A stretch of 64,000 nucleotides of DNA, from NCBI GenBank assembly GCA_030390025.1, contig CM059446.1, positions 60,760,001 through 60,824,000 on the forward strand, in the 5' to 3' direction. Below the pieces are notes generated by a model. It worked only from the letters and a program-made list of their open reading frames with translations. It searched no databases and was not told the DNA's origin. The position numbers and the translations under genes were made by a program. Positions within the stretch are counted from its first letter, which is position 1, and each line of letters begins with the position of its first letter. Positions 1-64,000 of the stretch are shown here, in pieces. The DNA is from Squalus acanthias (Eukaryota).

Positions 1-1620
1 GAGGCTGTGGCCACTGGTTCAAGACTCCCCAGCCAAGGGAAACATTCTCCCAGCATCCATCCTATCAAGCCCTTAAAATAATTTTGTATGCTTCAATGAG
101 ATCCCCTCTCATTCTTCTGAATTCAAGAGAATACAGGCCTAGTTTACTCAATCTCTTTTCATATGACAGTCCCGCCATCCCAGGAATCAATCTCGTGAAC
201 CTTCGTTGCACTCCCTCTATGGCAAGTGTATCCTTCCTTTGGTAAGGAGACCAAAATTGTACACAGTACTCCAGGTGTGGTCTCACCAAGGCCCTATATA
301 ATTGGAGTAAGACTTCTTTACTCCTGTACTCAAATCCTCTTGTAATGAAGGCCAGCATACCATTTGCCTTCCTAATGGCTTGCTGCACCTGCACATTCAC
401 TTTCAGTGACTCATGTACAAGGACACCCAGGTCCCTTTGAGCATCTGCATTCCCCAATCTTTCACCATTTAGGAAATACTCTGCCTTTCTGTTTTTTCTA
501 GTAAAGTGGATAACTTCACATTTATCCACATTATATTCCATCTGCCATGTTCTCGCCCACTCACTGAGCCTGTCGAGATCCCCTTGAAGCCTCTTCACAT
601 CCTCTTCGCAACTGACACTGCCACCTAGCTTTGTATCATCAGTAAATTTGGAAATGTTACATTTAGTCCCCTCATCCAAATCATTGATATAGATTGTGAA
701 TAGCTGGTGCCCAAGCACCGATCCTTGCGGTACCCCATTAGTCACAGCCTGCCATCCTGATAAAGACCCGTTTATCCCTACTCTTTGTTTTCTGTCTGTT
801 AACCAATTCTCAATCCATGCTAGTATATTACCCCCAATTCCATGTGCCTTAATTTTGTTCACCAACCTCTTGTGTGGGACCTTATCGAAGGCCTTCTGAA
901 AATCCAGATACGCCACATCTACTGGTTCCCCTTTGTCTACTCCACTAGTTACATCCTCAAAGAACTCCAATAGGTTTGTCAAACAGGATTTCCCTTTCAT
1001 AAATCCATGTTGACTCTGCCCAATCTTACTATTAATTTCTAAGTGCCCAGTTATTGTATCCTTGATAATAGATTCCAGCATTTTCCCAACTACTGATGTG
1101 AGGTTAACAGGTCTGTAGTTGTCCGTTTTCTTTCTCCCTCCTTTCTTAAATAGCGGGGTTACATTTGCTATTCTCCAATCTGCAGGAACCGTTCCAGAAT
1201 CTATAGAATTTTGGAAGATGACAACCAATGCGTCCACTATTCCAATGGCCACCTCTTTCAAAACCCTAAGATGTAGGTCATCCGGTCCTTGAGATTTATC
1301 GACTTTTAGTCCCATTAATTTTACTAGTACTGTTTTTTTACTAATAATTTCGTTAAGTTCCTCATTCTCGCCACACCCTTGGTTTTCTTGTATTTCTGGG
1401 AGGTTTTTTGTGTCTTCCTCCGTGAAGACAGAAACAAAGTATTTATTTAATTTCTCAGCCATTTCCTCATCCCCCCCCCCCCATTATAAATTCTCCCATC
1501 TCTGACTGTAAAGGACCTACATTTACCTTTGCCAGTCTTTTCCTTTTCACATACCTATAGAAGCTTTTACAATCCGTTTTTATATTTTTCGCTAGTTTGT
1601 ACTCCTATTCCATTTTCCCT
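1..1620 (-). mobile_element. CR1-clade LINE, 5'-truncated ORF2 (reverse transcriptase) fragment; its 3' end runs off the window start
   Basis: ORF 65..1462 (465 aa) has CR1 RT motifs NYRPVNLT, YLDFQKAFDKVPH, GVPQGSVLG, YINDL and FTDDTKL. Homology continues past a C-run frameshift (~1471-1482) to about 1620. Substitutions such as LGHQ and FTDD suggest decay. Confidence 0.93.
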
Positions 1621-2373
1621 TTCGCCGCGGCGATCTGGCATGTAACATTACGCCTTGTGGTGATCACTAGGTCTCCTTCCTCTTTGCTGGGCAGTGGTCC
1701 ACTTTGCTATCTTCACTCAATGTCATTATCAGTTGTTTTGTTTGTTTTTCCTTTCAGTGAATGAAGTATTTCCAACCCCTGTCTTTGATCATATTGGATT
1801 GTTTAAAAAAAGTGCTGCGATAGACTTGTGGATACTTTATATGATCCATGCTTGATAGCTGATTTTGCTCTGAGGAGTTATTTTTTCAAGATGAAACATT
1901 CCTAAATTGAAGGGAATTTTTGAACGGTTAATGGTTGTGTGCTTGTACTTGGCTGGAAAGCTTTGCTTGCAACCAACCTTGGGGAAAGTTTGTTTCCTCC
2001 TTTGGTAAACCAGGAAACTATCTTTCCAACTTACAAGTAACATTAGTGTATTTGCCCCTTCATCTTCAGTATTTCCTGTCGTCTGTACCAAGGAACTGTT
2101 GACTCCTTTTATAGGATTCATTTTGTGCAAATTTTTATGAATGAGAGGTTTATCTAGACACACTCAGGAGAAGTCCTAATCACCAAGTGACAAATCACTA
2201 TTAAAACATCTCTTTTCAAAACACCTACAAATTTGTTGCATTGCAATAAAATCAGTTTGAACCAGTATATTTTTGTGCAGACCTTGGCAAATCTCGACAG
2301 TAATTATGTTGCAGGTTTGGTGAATGTTACTTTGTGTGTGCAGTTCAGTGATTTATTTAATTTTCTGTTGCAG

Positions 2374-2443
2374 TGGGGATCAGCAGTATATTTGTGTTAC
2401 AAAAAGTCCTTGGCCAAGACCAACACTATAGCATACAAAGCTG
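2374..2443 (+). CDS. DENND4A: DENND4A coding exon ([23 protein letters not shown]; end of the MABP region), phase 0-1
   Basis: Acceptor ttgcag| at 2373 and donor |gtaagt at 2444. The peptide matches the DENND4 family and joins the next exon as ...KAG|LICRY. Confidence 0.92.
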
Positions 2444-3343
2444 GTAAGTGCTACATCCCTAATGAGATCTGGGTGGCATAGCGTTTGTGGTTTTGACTAG
2501 GATAAAGCTGAATCATCCAGATCGCCTTGAGTTTGTGTATTTGTTTCAGAAAGTGAGACTGTGGCACCAGGAAGTAGTTTCGACATGAACATTTGTTACA
2601 TGCTGAAGTTTGAATGTTAATTAGTGGATGAGACAAAAAAAAATTGGGAATGAGATGCTGTTAATGGGCTCTGAGTGATCAGGATGTGAATAAAAAGATG
2701 AATTACTTTTATTTTCTGAACTTGACTGCTCATTAATTACAATTACATTAAACCACCTGTAAGAATTCTGGAGTACATTCTCTTTTCTTTATCACCGTAG
2801 TAGATTTTATGATGCACAGCATTTGGCTTAAGGCTTTAAACTAGTCTGTGAAAGACTTTATTTCCCCTAAAGCTCTTTTCGAAGACATTCAAAATATTCA
2901 TCTTTTATGAGTATTTAATTTTTGCCATGTCAACATTCAAGTGAGTGTGTTCTGGTAAAAGCAGGTAGGGGAAATTGTTCCTCTTGCTTGCTGGTTGCCA
3001 TGAATGCGTCATAATCAATTTACAGGCCAATCGGAAGCCAGCTTTTATTTTCCAAAGTCTCCACGAAGGAGATTTCCAATTGCTTAACTGAGAACAGCAC
3101 TGAGGATTGGTTGCTTTAAAAAGACACTGGCCCAATGATTGGTCTGTGTTCAGACTATCTGTTATTTCACTGGGTATCATGGAAGGATCCTTTTAAATAA
3201 TGATGTGTCATGGTTAGCCTTTCTTCCGAAGGAAGATCTGGGAGAGCTGCTGGTTCTAGTCTCTCAAAAGTCATAGTACAGCGTACAAAAAGGTTATACT
3301 TTAGATGTTTTCATTTTTGGCTATTGTCTTGTCTCTGTTGCAG

Positions 3344-3513
3344 GTTTGATATGTAGGTATCCAGAGGAAGATTATGAATCCTTTCCATTGCCTGCATCAG
3401 TACCTCTCTTTTGCCTGCCAATGGGGACAACCATTGAATGCTGGCCTTGTAATACCAAATATCCGCTCCCCGTCTTCTCTACGTTTGTGCTTACGGCAGC
3501 TTCTGCAACAAAG
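3344..3513 (+). CDS. DENND4A: DENND4A exon ([16 protein letters not shown]...[14 protein letters not shown]; uDENN), phase 1-0
   Basis: Acceptor ttgcag| and donor AAG|gtacat. Carries uDENN motifs RYP..D, LFCLPMG and FVLT. Confidence 0.95.
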
Positions 3514-3819
3514 GTACATTCAGAGCAAGCCTGTTATTTAGTGTACCGTACGATACAGTGTGTGCTTATGTTGGTTTTGTTTGATATCAGATTTTTTTTA
3601 AACCTAATTGAAGGGCCTCGCTTCATAGTATACGACACCATTTGATTTACTTCGTAAGCCAAGAAGTAGTGGTTAGGCAGCACTTGAATATTCAGTAATC
3701 CTTATAAATTATAAAAACTGAAATTATAAAACAATAATCCTTTTATTTTCCTTTTTAACTTTTGTTGACTAGGAGCAAAAGCTGTAGGACATTTTTTCCG
3801 TGTTATTTAAGTCAAAGTG

Positions 3820-4020
3820 GTACAGTAGCCTGGTAGTAGACTAGCAGGCCAGAGGTTGAGAGTTCAAATCACACCAGGGCAAGTTGTGAAATTTAATTCA
3901 ATAAATCTAGTAATTTTTGGACTCGCACCATGAAAGCTGCCAAATTGTTGTAAAAACCCATCTGGTTCACTGATGACCTTCAGGGAAGGGAACCTGCTGC
4001 CCCTACAGGGACTTGCCTTC
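3820..4020 (+). mobile_element. Degenerate tRNA-derived SINE, same family as 20974..21377
   Basis: B-box-like gagttcaaatc followed by aaattgttgtaaaaacccatctggttcactgatgaccttcagggaagg, shared with the copy at ~21040-21180. Confidence 0.7.
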
Positions 4021-4242
4021 GTGACCATATTTTAAATAAAATACTAATGTACTTTTACCTAATACACATTTTCAGTTGTAACAGCTTTATAACTCTGATC
4101 ACCCATATGTTCCTTTTTATCGCGTTTGTCATCAGTAAAGTTTATGGTATAAAATGAGTTAAATGGGTACCTAAGTCACACAGATGGGGAAGATCCCAGG
4201 TTTGATATCTGGTCTGTGTTGATTTGAACGCAGCTAGGATGC

Positions 4243-4495
4243 CAACAACAACTTGTATTTATATAGCGCCTTTAACGTAGTAGAACATCCCAAGTCACTT
4301 CACAGGAGTGTTATAAGACGAAAAAATTGACACCGAGCCACATGAGAAATTAGGGCAGATGGAGGTAGGTTTTAAGGAGCGTCTTAAAGGAGGAAAGCGA
4401 GGCGGAGAGGTTTAGGGAGGGAGTTGCAGCGCTTAGGGCCTCGGCAGCTGAAGCCACGGCCACCGATGGTTGAGAGATTGTAATCAGGGACAGTA
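4243..4495 (-). mobile_element. L2-type LINE 3' fragment
   Basis: Reverse complement ends in ...aaggcgctatataaatacaagttgttgttg, like the tail at 42190-42240. The body matches the 41520-42240 copy. Confidence 0.7.
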
Positions 4496-5414
4496 ATCCA
4501 TTACGCTAAAATTTGTGATGGTAAGTGAGGGTGACGCCTAGCTGGGGCAGGAAACCTTCAAACAACAATGATTGTACCAATGATGAGGTCTTATCTCCAT
4601 TTTTAAGAGAGTTTATTTCTGAAATAACCTTGTCCAAAAACTTCATAGCCTTCATATTCCTGCTGCAATGCAAACTTTCTCAATCGTGCATTTTCTTTTA
4701 TTTTGCATGTTAATTTTTATCAAAAACAAATCAAACTACTGAGAAATCTACAGATAGAATTTCTGTTTGCCTGATATTGGATGTGCACTCTTTCTCCATA
4801 ATGACTCATCACACTTACCTAAGCTTAGACACAAATTGGCACAGCCAGACTTGGAAGTATGCACAGGCATACTGCTCGAGACTGACCAGCTAAAAGCACA
4901 TAGCTTCCAACACAGTGTACTAAAGCTTTCCACTGCACGTCCAGCTAGGACCGCCATACCTATTGGGACATTGGCTTGCAGTGTAATTTGGAGCTGAGTG
5001 AAAGAATCCCAGCTCATCGTGAAGGATTTATCCCTACGCATCCCATTAGTAAGCAAGACTAGCTGGCCAATCGCCAGCAGTGCCTTTGAGTACTGTGGCT
5101 CTGGCTGGTTCACGTATGGTATTACTGAGCCCATCACACAAGGATGACTCGCTTTCATCACCAGGCGTGTTATTGTGGAGCAACCACAGCCCCAATAGAC
5201 CTTTTTTTCCACCAGGAGGATAGTCACCTCTACCTACAGTTAGATTTGAAGCAGAGGAAGATGCATGGCGATAGGGAGAGACATGGGCTTCATTTCTGAT
5301 TGCTCTAGAAAAAAGTCAGAACAGACATGATTAGCAGATTCGACTCCTTCTGTGCTGCAAACTTCTATGATTGTATGTATTATTGCAACCTTTGCCTATA
5401 CAGGATGGATCAGA

Positions 5415-5660
5415 CGAACATACGAGCAATGACTGATGGGAAAAGGCCTACTGGTCTATCCAGCCTGTCCCATACAGCTGCGATGACTTGTGCATCACAA
5501 TATATACACTCGCCGCCCCACCTGGAAGCCATGTGATCTCCTGGGAGAGGCGAAAAACCAGATAAAACTTCGGCCAATCAGGGAAATAAATCTGGAAAAT
5601 TCCTCTCCGACCCCTTTAGGCAAGCGAAACTTGTCCAGGAGAGCACTCTGGCCCTGTCAG
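5415..5660 (-). mobile_element. CR1-type 3'-UTR fragment (second copy at ~21657-21790)
   Basis: The shared string tccagcctgtcccatacag...gaagccatgtgatctcctgggagaggcgaaaaa recurs at 21665-21770. Confidence 0.6.
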
Positions 5661-5924
5661 ATACTTGCAAACTCAGCACCTTTAATAATATAGTATAGTA
5701 AGTGCCAGAGGAAAATTAAAAGCAAGACAAAGTCTTTCTGCCTGTGTTCTGATGTGTAAATTACAGGATGCAGTGTTGGTGTACCCAGACTAATTACACT
5801 TATACTTGTAATTGTTTAACAGGATTGTTTCTGCTTTCATCACCACAGTGTACCAAATTGGTAATTGCCACCTAGTGTTGCTCTGCAGCTTAATGATTCC
5901 AATGCCCTTACTCATTGTTCCTAG

Positions 5925-6166
5925 GTTTATGGTGCGGCTATTCAGTTCTTTGAGCCTCTTCCTCAAGAGAACCTGACAGACAAGCAACGATCACAGTTAG
6001 GGCTTGTTAGTGCTGCTGACCGAAAACCCATCCTCTCGAAAACTGTTCACACCAGCAAGTGCATCTGCCTTCTGTCACACTGGCCGTTCTTTGAAGCTTT
6101 TCGAAAATTTCTCACATTTTTATACCGCTATTCAATCTCCGGACCTCACGCACTACCTATTGAGAA
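5925..6166 (+). CDS. DENND4A: DENND4A exon ([11 protein letters not shown]...[36 protein letters not shown]), phase 0-2
   Basis: Acceptor cctag| and donor |gtaagt. Translated by hand (the ORF track does not show this frame); has the classic DENN YG and CICLLS.WPFF motifs. Confidence 0.95.
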
Positions 6167-6234
6167 GTAAGTTTCCTGTAAAAGGTGAATTCTTCCTGAC
6201 TCTGCTAGAAATGACGGCAAACATTGCATGGTCG

Positions 6235-6580
6235 CAGGTGTGGTCCTCGATCGGTGCTGAATTAGCTGACCTCAGCTGAGCAGTAATAATGGATCGCCGG
6301 GTTGAAGAGGGAAAATACGGTCAGGGTTCCCACCCCCTGGTTGCTATTCAGCAGGTCCTGCTGGAAGCGCACGTTAATAATGCCGGGTGAGGAGCAGGCT
6401 CAGCTGTGGTACCCCAATGGTCAAATAGCCAGCTATACTCACTGTCAAAATTCACTGTCAAAGGTGAATAAAGGCCAGCTGGGCAAAGTACTGGAGGGTT
6501 CCTGTGAAAACGATAGCCAGTGAGGATCTATGCCTTCAGGAGAGGAGAGGAGGGGAGGGGATGGATAAAATTGGCGAGAA
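6235..6580 (+). mobile_element. AmnSINE2-like SINE copy, with a short inverted head fragment at ~6645-6700
   Basis: gtgctgaattagctgacctcagc ... cagggttcccacccc ... cctgctggaag ... ggtgaggagcagg ... ggtcaaatagcc; the same motifs recur at ~10640, 15560, 40380, 44640, 49040 and 59630. Confidence 0.65.
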
Positions 6581-7639
6581 TTCTTTTTTAGAGTCGGCAC
6601 GTGCCCCTTGCACTAGGGGGATCATTCTAAATTCTGGGCCATTATTGCTGCCCCACTGAGGTCAGCTAACTCCACACCGATCGGGGATCAGAACTGGCAC
6701 CACGCAATGTTTAATCTCATTTACTTTCATTTTCATTCTAAAGGAAAGTCTGGACTTGCAAAAATTCATGATGTGTTTTAAAAAATATTTCAGATAGGTG
6801 AATGAGTTGTAATTGCAGACTGATAGACTATTAAGGTGTCACTTACACACTGGAATTTATGGTACTTGCCTAAAAATAATTGTGTAACACATTCTAGATA
6901 GTTTCCTGAATAATTAATGTATCTTCCATTGTTAATATTTTCCTACCCCTGCTTGCAGTGTGTTGAAATATAATCCCAGTGTCGAGTCTGTGTTTGATAG
7001 ATGGAGTTTCTGGAAATTCCTACTCCCAATCCAAAGATACCATAATATGGAGCACGTCCCAGCAGTTGTATGCTGGAGTTGTGAGTTGAGTCGAGATCTG
7101 CCTCGCGTGCTATTCCAGCGTACGCAGAGAGTTTTTGACAAGGTTTTGCTGATACAAATTACCACAATTGGAGTGCCTGCGTGGGTTTATTTTTACAGTT
7201 GCTTCATTCCTCAACCACCCTCCCTAGATCTCCCTTAGCTGTGGCAAAGATATGAGCTGTGCTAATGCTCTACTCGTCACTCTTCTGTCAGCTGTCAATA
7301 GGTGTTTGTGTGAAAGCAGCTGGTGGTGACTACCTTCTGATAGAACCTGATGAAAAACTTCTTTATTTATTTTTATGTCAATAGAAAATCTGATTTAATG
7401 CGTTGGCAAAGATCAAGTGACGATGTAATCCTTTTCCTGAAGTTTTAAAAAACCTACATAACCTCAGTTGTTGGATTTAATAGAGCCAGCAATGTTTGTT
7501 GGAGAGATTGATTTTTTTTTAAATCACAAACTAACTTAGTCATTCAGTTGGCCAGATGTGTTGTTACAAGAAGGCCATGGTGATTACAGATGTTTTCTCC
7601 GTATATCCAACAAGCCTCTTTATGACTTCTATTTTGCAG

Positions 7640-7706
7640 GCACATCTGTCATTTCATGCACAATGTCCCATTTCCTTCTCCTCAAAGACCAAGGATTCTC
7701 GTGCAG
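7640..7706 (+). CDS. DENND4A: DENND4A exon ([22 protein letters not shown]), phase 2-0
   Basis: Acceptor ttttgcag| and donor CAG|gtgagt; DENND4 [14 protein letters not shown] motif. Confidence 0.95.
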
Positions 7707-8173
7707 GTGAGTGTCGACCTGCATGATTGCCATTCAGAGCAGCAATATAATGCTGTGGGATGTACGCTGTTGTTTGGATTATAGCAGGAATGTGTTGCCA
7801 TTTGACACATTTAGCAAAAACATATTACCCTAACATGCATCCTGAATATTCACAATGTAATAGCAGCCATGTGGGAATGTAATAGCAGCCATGTGGGAAT
7901 GCAATGTGTCTTTCTATTGGGTGAAATGGGAGTAAAGCTAATCCCATAGAAAAGCATTTGAGGGTGCAGAAAATAATCATCAACATAAGCAAAAGAAATG
8001 GATGGTAAGCGATGTGAATTTGAGAGAAAGATGCTGGAGAAATAAAAAAAACTTGAAATAAAAGGAACAAGTGTTAGTGGAGAGAGGGGCTTCTCTTGAT
8101 GCAGCTTCTGCTGGGACCAGAATTTCGATTTGTGAGAATCTACTGAATTTCAGTCTTGTCCTCTCTGTTACAG

Positions 8174-8232
8174 CAATCGCCTCATGACCACCTGATGCTT
8201 TGCCAACCAGTATCATCACCACTACCACTGAG
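8174..8232 (+). CDS. DENND4A: DENND4A exon (QSPHDHLMLCQPVSSPLPL), phase 0-2
   Basis: Acceptor gttacag| and donor AG|gtaagt; QPVSSPLPLS motif. Confidence 0.92.
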
Positions 8233-8314
8233 GTAAGTGTAGACAAGCACAGGTATATTCTTTTAAACTTCATTTGAAGTGAATTGTCTCCTTTCTTTAG
8301 GCCATTTTGTGCTA

Positions 8315-8560
8315 CTCGCCATTCCCAAGTCAGCAAGAGTGGGCAAGGATTGGAGTTACATAGGCCAGACTGGGTAAAAGACAGCAGGTTTCCTTCCCTA
8401 AAGAGCATCAGTGAATCAGTTGGGTTTATACAACAATCCAATGGTCACTTTAACTGATACCAGCTGTTTTTTTTTTAAACTCAATTCAAATTCTCAAACT
8501 GCCATGGTGAAATTTGAACTCTTGTTCTCTGGATTATTAGTTCAGGGACATGTTTCACTG
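8315..8560 (-). mobile_element. tRNA-derived SINE, 20974..21377 family
   Basis: Reverse complement contains actaataatccagag...gagttcaaatttcaccatggcag and ggattgttgtataaacccaactgattcactgatg. Confidence 0.7.
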
Positions 8561-9896
8561 TTAACTCCAGTACCAGTACAGGATAAATTTTGTGAAAGTA
8601 AATTATTCTTATCTGGTGTTCGCTCTTGTATGCCAGTGTGACAACCCCTAAACACTGATGTAAACTCCTGTATACTGAATATACCCACTATAGCACGTCA
8701 GAGTAGCAGTGTTAGTAATGGACAGTCCAATATTTAGTTCTGGTCCTTCTGTACAATAGATGGAACAGCCATATAAATGATGTGCATCTCCTATGGAATT
8801 TATATCTCCCCAGACAAACGGCTTTACAGCTCTCTATGAAAAGTGCGCCACTTTTTATACCACGTAAACTTTGTCTCCACAATTTAAACCTATTCTGCTG
8901 ATTAAATAAGCAAAACTCCGCAGAACAAAAAGAGATGCAAAATGTCAGAAGAATAAATAAATCAAAGTATGAAGCATAAAAGTTCCAAAAAGATTTAACA
9001 AATCAAACTTTGTACTTGTGTCTCCTTGTTAAGTCACAAGCCTCTTGATTGAATTACATCTGTGTAATTCATTCCCAGCATCAGTTCCTTACGTCGTCCA
9101 GCAACATGTGGTGCATTTATAACCAAACAGCAATGTTGCTCCTTCTCTCTCCTTGTCCCCTTTCCTTCGTTCGATGTGAAGTACTTTGTTGGAAAGTAAC
9201 CAGACTTGTCCCAGCTATAGCTTGTGATTTTCAGTAACAAGCTGGAACTAAGCATCCTCTTCTTGATTCTACCAGATTCTGTGTCCTATAGAACGTTTTC
9301 AACCCTGATAATGCAGTCTGTTCGGTTGCAATTTAAAATTGTTTGCTAAAATAATGTGGTTCTGGATCGTGTTGAAATAGGTTCGATATCCTTTTAAACA
9401 TGGAGCTGAAAGCTGTGCTTGCATTCCATGCAGCAAAAATTGTTTGTAAATGATGGGAACATTTTATGAGGTTAACAGATTGAAAGGATTAATTACAACA
9501 AAGCTGGGTAAAATTTCGCATCACTAGTAATAAAATGACGTCTCTTGGTATTCCATGCAGTATGTATTCCTTTTTAAAAACTTCAAACACCTGTAGCCCA
9601 ACAGTTACTGAAAAAATGGGAATTTGGGGAATTGTCATGACTGCCTTGTAAACTGTACTCAACTCTAACTCTGGAAGTGACTTGATGTTCTTTAATGATT
9701 CTACAGATTCACTTTATTGATCCGCTCAGGAGTGTGCATAATGCAGTGCTAGAACTTAGTCTTTCAAACATCCAATGTCATTGAGCTCTATGGTGCCGTA
9801 TACTCCTGGAGTAATGCACTGTGCCACAGAGAGACAGGACAAAAGTGACCAGTGCCGTACTTCACTGAATTCTGATGTCTGTCCTCTTACTTTCAG

Positions 9897-10041
9897 TGGT
9901 GGCAGTTTCACTACTTTGCTGCAGAACCTGGGCCCAGAGAAAGCAGTAAGTCTACTGCTGTACGCAGTAACTGAACACAAGATTCTTATTCACTCTCTCC
10001 GGCCGGCCGTGTTGACCAGTGTGGCTGAAGCACTTGTATCT
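9897..10041 (+). CDS. DENND4A: DENND4A exon ([48 protein letters not shown]; cDENN), phase 2-0
   Basis: Acceptor tttcag| and donor |gtgagt; cDENN EHKIL.HS motif. Confidence 0.95.
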
Positions 10042-10639
10042 GTGAGTATTAAGCTCAGCTTGTCGAGAGGTTCTTTCTGGGAGATTTGCAAAGCTGTAGC
10101 TTCATTTTTATTTTGGTGTGTGGTTTCTCTCCCTCTCTGAAACTTGTTTTATTTGGCTGAATCAACCCGTCCAAAATTACCCACATCAATGCCTGTAAAA
10201 ATTAACTTAGGCGAATTTATAATGAACACGAAGAAGTAGAATTAAATGAATGTACAAAACGCAGTCTCGTTGTAAATTATAATTTTTTTGAAAAAATCTT
10301 TTTATAATTTGGAGCGTGGCAAATAGAATTGTTACTAGAGTCATTAAAATATCAAATCAATAAATATTTCAACTGTTTTGGCTCCTTGTCAGACTGCCTC
10401 ACTTTACAGCCTAATGTGAGCTGCATTAGTAATTTGTTAAAGCGGATATTAACTCACCAAAGCAAATGGGTTTCCTCTATAATTCAGCTCTAGCGCCTGA
10501 GTTTCATCATCCATACTTAATATAGAAAGTCCCACTGTATCAGTAGTGCTTTCATCGTATTTTTTGGTCTCTGTCTTGCTTATTTTTCTAATTATCCTCT
10601 GTTTACTTCTTTTGGGCTACATTTCCATGGACACGGTGC

Positions 10640-10980
10640 GCTCTAATACCCAGCCTGCATGACTGTTCTGTTACTTTGATCCCAGACAGTAAATGTGGGC
10701 GGGCTGTCACACTGTGGGTGTGTTGTGATGAGTGGGTCATTACCAAACACAAGCCTAGTCACACAACACCGGCATAGGTGCACTTTGCTGCAAATCACTG
10801 CGGAGCATCTAGGAGTGGGATCCTTGCTGGTTTTCTCCAGGAGTGTTGAGGCTGGTTGTAGCACTCCCACTGCCACCGTGTCTGATCAACTAAATGAGCA
10901 CAGACTGGAGATCATCTGGGACCTTCTGGTCTGTTCTGGCTCAGCTCCACTCTTCCTTTACAACTGAACCATTGAGGAAC
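10640..10980 (-). mobile_element. AmnSINE2-like SINE copy
   Basis: Reverse complement reads ctgagccagaacagaccagaaggtcccag...tctgtgctcatttagttgatc...gtgctacaaccagcctc...cccactcct. Confidence 0.65.
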
Positions 10981-13461
10981 CGTTCACATCCCATTTCTGT
11001 TGGTGTTTCTGACTGAGACTGTGCATATCTTCCCACTATTACAAACAGACTTCTTCTGTAAGCTGCACATTGTTTCTCTCCAGTACCCAAAGGTTTTGGT
11101 GTATTTTCCTGCGTGGCCACAACTGTGATAATGAAAAATATGTGAACAGTTGATGTGAACTGCCATAAAATCTGATGCACTATTCACACATTGTGAATGC
11201 ATTCTGTATTCTATGGTGGACAGGAAGTGGCTGATTTTACCAGTGTCTAAGGATTCAATATCCTTTGGATTCATTGCGAATTATGGAAATAAATTGAAAC
11301 GAGTGCAGCTTATCAGCCGACAAATGCCATTTCAATAATGGGCTTCATGCATTGGAACATTGCTAGTTTGGTGATGCATCATCACAGTGGAAGGGAAGAG
11401 ATCGATATCCTGCCTGATTTTACTCAGTTGGGAGGTTTTCTGGGGTGGGGTGGGGTGCGGGGGGAGGATTTTGAAAAGGTCAAATTTAATTAGAAAGTTT
11501 TAAATTCAATTTGCCAACCCCGTAATCCAGTCTTTAGCCTGTGGTGCTGCCCTGTAATTAAGCCCGGTGACTCAAAGTACTTGCAGGGCTTGAGGTGGCC
11601 AGCAACACTTCCATCAAAATGGAGATTTTGGTTAGACACTTGCAAGCAAGTTGGTTGAAAAGCTATAAATTTGGCACTTTGGGGATGGTCCATGGAAATT
11701 ATCAAGTTACTCAGAGATGCTTACAGTCTGGACTCGCTTTTACAAAGAATTCTGCTAACGTTAGATCATTAGTTTTTTTCTGTTTCTTTGGATTTATTTG
11801 AGAAGTTGGTTGAAATAACAAATCCGATTGTCAAGACTGAGGGAACTGGCAGGGAGAAATTGCTAAGCCTGACTGTGCGAAACAGCAGAATTAACACGCA
11901 CACGGTTAAATAATATCACTGACGCACCCCTGGGGTTTCTCTCTTGATATTAATTCAGCTGGTGCACAGTTAGGTTTAGTATTTCCTTTCACCTGGTCTA
12001 TGATGGTGTTGCCAGAAGATCACTGTTTAAACAAAAATATTGTTTCAAAACCCACCAGAAAATGAGGGAAAAAAGTTGAAACTAATCGCAGTTCTTTCAA
12101 AATGCTATTTTTTAAAGGCATGATGGTGACATTTAATCTTTAAGTTGAAAGGAGTTTACACAGGAAGCGAGGCCATCTCTCTTTGAAGCTTTGAAATCTT
12201 AGCATCAGGCATTTCTGTTCTGTGGAAGACTACAGTGTGTATAAAGTGTATATAAAGCGTTACATTATGGGACTCAAAATCCCAGCAGTATAGAAACCTG
12301 CAGTAGCTGCTCCCTCTTTATTACATTGGAGCCACATAAGGTAATAAAGAAGTGATAATATTATAAAAGGATTGCTTTAAGTGGTTTATTTATTGGTGTG
12401 AAAGTCATAATCAGGATTTTGTATGTTAAGCGGTGTAGCAAGGGTAGTGAGAGGCAACTGTAATGAGGACAGATATCTTGTGGAATTGGAAACACGGGTC
12501 TGGGTGAATTTTTTGCTGGAGTAGGGAGGGCGATATCTGGATCCATAGAAATAGCTCCAGCAACCGAAATTGAACAGTTATTTCTACAAAAGCATAATGT
12601 TCCTGGTGATTAGAGTGTCTTGAAGAAAATTTCACACGCAGAAGAGTGGTATATAAAACTTTGTCTTTGGGCTTGGATACAGACTTTTTGGATCTATAAG
12701 GAATGTTGAGGTGCCGCTGCAACAGATCTTGTATTCCTGGCATAAGGATGGAGGTCTAACTTGAGCGTTAGCAGTATGACCTTGTCTGTGATGGCCCTTG
12801 GTATTGGAGGGATGTTTTATATGGCCTCTGAGTGATGGAACATTGAAGAGACTGCAAGCTCTAGTTGAGGTCATAATATCTGAGATATCATAAAAGACTA
12901 GAGGATCAACTATAATGTGGAAAGAGGTTTTGAACCATTATTGAACTCGTAAAGGCCTGTTAATGTGCAGCTGCTTGCTGCTTCAGCAGCTGTGCTTTTA
13001 TTACTGCCTTGAGATTATGAATTAATTCAATCCAACCTGTTTTATGTAGGTTAAAAGGATATCACTATACCTCTTCAAACTTAAAAACTTAAGAGTTGGC
13101 AAGTTTCAAGAATTTTTTGACATGGTGAACCATCCTAACCCTACCCTTAAATGTGTTGATTCTTTTGACTAAATGATAAAATTACTACTTACATATTTTG
13201 GTAGAGATTTTAGTCATGAAGCGTTAGATTTCACTCTTTGTATTTAGAAAATACATGCGAACGGTAATGTAAAGTTCCAGCACAAAGCTACACGTCTCAG
13301 AACAAAAAGTGTATGATTTATAGATTTCAAAAGTTGGTAAGAGTTTGGATGTTTTCAGTCAGGTTGTGGGAATGTTCAAAAAACAGTGAGATCCTTGGTA
13401 ATGATTTAGCCTTAGCTGAGCTTGTGATGCACTTGTATAATAGTTGAGGGAAAGCAGTTAA

Positions 13462-13686
<225 letters not shown>

Positions 13687-13904
13687 TAAGATTTTGATTT
13701 GTACAATTAGAATATAAAATGTGGTTATGAATAGCAATTTGAGTTGGAAAAAGGAACTGCATCAAATGTACTGTCCACATTTTGAACAATAGTGTCTCAC
13801 AATAAGGTGGACTTTTAAGCAATAACTAGCTGACCTCCTGTGGCAAAGCACATGGGGAGTCAAGACCTAGTGTAGTCTTGGGATGAAACAGGGATAGAGG
13901 CTGG

Positions 13905-14165
13905 GGATGGGAACACCTTCGCCTGCAAGTTCCCCTCCAAGTCACACACTATCCTGATTTGGAAATATATCGCTGTTCCTTCATCATTGCTGGGTCAAAA
14001 TCCTGGAACTCCTTCCCTAACAGCACAGTGGGAGTACCTTCACCACACGGACTGCAGCGGTTCAAGAAGGCGGCTCACCACCTATTCTCGAGGGCAATTA
14101 GGGATGGGCAATAAATGCTGGCCTTGCCAGCGACATCCACATCCCGTGAAATGAATTTAAAAAAG
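13905..14165 (+). mobile_element. 3' fragment of the LINE family at 51905..53121
   Basis: Near-identical to ~52860-53110 (tgcaagttcccctccaagtcacacactatcctga...ggcaattagggatgggcaataaatgctggcc). Confidence 0.85.
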
Positions 14166-14802
14166 AGACATAAATCAGTCACCATTTTAAAGTCATATAC
14201 TCTGTCCTTACTTTTCCTTTTCTATTATAAATTCCTCTGTCCACATTTATAGTGGAAATGCTTATGTAAACTTTAATACTGTAACTATACCCTTCCCTCA
14301 GTGGTGGCACTGCAGCACCTCCACTGGCAAACTTGTGTAATTACAGCGTGACAGCTGTGCATCGCTTGTCCAAAATAATAATTATTACTGTCACTGATCA
14401 CTTTGTTGACTAGCTTGATTCCACAGAAAGGTGGCTTGTTCTTTGTTCTAGACTGCTCATTTACTTGCTTATAAAGCAAAATAATGATACTGGGGGTGGT
14501 TTCTATCAATGTTGTGAGCTAAAACTACAGATTAATGTATGAAGCAAGAAACTACAATACCTGTCACCGTTAATCGATGGTTCAATGTCCCCAGACTACC
14601 AGCTGACTCATCAGCGTGTATACTGAATTACAATTTCGAGCGGTATCTTGTTCTGTTAAATTGACTATCAGTTACACAGCGTACTTGTGATGCAATTTAT
14701 TTTTTGCTGATACTGAAAACAATATTGAGATTGCAATTTCTAAATTAATTTGCTGTGTATTTGAGCTCAAGACTTGTATTTAAAAGAAGATTGTTGTTTC
14801 AG

Positions 14803-14903
14803 AACCGAAGACAGGAAAAGCCTTACGTGGAAAGTGCTTCCAAAGAAAGCTTGTAAAAATCTGATCAACTCTTTGAACAACATTTATGAACAGCTAGCCG
14901 AGA
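14803..14903 (+). CDS. DENND4A: DENND4A exon ([33 protein letters not shown]), phase 2-1
   Basis: Acceptor tttcag| and donor A|gtaagt; WK.LPKK.CKNL motif. Confidence 0.93.
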
Positions 14904-16149
14904 GTAAGTATGTCACGAACTGCGTAATGCTGAAATTTGTTAATCTTTTTAAAACTGGTAAAGTATTCCGATAACCATGGAGACTACAAGGGTGTTTGTG
15001 CTGGGGGCAATAACCCTGCTCAGCAACAGCACATAACACAAATTCAGACATACTCTGCCTACAATGTTCTGATGCTCGAGATTCCTGAGATGCAGTGCTG
15101 GCGGACAGCTTCCCTGGCAGCACTGTGAAGTACCCCTTGCGTGATTCCACTCTGTGCCCAACAAGACACAGACACAAGAATACAGACTTTATTTAGAACT
15201 TTTGTGTGATTTTAGAAAGGAATATGTCCATTCTAGGATAAGGCTCTAAAATGATCTTATCCTTAGTTTCTTTGTATAGGTCACAGCCCTATTTTAAAAA
15301 AAACCTCCTTTATACTTTGTAAATTAATTACCAAAGTTTGCTCATCTTAGATGTGCCTCCTGATCAATTAGTTACCAAAGAGCCCTAATCTGTGAGTTCC
15401 TTCCTGATCAGAGCTGCCAATTCCTTTCCTAACAGCTGGAGCAGTGCAGTAATACCCTGTGTTTATAGGGGCCAAACATTGCACAACATCCCCATTATAT
15501 TGTAGATAAAATTGGAAGAATTCTCTGCAAAATTCCTCAGATGGCTGTTGGTAAAGGCAGTTTGGCCACACAGACCACAAGGTCTGAAATTCAATTCATG
15601 GTCTGTGCTTGGTTTGCTAATGTATTCTGGCGCGATCTATGGGGCTCTACAATTACCTTCACCCCTAGGTTAAGGAGGGCAAAAAATCAGATCTCCAGTG
15701 AATCTTGCTGGAAAGTCTGCATGTAGGAATGTCCTACCAGAATTAACAGTGCAAAAGATATCCCATCATGCCTGTGTTGATGCTCGCTCTTAAACTCGAG
15801 CTGTTTATTCTGACCGTTTCCCTCCCCTTTCAATCCTATAGAATTTACAGCACATAAAGACAGGATCAGATATTGGATGCCACAGTCAATAATACCAACA
15901 CTCTTTTTCTAGGCTTACAAATGAAAACTGTCCATTTGGGAAAGATACCAGAGAGGCTCCAGTGGAATTGTATCCCACCATGAGTCAGTGCCTTTGGTGG
16001 GGGGGGAGGAATTGGAAAACAAAATCTCCAAATTTAAGTTTCTTTTTTAAAAATAATTTAAAATGACTCCGTTGTCCACTGCAATGCATTTGAGGATGTG
16101 TATTTTATAGTAATCATTTAAATGTAAAACTAAATTGATTTACTTCCAG

Positions 16150-16365
16150 TGCATCAAAGACCCAGAGAAGAAGCTTTATTGGAGTTAACCATGAACGATC
16201 ATGATTTGAACTCTGGTAAGACGCAGGTGCTGGAGATGGAGATACAAGAAGCTTTCCTCCGATTCATGGCTTCCATACTGAAGGGTTACAGAACTTACCT
16301 TCGACCCATCACAGAGGCTCCTTCTGAGAAAGCAACAGATGCAAGCTCACTATTTGATCTTCAAG
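16150..16365 (+). CDS. DENND4A: DENND4A exon ([10 protein letters not shown]...[42 protein letters not shown]; dDENN), phase 1-1
   Basis: Acceptor cttccag| and donor AAG|gtggtt; d[13 protein letters not shown]...GYR motif. Confidence 0.95.
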
Positions 16366-16932
16366 GTGGTTACAAATACTTGAAAATGATTAAAGAATAA
16401 TATCTGTGATTTTGACTTTGCAATCATCAAGTTAGGTGCCTCCTTTAAAAAGCACTACACCCCATATTAATCTGCACTGTAAATTACTTGAACTCAAAAA
16501 CATTAGCCGTCTGAATTTTAAAAGATAAAGTTTGAATTGTGCTTTGAAATAAAACTGCTATTTAAATTACAATTTCTAAAAAGAAAATGCCCCCATTTCC
16601 TCCTTTGTGAATGAATCCAGTATTGACATCCCATATGTACCATGACAGAAAGAAACTAATGCCATGATACAGTATAGACAAGAATGCTTCAGTTTTGTCA
16701 CTTGTGACTAGCAGTTAGCCTTGAAAATTTGTAAAGTTTTTCCAAGGAATTTATTAGGACCACAGGTAATGGTGACTGAATAAGTTAAATTCTGTTATTC
16801 CATTCTGCGATTCTATTTTTCTATGAAATTCAAGAGCCAGCGGCCTCGGCTATATTAAACAAAGGGGTCGCTACGCCTTTTAATCAGGGCCACAAGATTT
16901 TTACTCATGTTTTGGATATCACATTCCATTGA

Positions 16933-17190
<258 letters not shown>

Positions 17191-18156
17191 TAAATAACCA
17201 AGGTTGTGTGGGGAATGAGAGGAAATTAACTGCGCTCATGTGCAGGATTCTCAAGTCTTTGCAGAATCCTATGTCCAATTTCAGGAAGTCTATATTTGAT
17301 TACTCCTGCAATGCTGAGAGGCTGTCAAATTTGAAGAGCTTGGATCCTTTCTGTAATATCTAGCTGAATATCGTGTACCCATTTGGAAAGTTGAGTAAAT
17401 GTCTTCGATGACTCAAGCTCTCCTCTGGCTGATAGACATGCTTTGTTGGTCTCCTATAAAATAAAATGGATAATTGCAAATTATTTATTACAACCTCCTT
17501 TTTCCTCATCTCTGAGCCAAAGCTCGTTATGATCAATAGAGGTTCTTGAGCCTCAGCAGGAGAAACCCTGACATGGACTGTTTGGTCAGTCTTTGGCAAC
17601 TTTGTAATAGTCTGCCCTGTTTATGTGGGCTGCAGTTCCTGAGATTCAAACTAGCAGTTCAGAGCTGAATGACACCCCAGCATTTGTAGCTATTGAGGAT
17701 TTCTTGCTAAACATAATCTTTGGGCTAAAACAAGTTTGAAAAATTATGTGTGCACAGGTCAATGTGCTAATTGCATGAATTGGCAATATTCTCTCAATTG
17801 TGAATTTGATCCGTATAAACCTCACGGGTATCAAAACAATTACTAATCTGGCAATCCCTAAATAATCAGAATTAATGAAATTGAAAATAATCCTTACACA
17901 TCTTTAAATGTCTTTTACACCTGGCTAATTATACACATTCAAATGACAAGAAATAAAAACACAGCCAGTGGAAAATGGTATAATTTTATAGTTTAGCCAA
18001 GCAGTCAACTTTTGCATAGTTTTGGTTTTAGTACATTTGGTTCTTTATTGATTGGATAGAAAAGCCACCCCAGAAAGGTTGGTCAGTGACACAAAACTCA
18101 TTTAGCAAAATGGAAAAATACGTTGAGGCAACTCTGTTTATTCATTTCAGGATTAA

Positions 18157-18660
18157 ATTACTTTACATAGCATTGCACAGAAACAGGCCATTCGACCCAA
18201 CTGGTCCGTGCCGGTGTTTATGCTCCACACGAGCCTCCTCCCACCCCTCTTCATCTCACCCTATCAGCATATCCTTCTATTCCATTCTCCCTCATGCACC
18301 TTTCTAGCTTCCCCTTAAATACATCTATGCTATTCGCCTCAACCAATCCTTGTGGTAGCAAGTTCCACATTCTCACCACTCTCTAGGTAAAGATGTTTCT
18401 CCTGAATTCCCTATTGGATTTATTAGTGACTTTCTTATATTTATGACCCCTAGTTCTGGTCTCCCCCATGGAAACATCTTCTCTACGTCTACCCTATCAA
18501 ACCCCTTCATAATTTTAAAGACTTCTATCAGGTCACGTTTCAGTCAAGAGTCCCAGACTGTTCAATTTATCCTGACAGTTGTACCCTCAGATCTGCTTTC
18601 ATCCTTGTAAATCTTCTCCAGTGCCTCTATATCCTTTTTGTTATATGGAGATGAGACTTG
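18157..18660 (-). mobile_element. CR1 LINE 3' fragment with tail
   Basis: Tail acatagcattgcacagaaacaggccattcgacccaac (similar at 26020-26125 and 28535-28620), followed by C-terminal ORF2 remnants. Confidence 0.85.
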
Positions 18661-19050
18661 ATTGAGGAGTCCCCAAACCCCATCTCTTGCATGGGGCCCC
18701 TAAGCCAGCCACCACCCCCTGTGTGTCGGTGAATGGCTGAACTCTTCCCAGTTACAGAGGACGATCGAGGGCTTTGTTTGGGTGCAATTCTGAGCAACCA
18801 CAACAGAGACAGCAGCCACATTTTTTTTTCATCGTACCAGAGGGAGCTTCCAGACTCTCGCTGCGCAAAATCCTTGTTGAGTAAGCTTCCTCTCGCATGC
18901 AAGCGCACTGATGCTGCAGCGACAAGCAGAGCGAGCAAACCACTTCCCGCACGGCCGACACTCGAATGGGTTCTCTCCGTGTGGGTCCGGTAATGCACCT
19001 TGAGGTCCCCAGATCGGCAGAAATGTTTCTTGCACATGGAGCACTCGAAT
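18660..19050 (-). pseudogene. Frameshifted C2H2 zinc-finger gene fragment (about 1.5-2 fingers plus C-terminus and a 3'UTR-like segment)
   Basis: FECSMCKKHFCRSGDLKVHYRTHT, then after a 1-nt frameshift the linker (G)ENPFECRPCGKWFARS, then after a second shift LQHQ. No introns; more CpG-rich than its flanks. Confidence 0.75.
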
Positions 19051-20973
19051 AAACTCAATAGACAGGAATTTGCAATAAAGATGTGCTTCTAACAAAGGAT
19101 TGTGGCACACATTTTTGGAAGTTAATTGTGAAAACATACAAATTATTTATGTGCAAAGTAGTCATCCCCTTTGGCTTTTTCATTCATTTCCTCAATTATT
19201 TTTGAGCAGAGTTATCTTAAAGTTAATTTCATTAGCATCAGTTTATTAGTGTAGAATACCAAGCGCTTGTGTCGATTTTATTTGCAGTCTAAGGATTACA
19301 ATTAACCATATGCTAACGGCAGCATTAGACAACAAGACATTCCTTTCTCCGGGGGGTTGATGGTTGCATTTATTCTGTATTGATGGTTGCATTTATTCTG
19401 TGTGATTTCCTTTTGAACAAAGAATGAAGAAAATGTCTGTTAGCCTTATTTGGATGCAGTTTAACCTAAATTTAAAAAAAAAACCATTACAACATTGCAT
19501 AGTACTCCTGTTCAAAACAAACTGCTTGGTTGATTCGCCATGAGTTTGTAATGATGAGGTCTGATTCTAGGTGTTTGTTCAAGTAGCATCTGACCCAGTA
19601 AAAATACATTTATATTCTGGTATTGCAAGTATATATCTGCAGCACAAACAAGAGTAAGCTTTATTCTGCAATTTAGACGCAATCCAATACTGCGTTGTGG
19701 GGTTGGGCTGGTAGAATAATGAGCTTGATGCACCATGCCACAGAGCATTGGGATACAAGGAAATGCCCATAATTTCACACATGGGAATTCCTGAATTGAT
19801 CTGGGCTGTCGGTGATGAAGGGAGAGCAGCACAGAACAAATATGAGCCGCTCCACTCCAAGGACGGATGCAGATTTGATGGCGGGGTTATGCTGAGTCTT
19901 TCTGTACCCCCTGGTGTATGGAGAGTGGAATTGGGAGCTGGCTGGTTGCCCTTTCTGCAGAGTAATTGAGTGTGATGACCTGGAAGTGAGGGAGGAATTT
20001 CTGTTTTTTAAATGGGTGAAAGCGTGGCATCCACACTACGTGCTGGTAGAGACCTCGTAGATTCTAGATTCCAGTACATCAGTGAAATCTTAAATGTAGA
20101 ACTAAATGCAACCGAATCCGAGGCTTGGATCAAAAATTCTATACAGTAGGTGATGGTCCTGGAATCAAACATGAATTTAGATGATAAAACTATGCATCAT
20201 TGTAGAGTATAACCTACAATCTCTGTGGGTGGAGTTCACAAATGTTTAATTTTAACTTGCAAACTTTTACATAATGTATCATTAAGGGGGTTGTGCTGAT
20301 GTTGCACAGCTGTCTCTGCTTGCAATCTTTTTACTTTTACATAATTTTAAACAAAACACTTATTTTTCTAAAAATGGAATTTGTCAAAAGCTATCTAAGT
20401 TTTAAATTCTGTTCACCCAACTTTGATCCATAATCCCTTGATACCCTAATACCTTAATTTTATTGTTATTTAAACTTCCAGACCCGTGTTACATTATTGT
20501 TTTCCTAAATGTGTAAATGATGGCTAAATCACCAATTCATCAGGATTGTTGTTTAGTTCTTGATTTCTGTGGTGTTTCCACCTGGTCTTGTCTGAGTGGC
20601 CAGGCTGTGTCAGTCTTGGGTGGGCTGGGAGGGGATCTGCTGGCAGGAGCGTTGTCAGGGATTTCTTGGGCCGTTGCTCTGAGACATCTGGTGTAGTCAG
20701 CAGTGAGCAATATTGATGCTGTCCATGGAGTTGCAGGATGAAGTGTCTGTTCCCTCTGACAATGTTCTTCCATGTGATTCAGCAGTTTACACACATGTAC
20801 ACGTGTGTATATATACTGGTCAATAGCCTGTCATTGCACACAGGATGTTAAGACCTTTACTGGTTTAAAGTGTGTGATTTGGATGCTGGACGCATTTCAT
20901 GTCAGTTACTTCCATGCCAGATTTGCACAGTGGGACATCATTTAATTTTATACATGTACCTTTCACACACAGA

Positions 20974-21377
20974 GGGAATGGTAGCATAGTGGTTATGTTA
21001 CTGAACTAGTAATCCAGAGGTCTGGACTAATAATCCATGAGTTCAAATCCCACCACAGCAGCTGGGGAATTTAAATTCAGATAATTAAATGAATGTGGTA
21101 TAAAATGCTACTATCAGTAATGGTGACCATAAAACAATTGGATTGTTGTAAAAACCCATCTGATTCTAAATGTCCTTCAGGGAATGAAATCTGGCCTATA
21201 TGTGACTCCAGACCCACAGCAATGTGGTTGACTCTTAACTGCCCTCTGAAATGGCTGAGCAAGCCACTCAGTTGTCAAGAAGGCAGCTCACCACCACCTG
21301 CTCAGGGTAATTAGGGATGAGCAATAAATGCTGGCCTTGCCAGCAACGCCCACATCCCGTGAATGAATTAAAAAAAT
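20974..21377 (+). mobile_element. Near full-length tRNA-derived SINE with a LINE-derived 3' tail
   Basis: A-box-like ggtagcatagtgg, B-box-like gagttcaaatc. The 3' tail tcaagaaggcagctcaccaccacc...aattagggatgagcaataaatgctggccttgccagc...cacatcccgtgaatgaattaaaa matches the LINE end at ~53010-53120. Confidence 0.85.
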
Positions 21378-22979
21378 GCATTAATTAAACCTAGACGATC
21401 TAATGAATTAATTTGCAACCCAGGGACAACCGTTTATTCATTTAATTGTCTGCCATTGGTCAGGTGGGCTACTAACGCGCTCAATTAATTATTTATTTAA
21501 CCGTGTCTTTCCATGGTTTGAAGCTAGTTTAGTTTTATATTTATACTCGCCACACGTATTTCAGAATGTGAGGGACCACATTGAGCCAGCAGTTCTTTTT
21601 TTAAACTGGAAAATTTCACGTTATTTTGTATCCCACATGCAACCATTTATTTATACTGACTGGTTCATCCAGCCTATCCCATACAGTTATGATGTCTTGT
21701 GCCTCACAATACATATGCTCCCCACCCCACCCTGAAGCCATGTAATCACCTGGGTGAGGCGAAAAAACAGATTAAAAACCCAGGCCAATTTTTGCTTGGT
21801 CTTCTGTTTAATTTTACTTCTGAAGAAATCTGAGTCACAATTAATAGCCTGAGATGTGCAGTCTATCAGTGTGATAGTTGTCAATCTGAGTGACTAGGAG
21901 AGTATGAGGCATACTGTTGTATTTCGATTGAGCTGATCAGCAGCATAAAGGATTTATTGATTGTCTCAGAGCACATTACCTCCCAAATTATTTCACACAC
22001 AATATCATGTTTTGGTTCACAGCAAGCATGGATTTGCCCTTTGCACTGGGTATGAGAAAAGGTATGCAGTGAGAGCCTGATTTGTAACGGTATTGTCTCC
22101 CCGTATTTGGGGCATCCTCCGCACATACCATTCTCCTGTGTGCCTACTCCAAGCACTTTGCCAAATTAGCCGAGAATGACTCTTCTAAACCTTCTGTGTG
22201 GAGGCGAACCTAGCCTCTTGTTTCTTTAATTATATACACAAGGTCCAAAAACTGACTGTGAAGCATTATGGGAGCAAGCCTAAACCCTAGCATCTTGTCT
22301 CACAACCTGCTGGAAGATTAATGGGCTACATCAGCAAGTTCTTTGAGGAGAGTCTATTGCGAATAAATGTGGCACTTTGTATTTCAGCAAGAAAAGTAGG
22401 TTAACGTTGAAACTGGAAATCAAGGTTACTGAATCCCATTGGACATGTCCGTTATCTGTGTGTGTCAGACTCTGACAATTGGCTTCATATATTTTCTTCA
22501 AATATATATCAGTGGTTCGTTGTCTAATTCAAGTGCCATTCCGGGTACTTCAGCATGATTTGAGGATACCCTTGCTCGACAGTCTGTGCTTCCCTGCGCT
22601 GCAAACACCTGCAGCTGGCAGCATTATTTACAAATAGGAAAACCCATATGGTTTTGTCACAGTTAGAAGCATCTTCTGAAATTTTTTCCAAAATGTAAAA
22701 GGCAGTGATTGATTGAGCAGTAAAGTAACCAGTGTGTGTTTAGAGCAGAGAACAGTGTTACGGTAAGCCAATTGCTTCAGACACCTCATTTGAATTTTTC
22801 CATTACATATTTTACATATTGTTCATTACTGACAACAACAGTTGTATTCTTCTTTCTTCCCTGCCACCCTCCAATTTATCATGAATAAGGTTGAAGAGTG
22901 AAAATGCCCAGGATGGTTTTGCATGCAATCGTCTCTCTTCTCTGCCAAAGCAGGCACCAACTATCTCAGTTTAGTATCT

Positions 22980-23093
22980 TACAATGGCACCTCTGACAGT
23001 GCAGCTCTCGTTCAGTACTGCAAGTTTCTGGAGTGGGGCGTGAATCCATAACCTTGTGACTCGGAGGTGAGAGTGCTACCACTGAGCCAAGGC
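22980..23093 (-). mobile_element. 5' head of a Deu-domain (SacSINE1/AmnSINE1-type) SINE
   Basis: Reverse complement: gccttggctcagtggtagcactctcacctccgagtcacaaggttatggattcacgccccactccag...ctgcactgtcagaggtgcc. Confidence 0.65.
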
Positions 23094-23167
23094 AAGTGTT
23101 GGCCTAGGTTATGTGCTGAAGTCTAGGAGAGAGGATTGAACCTATGAGCTTCTGATTCAGAAATGTG

Positions 23168-24595
23168 CATAAGAACATAAGAACATAAGAAATAGGAGCA
23201 GGAGTAGGCCAATCGGCCCCTCGAGCCTGCTCCGCCATTCAATAAGATCATGGCTGATCTGATCCTAACCGCCAATCTACTATCTATCACAGAACCATCT
23301 CCTGCATCTAACAGAATTGCACACACGAAATAGGAGCAGAATCAGGCTACACAGTCCCTGGGCCCGCTCCACTACCCACAGGGCCATGACCGATCCGAAC
23401 CTAGACTCATGTCCAAATTCCTGCCCGCTTCCCGTAACCCTTAATGCCCTTTACTTCTAGGAAACTGTCTATTTCTGTTTTAAATTTAATTAATGTTGTA
23501 GCTTCTACAGCTTTTTGTGGCAGCATATTCCATGGACCTACCACCCTCTGAGTGAAGTAGTTCCTCCTCATCTCAGTTTTGAAAGAGCAGCCCCTTATTC
23601 TAAGACTATGTCCCCTAGTTCTCGTCTCACCCGTCATCGGGAACATCCTCCCCGCATCCACCCGATCCAACCCCTTCACAATCTTATATGTTTCAATAAG
23701 ATCGCCTCTCATTCTTCTGAACTCCAATGAGTAGAGTCCCAATCTACCCAACCTCTCCTCATATGACCACCCCCTCATCCCCGGGATTAACCGAGTGAAC
23801 CTTTTTTGCACTGCCTCGAGAGCAAGGATGTCTTTCCTTAAGTAAGGACACCAAAACTGTATGCAGTATTCCAGGTGCGGTCTCACCAATACCTTGTACA
23901 ACTGAAGCAATACCTCCCTATTTTTATATTCTATCCCCCTAGCAATGAAAGCCAACATTCCATTTGCCTTCTTAATCACTTGCTGCACCTGCATACTAAC
24001 CTTTTGAGTTTCGTGCACCAGGACCCCCAGATCCCTTTGCACTTCAGTACTCTCCAGTTTCTTGCCATTAAGATAATAAATTGCTCTAGGATTTTTCCTG
24101 CCAAAGTGCATCACCTCACACTTTCCAGTGTTGTATTCCATCTGCCAAATCTCTGCCCACTTACTTAGCCTGTCTATGTCCCCTTGCAGGTTTTTTATGT
24201 CCTCCTCACTCACTACTTTCCCTCCCCTCTTTGTATCATCTGCAAATTTTGATATGTTACACTTGGTCCCTTCCTCCAAATCGTTAATATAGATTGTGAA
24301 GAGTTGGGGACCCAGCACTGACCCCTGTGGAACACCACTAGTTACTGATTGCCAGTCTGAGAATGAACCATTTATCCCAACTCTTTGCTTTCTGTTAGAT
24401 AGCCAATCCTCTATCCATGCCAGAATATTACCCCCAATCCCGTGATTTTTTACCTTAAGCAATAATCTTTTGTGTGGCACCTTGTCAAATGCCTTTTGGA
24501 AGTCTAAATACACTACGTCCACTGGTTCCCCTTTATCCACTCTATATGTTACTTCCTCAAAGAACTCCAGCAAATTTGTCAAACATGACTTCCCC
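23168..24595 (-). mobile_element. Young 5'-truncated CR1 LINE with an uninterrupted RT C-terminal ORF (23407..24582, 391 aa), 3'UTR and (ATGTTCTT)n tail
   Basis: Intact motifs YLDFQKAFDKVPH, GVPQGSVLGPQLF and FADDTK; the ORF runs to its natural stop. Octamer tail aagaacataagaacataag at 23171-23190. Confidence 0.95.
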
Positions 24596-26689
24596 TAAGC
24601 CAATTTGATACTATTTAGCTGGATCAATGTTAGAATTAGCTCTCCCAATGGCTCAGCTGGTTAAGACTATGGATCGCTGTCTCATACAGGTGTGTGAGAG
24701 ATTGTGCACTAATGTTCACTGTCCAAAATCACATCGCTGCTTGGGAGAGATACCAAAGGGCAACTGTAGAACTGAACCCCTACAAAAAAAATTGATAGAA
24801 AAAGGAGGGGGGGAAAAGTCTTAAAACTAAGTAGATATTGCCTCTTACTGGAACATCAACTGACTGGGTAGTCTCGTACTCACAGTACAGAGGGGTTTAA
24901 TTGTACCAGTTTCTATTGTACCACAGCTTTCACTCTGCATTAATATGAAAAATGAAGCATTTGACTGATGCAAGTTATGAAATGCAGCTGCTGGCCTTTA
25001 AACTACGTAGTCTTGCTTGGCTGAATGTCACAACCAGATGGGTTGCATCCTTTCCAAAATTGTTGCAATCTAGAAGCTGGATGGGGAGCAATAGTACTGT
25101 GCCAGTTATTCCACCATGTTACAAGAGACATAAGCAAAGTCTTGATATATGCAACTAATGCACTGTTTCCTCCACATTTTACTTTTTTAAGTTTTCGTCT
25201 TGCAATTAGTACATTTTCCCTGTTTTCTTCCACTCTTTTCTTGAAGTCACCCCCAACACCATACAGTTTCCCAAAGCTAAAAGAGTGAATGTTTGACCTC
25301 TTCCCAGAACTCTGCTTCTGTCATTCCTGAGCCACTGCTGAAGATGCATAAAAACACCTGAAGTTGACCTTCTTTCTTCCCCTCTCTCTTTCTTTCTCTC
25401 CTCCAATGGCAAAGTTCCTCATCAATATGTTGCCCATCCCACTATAACTGCCTGTCTGGCAGACCCCTGGCATCTTACCACCTGCCACATTACCAGCAAT
25501 AAGTATATTTCTACATTTTCTTTACAATTTGCTTTTCAAACTAAATTAACTAAAATTTTGGCTACGGTATAAAGGGCAGCTAAGACCAGGGGAATATTTC
25601 CTGTCCAAAGTGCTCTCTCTTGCTCTAAGAACGAGTTTACCAAAACATTTTCTGCTTATTAGATGAGACCCTTGTTTCAGTTGTTTGCAGCCACAGTGCG
25701 CTGGTGATGGGCGGGGTGGGTATTAAGTTCAGTGACATGGGGTGCTGATCAAGCCAACTGCTTTGTCCTGGAGGATGCTGAGTTGTGCGGCGGCACCTAT
25801 CTAGGTGAGTGGTGAGTTTCCATCACACTCTTGACTTGGAATGCTCACCACTGGATTAGTAACTCCATCACATACTGTTGACATGTATGCAGCACTAATA
25901 GTTACAGCACTGCAGACTTGGTTCAAATTGAGCATTTTCTTCTTTTTAGTTGCGCTTATGCACCATGTAAATGCTGGTTCTGTTCCAAATATTAGGATGT
26001 ACAAACTCATCAGTGATAGAATTACATAGAATGTAAAGCACAGAAACAGGCCATTCAACCCAACTGGTCTATGCCAATGTTTATGCTCCACACAAGCCTC
26101 CTCCCACCCTACTTCATCTCGCTCTATAGGTTTTGGATGTAAACCACCTCATGAACTGAGCCTAAAATTCCTGATTATTTGCTGTGTTCACGCGATGTCT
26201 GGGCCCAGAAATTCCTCTTTTAATGAAAAACAGGAGAATATCTATTATTCTCCATTCTCAATGACCTGCTACTGCAATCGCAGGAATGCACAGCTTTAAA
26301 ATGTATGGATATGTTAGTGGGTTGTTAATTATCAAGGGGAGAAAAAAAACATTCCAAAAATAGCATTCTCCCATTTTCTATAAAGAGACATTTTGGACGG
26401 TGTCACTCGGTTTATTTTCCTGTACATCTGATTGCCGCGTCGTACACCCTACACGCACACACTCCTGCCCAAAGGCTGGTTGTGCCAGTTAACCAACAGG
26501 TCAGGAAACTTCGCTAATAAATTTGGAGTTACACTAGTGAAATGCTAAATTTAATTGGAAAACTATACCTTGCGTGAAGTGCTCAAGCTCGCTCGCTCTC
26601 TCTCTAGCTTTTCTTGCTTCGCCTCGGGTGAGATTGATGGGGGAAAGTAGGTCACCTGCCATTCTCTGAATGTAGAGGATTATTGCCAG

Positions 26690-26705
26690 TGACCTCTAAT
26701 GACCT
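26690..26705 (-). promoter_or_regulatory. Perfect DR4 nuclear-receptor response element (AGGTCA-TTAG-AGGTCA), candidate
   Basis: Plus strand TGACCT CTAA TGACCT; extra AGGTCA half-sites at ~26498 and ~26649. Sequence match only, with no functional evidence. Confidence 0.35.
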
Positions 26706-28534
26706 CTGCACTCGTCTCTTCCCAATAAAAGCTTCTTGGATGTTTTAAAATTTCAGCAATTTCATAAGCATTCCCTTGTGCCCTATATCCATTTTAGCTG
26801 TGAAAGCACATTTAGTCGAGTATTGATGCCAAAAATAAAGTGCCTCACTTTCTAATATCCGGACATGTTTTACAGTAGAGCATTATTGCATTCCAGTCAG
26901 TTCGTGGACTTTTATTCTCTTAATGAGATCTTGCTGTGTTGGAGCCAAGCTTTTTTCTCTGTAGAGGGTAAGATTTATTAGATGGTTTTCATTGTCTACA
27001 GAGAACTGTATTAGAAACCAGTGACCTGGCTCGGAATTATGCTTTACCCCGACAAACCAGCCCAATGAACATAAAATCTGTTTAGTCAATTTGTAAGTAT
27101 GAAAGAATTAAGGCAGAGCAGCCAAGTTGTATATCTGTGCTTTTATTTCTTCAGCTGGCCTTAAGCAAAAACATATGCTGTGGCTGCTTAACACATGGAT
27201 GAGGCGCTGTATTGGAATGCTCACTGCAGAGTTTCCTGTGACATATATGAGATGAATATCATTTGGACACCTCATAACTATTAAACAAGTCTGCCCCTCT
27301 GTTTGCTTTCAAAAGGTCTGCAGCCCCTTTGATATATGGTTTTATAAGAGCAGCATTTTTGTGAAACATTTAACCATGTTGGTGAATGGAGGAATCAGTA
27401 GCATCGGAATTGATCCACTGTACGGCTACAAATTACTGATATGTAACCATCATTTTATAATAAATGTTAATGCTTGTGTAGGAACAACAAAATTAAAAAT
27501 GCACTGCAGAGCTAGCAGCCACTATATACAGAGGTTCCTGTGGAGTATTCTGCAGAGTTTGCTTTAGGAACTGAACCTGCCTGCCTGAAAACTAAAAATC
27601 CTCACTCTGTTGACAGTACAATGTATTACTACTGAGGACAAAAAAAAAATGTAAATAACCGCTTTCTCTCACTGACAACTATAATTACAATTTCAGACAT
27701 GCTGTTATCTGCATTCCTGACGTTGCTGTTTTCCAGTTTGCCTGCTTCCCCAAAATGAGGTGCACATCCTGGCAAATTAGCAGTGATTTTGGGTGGAGCA
27801 AGATTCAGCAGTGTTATGTCCACGGAATGGTTTTTTATGAAGCTTCATACATGCCACCGTAGACATGGTAACTTTCAGATCTTGCCAATCCTATCACTGG
27901 AGAGGGGGAAGGGAGAAGAGAGAGAAAAGAGAGAGTTGATGAGTAAAGGCCTGGTGTTTCTTAACAGACAGGGGGAGAACATCTGAGGAAAAAGGGAACC
28001 AGGCCAGTACTTAGAGACGTAGAAATTTGAGCCGGGGAGGGGGCTATTCTGCTCTTCTAGTCTGCATTGAATTTAATTCGCTTTCTGCTTTTTCTGCAAT
28101 CTATTCCATTTCCCTATTTTTTTTTTTCATATATCCTTTGATATTCTTTAAGGAATGATTCAGTGCCTTTCTAAATGCTGTAATCAATTAATCACCACTT
28201 GTAGCAATGTATGTCGCATTCTAATAACTGCTTTTTAAAAAAAAAATCTTCTAATATCCCCCTTTATTTATCTAGTGTTTACCTTGACATCATGGCTGCT
28301 TGTCTTTAATTTAGCTAAAAATTTATTTACCTTGCTATTCCTTTTGTCTTCTCGAACACTTCTTTCAAGTCCCTCCACAGTCTTCAGTTCGAGAGAATAC
28401 AGCCCGAGTTGCTTTACCCTTTCCTTGTAACTCAGACCTCCTCATTTCTAGTGAATCTGTGTTGCAACTTCTCCAATGCTATTATATTCTTCCTATAGTG
28501 TACACTATTTCAGATACAGCCTGATCATCATTTT

Positions 28535-29256
28535 CATAGAATCATAGAATGGTTACAGCACACAAGGAGGCCATTCAGCCCGTTGAGCCCGTGCCAGCTC
28601 TCTGCAAGAGCACTTCAGCTAGTCCCACTCCCCCCCGCTATCCCTGTAGCCCTGCAAATTTTTTTCCTTCAGGTACTTATCCAATTCCGTTTTGCAAGCC
28701 ACGATTGAGTCTGCCTCCACCACCCTTTCAGACAGAGCATTCCAGATCCTAACCACTTGCTGAGTAAAAAAGTTTTTCCTCATATCCCCTTTGGTTCTTT
28801 TGCCAATCACCTTAAACATGTGTCCTCTGGTTCTCGACTCTTACACCAATGGGAACAGTTTCTCTCTATCTACTCTGTCTAGACCCATCGTGATGTTGAA
28901 CACCTCTATCAAATCTCCTCTCAACCTTCTCTGCTCCAAGGAGAACAACCCCAGCTTCTCTCGTCTATCCACGTAACTGAAGTCGCTCATCCCTGGAACC
29001 ATTCTCGTAAATCTTTTCTGCACCTTCTCTAAGGCCTTCACGTCTTTCCTAAGTGCGATGCCCAGAATTGGACACAATACTCCAGTTGAGGCAGAACCAG
29101 TGTTTTATAAAGGTTCATCATAACTTCCTTGCTTTTGTACTCTATGCCTCTATTTATTGTGACTCTATTTATGAAGCCCAGGAGCCCGTATGCTTTTTTA
29201 ACCGCTTTCTCAACCTGCCTTGCCACCTTCAGTGATTTGTGCACATATACCCCCAG
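28535..29256 (-). mobile_element. CR1 LINE 3' fragment interrupted by the Penelope-like element (resumes at 31448-31500)
   Basis: Fragmented ORFs 28619-29244 (YKSKEVMMNLYKTLV, FSLEQRRLRGDLIEV) and tail catagaatcatagaat. The CR1 sequence continues after the TSD (tacccccagatctctctgttcatgcacc). Confidence 0.9.
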
Positions 29257-31447
29257 CTGTTGTTGTTTGGCGAACCGACCTCTACCTAGCGGAAGTTGAA
29301 CACCAACTCTCTGACACCTCCTCCTACCTCCACCTGGACCATGACCCCACTACCGAACATCAAGCCACCGTGTCCAAGACTGTCACTGACCTCATCTCCT
29401 CTGGAGATCTTCCCCCCCCCCCCACGGCCGCCAACCTCATAGTTCCCCAACCCCGCACAGCCCGCTTCTACCTCCTTCCCAAGATCCACAAACAGGACTG
29501 CCCCGGTAGACCCATCGTTTCAGCCTGTTCTTGCCCCACGGAACTTATCTCTTCCTATCTCGACTCTATTTTTTCTCCCCTTGTCCAGTCTCTTCCCACC
29601 TACATCCGCGACTCTTCCGACGCCCTCCGCCATTTTAACAGTTTCCAGTTTCCCGGCCCCAACCGTCTCCTCTTCACTATGGACGTACAATCCCTCTACA
29701 CCTCCATTCCCCACCAGGATGGCCTGAGGGCGCTCCGCTTCTTCCTTGAACAGAGGCCCAACCAGTCCCCATCCACCACCACCCTCCTCCGCCTGGCTGA
29801 ACTTGTTCTCACATTGAACAACATCTCCTTTGACTCTACCCATTTCCTCCAAATTAAAGGTGTTGCTATGGGTACCTGCATGGGTCCTAGCTATGCCTGC
29901 CTTTTCGTGGGATATGTGGAACACTCTTTGTTCCAGTCCTACTCGGGTCCCCTCCCTCACCTCTTTTTCCGGTACATTGATGACTGTATCGGTGCCGTCT
30001 CCTGCTCTCGCCCTGAACTAGAACATTTCATTCACTATGCTTCCAATTTCCACCCTTCCCTCACCTTCACATGGTCCATCTCCGACTCTTCCCTTCCCTT
30101 CCTCGACTTCTCCATCTCCATCTCTGGGGATAGGTTATTGACTAACATTCACTACAAGCCCACTGACTCCCACAGCTACCTGGACTACACTTCCTCCCAC
30201 CCCGCCTCCTGTAAGGACTCTATTCCATTCTCCCAGTTTCTCCGTCTCCGCCGCATCTGCTCTGATGATGCCACCTTCCATACCAGTGCTTCTGACATGT
30301 CTTCCTTTTTCCTCAACCAAGGATTCCCCTCTACCGTGGTCGACACGGCCCTCGACCGTGTCCGTTCTATCTCCCGCACTTCTGCCCTCACCCCTGCCCC
30401 TCCCTCCCGGAACCACGATAGGGTTCCCCTTGTCCTCACCTTTCACCCCACCAGCCTCCACATTCAACGGATCATCCTCCGCCATTTCCGCCACCTCCAG
30501 CGTGATCCCACCACCAAACGCATCTTCCCCTCACCTCCCCTTTCAGCATTCCGTAGGGACCGCTCCCTCCGCGACACCCTAGTCTACTCCTCTACCACCC
30601 CCAGCACCCCTTCCCCTTCGCCCGGCACCTTCCCGTGCACGCGCAGGAGATGCAACACATGCCCTTATACCTCCCCTCTTCCCACTGTCCAGGGCCCCAA
30701 ACACCCCTTCCAGGTGAAACAGCGATTTACTTGTACTTCCTGCAATTTAGTATACTGTATTCGCTGCTCACTATGTGGACTCCTCTACATTGGGGAGACC
30801 AAACGCAGATTGGGTGACCGCTTTGCGGAACACCTCCGTTCAGTCCGTAAGGGGGACCCCGAGCTCCCGGTGGCCTGTCACTTTAATTCACCGCTTCACT
30901 CCCACTCTGACCTCACCGTCCTCGGCCTATTACACTGTTCCACGGAAGCGCAGCGTAAGCTCGAGGAACAGCACCTCATCTTTCGTTTAGGCACGCTACA
31001 GCCCTCTGGACTCAATATCGAGTTCAACAATTTTAGATCATAACTTCAGCTCCAATCACATTTATATTTTATTTTTATTTGTCCCCCCCCCACCTTTTTT
31101 TTTTCCTCCTAGAAGCTGGCAGCTGTCCTTCATTCTGCCAGTGGATTTCACACTTCATTCAGCCTTAATCTGTCACATTAACACCACCTCTACCCTTGCA
31201 TATCTCTTAATGTCTCTTAATGTCTCTTCATCTCCCCCTTTGTTCCTTTATCCCCTCCCCCTTTTCCCAGCTTTACCCTGGCCTTAAATCTATTTGATTT
31301 CCGGCTCTTCCCAGTTCTGATGAAAGGTCATCGACCTGAAACGTTAACTCTCTTTCTCTCTCCACGGATGCTGCCTGGCCTGCTGAGTTTTTCCAGCGTT
31401 TTCTGTTGTTATTTCGGATTTCCAGCATCCGCAGTATTTTGCTATCG
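29257..31447 (+). mobile_element. Penelope-like element (Neptune-type), 5'-truncated, RT + GIY-YIG endonuclease, flanked by the 9-bp TSD TACCCCCAG
   Basis: The ORF is open to the stop at 31043. RT motifs LPKIHK, RPIVS, MDVQSLYTSIP, GVAMG, FRYIDD, LPFLD, HYKPT; Cys linker CTRRRCNTC; GIY-YIG VYCIRC..CGLLYIGET..RLGDRFAEH...GLN. TACCCCCAG at 29248-29256 and 31448-31456. Confidence 0.95.
31313..31349 (+). ncRNA. Minimal type I hammerhead ribozyme motif in the PLE 3' terminal region
   Basis: AGUU-CUGAUGA-A-[AGGUC auc GACCU]-GAAA-CGUU-AACU: both core boxes, a 5-bp stem II, palindromic stem III (AACGUU) and a 4-bp stem I. Confidence 0.75.
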
Positions 31448-31599
31448 TACCCCCAGATCTCTCTGTTCATGCACCTCCTTTAGAATGGTACCCTTTAATT
31501 TGTGCAGTCATCAAGACATCTTAGCTTTTGTATTCAGTCTCTCTCATTATAAGTCCCTAAATCCATTTACTTTTTCTAATGACTATTTACGTATTTATG

Positions 31600-32103
31600 T
31601 ATTTTCGTCCCGCCTGCAAAATTGCCCCGCGCCCCCTGAATCTGCACTGGGCAATGACCGCGACCGATTCAGGGGGCGGGAACGGAGCGGCAGGAGGCTC
31701 GCGGGGCACTAAGTAAAGGGGAGGTGGCGGGCGGGGGGAAAATAATTGGCCAACTTGTTGCGTCCTCGAATGCAGGGTCCGTGCTGCGATCTGGCAGCCC
31801 GGCACTCCTCTTGTGTGCCGGGCTGCTGGCACGGCTCCCCGCTCCCCGGTAGTCCAGGTAGGGCCCCGCAGAGTTGTGGGCTTGGGCCCTCCACTTTAAT
31901 GAGGGGAAAAGCCCTTCCACATGGCAGCGCTACATGGCCCAGTGCATAGCGCTGCAGAACGCACCACCCCGATATTCGGGTTTAGCGCTCTAAGAAGGAA
32001 GTGGAGCGCTTGAATTAGCTCCACCTCCCTCTTGGGGCGCTAAAACTGAATTTCGCGGGCGCTAATAAGCGCCCCAAAATAGTCAATACCAAATTTTTCC
32101 CCC
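31600..32103. mobile_element. GC/CpG-rich fold-back (MITE-like) element remnant
   Basis: Nested inverted repeats cgccccctgaatc/gattcagggggcg and tgccccgcg/cgcggggca; a second hairpin tttagcgc..gtggagc/gctccac..gcgctaaa; ends in aaatttttccccc. Confidence 0.55.
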
Positions 32104-34689
32104 TGTGCATCTTCATATCTAATTCCCTTCGTTCCTGCACTGCACTGAGAAATTTACCATTTACGGTATACTTTCATTCTCTATTGTTGCTGAAATGTTG
32201 TCTTATGTTTTCTTTATTAAACTGTATCCGCCACTTATCTGCTCATTTCCGAGCCTGTGTATGTGTTCCTGTAGCCCGCTGCATTCCTCCCAATGCACTG
32301 GTTGTTGGCTGTCTGACTTGCCCTCTCCCCTGTTTGAACAGAGGTGGAACATTTGCCTCGGTCCGATCCTTTGGCCCGCCCTGTTTTAATGAATTTTGAA
32401 AATTCATGGTTAGATCCTTCACTACTCACTTAGTATTCTGGGATGCACAATGTCTAATCCTGGTTATTTGTCGATCAGTCCTTAGATCATTACAAACTGT
32501 TCCTTCATTAATGCAGATCTCTACTTCCTTATCCACAAGCTTTTGAAGCTTTTTTTCCCCAGTCTTCTCTGAGACAAAGTATTCATTAAGCCTTTTCACG
32601 CAATGGATCTTTTCCACCCTGGAAATCTGGCATGTCAGTTCTTTAGTTCTCTGATGATCTCTGCAATCTGGCTGGAGAAATTGTGCACTTTGTATTGTTT
32701 AACTAAATAAAAAATCACGTACAATTCTACACAGGAACATGGATACGATGCTTAAATGACACAAGTTATTTGCCATTTTTTGCATCGAATATTGTTTGTG
32801 GTAGTGTTTTTGTATTTTAATTAAACTCTCAGTGTCATCATCAAGAACCCTTTTCTGAAAATTAAGACGATACAAATAAATGTGATGAACTTAAATATCT
32901 TTTTCTTCTGTCTTTCACTTGATATTTAGTGAGGAATATTTTTGGCTGAACAATGAGTTCTAATGGCATTGGAGGAATTAGCCTGTCGTAGTTATTGAGG
33001 CCAACTGCGCAAAGGAAGTAATCTCAGTGGAGATATACTCATTAATCAGAGAGGTTGCTTCAGCTATGACATTAAATCTTCTCCCTCATGATGCCAAGGA
33101 AATTAGGTCCTCCCAGGAAAGTCTACCCAGCATCATTTTAAAAACTATATTCAAAAAATAAATAAGTAGCAATACCGGAAAAATTACAAGAATGTTGAAT
33201 TGATTCTTTGTAGTTGATTGAGGGATTGTTGGCAGCATAGCAGGTTGCAGACCAACCGCCTTAATTTCCAACATGGCAATTTCTTGATCTTGGCTACCAC
33301 AGCAAGCAAGAGGAGGTTGAATGGCAAGAGTTAAGGCACAATCTGATTAGAAGGGTTTTGAGAATGTTTTCAAAAGGAACGGAGGGAGGTGGTAAAAGAG
33401 TGAATTAGGCAGATGGCTCCAGAGGACAGGTGCATTTTGACTCGATGAACAGCCACCAATAGGGAAACGGAGCAAGTGGAGAGCAAGGAGATGAGCAGCT
33501 GTCCGGTATTCAGCCATGCCATTTGAGCAGGAGGTGTCAAGTGGCGGTCAGGTGCAGTGGGCGAAGATTACTGCACATTTGCTTTGTGTACTCCTAGCAG
33601 CTGATAACTGAGCTGCTTTGGCACAAGCTCAGTCTCCTGAATAGTGCTTGGTGCGGAGAGATCACAGTGAGACGGGAGAAAGTAAAATATATCGCCATTA
33701 AAAAACAGTGATGGATGGGTGTGCTTCTTGGTGTTTCTCGGCAGTACAGTAAAACTCAATATATGATGTGGTTTAAATGGTGCCAATAGTGTTAATGGGA
33801 AGGTAGGTCCTAGCTGGTGTAATGTACGCAAAACAGAATGGTTATCGGAGACCGGATGGTGAAGCATTAGAACATTGTTCTCCTCTGGAATGGATTGGAT
33901 TCCATTTCTAAGAAATTAAATGGAGGACTCGCTCTTAAATGACCAAGTAGAGTTAGTTTGGGGTTGCCTCATTCCAGTGACATAAGTATAGAAAGGGCAT
34001 TGCATTGAGCACTTGGAGATACTCAGTGGCTCCTTTCACACAGAGCAGGAGAAATACCAATCCCACAATGCAGCGGGAAGGTCCCTTTCTTAGATTTCCA
34101 AGTAAGGTCGGGGAAATTCTCATGCCAATCTGAATACACATGCTTTATTTAAGTAAGAATGCCCATAAAGGGGGTTGATATTGAAGCTGGGATCAAACTC
34201 AGTCGTCCTAGTTGAGAGTCTGAGACTTTGACACTACCAGTTTAGCCATTGGGCTACTCTTAGGACTTGGAAGTGCTCAATTCTGACGTTATCTCTAAAG
34301 TGGGCAGTCATGTTGAAAGAGATCGTTATTGTTACATACATGCACACACATGCCAATGTAGATAACTGCTGACCTAATGTGCTGACAAAATGCATAACCT
34401 GATTACAAATTCTAGAAGCTAATTGCAAGAAAGAGCATAATGGTGTTTGTGGTTTTGTGCATTCCTGTGTTCCAAACACAATTATAAACTCAGAAGACCA
34501 TAAGCTAATCTGACGCATTAGACTGATGCATTGTGTGCTGAATGTGAAACAGTCAAAAAATAAATGAACTACTTTATAACAGTGTAGAGGGTTATGGCCT
34601 CAGTTCTGAGGTATGGGAGAGTCTCCAATATATTCTTCCATTCTGCCTATTGCTGTAACAAAATGGTAATGGAATGCTTGGGTATGGTG

Positions 34690-35105
34690 ATAGTACTTCC
34701 TGCGTTAAAAGGTATTCCGCCTACTTCCTAAGGGCCTTGGAGAAAGTCCAGCAACAGTTCATCAGGATGATACCTGAGGCGAAGGGACTGAGCTGTGATA
34801 AGAGAATGGTGAGAGAATGGATGCATTTGGGTTATATTCTCTGGATCTGATATGAATATTTAAAATAATAAAGGGAACTGACAGGGTAGATCGGGAATGA
34901 GTGTTCCCTCTAGTAGGAGAATCCAGAACAAGGGGACACAGTCTGAGGATTTGAGCTAAGCCAGTGAAAAGTGAATACAGGAAAAACTTCTTCACACAAA
35001 GGATTATGAGGAAATGGAGCAGACAGTAAGACAAGGCCATAAATGCAACATCAATTGGGAAGCAAAGCTATTAAGGAAAATGGAAAAAGGACAGGGAATT
35101 GGGAT
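34690..35105 (+). mobile_element. Old CR1 3' fragment
   Basis: Degenerate gccttggagaaagtccagcaacagttcatcaggatgatacc ... agaacaaggggacacagtct ... ttcttcacacaaagg. Confidence 0.7.
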
Positions 35106-35558
35106 TTTTTTTTTTAAATGTACTGTCATGACTAACAAAATGGCAGAGGGGGCTCGTGTTCCTGTAACACACATGTCAAGGATAGGGTGAGGTAAGTAGT
35201 TCTCTATACAGTGAGGTACTGATTTCAGCTGTTGCATTGTGAAGAGCTATCAAGCAGCTGATGGGCACTTCTATCTACAGACTCACTCTAGGTTGTTCTC
35301 TTCAACATCTTAGAATTCAGCTCGAATTACAAGAAGTTGTGAGAGTGGACTTCCGGTCTGTTATCTTGGCCACACAAGATGCATGACATGAGCAAACTGA
35401 GGGGGGACACATTGTGCTCCATTTGCAGCCCTTGTTTCATTATCCTCCCCTCATCAATTCCTACCAATGCCAATATCTATATATGGTAATATGCAGTGGA
35501 TCTGCTTCTGAACAATGTATGGTATGTGATAGTAATCCTGCCTTTTGAACTAATCCAG

Positions 35559-35692
35559 TTGGATGCAGAGCGCCCAGATGACTTGCGTCTCATAGAATTG
35601 GACGAGTCTCACAGAAGTGAACATACAGTTTTCATAACGCCTCCTGAACTCCCAAGCCTGCCTAATGGAGAAGAGTATCCGCTTCAGTATAG
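35559..35692 (+). CDS. DENND4A: DENND4A exon ([44 protein letters not shown]), phase 0-2
   Basis: Acceptor ctaatccag| and donor AG|gttcgt; [18 protein letters not shown] motif. Follows an 18.4-kb intron. Confidence 0.93.
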
Positions 35693-35713
35693 GTTCGTAT
35701 CCAATCACTGTTT

Positions 35714-36142
35714 CATAGAAACATAGAATCTAGGAGCAGGAGTAGGCCATTCGGCCCGTCGAGCCTGCTCCACCATTCAATACGATCATGGCTGATCATC
35801 CAAATCCAGTACCCTGTCCCTTCTTTAATCCCCACAGTACACATATCCCACCCTACCCCCGTAACCCCACGTATTTAATTCCCCCTAACATATCCCATCC
35901 TATCCCCATAACCCCACATATTTAATCCCCCCCTAACACTAAGGGTCAATTTATCATAGCCAAATCAACCTAACCCGCACATTTTTGGACTGTGGGAGGA
36001 AACCGGAGCACCCGGAGGAAACCCACGCAGACACGGGGAGAATGTGCAAACTCCACACAGACAGTCACCCGAGGTCAGATTCGAACCCGGGTCCCTGGCG
36101 CTGTGAGGCACCAGTGCTAACCACTATGCCACCGTGTCGCCC
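35714..36142 (-). mobile_element. HE1-type V-SINE (tRNA head, V-domain core, CR1-derived tail)
   Basis: Reverse complement: ggtggcatagtggttagcac (A box), ggttcgaatc (B box), V core tgtgtggagtttgcacattctccccgtgtctgcgtgggtttcctccgggtgctccggtttcctcccac. The tail matches the CR1 tail at 23170-23260. Internal ~48-bp duplication at ~35841-35937. Confidence 0.9.
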
Positions 36143-37119
36143 ACCTGCAAGGTTAGGGCGTGGGGGTAATCACAAGATCTCTCTGGGTTTTGAAATATAC
36201 GAGAGGCGCACAAATTATTTTCTATAATTTTTTTTAAAGCGACATGCACAGAACCTCAACATTTTTTAATTCACGGTATTTTTTTGGATAATTGTAAAAG
36301 CTTGTACACTGGATAAAGTGTATGTAGCTATAGATTATTCTCAATAAATTATTAATATCCTTATGTGAACATCTTCACACATTAGGATGGTGGTGTGGAC
36401 ATGCTGTATGCACAAAACTGAGTGAAATCAGAATATCCTCTCCACACAGACAACGTTAAAACCATTTAAGTATGGTTTTAGGTTTTGATTTAATTGCTGA
36501 GAGTTAATTACTAGTTTCGGATGATTTTTGTAAATTAGCATGTTTGTTATGTAATTTAGAGAATCATGATTATGCTGCTGCCTTATAATCACCCCCTACT
36601 ACCAATTATTTTTTATGCAATCTCATTAGATCTATTTTTGTGCTGAGAATGTAACTGAGGTCCTCAGAGAGCTGCTGCTATCTCTGTTTTTTTAAAAGAT
36701 GCTTCACATGAATTTTCTGCTTTTAATTTTTGCTTTGGAAACAGGTTTTCAATTTTATTAATGAAGAAAATCCGCAGTATCAACTTGCAAACACAAGATT
36801 TAAAAAAAAAATGAAACTGTCTTCTGAAAGTGTTGCCTTCTTGCATAGATGTGGTTCCAAAGGGACTGGGTGCCCTCCAATAGCTCACCCAAGTAGTCAT
36901 GTTTCATGGTTCAGCTGTTGCAAGGAGGGGCATCTGGTGCTCACCCAACGCCCACTGTATGGCAATCTAGGTGGCAACCCAAGCTAATATTTGTTTCTCT
37001 TCTGCCTACCTTGGGGCACTGAGGCAATTGTAGTCCCAACAGTTGCCTTGGCTGAGGACAGGAAACTGGGATGCTGGAAATACCACAACATCTGAAAGAT
37101 AAAAGACCCTTTCTCCAAA

Positions 37120-37430
37120 CCTAAAGAACTAACTGCAGATTCTGTAAATCTGGAAGAAAATCTGAAAATGTTGGAAACACTCAGCAGGTCAGGCAGTATC
37201 TGGAGGGAACAGAGGAGGTAAGGTTTTGTCTGTGTACCCATTGGGGTTCTGACGAAGCATTAACTCCTCTGTTCTTTCCAGTGATGCTGCCTGATCTGCT
37301 GAGTGCTGCCAGCATTTTCTCTCCTCTTTTCTCAGTATGTATTCCACCTGAAATGTTAATCTGTCTTTTTTTCTTGCAGAAGCTGACAAACCTGTTGTGT
37401 ATTTCCAGTATTTGCTGTTTTTCTTTTTAT
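37120..37430. mobile_element. Cluster of three degenerate PLE terminal-repeat copies (one inverted, two tandem)
   Basis: gatgctgcctgatctgctgagtgctgccagcattttct (37284-37320) and cacctgaaatgttaatctgtc (37345-37365) match 31333-31405; 37125-37215 is the reverse complement of the same tail. Confidence 0.75.
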
Positions 37431-37592
37431 TGCTAATGTTAATAGTGGGTTAAGTATATATTCAGTTAAAACCATTTTATTCTGCATAATATGCTTTAAT
37501 TAAAGATGTGTTAATTAATCACATGTACATTATTGACTATGTTTGCTATATGTTAGCATTTTGTTAATCCTGACCTGATCCTGTTCTTTCAG

Positions 37593-37728
37593 TTACATTG
37601 GATTCCCTGTGCTGACACCAGAGCTATTTGACAGGCCTGTGGGTTTATTAAAGACTCTAGCCAGCAGGTTAACTTCAAAAAATAGTTGTCCCAACAGTCC
37701 AGCACCAATGGGCAGAAGAACTAAGCAG
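37593..37728 (+). CDS. DENND4A: DENND4A exon ([45 protein letters not shown]), phase 2-0
   Basis: Acceptor ctttcag| and donor CAG|gtacta; translated by hand; PNSP.P..RRTKQ motif. Confidence 0.92.
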
Positions 37729-37980
37729 GTACTATGTGACTAATGTTTGTATTCTGAATAAACCTGCGTACAGTGTGTGAATAATTAGGTGCTATTGGTA
37801 CAATGAAGGATTTACTGTAGGTACAATGGGAGTATGTGAATGATTGGGTATTATTGTCCGAGAGGAAATATATAAATGGATAGTATTGTTAGAGTGGAAA
37901 TGTGTGAATGATTGGGTAAAGTCTGATGTCCATGCATTTTATGCCATCTATGTATAAGGAGAGTGATATTTACAACTTAA

Positions 37981-38370
<390 letters not shown>

Positions 38371-39318
38371 TAAAGAACGCACTTAGCAGAGAAGTGCTGC
38401 TTGTTTTGTTTCTGTTTTCCCCCTGCCAAAGTAACCCCAATTAAATTTTAGTGTAACTTTAAATCAGTAATTTTCCCCCCCATTGATTTAAATGGTTATG
38501 GGGCATCTAACACATTCCCTGCACTCCTTTGTTTTTGTCTCCCTTATCCCGAGTGTTTGGTTTGTGATCCTGAATGGTATACGAGCTGGTACCTGGTACT
38601 GTGCTCACACTCTTCGATTCGAAGGGGAGTGCTCTCACTGGCAGACAATGATTCTGCGACTGTCAGTTTCACTCCCCGATATAACTGGCTTTTCACCCAT
38701 AGAAACAACAGCAAAACTGTCCCACATTTTCATGGATCTTGAAATCTGCCATCAAATTAAGTACCTCCTGCTGTAGGTTGCTAAATGCATGATACAAGCA
38801 CACTGGCGCACTGAGGGATGCCTTGGGCCCACTTGTTCCAGTAGTGAGAAATATAGCTCCTGCAAGTTTCAAATTTCCTGCCCTAAATAAATTCAATGCC
38901 TAAGATAAATAGGTTGCTTTATCATGACCATATATTTATAAATTACATGCCAAAGATAAAGTATGCTAAAGACATACGAGACAGAGCAGGATTACATGAG
39001 CAGCTCTCTCAATTTTGACTCACTGAATCCAATATTAGACAATCTACAATTCTTAGGTATTTTTGGAATTTACTATTGACACCACACTCTGCTTAAGATA
39101 CAATGCTGTTGTTTCTCACCACATGTGATATCCAGCAGATGTCCATGTAATTAAACTAAGCTTTCAAAACCTTCAGGTGATGTAGCCTTTGGCCAGACAG
39201 TATTACATGGTGTGCCTTGCACCTCTGTAACTGGGGGGGGAAATGTATTGCAGGTAATTTCTTCACTGCATTTCCCTGAAAGATTTCTTACTGACGGAAG
39301 CTGTGTTTTCCACTCTAG

Positions 39319-39450
<132 letters not shown>

Positions 39451-40379
39451 TGACCCTCTACACGTTCACCGACACTTTTTGTGTTGCTTTTTTATTGTAA
39501 CATTTTATTATTCTCCCCTCGCCGTTATTTTTCCTTGCCATGCACTTTCCAAGCCAGTGAGCTGCTTTTAGCCTCTGCCAGTGATGCTCTTTAGCAAGCT
39601 GCAAGCAAGTATGTTGGGCCGACGCAGGGCGGGGGGGGGGGTAACATCATTCTGAATGTTCCCGCCCTCTGGAAAAGGGCTCGGTATCTGCTTGGTACCT
39701 CGGTGAGGTCATTGAAACTGTGGTGTGAATGCTGCAAACATTTAACTCTGGTTTCAATGTAACGGATCCAAAATAATCTGACCACCTATGTTAAATCAGT
39801 AATGTACTGTTAAATTCTTACTGTTTTTTTGTAAAGCAACTCCCTTATTAACGTGAATATCAGCCTTGTACAATTTCTTGCTTTAATGATTTATAGCGTG
39901 GAAGAAAACCCAGCTTTCTCTAGTTTTTAGAATTACAGTGATGACTATGTTGGATCAGTTTACAAGTTGAGTCAGTGACTTGTGTGATTGGTTTGTTAAT
40001 AAAGCTTCCATCAAGTTTGCAATTTGCAAAACCTCATGTCGAAGTACAACCGATTCAGCAGAGTTTACTGTGGACAGCATTGAGAATTTCTTGAGAAATT
40101 CCCCAGGTCTTGTTCGCAGGAAATTGATGCCCAGCCCCTGTACAAATACAAAACATAGAAATTTAAATGACTAACCCTGCCTGCCCTCAGCCATGAGACA
40201 TTGAGCTGAACCATAGAAGGAAGGAGGCCATTTGGTTCATCGCCTGTACATCAGCTCTTTGCCGGAGCAATACAAAACCAGTCCCACTGCTCCATGCTCT
40301 CCCCATACTCCAATAACTGAAGTTAAATTATAAAATTGCAAGAACATTTCCTTTCTCTCCATCTAATTTTTACTGCTTT

Positions 40380-40720
40380 TTTTCCCCCTCCTCTCCTAAA
40401 GACGTACTTGGGTTTGTTTCCACGGGAGCTGACACCTGTACCTATCTCGCTGGTACCTTTTCCTCAAGTAGAAGCGTAGATAGAGTTGGGGGGGCTATTC
40501 CACCAAAGGGGTATCAGAGCCAAGCTTAGCCTCACTCATTCATACAGGCACAGTTTCAGCAGGGTTACCAGTTAAGAAAATGGAATGGGAACCGTTGGCT
40601 GTCTTATTTCCCCCATCCTGAGCACAGGAAAACAGAGCTGAGTTGCCGAACCTTCACCAATCCCCACCAATTGAAATTGGCTAATTCAGCACAGATCAAG
40701 GCTGAAATCCAAGACTTTAC
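40380..40720 (-). mobile_element. AmnSINE2-like SINE copy
   Basis: ggctaattcagcacagatcaagg at ~40679-40701 is the reverse complement of the family head; gggaaccgttggctg and cagcaggggttacc-like internal motifs. Confidence 0.55.
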
Positions 40721-40722
40721 CA

Positions 40723-40841
40723 GTTTGTCTCACTCTGTACCCTGCCACTCCTGGTCTGTCTCACTCTGTACCCCACCATTCCCGGTCTGTTTCACTCTGT
40801 ACCCCACCATTCCCAGTCTGTCTCACTCTGTACCCCACCAT
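40723..40841 (+). repeat. 31-bp minisatellite, about 3.8 copies (gtctgtctcactctgtaccccaccattccc[g/a])
   Basis: Direct inspection. Confidence 0.85.
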
Positions 40842-41519
40842 GAATGTAATTGGTCACCGATTGAGTTACTGTGCTTGCAACCTCCTTAGCCAAATATCCT
40901 TTCTTTGTTTAAATTCTCTTATTCAGTGTTACTGTATGGAATGAAACATAATCATTTCTAAAAATTTCACGTTAAATAATTTTACTGTGCAAATGTACAG
41001 CTGGATAGTATTTTATACAGATAATGATTTAAAATGAACCTTATTCAACTTCTACCCATCAGCTTGGGTCTGATGAATATTAATTGACTCACTAGTGATC
41101 CATGGTGCCAGTGACTCAAATGGGAACGGAAAGGGATTGAGCTGTTTTATATTCATTAGATGTGTAATGGAGCGTGGACACGACAGTACAAGAATGCATC
41201 TCTTTTTCAGAGAGGTGTGTGATTTCTGAATTGCACGTGATCAAGCGACAATATGAGCAATAGCTTTACTGGGTAAATTCTTCGATTCCCCTCAATTAAT
41301 GCACATTTCTATATTGCTTCCAAAGGCAACATCTTTAAGGGCTTCTGCCATATGTACGCTTTCTGTAAATTACACAGTGCAGTACTAGAACAAAGGTGTT
41401 GATTTGTTTTTCATTCCTTTATTAGTCCCCCACTTCACATCAGCATGTTGTGTCAGTGATATAGTTGATCATTTTGATGTCTATATATATTTCTGTCTGC
41501 ATCATCTTTTCCCCTTGCC

Positions 41520-42240
41520 ACAAACTCTGTGCACTTGCCATTGATTCCATCCTCCTCCTCGGCACTGACTCAGACAGAACCAGACTGTTTGCAGCTTTGG
41601 CATCCTATTCAACCCTGACCCCATGATAAAGACTGCCGACTTCCACCTCCGTAACATCACCTTCCCTCCACCCTGACTTCAGCCCTTCTGCCGCTGAAAC
41701 CCTTATCCATGTCTTTGTCATTCCAGACTATGCCAATTCTCTCCCATTCTCCATAAACACCAACTCATCCAAAATCCTGCTGTTGGTATTCTATCCCGCG
41801 CCAAGTCCCATTCGCCCAGCACCCCTCTCCTCGCTGACCTACATTGTCTCCCGGATGCCAATGCTTCAAATTAAAAATTCTCATGTTGTGTTCAAATCCC
41901 TCTGTGGCCTCAACCTTTTCTATCTATGTAATCTCCTCCAGCCCTACAATCCCCCCACCAATCCCATTCCTTTGAATCTGGTTTCTTGTGCATGTCCCCC
42001 ACCCCCCCTTTTGCCCCAACATTGACAGCCTAGATGCCGCGCTCTAAGATTTCCTTATTAAACTCCTCTGCCTCTCCACCTACCTTTCCTCATTTCAGCC
42101 CCTATTTAAAATGCATCTCTTTGACCAAGCTTTTGGTCCCCCTCCTAATATCTCCTCTTTTGGCTTGGCATCCATTTTTTTGATTACACCTCTTTGAAGC
42201 ACTTTGGGATGTCTTTCAATATAAATGCAAGTTGTTGTGC
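41520..42240 (+). mobile_element. Degenerate L2 LINE 3' fragment
   Basis: ttccacctccgtaacatc, ctgccgctgaaacccttatccatg, ctctttgaccaagcttttgg, and tail gaagcactttgggatg...tataaatgcaagttgttgt. Confidence 0.8.
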
Positions 42241-42747
42241 ATTAAATATAATAAAAATGGTACTTCTCGTGCACATGTCCATCATGTTTTGCTTGTCACA
42301 CTGCAGATTTCTGTCATAAGGTGTCATTTGGATTGTACAAGCACCCCCCTGCAATTGAGGTTGACACAGGAGCCTGGATGTCTGTAATTCCTGACTGACT
42401 TTACCAATCACATTTAAAAATAAATAAAGAGAACCAGGCTTCTGACCTGCAGCCTGACGAGCAATTAAACTCTAACCTCGCCCAGTTTCACTTAACAACT
42501 AGACTTTGTGTCCTCAAAAGGAGACAGCTTCACCTTAGCAAAAAGTAAATAAATTGTGTATTACACGGTACAGCACTCCTGTCCTTATAAAACAGCGCAT
42601 CATCTGATTTACCACGAGCTAAAATTGAACTGCTACGCTGCTTTGGCTCCATCGCCAGGATAGCGAGTCTCGTGTGTCCGGTGTTTTGTAGGTTTTATCT
42701 TTGGTTTGGCGGTGGGCTGACAGTGGATCTCAATTGATTTTCCACAG

Positions 42748-42895
42748 GCTGTTTTAGAGAGTACTTGGCCATCGAGCAACAGAGGCGGATACTTTCTATG
42801 GATGAAGATAAGGAATGTTGTGCTCGCAACAGCTCAGTTCCGCAGGGCTTTGAAAAAGGCCCCAGCTAACCCACCGCAGACTCCGGTGCTCTCGG
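42748..42895 (+). CDS. DENND4A: DENND4A exon ([49 protein letters not shown]), phase 0-1
   Basis: Acceptor tccacag| and donor G|gtagga; AVLES.WP and W.K.RNVV motifs. Confidence 0.94.
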
Positions 42896-44639
42896 GTAGG
42901 ACTCAAAGTTAGCATTGGGCAAAAATTGTGCAATTCAGAAAGCATTTCCTGTTCAGCTAATCTATGCAGGAGGCACATTCAATCATGTAGCTGATAAAGT
43001 TGGTAAATTTAGTTGAGAGATTGCAGTGTTTCCCTTTGGCATCCTCTAGGGGTTTGTAAACCGAATGATTCTAGTTGTACTTCTCGGTTTGCGAGAAGAG
43101 TTTTTTTTTAAACCGTAGTTTATTTTGAGAGATCTAATAAAGGATACAGGAAGAAACATTTTTCAAATGATGTCTAAAATTGTTTCGGCATATTGCCTTA
43201 ATTGTTGAACTGGTTTACTATTAATTCTAGCAATACTGTCACTTTCAATGTAATAAGATGTAAAACTCCATCTTGTATTTAAATACCTTTTGCTTCCTGC
43301 CACAAAAGCTTGATGTGTCACACAGCAGGAACGTACAATTATGTTAGCGTGGGCAGGAGGCCTTCTGCTGCCACTGCCACACTCAATGAGATCAGCTAAT
43401 TCAGCACAGACTGTGAATCAAACCTGGCACGTTGTGCTTCATGTGTGTAGTCTGATGAAGGCAGAGTGGAACTGACCCATGGGGGCGGGGCGGGGAGCCC
43501 CCTATGTTGATGCTTTAGTTTGAGATGGAACAGGCAGTTGGCATGTCCACATAGGGGGCCAATACTGTTGGGAAGAGTACAGATGTTTCACAACCTGATG
43601 TACTGCAGACTGTGTAAAGGGCATTTAACAGGTATCATTATCAGGTGTAATGTGCTTCTATTTAATTTTGATGTGGAGTATTCTGTACTCATTAAGCTTT
43701 TTACAGCTGACCTGTTTTAATTTTTTTTTAAGTTGCTATTCCTGTAGCTGGAAATATTTTCATACTGAGTTAATATCCGTGAGAATCTCTTTGTGCAAAC
43801 CAAAAGTACTGTAGCTTCTGCATATTTCAATAAACACAGTTGGTCTTCAGTCCACATTTAGTGGGAATACTTTTCTGTCAGGGATACATCGCAATATCTG
43901 CGCTGCTGGCTGCACCTCGCACTCTGCCCGGCAACAGAGCAGCATCAACCTGGTTCAATCGTCTGGGAGAGAAGAGGTTGGAGCTGTTTAGGAGTTGTAC
44001 TCCACCCAGACTGAATCTCAGGTGATGGTCTTGTACCTCTTATCTACAGATCACTCACCTGACTTACACTGTCGATTTCACATAGATTTGCATCTGAAAC
44101 CACGGCAGTATTATAATGACACAGTAAGAGGGCACTGGAAGAGCAAATGCTGTTTTGCAGATTGAATTAATGTTACAGATGCTCTGTTCTCGTGCAAAAC
44201 TGAAGTATTGATCGATTTAACTTGAAAATATTCAGAGTAGGAATCTTGCATTCAGCAACCCCTTCATAAATCGGACCATGATGAAGCATTTACAGTTAAC
44301 GTCAGGGTTCATTTTGTTTTTAAAAATTTTTTTTAAATTTAAATGGTGATTGCTGATCTAATTGGAGAACAGTTGGGAAGAGCTGAACTAATGTCAATAG
44401 ATGGTCTTCAGGGTGTTTCAGCCATGATTTCATTTACACCATGTATGTTGATCCAGTTTTCCAAGCCCTTGAGTCCAATAATTCCTACAAGCCATTTGTT
44501 ATTTTTTCAAAATGTCATTTTTTTTTTAAGTTGGGGGAGAGGGATTGATTTAAAAGGATATTGAAGTAAATCACAAATTTGGAATTTTGAAAAGGGTTCT
44601 TATTGAGGAGACTCCTTTGAAATGGATTGTTGTGGTTCC

Positions 44640-45030
44640 CTTACGGCTCAACAAATTTAGCCAATAAGTACAATACTGACCAAGAGGGTACAGGTTTGAT
44701 TCCCAGTTTGAGTTAGCTGATCTTTGCTGGAGTGCCAATAGGGATGGGAAGCATTGGGGCTCAGTGCTCCTGGCTCAAGGAGAGGAATAACAACCATGGT
44801 TACCAGTCCAATCACTATCCCGCAAACCTTTCTGGGAGTGAGCATGTGTGGATTTCTGGTGGGACGGACAGGGTGTCAGGCTCAGCTTTGATGCAGCCTC
44901 ACCCACTGTCGAATAGCATGCTAACACTCGCCGTCAATGCAAACACCGGAATAATGGCAGCTTGTGCCAGCTACTGAGCCACCCATGGGATGATGGCTTT
45001 AGGAGGGATGGGAAGAAAATTGACTAGAAA
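44640..45030 (+). mobile_element. AmnSINE2-like SINE copy
   Basis: caggtttgattcccagtttgagttagctgatct...ctcagtgctcctggct...gacagggtgtcaggctcagctttgatg...gtcgaatagcatgctaacactc. Confidence 0.65.
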
Positions 45031-45082
45031 TAAATAGCTGGTTCCCAGTGACTTGTTCTAATCTGTTCTGTTCTCTAAGCAG

Positions 45083-45211
45083 ATGGCAGTGACCTGGATG
45101 CCGTTAGCCACGGCAGCATGGATAGCTCTAATGACACTAACACTGCGGAGCAACCCCAGTTCAGCTCTGAGCTAATGAAAGTAGATTCCACTGATGATAG
45201 ATCTAGTACAG
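45083..45211 (+). CDS. DENND4A: DENND4A exon ([43 protein letters not shown]), phase 1-1, 129 nt
   Basis: Tandem acceptor ctaag/cag| and donor G|gtacat; D.SD.D.VSHGS.DS and DDRSSTG motifs. Confidence 0.9.
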
Positions 45212-45445
45212 GTACATTTAACGGTGTCACCAAAATCTGTCGACTCAAACTTCTCTTATCTTTTGTTTTGTTCATTGCTTTTTGCTGTCCCCTCTCTCTG
45301 TGTGCCTGTGTGTGATTATCTGCTTGTATCCATCTTACATGGCTTTTGGTTTCCTGCTCATCATGATGACCTCTTCCCTTCCATATTTCCCTTTACTTTC
45401 ATCCACCATCTTGCCTACCCTTGTGTGTCTGTTCACTGCAAGCAG

Positions 45446-45562
45446 CTAGGCTTGGCTCTAGCTCGAGCTATGGATATGGCAGTCAGGAGTCCTTGTATGA
45501 AAGAGTTCCATATCTCACTCTCTGGATTTCCTCTGAACTGAAGGATGTCCGTGTGTTTTCAG
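45446..45562 (+). CDS. Candidate cassette exon of DENND4A (ARLGSSSSYGYGSQESLYERVPYLTLWISSELKDVRVFS), phase 1-1, 117 nt
   Basis: Long pyrimidine tract (45370-45437), acceptor aag/cag|, strong donor CAG|gtaatt. Open in the phase-1 frame; length is divisible by 3. Confidence 0.55.
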
Positions 45563-48106
45563 GTAATTGTCTAATGCCCAGTGTGTTTTCTCTGCCCTTT
45601 TTGTTTCCTGTTTCTGTTCTGACTGATTCCCTCATAACTTTTAGTTTTCTTATTGTTCCTGTCATTTGTTCTAGATGTGATCTGTATATAAAGAAAATTG
45701 CAGGATGTTTTTCCATTCTACAGTGCTGGAATATATTCAAAATAACTCTAGGTAGCAGTAGCAATGCAGTAAAAGCCTGGTACCCTGATGGTGCAGGACG
45801 CGATTCACTTCATTTTAGTGAATTGAACATTTCTCTAAAGTGCATTCTGATCCTGAGGGGATGCCACACTCCCAGATGTCTGACAGGCTTCCTCTGTCAC
45901 CAGACACTGGATGCATACAAGCTGTCCAGAGTGATTTTTCCCTCTTGTTTTTCCTCTCCTTCCACCCCACCCTGTGGGGGAGGGGCTGTTGCATTAATTT
46001 AGTGCTTCCCCTGGATTGTGAATTTATCGAGTCATAAGCTCGCAGTGCGGTAGGTCGGTATGTGAATCACTATTTTATATCCGAGAGAGTGCAATTCAGA
46101 CTCCACACTCTCCTTTAATTTCCTCTCTGATCTGCATGTGCCACTGCACTCACAGATGTTAACTGAATAATTTACTGGTGTTAAGTTAATTTATATTGCT
46201 AAAGATAAACATTTCAACATGTTTACAATCTGATTTGCATGCAGTCCCCTTCTATAAAACATTTTGCATAAAATTTTCTACCAAATGACACAGTTGAAAG
46301 TTATAGAAAACAATCTGAAGGCATTTGTGGGTCCATTTCTCTCCCTATCCTTTTTCTCAAAGATTGTGAATAACTTGCAGGATTATTTGCTTTGAATGAT
46401 TGTAATTACTGCAAAAAGTGAGAAATAGGATGGAACAAATTTCTGAACAAACATTCAGAGTGCACATTTGAATCTTGCTCTGCGTGTATGTAACGGCACT
46501 AATTCCTACTCCATTGATTCTAGCAGCAACTCGCAAGTAAATATTCAAACTGGTCCACATTAGTTGACGTCCTCTGTATTTAAAGGCTTTCTTTCTCTGC
46601 AAAGGCCATGTTTGCCAGTGATGGCTTTCATCTGCTTGTTAAAGCCTGTGGCCAACATAAGCCTGAAACTTAATTTGTTTAACCTCTGTATTGTAGTTTA
46701 CTTTTTTTTGCTTGTCTCATTTTCAATGCTTGATTAGAGATGTGTGTGTATTTTGGGCTTGTGCCATCACACTGTTTCTGAACTGGTTCCTGATCATGTG
46801 ATGATTAAAGCAATTCTTCACTTGATGTTGAAGTCGTAATGTCCCTTTGTAATACTGACATTGTAAATTGTTTTCATCTATTAGACCTTTTTTTTGTAAA
46901 TAAAAGCAAATACCCCGCCGAGAGGTAGGATGCAGATTTGTGCCCAAGGTTCATGACAGGCTGAAAATCTGGTGTCTCGGCTGTGAGAGACGTGGAAGCA
47001 GAGCCCAGCCACTTCGACACAGTAAGAAGGACGTGGGAGAAAGTGTCACTCCAATGCTGACGTGGTCCACCTCCTAGTGGCTAGTTCAAGAAATTACATG
47101 GACCATGCTTCGGGAATAAGTCAATTCCTCGATCAGCGTAGGGCAGGAATGTGGGGGCGAATATTAGAAATTACTGTCTGTTTCTTTGTCTTCTGACATG
47201 AGATTGTAGTTTGCCATAAGAATTATTTGTTCTTGTGACGGAGAATAGGTGTGTGGGTAAATTGCTCAAGATAAAACTCATCACAGCCCAGTATGTGCAA
47301 AATTTGTTGTAACAATAACTGCTCCACTCACTGAAGATTGCTGACATTGCTCATTAAGCCTATCAGCATTGTCTGAGCTCTCCCCTTGTGCAATGACTCA
47401 ATATTACAACTATATTAAGTTTTAAAAAGTGATCATCCTTTGTTTCATTTAAAATTCACAAATGCCTTTGCATCTAGTTACGACTCATTGCATTGGTTCT
47501 GTCTATTACTCATGCTACCGTGCTCGAAGGTGATGTGGGTTCCTGGGATTGCTGGTTGCTGAGGAGCTGAAATGTGTAAAAGGACTGCCTGCCGAGAGAG
47601 GAGTTCTGTATTGATCTAACGTTTTGTTTCAGGTCAGCGCTGAATTTTGGGGGAATATGGACTCGGAAACCAGGATTTCCACATCATCTTCAAATGCTGT
47701 AGCAGCTGGACCTGACTCCAAGCCCCCTCAGCCCCATCCCTCATTCAGACTCCTCTCCTGCTTACGGTGGCTGAGATTTACTCTTTTTCAGCTGCCTGTC
47801 CCCTTCTGCCCGATCACTTCATTCAGAGAGAGGGAGGAAATCTGGAACGGGTTGCTCTTCCTTCTAAAATGTGTCTCACATAACATTCAGCAGCCAGACC
47901 TCCCCGTGCTAGCTTCAGAAGGAGACAGGGTGCAGTCAGCTAAAAGTGACACTTCGAAGAGGGAGTGTGACCGAGCAAGGGGAGGAAACTTCAAAACAAA
48001 AATTGTTCAACGTTACAAAAGTATACAAGTGTTTTAAAGAAATACTTATCTGTAAGGGTATTTCCTTATTGCCGTAACGATGTATTGTTATTGTTTTTTG
48101 TCTCAG

Positions 48107-48250
48107 GTGCACAGTCAGATCTTGGATATAACTCCTTATCAAAAGAAGAAGTTAGACGAGGAGAAGTGTCTTCAGCCCTTGGACCTGAGCAGTCTGCTGT
48201 GGGTCAACCAATGGACAAGGATGACAAGAAAGAGAGCGACTCCAGTTCAT
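48107..48250 (+). CDS. DENND4A: DENND4A exon ([20 protein letters not shown]...DKKESDSSS), phase 1-1
   Basis: Acceptor tctcag|; QSD.GY.SLSK.EVRRG motif. The donor CAT|gtacat is weak but gives SSS-L-SESES with the next exon. Confidence 0.88.
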
Positions 48251-49200
48251 GTACATCCTCCCCTCTTGTGGTTTCTACATATTTGTAAAGAGAATTGTTG
48301 TGCGTGACTGGGATATCTGCAATAAGTTGGATTGAAGGGAGATTTGTTTGTGTATTATTATGCAGCCAGCCAGGAATTTCTTACTGAAATTCCATGAAGC
48401 TCATGCAAAAAACAGTGTTTGAAATGTCGAGTTCATTTCTTCACGTTTGAAAGGTGTACTAGACTTACAGAAATGTTGTAAAAATCTGTGGATGGAATAG
48501 TACCTGGGAGCTGGTGCAGTGGTGGGGGGAGAGGGGCTTAATAAATGTCAGCCTCCTCCAACATGTATCAGAAATAACTAAGCAACTAGTTTCTAAAATG
48601 AATTTGGTTTTCATTTCTGAGTATCTTGACATCCAGGGACTTGGGAGAGGAGGACCGAGTCAAATAGAAAGTAAGAGCTCTAGAGATTATCAAGTTAGTT
48701 TGATCAAAATATTCAGATTGTTCCTACATACCTGAGAATGATCACAAGACAACAGTCAAAAAACGCTGGGTTTATTTGAGACCTTAAACCACAAGATTGT
48801 AACTCGAGAACTTTAGAACTATAACCTAAACCACAAGATTAGATTACAGCTTTCAGACTGCTCCGAGTTGTCAGTTGATTTTGATAAGCTGTTTTGATTT
48901 AATTGTATAGGGTGATATTCAATTTCTTTGATAAAAGCTGACCACGTGAACGCCAGCTTTTAGCGTGCTCCATGTCGTGAATGTCTGATCATGCCCGCAT
49001 GATCAGACATGCCTCGTTTGGTAAAGTTAGTGTGCAACTAGACTATACAGGCTTCAAGGTCCCCTCGGCTGTGCTGAGGTTGCTGATTTCAGCCTGGGTG
49101 ATAGTAGGGTCGCTTCAGTTGGCCTGAGCTCCCCCTGGGTTAGAGAAGGAAAAAACACGCAGTCCTGATCGCTATCCACTAATCCCTGCTGGAAGTTTAT

Positions 49201-49322
49201 GATGCGGAGATGCCGGTGTTGGACTGGGGTGGACAAAAGTGAGAAGTCGCACAACACCAGGTTATAGTCCAACAGTTTTATTTGAAATCACAAGCTTTCG
49301 GAGCGCTGCTCCTTTGTCAGGT
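49201..49322 (-). mobile_element. 122-bp Penelope-type tail insertion flanked by the 9-bp TSD GAAGTTTAT
   Basis: GAAGTTTAT at 49192-49200 and 49323-49331; the insert interrupts a SINE and begins with a hammerhead motif. Confidence 0.75.
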
Positions 49323-49324
49323 GA
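49288..49324 (-). ncRNA. Minimal hammerhead ribozyme motif with a core mutation (CUGACAA), probably inactive
   Basis: Minus strand: UCAC-CUGACAA-A-[GGAGC agc GCUCC]-GAAA-GCUU-GUGA. Stem I UCAC/GUGA and palindromic stem III AAGCUU; the G8>A change fits CpG decay. Confidence 0.65.
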
Positions 49325-49624
49325 AGTTTATAGTCTATGGACATTGGATGAGGACAGAATTGGTGAATGACCAACTAAAACTCGCTGGCTATGCATGCAG
49401 AAAGTTTGGCCATGGGGTACACTGGCATGCGGTGCAGGGTGTGTGATGCCAGGGGGCCTCTGGAAGAGTGAATGCCTTCAGGAGGAGAAGGGGAGAGAAT
49501 CAGTTTAAAAAGATGTAAAGTCATTATTGCAGTGCTATCAATTCAAATCTAAGGCAATTGTTTAGTTGTTGATGATTACCCTATAGTTAATTATTCATTG
49601 ATTTGTTTCTTGCATTGCTTACAG

Positions 49625-49780
49625 TATCAGAGAGTGAAAGTGCCAAGGGCAGTGGAGATTGTCTGTCCCAGTTGGATTTTCAAGGAACCAGAAGTGACTT
49701 AAAATCTGTGACCAGCATCGTGAAGATGAACTGCAGCTTTGAGACTGCTGAACCAAACCAGGCCACTGAGGAAAGCAACG
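49625..49780 (+). CDS. DENND4A: DENND4A exon (SESESAKGSGDCLSQLDFQGTRSDLKSVTSIVKMNCSFETAEPNQATEESN), phase 1-1
   Basis: Acceptor cttacag| and donor G|gtgtgt; SESES.KGS.DCL motif. Confidence 0.88.
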
Positions 49781-50719
49781 GTGTGTAATCCCGTAACACA
49801 TTTCATATCTCAGAGCAGGACTTAAAGCTTATCGTTCTCTGCTGCTCTTACATATTCCCAAACCCTTCAATAATTAGATGCTCCTGTGCACCTACAGGAT
49901 TTAATTGTGTGCTGAAAAGGGTTTAAAATTAAAGAAATGCTGTGTGATTTTGTGTGTGGAAATTATAAAGGACACCAGGGGAGCAATCTGCACTTCGGTT
50001 AGCTGTTTTTGGAGATTATAAAAATCCCTCGTTCGAGTTTGGCTGGGTGGTAAAATCATCTGAATCCACCTCTTACTTTTGGAAAGGTCATAAGTGAAGT
50101 GAGACTGGACATGAGTTTCAGCACAAAACTTGCTGTCATTTATCAGTAGTTGGCACTGAGTTGGCAGCCATGTCTTCAAGGGATAGGGTGTTGTGTGAAA
50201 AAGGGAAAATTCCCACTACTCCAGTAGGTTATGCTTTCTGGAGTTGGAGGTAAGGAACATTAATGGTACAATGTGGAAGTTATACTCTGCACCCAGCCTG
50301 TGTAACACTTGATCCGAGGGTGCTAAGAACAGCAAAATGTCACCCCTCCCCCTCGTTCTGATGAGAAATGGGTAATTTTTTAACACAAAATGTTTAGTAA
50401 AGTGCACTTTTAATTCAACAGTGTGCTGTTGTGCAAGTCTCTCATCCTTTGTGGTAGGGATACGGAGGCTGAGCATAATGCCTTGTGAGTAATGCTTCAG
50501 CACTGCGGGTGTGATTACATCAGACAAGCCGTCACTCCTCACTGCAATAGAGAAAACAGCGGAGCAAGAGAGTCCTGTATCTCGGTTTACCTGTTAAAGA
50601 TCTGGTGCTGGCACAGTAAGAGTGCAGAATTATTTTGAGACTGGCCTCAAATGCTATGATAGATATTTTATATCCCGTTTATGTTGCTAAGCCACGGAAT
50701 GCAACTGCGCTTGTGAACC

Positions 50720-51650
50720 AGTCTATTTACAATCTATATTAATGATTTGGATGTAGGGACTGAGTGTAACGTATCCAAGTTTGCTGATGATACAAAGTTA
50801 GGTGGGAAGGTAATCTGAGGAGGACGCAAAGAAGCTGCAGAGAGATATAGACAGGTTGACTGAGTGGGCAAGAACATGGCAAATGGAATACGATGTGGGG
50901 GAAGTGTGAAGTTATCCACTTTAGGTAGGAAAAACAAAAAAGCAGAATATTTTTGAATGGTGAGAGACTAGGAAATGTTTGCACGCAGAGGGACCTGGGT
51001 GTCCTTGCACATAAATCACAGAAAGTTAACATGCAGGTACAGCAAGCAATTAGGAAAGCAAATGGTATGTTAGCTTTTGTTACAAAGGGACTAGAGTACA
51101 AGAGTAAAGAAGTCTTACTACAATTATACAGGGCATTGGTGAGGAGTACTGTGTACAGTTCTGGTCTCCTTACCTAAGGAAGGGTATACTTACCATAGAG
51201 GGAGTGCAACGAAGGTTCATCGGACTGGTTCCTGGGATGAGGGGGTTGCCTTATGAGGAAATATTGCCCAGACTAGGCCTATATTCCCTAGAGTTTAGAA
51301 GAATGAGAGGTGATCTAATTGAAACATAGAAAATTGACAAGGTTAATGCTGAGAAAATGTTTCCCCTGGCTGGGGAATCTTGAACCAGGGGTCACAGTCT
51401 CAGAATAAGGGGTTGGCCATTTAGGACTGAGATGAGAAATTTCTTCACTCAAATGGTTGTGAATCTTTGGAATTCTGCACTCCAGAGAGCTGTGGCTGCT
51501 CAGTCGTTGAGTATATTCAAGATAAGAGGTCAATAAATTTGTGGGAAGTAAGGGATATGAGGATAGTGCGGGAAGGTGGAGTTGAGGTAAAAGATCGGCC
51601 ATGATCTTGTTGAATGGCAGAGCAGGCTCGAAGGGCCAAATGTTCAGTCG
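50720..51650 (+). mobile_element. Degenerate CR1 LINE RT/3' fragment
   Basis: atctatattaatgatttgg, aagtttgctgatgatacaaag, QRDLGVL, KANGMLAF; several frameshifts; tail gatcggccatgatcttgttgaatggcagagcaggctcgaagggcc. Confidence 0.9.
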
Positions 51651-51904
51651 CTATTATGCCAAATTTGCCTGGTTTACACTGCAGGACAGATTTAGAAACT
51701 GGCGGCAACTTTGGAACAGGTGATGCGGTGGGTGAAAAGCTGCTCATATGTGCTCTTGAGTTACTGAAAAGTGGCATTTGAGGCTTTATTATTCTGGCCA
51801 TAGAGCTTCCCCAGTGTTGGGACAAGGTCTGCACAGAACAACATTGTCATAAATCACAGCATGAATTTTCTCATTGTTGGATATATGAACAATGGGGTAT
51901 CTTG

Positions 51905-53121
51905 GCTCCCAATTGCAGCCTTGTTCCAAACATGGACAAAAGAGCTGAATTCCGAAGGTGAGGCGAGAGTGACTGCCCTTGATATCAAGGCAGCATTTGA
52001 CCAAGTGTGGCATCAAGGAGCCCTAGTAAAATTGAACTCTCCACTGGCTGGAGTCATACCTAGCACAAAGGAAGATGGTTGTGGCTGTTGGAGATCAATC
52101 ATCTAAGGCCCAGGACATCGCTGCAGGAGTTCCTCAGGGCAGCATCCTAGGCCCAACCATCTTCAGCTGCTTCATCAATGACCTTTCTCACTAAGGTCAG
52201 AAGTGGGGATGTTCGCTGATAATTGCACAGTGTTCAGTGCCATTCGCAACTCCTCAGATAATAAAGCAGTCCATGCCCACATGCAGCAAGACCTGGACGA
52301 CATTCAGGCTTGGGTTGATAAGTAGCAAGTAACATTCGCGCCACACATGTGCCAGGCAATGACTATCTCCAACAAGTGAGAGTCTAACCACCACCCCATG
52401 ACATTCAATGGCATTACCATCGCCGAATCCCCCACCATCAACATCCTGGGGTTTACCATTGACCAGAAGCTTAACTGGACCAGCCACATAAATACTGTGG
52501 CAACAAGAGCAGGTCAGAGGCTAGGTATTCTGCAGCAAGTGTTGCACCTCTTGACTCCCCAAAGCCTTTCCACCATCTACAAGGCACAAGTCAGGAATGT
52601 GATGGAATACTCGCCACTTGCCTGGATGCGTGCAGCTCCAACAACACTCAAGAAGCTCGACACCATCCAGGACAAATCAGCCCGCTTGATTATCACCCCA
52701 TCCACCACCATAAACATTCGCTCCCTCCACCACCGGCGCATTGTGGCTGCAGTGTGTACAATCTACAAGATGCACTGCAGCAACTTGCCACGGCTTCTTT
52801 GGGAGCACCTCCCAAACCCACGACCTCTACCACCTAGAAGGACAAGGGCAGCAGGCGCATGGGAACACCATCACCTGCAGGTTCCCCTCCAAGTTGGACA
52901 CTATCCTGACTTGGAAATATGTCGCTGTTCCTTCATCGTCACTGGGTCAAAAATCCTGAAACTCCCTCCCTCACAGCACTGTGGGAGTACCTTCACGACA
53001 CAGACTGCAACGGTTCAAGAAGGCAGCTCGCCACCACTTTCTCAAGGGCAATTAGGGATGGGCAATAAGTGCTGGCCATGGCAGGGATGCCCACATCCCA
53101 TGAACGAATAAAAAAAAAAAA
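51905..53121 (+). mobile_element. Non-LTR retrotransposon (CR1/L2-group family distinct from the CR1 copies above), 5'-truncated RT plus 3' tail with poly(A)
   Basis: ALDIKAAFDQVWH, GVPQGSILGP, INDL, FADN, INILGFTIDQKLNWTSHI, YKAQVR..MEY; ends cacatcccatgaacgaataaaaaaaaaaaa. Confidence 0.9.
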
Positions 53122-53523
53122 ATTTAATGTTCTAAAGTGTCTGATAAACTATTACAGATCCCATTCGCCGTGTTTTTTTTAGGGCTAATGTGAATAGAGT
53201 GCATTTTTCAAATGGCATGTGATAGAAATGTGGGTCTGTGTTTGTAACTCCTCATTCGGTACATTCCCTGTGATATCAGGGCTACATTGAGCAGAGTCAG
53301 GTGCAAAGAGGAAGAAGCAGCCTGCGATACTACTGCGTCACCAGAAGCTCGGGAGCAAGATGCTTGCTGTCCCGTCAGCCAGCAGTGATATAAAGAGGGA
53401 AAGGGGTTTAAGAGAAAGCATTTATCAGAATCTGTTTATTACAGATTTGAAATAGAATAAAGTACATTTTTATATTTGTGCAGAACTTTCAATTGATTGA
53501 AAATATTTAATGTCTGATTACAG

Positions 53524-54710
53524 AAAATGTGGCAGGATTGCTGTTTACTACATCCTTCGATAACCCTGCTTATCCTGATCCTGGACTCGTGCATAGCAGC
53601 AGTTTACGCAAGAGGCACAAGAGTGCTGTGGAGCCTGGCTTGAAAGAACAAATAGTGTGGGGAGGCAGGATCCGCAATCTTAGTGGTGATGCTTTTGCAG
53701 GGCTTATGATGCACAGAAGAAGCATAGACACTGACCCCAGGGAAATTGCAGAAAAACTGGGTGCTGATGCCAAAATACTTTCGACAGCTTTACAAATGGC
53801 CACAAGACCAAACACGTTGGAGATTGGCAAACCCAGGCACATGCGCAAACAGGTCAGCTTAAACCTGGAAAAGGAACTGAGTGACGAAGACACACCATAT
53901 GAATTGGATGAAACATCAACCAACTTAGAGGAGGATAAAACAGACTCTCCTGCCATCTTTGACTTGGAAGATCTGGACAGTGAACCTGATACTGCAAAGT
54001 CTAGTGGGAAACCCAATCAAAATCTGAGGCGAGGGACACAGCCCAAGCAATTGCAAAGGAGTCTGAGTGCAGGAGCAGGGATCAAACTAGCAGAAAGAAG
54101 GGGGGTTCAAAGAGGGTTTGACCCCCTTTCTCTTCTGGTTGCAGAAACCGATCAAGAGAAAGAGGAGGAGGAGGAGGAAGAGGAAGAAGACTACGATAAA
54201 TGTCTCTCCACTCCTTCAGCTCGGCGCAACTTGGCTGAAGAAATAGAGATGTACATGGACTCCATGAGTAGCCCTTTGACTAGCCGCACACCCAGCATGG
54301 ATTTCTCAAAACCAGAGGATGATAGCATAACACCATCCAAAGTCCTACCTGTAGTAAAGGGATCAAGGAGGTCTAGCCTTCCATCAGGCTCACCCAGAGT
54401 AGCAGGACTCTCTCGCTCTAGGACATTTCAACCGCATGCAAAGGGAGAGCTCGGTGTCAAGCGAAGAGACAGGCTCTGGTCCTCGCCATCATATTCTCCA
54501 AGTAACAACAGGAGAGTGGGAGCTCGAGAGACAGGTCGAGCTTTGACCCTCATGTCTCCACCTCCTTTTAAACTGGACTCATTGCTGCCACCCACCCTTG
54601 ATGTGCTAAAACACAGCATGTTCTCTGCCGGGAAGGGAGTGGCAGAAAAGGCGAGCAAGTGGTACACCAAGTTGGCAACATACGCTGTGCCCATCAAAGA
54701 TAATGGCAAG
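53524..54710 (+). CDS. DENND4A: DENND4A large exon (1187 nt; low-complexity region with EKLGADAKIL, GFDPLSLL, poly-E, RRNLAEEIEMYM, SAGKGVAEKASKW), phase 1-0
   Basis: Acceptor attacag| and donor AAG|gtagga at 54711. The ORF-track extension to 55181 is intron read-through into a CR1 tail. Confidence 0.93.
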
Positions 54711-54769
54711 GTAGGACTTTGTGCCTGGGGAACTTTAAAATGGTGCGGGGCATTTAAAACAATTTGGAG

Positions 54770-54900
54770 ATGGTTCCTTGAACAGATTGCAGGGTTATGG
54801 GGCAAGAGCAGGGGTATGGGACTAAATTGGACAGCTCTTTCAAAGAGCCGGCACAGGCACGACTGGCCGAATGGCCTCCTTCTGTGCTGTATGATTCTGA
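54770..54900 (+). mobile_element. CR1 3' tail fragment
   Basis: gcagggttatggggcaagagcagggg...gctctttcaaagagccggcacaggcacgactggccgaatggcctccttctgtgctgtatgattct. Confidence 0.8.
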
Positions 54901-55189
54901 GATGTGCACTGGGGTTTTGCACAAAGCCTGGCACTTACAGTTCTAGTCTCAGGCCACAACATCTCGAAGAGTTTGCCATATGCTGGGTCTCTTTAAACTT
55001 TTTTTTCCCCAATCATTTATTGTGTAAAAATAGTATAATCTTACAAGTTGCTGGCATACTACAGTCTAACAAAGAGTTCAGTATCTTTTACTGTATGCAG
55101 ATAATAAGACTTCTGGTGAGTGCAATGCACAAGAAAATGCATAATCTCTACAAGTTGAAAATGTTTTTTGTTTCAACTTAAATTTTTAG

Positions 55190-55406
55190 GGACATTATTC
55201 AGAGAGAAATAGTATCTCCTCAATTGGAGCACTGGATCCTGATGCATCGTCTTTAGATGAGGAGGTATACGATGACTCGGACAGACTAGCTTCACACCAG
55301 GCCGGCAGCATGCCTGCGAGCGAGACCAGAGGATGGGGCCTGAGACAGGCTAGTATGGACAGTGCTGGAAACCATGATGGGACACCTAGGCAGCAATTAC
55401 AAGTCG
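55190..55406 (+). CDS. DENND4A: DENND4A exon (GHYSERNSISSIGALDPDASSLDEEV...QQLQV), phase 0-1
   Basis: Acceptor tttttag| and donor G|gtaagt; open frame whose phases fit both neighbours. Confidence 0.8.
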
Positions 55407-56026
55407 GTAAGTCACGACTAGGACATTGTGCAAAATGTACGTCTCACAGAATAATGTTTTAGTTGGCATCATCATAACAACGTGTCATGAATTTACATTT
55501 TTATAAACAATACAAATTGTTTCTCCGTGTAATGTAACAAATTGCACCATCTGATATATACTGTAAAATGTTATTTGCCAAGTGTTATGCTAGTCTTTAT
55601 AAAAGCTCGTGGGGCCTATTTTAAATTTTGATTCTCTCCATTTCATAAAAAACAGCAACAATTTCAAATATAAAACTGGCTTGATCCAATTAGGCATTTA
55701 TCAGTGCAATGAAACTCAGGTTTTTATAAGACTACAACACTGAGTGCTGGCTACAGATGCATTAATTGGGATTAGTTTTAACCTGCGTCATCGGGCTGTG
55801 TCTATCAAAAGTACTGGGTTAAAGTGAGAGACGCTAGGATCTACAGACAAGCCCTTCAACAATGATCAGCTGTAAAATGTTGACATTTTTGAAACCTGCT
55901 ATAGTGGGATGCCTCCGAGTTCCCATAAAGGCCTGATAGTCGGAATGCAGCCTCATTCCAAAAAGATGGGATTTGGGTAATTTAGTAAATGCTACTTCTA
56001 ATCTCTCTGATTTGTTTTGTATTCAG

Positions 56027-56133
56027 GCAGTGTTCAGTCAACAAGTTCCAACTTTCCTTTGCCAGACAAATCAGATGTCGGATCTTCTCAATATACAAGC
56101 AGCACCAGTATCTTCCAGAACTATGCCATGGAG
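56027..56133 (+). CDS. DENND4A: DENND4A exon ([35 protein letters not shown]), phase 1-0
   Basis: Acceptor attcag| and donor GAG|gtaaac; IFQNYAME motif. Confidence 0.92.
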
Positions 56134-58108
56134 GTAAACTGAGCTCATCGCAAAGCTGTCTCAATTATCACCAATTCTCTTTAACAACCACAGCTTGAAT
56201 TTATATTGGAAGAATAACTTGCATTTACACAGTGCTTTTAATGCAGTAAAACATCACAAGGTGCTACACAGGAGAGCGGAACTCAATAGTGAAAGATTTC
56301 CTTTTAGGTAGTGAAAGTATGGATAAGGGTCTCGGTGATGACAGGCCTAGGGTGGAGGTGGAATTATGTGGTCTTAATGATGAATGAAGTATAGTTTGAA
56401 GCTCAGCTCAGCATTAACCAGGACACTAAGATTGTGTCTGTTTCAACCTGAGTGGATATTTGGGAAAGGGAATGAATCAGGGGCAAGGATAGTGTGTTTT
56501 TGGCATCTTTAATGTACCAAATTACCCCAGGGTGCTATCCTGACAGAGGGGTAAAGGGAGGAGGGGTAGATAGGCAGCAAGCAGAACTTTGGAGAAGACT
56601 TAGGAGGAGGAGGAGGAGGAGGTTAAAGGTTTGGCCAGAGATCAGTATTGAGGAAGATTTGGCGAGATATAGAAAGGTGGGTAGATTTGGAAAGAGAATC
56701 CCACAGCGCAGACATGTAATGGCTGAAGGCTGTGTCACCGAATGTGGAACTTGAGGGAGGCAGAAAGGAAATAGAAGTATCTGAGTCAGAAGGGTGATAG
56801 ACAAATGGAATATGTTACCAGGGAAAGCAAGAGATAACTCCATGTATCTTATCTGATGGTGCTGAGATCAGAAACACGCTTTGTCAGGAGTCACAGACAC
56901 TAACCCTGAGCCTCAGGACTTTGTGACTAGGTCTGTAAAGCTGCAGAGGAAGGGGAGGGGGTTACAGTTATGAAAGGAGATTTGAGAAATTAGGGCTATC
57001 TTTACTGTTGCTAAACAGGTTAATGAGTGACCTGATAGGGACCTTCAATATAATAAAGGGTTATGATGAGATAAATAGATTGTTTCCACTGGTTGGTGAG
57101 ACAGGATGAAGAGGGCACACATTTCAGGTAATCGGAAAAGAATTGAGATGGAGAATAGAAAAAAAAACTTTACCCTGAGGAAGTTGTCAAAGCAAAGTCC
57201 ATTTTTTAGAAAAGGGAATTAAATAGTTGCTACAAAAAGAGGAATGATAGAGTTTGAGAAGCGAGCAGGAGAGTGGCTCGTGCAGAGAAAATACTGGCAA
57301 AATAGAATGTTTCTGTTCTGTAATGTTTTGTGATTGTGATGTCGACATTCTGTGCCATCAATGTGTGTCAAACAGCGGTGAGATGAATCTGCAGCCGGAT
57401 GAATTGAGTTTTAAAAAGAATGCACACTTAATTCGCGGGATATAGAGGGCTGTGGGTAGAGAGCAGGGCTGTGAAATTAGTTTTGGATTGCTCTAGCAAA
57501 GAGCCGGAACAGACACAATGGGCCAAATGGCCTCCTCCTGGCTCTAAGCTCCAAAAATACTAGGGCTCCAGTTCAGGTGCTTGGCACTGCTGGGCACATA
57601 ACTCCTTTTAATCAGTTTTTCTCTAACCTTCTTTCAGGAGCATATGCTCCTTTATTGTAAAACGTGGTTACAATTTGCAAATAAATGGCTGTTTCAATGT
57701 AGAGAGTGCCATGTCAGTATTTCACATCAGAGCCAGTGTTTGTAGTTTAGCGAATAGAGGAACAGTAAAGAGGAGAAAATACTTTCTGTAATGTAAAATT
57801 CGGATTCAAAAGAGGAGGTAACTGAGAAATAGTAAGTTTTTTTCGATTAGGAGAACATTAATTATTTTTTTACCTAGAATTTCTGTCTGAGGAGCACTTT
57901 GTTCCTTTAACGGAAATTTAACTTTAGGTGGGCAAGTGTGTGATAATTATTGCCGGTAGTTATTGATAACAGGACTAGCATTTCATTTTAGCATTGTTCT
58001 ACTGAACTTCATTCCATGAAATCAGTATTGTTGGGAATTCAACAGCCTTTTTGATTGCTTCTTTGAAACAGAATTAAAGAAAAAGTGCTTATTGTTCATG
58101 TTTCACAG

Positions 58109-58284
58109 ATTCTTATCTCCAGCTGTTCCCGGTGTCGAACTTGTGACTCGCTGGTGTACGACGAGGAAATAATGGCTGGCTGGACAGCAGATGACTCCAA
58201 CCTCAATACGACATGTCCATTCTGTGGCAATTTGTTCCTTCCTTTCCTTGGTATTGAAATCCGAGATCTGCGAGGCCCTGGCAG
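58109..58284 (+). CDS. DENND4A: DENND4A exon ([58 protein letters not shown]), phase 0-2
   Basis: Acceptor tcacag| and donor AG|gtaatt; conserved Cys motif of the DENND4 C-terminal region. Confidence 0.96.
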
Positions 58285-59442
58285 GTAATTTGTTTCCAGA
58301 GCATGGTGATATAAAATGCAAATGAAAGAAGCACATCTCACTATTTCATTTGTTGTATGAATTGTTGGGTAGGTTTGAATATTTTCTGTTTATTCTCTCT
58401 CTCGTTCCTGAGTCCAAGAATCATCTACCCTACTCCCCGTTGCTAGGAAGTAGGACATACCAGGTCACCAGCTTCTGCACGGGCCCCTTCAGTGTCACTC
58501 TGACTGTCGATAAGGGTGCTTGAGCTGTGTGGAAAAGGCAAAGCCCTGGTCCCAGGGTTTCCTAGTTTGGGAGTAATGCAAGGCTCAGTGAAAGAGTTTG
58601 GTTTGCAACCTATACTCAGTAAAAGGTAGCATTTGAATATGTGGGGCACAAATGATATATGGTCTGGATATTTAGATGAAAAAGATCCAATTAAGTAATC
58701 CAATTGATGAGCCTGACTTGTTGCAATGTGCTGTTCAGTTGGAGCTTCTGGTAGGAAACCCTCACTGTTAGCACAATGAGAGACAGTCAGCTTCAGCATA
58801 GGGTTGGCCATGTTTTGCCTTCTACAATCAGGATCTTTTAATGTCCTTCAAGGAAGGAAAGCTGCCATCCTTACCCAGTCTGGTCCACACTACATCTTAA
58901 TGTCCTCTGAAGTAGTTTACCAAGCCACTCAGTTGTACAAACAATCACTTCAAGAAGAAGGGCCACTAGAGATGAGCAATAAGTTATGCCTTGCCAACGT
59001 TCCCCAAATCCCAAGTACAAATAATTTGAAACCACCAGCCTTAAAGCCCTGGGGTACCAATGCCAGTCTGATAGCACAAGGTCAATCCATCACCCAGTGC
59101 AGATGCATATAGTCTTGGACACTTCCAAAAATTACAGACAAATTCACTCGTCTATTTTTGGTATAACCCTCCAGTTCATTTATGATGTAGTGCTTTATTG
59201 TGTTTGGGCGAAAGCTTGTTGTGTGGTAACAGAGTGAATGCTTCAGACCTCTGTGTTATTGTACTATAAGCTCGTGAGTTGAACTGAATGTGACTCCAAC
59301 CAAACTGATCAGTTTTCAGCATTTTCATTTCAGATTTTCTCTTCAAATGTAATTTTACGGACTTGTTAATACTTGTATCTTGTTATTTCCTAGAATGTAA
59401 AGAACAAAAAAAGGTACACTTTAATGTTTTTAATTTATTTAG

Positions 59443-59613
59443 GTATTTTCTGAAATCCAGTGCGTCTGTAGAAAGTATGCAGAGTTTGCAGTCTGTACCA
59501 TCTTGTCCAGGGACTAAGAACTTCATGGTCTCTCCACCTGGTCCGGGTGTGATCGACGTCAGCAAGCCTCAGTCTCCAAGAATTACAGTGCAAGAAGTTC
59601 CAGACATGCAAGG
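59443..59613 (+). CDS. DENND4A: DENND4A exon (YFLKSSASVESMQSLQSVPSCPG...VQEVPDMQ), phase 2-2
   Basis: Acceptor ttatttag| and donor GG|gtaaat; RYFLKSS.S.E motif. Confidence 0.88.
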
Positions 59614-59850
59614 GTAAATGTCACGGGCACGTGCTGAATCAGGGGTCTGGGCAGAGTGTGCCCTCCCACCCTTCAGCCTTGAAGATCGGTGCAGTAGAAA
59701 ACTGGAAATCAAATCTGAGATTCTGCGGAGTAAGTGGGTGGCCATCCGGCAGGGTAGGAAGAGGCGGGCAGTGCAGAAATCCTCCGGGAGTGTGGCACTC
59801 TAAAAACCAGTTTCAGTGCTGAATACCAGTGAGGGTGACGACACCTCGGG

Positions 59851-60557
59851 ATCGCTGCTGCTGATCGCTAGTGACCGGTGATCGCTGCTGCTGATCGCTA
59901 GTGACCAGTGATCGCTGCTCCTGATCGCTAGTGACCGCTGATCGCTGCTCCTGATCGCTAGTGACCGGTGATCGCTGCTGCTGATCGCTAGTGACCGGTG
60001 ATCGCTGCTGCTGATCGCTAGTGACCGGTGATCGCTGCTGCTGATCGCTAGTGACCGGTGATCGCTGCTGCTGATCGCTAGTGACCGGTGATCGCTGCTG
60101 CTGATCGCTAGTGACCGGTGATCGCTGCTGCTGATCGCTAGTGACCGGTGATCGCTGCTGCTGATCGCTAGTGACCGGTGATCGCTGCTGCTGATCGCTA
60201 GTGACCGGTGATCGCTGCTGCTGATCGCTAGTGACCGGTGATCGCTGCTGCTGATCGCTAGTGACCGGTGATCGCTGCTGCTGATCGCTAGTGACCGGTG
60301 ATCGCTGCTGCTGATCGCTAGTGACCGGTGATCGCTGCTGCTGATCGCTAGTGACCGGTGATCGCTGCTGCTGATCGCTAGTGACCGGTGATCGCTGCTG
60401 CTGATCGCTAGTGACCGGTGATCGCTGCTGCTGATCGCTAGTGACCGGTGATCGCTGCTGCTGATCGCTAGTGACCGGTGATCGCTGCTGCTGATCGCTA
60501 GTGACCGGTGATCGCTGCTCCTGATCGCTAGTGACCGGTGATCGCTGCTCCTGATCA
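59851..60557. repeat. 30-bp minisatellite, 23 full units plus a partial one (atcgctgctgctgatcgctagtgaccggtg), embedded in an AmnSINE2-like SINE (~59630-60750)
   Basis: Units 5-22 are identical; variants occur only in units 2-4, 23 and 24. No spacers. Confidence 0.97.
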
Positions 60558-60757
60558 CAAGCGACTGCTGATCGCTGCTTGAAGATGTGGGCAGCTGGTG
60601 ATGGCAGGATCAAACTTGTCTGTGATGCCCCCCCCCCCCATTGGTTGAATAGCCTGCTAACACTCACCGCCAAGGCTCCCACGTGAGGAATGCCCATTTG
60701 GTGAGGTACTGCAGGGCTGCCAGACCTGTGGAACGGTACTGGGGCATGAGTCATGAC

Positions 60758-61010
60758 TGGCACTATTTAGGAAGAGCAGGGGAGTTCCCACCGGTGTCCT
60801 GGGCTAATATTAATCCCTCAACCAACATCACTAAAACAGATGATCTGGTCATTATCTCATTACTATTTGTCTTGCTGTTCACTAATTGGCTGCTGCATTT
60901 CCTACATTACAACAGTGACTACACTTCAGAAGTATATCATTGGCTGTAAAGCGCTTTGGGACGTCCTGAGGTCATGAAAGGCGCTGTAGAAATACAAGGC
61001 TTTTTTTTTC
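60758..61010 (+). mobile_element. Deu-domain SINE (SacSINE1/AmnSINE1-type), 3' half
   Basis: ggcactatttaggaagagcaggggagttc..ggtgtcctgg..tatt.atccctcaaccaacatcactaaaacagatgatctggtcatt; tail cctacattacaacagtgactacacttc...ctgtaaagcgctttgggacgtcctgaggtcatgaaaggcgct. Confidence 0.8.
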
Positions 61011-62341
61011 AGAAACGGGAAGGTTACACAACTTTATTTTGGACCAATCAGAATGTCAGTAATTTCGGGGGTTGGGGGGAATTCATAAACCATGTTAATG
61101 AGGTGAATATCTTTTATAAACATTAAAATAGCTTGAAACAAATGGAGTAATCTTCAGTTCATAGAAGCTTAATTATGGAATAATTGTGGCACTGAAATTC
61201 CAGCTAAAATATATTGCTTCTTTTTAATGATGGTTCTTTTGGATTTTCTCTCCTTTGTACCCTACCCTGACTGGGTGGGGATATCTTTTAGACCTCTGCC
61301 AATGTCTTATAGTTGACTACTAGGAGGGGAACAATAGCAACTCAGAGTACTTTGGCTGGCCAGTTTGCTTCCATACTGTCGCCCTTTATTATGCTGAAGC
61401 GTGCCCCGCTCAACATTGAAAACTCGTTGTATCAGGAGCCACTTGTGCAAGCGATGCCTTGCCAGCCCGGTGTACCAGGTTGAATTTTGTTGCCTCAGGG
61501 ACACTCGTAATGGTTTGATTTTTTTAATTTCCTGTCGCCTTCTACTCTTGGAGTCATTCACTTTATTTAAATCTACCTAACTTTACACCTGTGTTTCAGG
61601 CTCATATTTTTAAATATTACAGCCAGAATCTGAGCGGTTTTACAGACGTCTTGCGGTCAGAGCATCCACAGCCGTCTGTGTGTTGCGTATTTTGCCTGCC
61701 CATAGATTAATAATGACTCTGTGCTGGCTCAGTACTGGGAAGAACTCGGGGATTGCAGCCTAATTACACTCTGTTTACTTTGATGTGAACTTGTCAGTAC
61801 CTGCGAGGGGGCCTGGCCCACTGCACCACAGTACCTCTCTGCTTTAAGTAGTGACTGTAGAAAATTAAATATCCTGTGCTTCTTCAAACATGCTACTTTG
61901 CCAGTGCTATCAAACCATGTAATTTGTGCATTCGCAAGGAAAGAATGGAAAATTCTGTTGCACAATTACTCATGTTACGTGATGTCGTGTCACAGATAAA
62001 TAAGTGAGACAGAATGGTGCTTTCTGTTGCAAATGCGATGATTCAGCATGGAAAAACTTACCCAAGAACATTAAGCAGTGTATTATAGTAATGCTGAGAG
62101 AATCAGAGGGAAGTAGATATCAGAGGAAACCCAGCAGAAAGTAGATAACATTTGAATGTGTTCTCATGTTCAGGATCAGTACATTTGTATGTGTACTAAC
62201 CTTCAGGATGCGTACACTACCATGAGATGTACAGTGAGAGCAGAACAGCTCAGTTTGGATTCCACTTGGAGAGTGGGAGGAATCCTGTGGCCTAGTTTAT
62301 TTGATGGGGGAAGGGAGAGGTGAAGACTCCAAGCGTGTGGA

Positions 62342-62456
62342 AGAAAGAAAGAACTTGCATTTATATAGCGCCTTTCCCGACCTCAGGACGTCCCAAAGCA
62401 CTTTACAGCCAATGAAGTACTTTTAAAGTGTTATCACTGTTGTAATGTAAGAAACA
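62342..62456 (-). mobile_element. Deu-SINE 3' tail
   Basis: Reverse complement of the 60900-61000 tail, ending in (TTTC)n. Confidence 0.8.
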
Positions 62457-62933
62457 TTAAAAGTGGGACATTAAGGTGAGTCCCATCCGGTTTTAAGTGA
62501 TAGAGAAGCAGCCTGGTGCTAGTAATTATTAAACAGAGGATATGGGGCAGTTATTTTAAGGAATGGGTCCTCCCCACATTGAAGGGTGTTGATCTGTTTT
62601 TAATGTGAGCTGACCAAGTACAATCAGTTCCCAGCCAGGTGTTACCAAAAGCAACAGCAGATTTTAGAAGGCTGCGCACTTTTGTAAAATATAGATTTTG
62701 TTGTGACTTTTCTGACTTTATTTAGGTTGAATTACAGAATAAATGATTTAAATCACAAGTGGAATGAAGATTTGCCAATTAATGCTTTTGGAGATCTTTT
62801 GGAAACCTTGATTCCCAATCACATTTGTCCAGATGTGTTTACGCATTCATCAGGGTGCAACTAGAATTAAATTTTTATGAGCATTTCATGTGCCAATTTA
62901 TCCTGTTTCTGAAAGTTTATTTCTTATTGCCAG

Positions 62934-63132
62934 AAGTGTCCAGCCTTCATCTGCAAGATGCATTCAGATCCCTTCGGAGAGATGGCATGGGATCAGTGAG
63001 TCCCTGTCCTTGGAGCAGCCGATTGCGAGAAGCATCAGTGGATGTGGCTCTATAGCTGAGGAGCCTGGCACTCGGCGACATGTCCACACTGTTCCAACAG
63101 GCAGCCTACCAACAAAGCTGAATGATTCAACG
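62934..63132 (+). CDS. DENND4A: DENND4A exon (SVQPSSARCIQIPSERW...PIARSISGCG...VPTGSLPTKLNDST), phase 2-0
   Basis: Acceptor ttgccag| and donor ACG|gtatgt; RCIQIP, P.ARSIS and PTGSLP motifs. Confidence 0.9.
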
Positions 63133-63474
63133 GTATGTGGCTGAATGTAAGAGTGAGGAAAAGGTACAGGACCTATGTCATTTCTAAAAGTCTTCGGAGA
63201 TTTAGATAGAAAGCTAACTGTGAAATGACCCAGTTTTATTTTGTCTCTACTTTTCCATCTCTTTGGACTTGTGTATGATTTACCAGCTACATGCATGGTT
63301 CTGGGAATCGAGTGGGTTCAGTGAAGGGGAGGAATGTCTATGGTGATTACTTTTTGTTCAAAGCACTCCATGTGTTTCTGTCACATTACAAACTCGAGAA
63401 GCTCCATGCTGGTCAGAAAATTACCGTTTCAATCAAAATTCTCCTGATATGTTAGTGGGGAATACCTAATACTC

Positions 63475-64000
63475 CCAACAGACCTTTCAGCCAATGTCCA
63501 AAACTCCTCCATCACCATCCCTGGGTATGTCCTGTCCCACCGGCAGGACAGACCCACCAGGGGTGGCGGCACAGTGGTATACAGTCGGGAAAGAGTGGCC
63601 CTGGGAGTCCTCAACATTGACTCCGGACCCCATGTCATCTCATGGCTTCAGGTCAAGCTTGGGCAAGGAAACCTCCTGCTGATTATCACCTACCGCCCTC
63701 CCTCAGCTGATGAATCAGTACTCCTCCATGTTGAACACCACTTGGAAGAAGCACTGAGAGTAGCAAGGGCACAGAATGTACTCTGGGTGGGGGACTTCAA
63801 TGTCCATCACCAAGAGTGGCTCGGTAGCACCACTACTGACCAAGCTGGCCGAGTCCTGAAGGACATAACTGCCAGTCTGGGCCTGCGACAGGTGGTGAGA
63901 GAACCAACACGAGGGAAAAACCTACTTGACCTCGTCCTCACCGATCTACCTGTAGCAGATGCATCTGTCCATGACAGTATTGGTAGCAGTGACCACCGCA
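63475..64000 (+). mobile_element. LINE ORF2 AP-endonuclease domain fragment, running off the window end
   Basis: Hand translation across frameshifts: ITIPGYVLSHRQDRPTRGGGTVVY ... YRPPS ... WVGDFNVHHQEWLGS ... EPTRGKNLLDLVLT ... IGSSDH. Confidence 0.85.

Follow-up and report, generated by a model that had tools for sequence, protein, structure and literature searches.

The window, the whole 64,000-nucleotide stretch of Squalus acanthias DNA that was analysed, contains a 122-bp minus-strand insert that interrupts an older dispersed repeat. The features of this locus, together with a second Penelope-like element (PLE) used for comparison, are as follows. Here and below, statements on published systems refer to the available portions of the cited texts.

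49060..49450 (approximate limits), plus strand: host repeat, old and SINE-like, broken by the insert
49192..49200, no strand: target-site duplication at the 3' end of the element; the AT within it is also that of the element's ATG
49199..49236, minus strand: PLE "tail", the ~35-40 nt that are not in inverted arms, ending at the ATG of the ORF (PMC11167929)
49201..49322, minus strand: insert, a segment of an EN+ Penelope-like pLTR, the leader from the predicted transcription start to the ORF start
49277..49282, minus strand: AATAAA, conserved in the family, candidate poly(A) signal
49288..49324, minus strand: minimal type I hammerhead, with stem I at 49324-49321/49291-49288, core at 49320-49314, extra A at 49313, stem II at 49312-49300, GAAA-GC-UU at 49299-49292 and the putative cut between 49292 and 49291 (PMC4209133)
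49315, minus strand: G8A (CG to CA) in the catalytic core, predicted to be inactivating
49323..49331, no strand: target-site duplication at the 5' end of the element; 49323-49327 (ACTTC on the minus strand) is a 5-nt microhomology with the element
49327, minus strand: initiator-like A, position -7 relative to C3 and 30 nt downstream of the TATA box that longer copies carry; transcription is predicted to start here, and the family's 5' ends peak here
29248..31456, plus strand: 5'-truncated PLE of another family, with RT, GIY-YIG and a hammerhead at 31313, and the duplication TACCCCCAG at 29248-29256 and 31448-31456

The 9 bp GAAGTTTAT lie at 49192-49200 and again at 49323-49331 with 122 bp between them, as the first-pass annotation had reported. 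This annotation had also placed the insert inside a SINE, and other copies of the flanking repeat do continue across the site. The flank repeat occurs at 12 other genomic places with 70-90% identity. Two of its copies (L172 and L175) are uninterrupted at the site and carry a single GAAGT-like stretch, which indicates that the 9 bp are a true duplication, made on insertion. The repeat is called SINE-like on the basis of its size, dispersal and B-box-like motif, and is not assigned to a named family. At the 5' joint, 5 nt (ACTTC) are common to element and target, and at the 3' joint 2 nt (AT) are. Because both words match element and target, the element-like span is 49199-49327, and the first two bases of stem I fall in the target duplication. 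The 122-bp insert had been said to start at the hammerhead; the fold of this motif is borne out below, but in the stem I given there as UCAC, the first two letters, UC, belong to the duplicated target. On the minus strand, the hammerhead motif is followed by AATAAA, as originally read, and then by ~75 nt more of insert. The insert has neither a TATA box nor an ORF. With its tail present and an inverted arm absent, it is a solo direct stub.

Stems I and II formed when the window copy was folded with RNAfold, whereas an Rfam scan of the whole window returned no hammerhead at E<=1. The core had been written as CUGACAA, with the suggestion that a consensus be checked for CUGAYGA. Genome-wide counts with 35-nt patterns gave 14,797 matches for CUGAYGA versus 409 for CUGACAA. 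The family core is therefore CUGAYGA, and CUGACAA, which lacks G8, is a minority form of it and not valid as a working core. Since CUGAYGA dominates the family, the window copy is a G8A variant: A occupies 49315 and the C3-G8 pair is absent. A subfamily with CUGACAA as its own core was also considered and rejected, as this form makes up only 2.7% of the matches and its presence in the top insert matches reflects query bias. G8A opposite C3 likely kills the ribozyme of the window copy. In the anole element G8C abolishes cleavage, G8A not being among the variants tested in the available text (PMC11167929). The substitution presumably arose through CpG decay.

The family conforms to the PLE minimal hammerhead core, CUGANGA...GAAA..UH. 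The cores of 59 parsed copies comprised 49 CUGANGA, 8 CCGACGA, 1 CUGACAA and 1 other. The earlier proposal of a real hammerhead fold gained support from compensatory pairs in stems I and II of family variants. Across 28 distinct variants, 98% of 252 stem I and II cells were paired, versus 24-50% in slid controls. Covariation amounted to one two-sided change per stem, C-G to U-A in both, in 6 and 3 of the 28 rows; these are two events in related subfamilies and the rows are not nine independent events. Loop II varied from 3 to 9 nt among the same variants. The CCGACGA (U4C) copies represent several subfamilies (L040, L049, L071, L081 and others) and include ORF-bearing ones. U4 is normally conserved in hammerheads, so the U4C lineages may have multiplied with a ribozyme of low activity.

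The hammerhead at 31313 has the same architecture as the motif in the insert but other stems, as previously noted, and its element likewise has a 9-bp duplication. The element at 29248-31456 contains a 539-codon open frame that runs from RT to GIY-YIG, and because this frame is intact the element is considered a young insertion. Elsewhere in the window, 59700-60719 is occupied by an array of 30-bp units, the central ones 98-99% alike. An inverted-repeat match at 9219-9250 (72% over 32 nt) showed no wider likeness and was dismissed as chance.

The origin of the insert was investigated by a search of the 3.7-Gb genome, whose repeats resemble those known from cartilaginous fishes. With the 122-bp insert as query, the best 40 matches were 99-100% identical, and a 31-nt piece of the tail had 32,980 exact matches genome-wide. 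Several of the 30 loci fetched with the insert as query reach up to 1.4 kb upstream, into an ORF. One of them, L011, encodes an RT (PF00078, E 7e-8) and a GIY-YIG domain (PF01541, E 1.5e-4, 22.4 bits and thus just below the cut-off of 22.6) upstream of a module identical to the insert at 122/122 positions; L011 was found using the insert as query, and the unselected ORF-bearing copy L085 scores 119. The autonomous partner that had been sought was thereby found. In another copy, L053, the module passes directly into an ATG and a 498-aa open frame. These N-terminal 498 aa overlap the frame of L131, so that the ORF is pieced together from separate family copies, and from these copies it is a single ORF with RT and C-terminal GIY-YIG, as in EN+ PLEs. 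A 571-aa open frame was not accepted as a genuine ORF because it is chimeric, its first 44 aa coming from an inverted arm. The pLTR was found both after the ORF (long copies) and before the ORF start (L053). The presence of the module on both sides of the ORF indicates that the 122 bp are a pLTR segment that serves as 3' end and as 5' leader. The ORF is only 34% identical to that of the 31313 element, in agreement with the original assignment of the insert to a second PLE-type family. Both PLE families of the window share an RT-EN linker of the form C-x4-C-x2-C, which fits the CX2-5CxxC of the Neptune clade. According to the available text of PMC8557442, a linker of this type is common to Neptune and Nematis, and the autonomous family is described as Neptune-like.

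The main sample, unbiased for 5' length, was made up of the 100 tail matches that come first on contig C1 (first 9.6 Mb); it includes two duplicate loci, and three of its end calls at -13 are alignment artefacts. ORF sequence was present within 1.5 kb upstream, on either strand, in 18 of these 100 tail-anchored loci. We conclude that the insert is a stub of a protein-coding Penelope-like family, one among tens of thousands, and not a separate ribozyme element. Two kinds of secondary duplication were observed among the copies. L075 and L076 share the same insertion and flanks 17 kb apart, a segmental duplication, and L204-L205 with their neighbours (G000:C1:83.406-83.412 Mb) are four copies with one joint at 1.5-2.6-kb spacing, a local tandem amplification that contains a stub.

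The first-pass annotation had left a choice between an extremely truncated PLE and a tiny non-autonomous, retrozyme-like element moved by PLE machinery. The former stands, as a very short PLE copy; the latter, taken as a discrete unit that has an RNA of its own and is mobilised in trans, is very improbable. Many copies are of like length, and a preprint of 2026 traces the origin of animal retrozymes to pLTRs (10.64898/2026.07.22.740005, available part), as this second option would expect. However, the short copies have no private sequence, matching ORF-bearing L011 at 122/122 positions, and the same stem II variants recur in short, middle and ORF-bearing copies. A second hammerhead on the same strand was found within 1.5 kb in 2 of the 100 loci, neither of them an array, and none in the window; no tandem hammerhead arrays were thus present in the 100 tail-anchored loci (1.5 kb) or in the window. 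Moreover, the unit has no TATA box, the insert begins 31 nt upstream of the cut site instead of being bounded by cut sites, and the joints vary from locus to locus.

Most copies of the family are not solo. An inverted arm was present in 75 of the 100 tail-anchored loci and lacked the last ~35-40 nt, beginning 26-37 nt short of the end of the tail pattern in 60 of the 64 scored. The 3' ends of the family lie at the ATG or slightly before it. Target-site duplications were 12-13 bp long in 54 of the 75 inverted copies. Shorter duplications (4, 4, 10 and 10 bp) are frequent among solo copies whose joint shows an overlap, as in the window copy. Both PLE inserts of the window do have 9-bp duplications, as had been pointed out, but this length is not typical and, given the 12-13 bp of the inverted copies, was ruled out as a hallmark of the family. 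In the flanks of L031-L130, many insertions lie in other LINE-like repeats and the duplicated words recur (such as TTCATAAA(C/T)AGA, GA(A/G)TATATTCAA and TCTATTTATGAA), hinting at a target preference.

The 5' ends of the family were counted relative to C3 of the hammerhead core. The sense 5' ends of the 100 tail-anchored loci fell in -20..+9 in 47 cases, further upstream (to -1408) in 37 and further downstream in 16. When the ends of both arms were combined (n=171, with 4 inverted arms without anchor left out), the density per nucleotide was 5.1% at -5..-9, 0.2-0.55% beyond -20 and 0.4% at +11..+30. The plot of 5' ends had been proposed as a choice between a sharp peak and scatter, and both were obtained: the ends scatter over more than 1.4 kb and also concentrate at the ribozyme's 5' edge, at a predicted transcription start. 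Instead of a single base, the peak spans a zone, with ends from -14 to +10. Genome-wide, a non-templated purine was found at -8 in 3,216 of 19,805 arms (16%) and at -12 in 220 of 13,437 (1.6%), while 2,542 arms break at -6, one base after the -8/-7 breakpoint. The A at -7 is that of TCACTT, 30 nt behind TATATA in the subfamily of the window copy. A TATA-like box precedes the initiator-like A by 30-34 nt in 14 of the 15 long copies examined and by 25-27 nt in L097; some subfamilies, with few copies, have the initiator at -13. The element match of the window copy starts exactly at the -7 A (49327), the modal end. Five of nine other short non-inverted junctions, which exclude L053 as the 5' end of a long copy, start at -8..+2, and L041 (+7) has a mini-inversion. 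A literature search of limited coverage found no description of a pile-up of PLE 5' ends at a predicted start.

The window copy is unlikely to stem from a cDNA that began at the 3' pLTR of a read-through transcript and underwent ordinary early 5' truncation, its end being set where 5 nt happened to match the target. The ACTTC microhomology at its joint, the scatter of family ends as far as -1408 and the strong 5' truncation typical of PLEs (PMC8557442, available text) would all suit such an origin. In contrast, the end density at -5..-9 is at least ten times the background on either side, the tenfold step between -8 and -12 is left unexplained, and the window copy ends at the modal base. Less probable still is that the ribozyme fold itself causes the pile-up, either because RT pauses at a folded or protein-bound hammerhead or because cDNAs are joined through the self-complementarity of stems I and II. 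Joints at +5..+10 and +23 do use stem II and the AAGCTT palindrome, and there is a slight bump at the stem I/cut-site position. However, RT reaches the fold from its 3' side, and there (+11..+30) ends are no denser than background, at 0.4% per nt; the maximum is found upstream of the fold, and solo copies without a partner arm share the same end.

The cut site (+29) was the end of about 5 of the 100 sense arms and gave a mild bump among 1,403 nearby breakpoints. It was rejected as the main 5' end. Among the first 100 listed, read by eye, 10-16 ends fell there versus 5-8 at its neighbours. The bump is partly due to overlap through stem I, and the 30 loci scored by script gave 3 ends at this site. 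Most joints have an inverted partner arm, and 40 of 71 overlap, which blurs and may bias the end positions. Among the first 100 listed, again read by eye, G exceeded A at -8 (81 to 19), compared to 37 to 63 at -12. The partner arm accounts for the G at -8 in 17 of the 25 cases read, and 7 of the 8 others resemble template jumps. The G excess, which may reflect a copied cap or a template jump, is thus no proof of a cap. Four independent copies (L147, L148, L153 and L155; joint near 1500) share the joint TGTG/ACTTC, the slash marking the junction, and L144 and L154 have CACCTG/ACTTC. These joints look like RT jumps from the 5' end onto similar words in the hammerhead.

Taken together, the stub, a short copy of the family's terminal module (pLTR), was probably made when the RT of the element primed at the tail and copied its own transcript as far as the predicted 5' end, where it ran off. 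The proposed mechanism is transferred from in vitro work on the anole Poseidon PLE, in which, in the available text, both strands are cut and RT starts on uncut RNA at two internal sites that bracket the tail (PMC11167929). The transcript would start at the predicted -7 position and carry the hammerhead, AAUAAA and tail, followed by the ORF. The GIY-YIG nuclease would make a 12-13-nt staggered cut in the target, and RT would prime at the tail, which lies near the 5' end of the transcript and immediately precedes the ORF start. The resulting cDNA of about 128 nt would stop at the predicted transcript start. In the usual case the second strand would be primed as well, and the two cDNAs joined head to head. 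In the window copy, only the tail-bearing arm would have survived, the end of its cDNA pairing by means of ACTTC with the overhanging target; of the 12-13-nt overhang, 3-4 nt would have been trimmed, leaving the 9-bp duplication. For this single copy, the 5-nt microhomology could by itself have fixed the end. Its template was presumably not ribozyme-cut at the copied site. Other templates, by read-through or jump, must exist because 37 of the 100 arms extend past the predicted start, and the data on the long copies fit either origin. Penelope of D. virilis, in the available text of PMC2377424, has an internal promoter that is TATA-less.

It is doubtful, though conceivable, that the stubs record a strong-stop-like intermediate, in which RT, primed at the tail within the leader of the ordinary mRNA, leaves the capped start and must jump to the start-to-AAUAAA repeat at the 3' end of the mRNA in order to copy the ORF. 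If so, the pLTR would act like a retroviral U3-R-U5, about half of the insertions would be failed jumps, and the TGTG/ACTTC and CACCTG/ACTTC joints (6 of 30) would be mis-jumps caught. An incomplete literature search found no prior account of a PLE strong-stop with a pLTR or of Neptune-type PLEs in shark genomes.

The window insert itself is unremarkable, a stub of a familiar class that has decayed. Without a TATA box, without an ORF and with a broken core, it is likely inert and a dead end. With young copies in the tens of thousands, the family offers a usable fossil record of how PLEs reverse-transcribe, a process still poorly resolved. This record points to the transcript start, and to most templates not being ribozyme-cut at the copied site. 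It is also a caution that a short repeat with a hammerhead in a genome of this sort can be a pLTR stub and not a retrozyme.

The pLTR, tail, inversion, TATA/TCACT motif and minimal hammerhead are already in print (PMC3846280, PMC8557442 and PMC6155905, in their available portions). As far as the accessible text of PMC8557442 and PMC3846280 describes them, EN+ PLEs of the Neptune/Nematis type have the same RT with C-terminal GIY-YIG, C-x4-C-x2-C linker and pLTR at both ORF ends. They also share the 30-40-bp tail, the inverted 5'-truncated arms (75/100 here) and the TATA box with a TCACT initiator-like motif; in rotifer Penelope pLTRs, a TATA-20 bp-TCACT layout matches this family (PMC3846280). 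Unlike in these descriptions, the window copy is a solo direct stub and the 5' ends of the family accumulate at the predicted start. In the available part of PMC4209133, the minimal hammerheads of metazoan PLEs are of the same type I, with an extra base between 9 and 10.1, G10.1-C11.1, a palindromic 15.2/16.2 and a 4-bp stem I. Their known variant core is U3-A8, whereas the window copy has C3 with A8, unpaired. The non-LTR retrozymes of metazoans (PMC7229834; 10.64898/2026.07.22.740005, both as available) resemble the stub in being short, non-coding and pLTR-related and in carrying a type I hammerhead, but they are tandem 150-450-bp repeats with at least 2 ribozymes and circular RNA, in contrast to the single stub here. 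The Anolis Poseidon element PAc, as documented in vitro in the accessible text of PMC11167929, starts synthesis at two sites that lie about 35 nt from each other and delimit the tail, as is proposed here; its main template is uncut RNA, and its products shorten as the template's 5' end does. The start of the PAc ORF is overlapped by both hammerhead and tail (the latter ~111-118 nt into the ORF), whereas in the present family the two are upstream of it, with the tail ending at the ATG.
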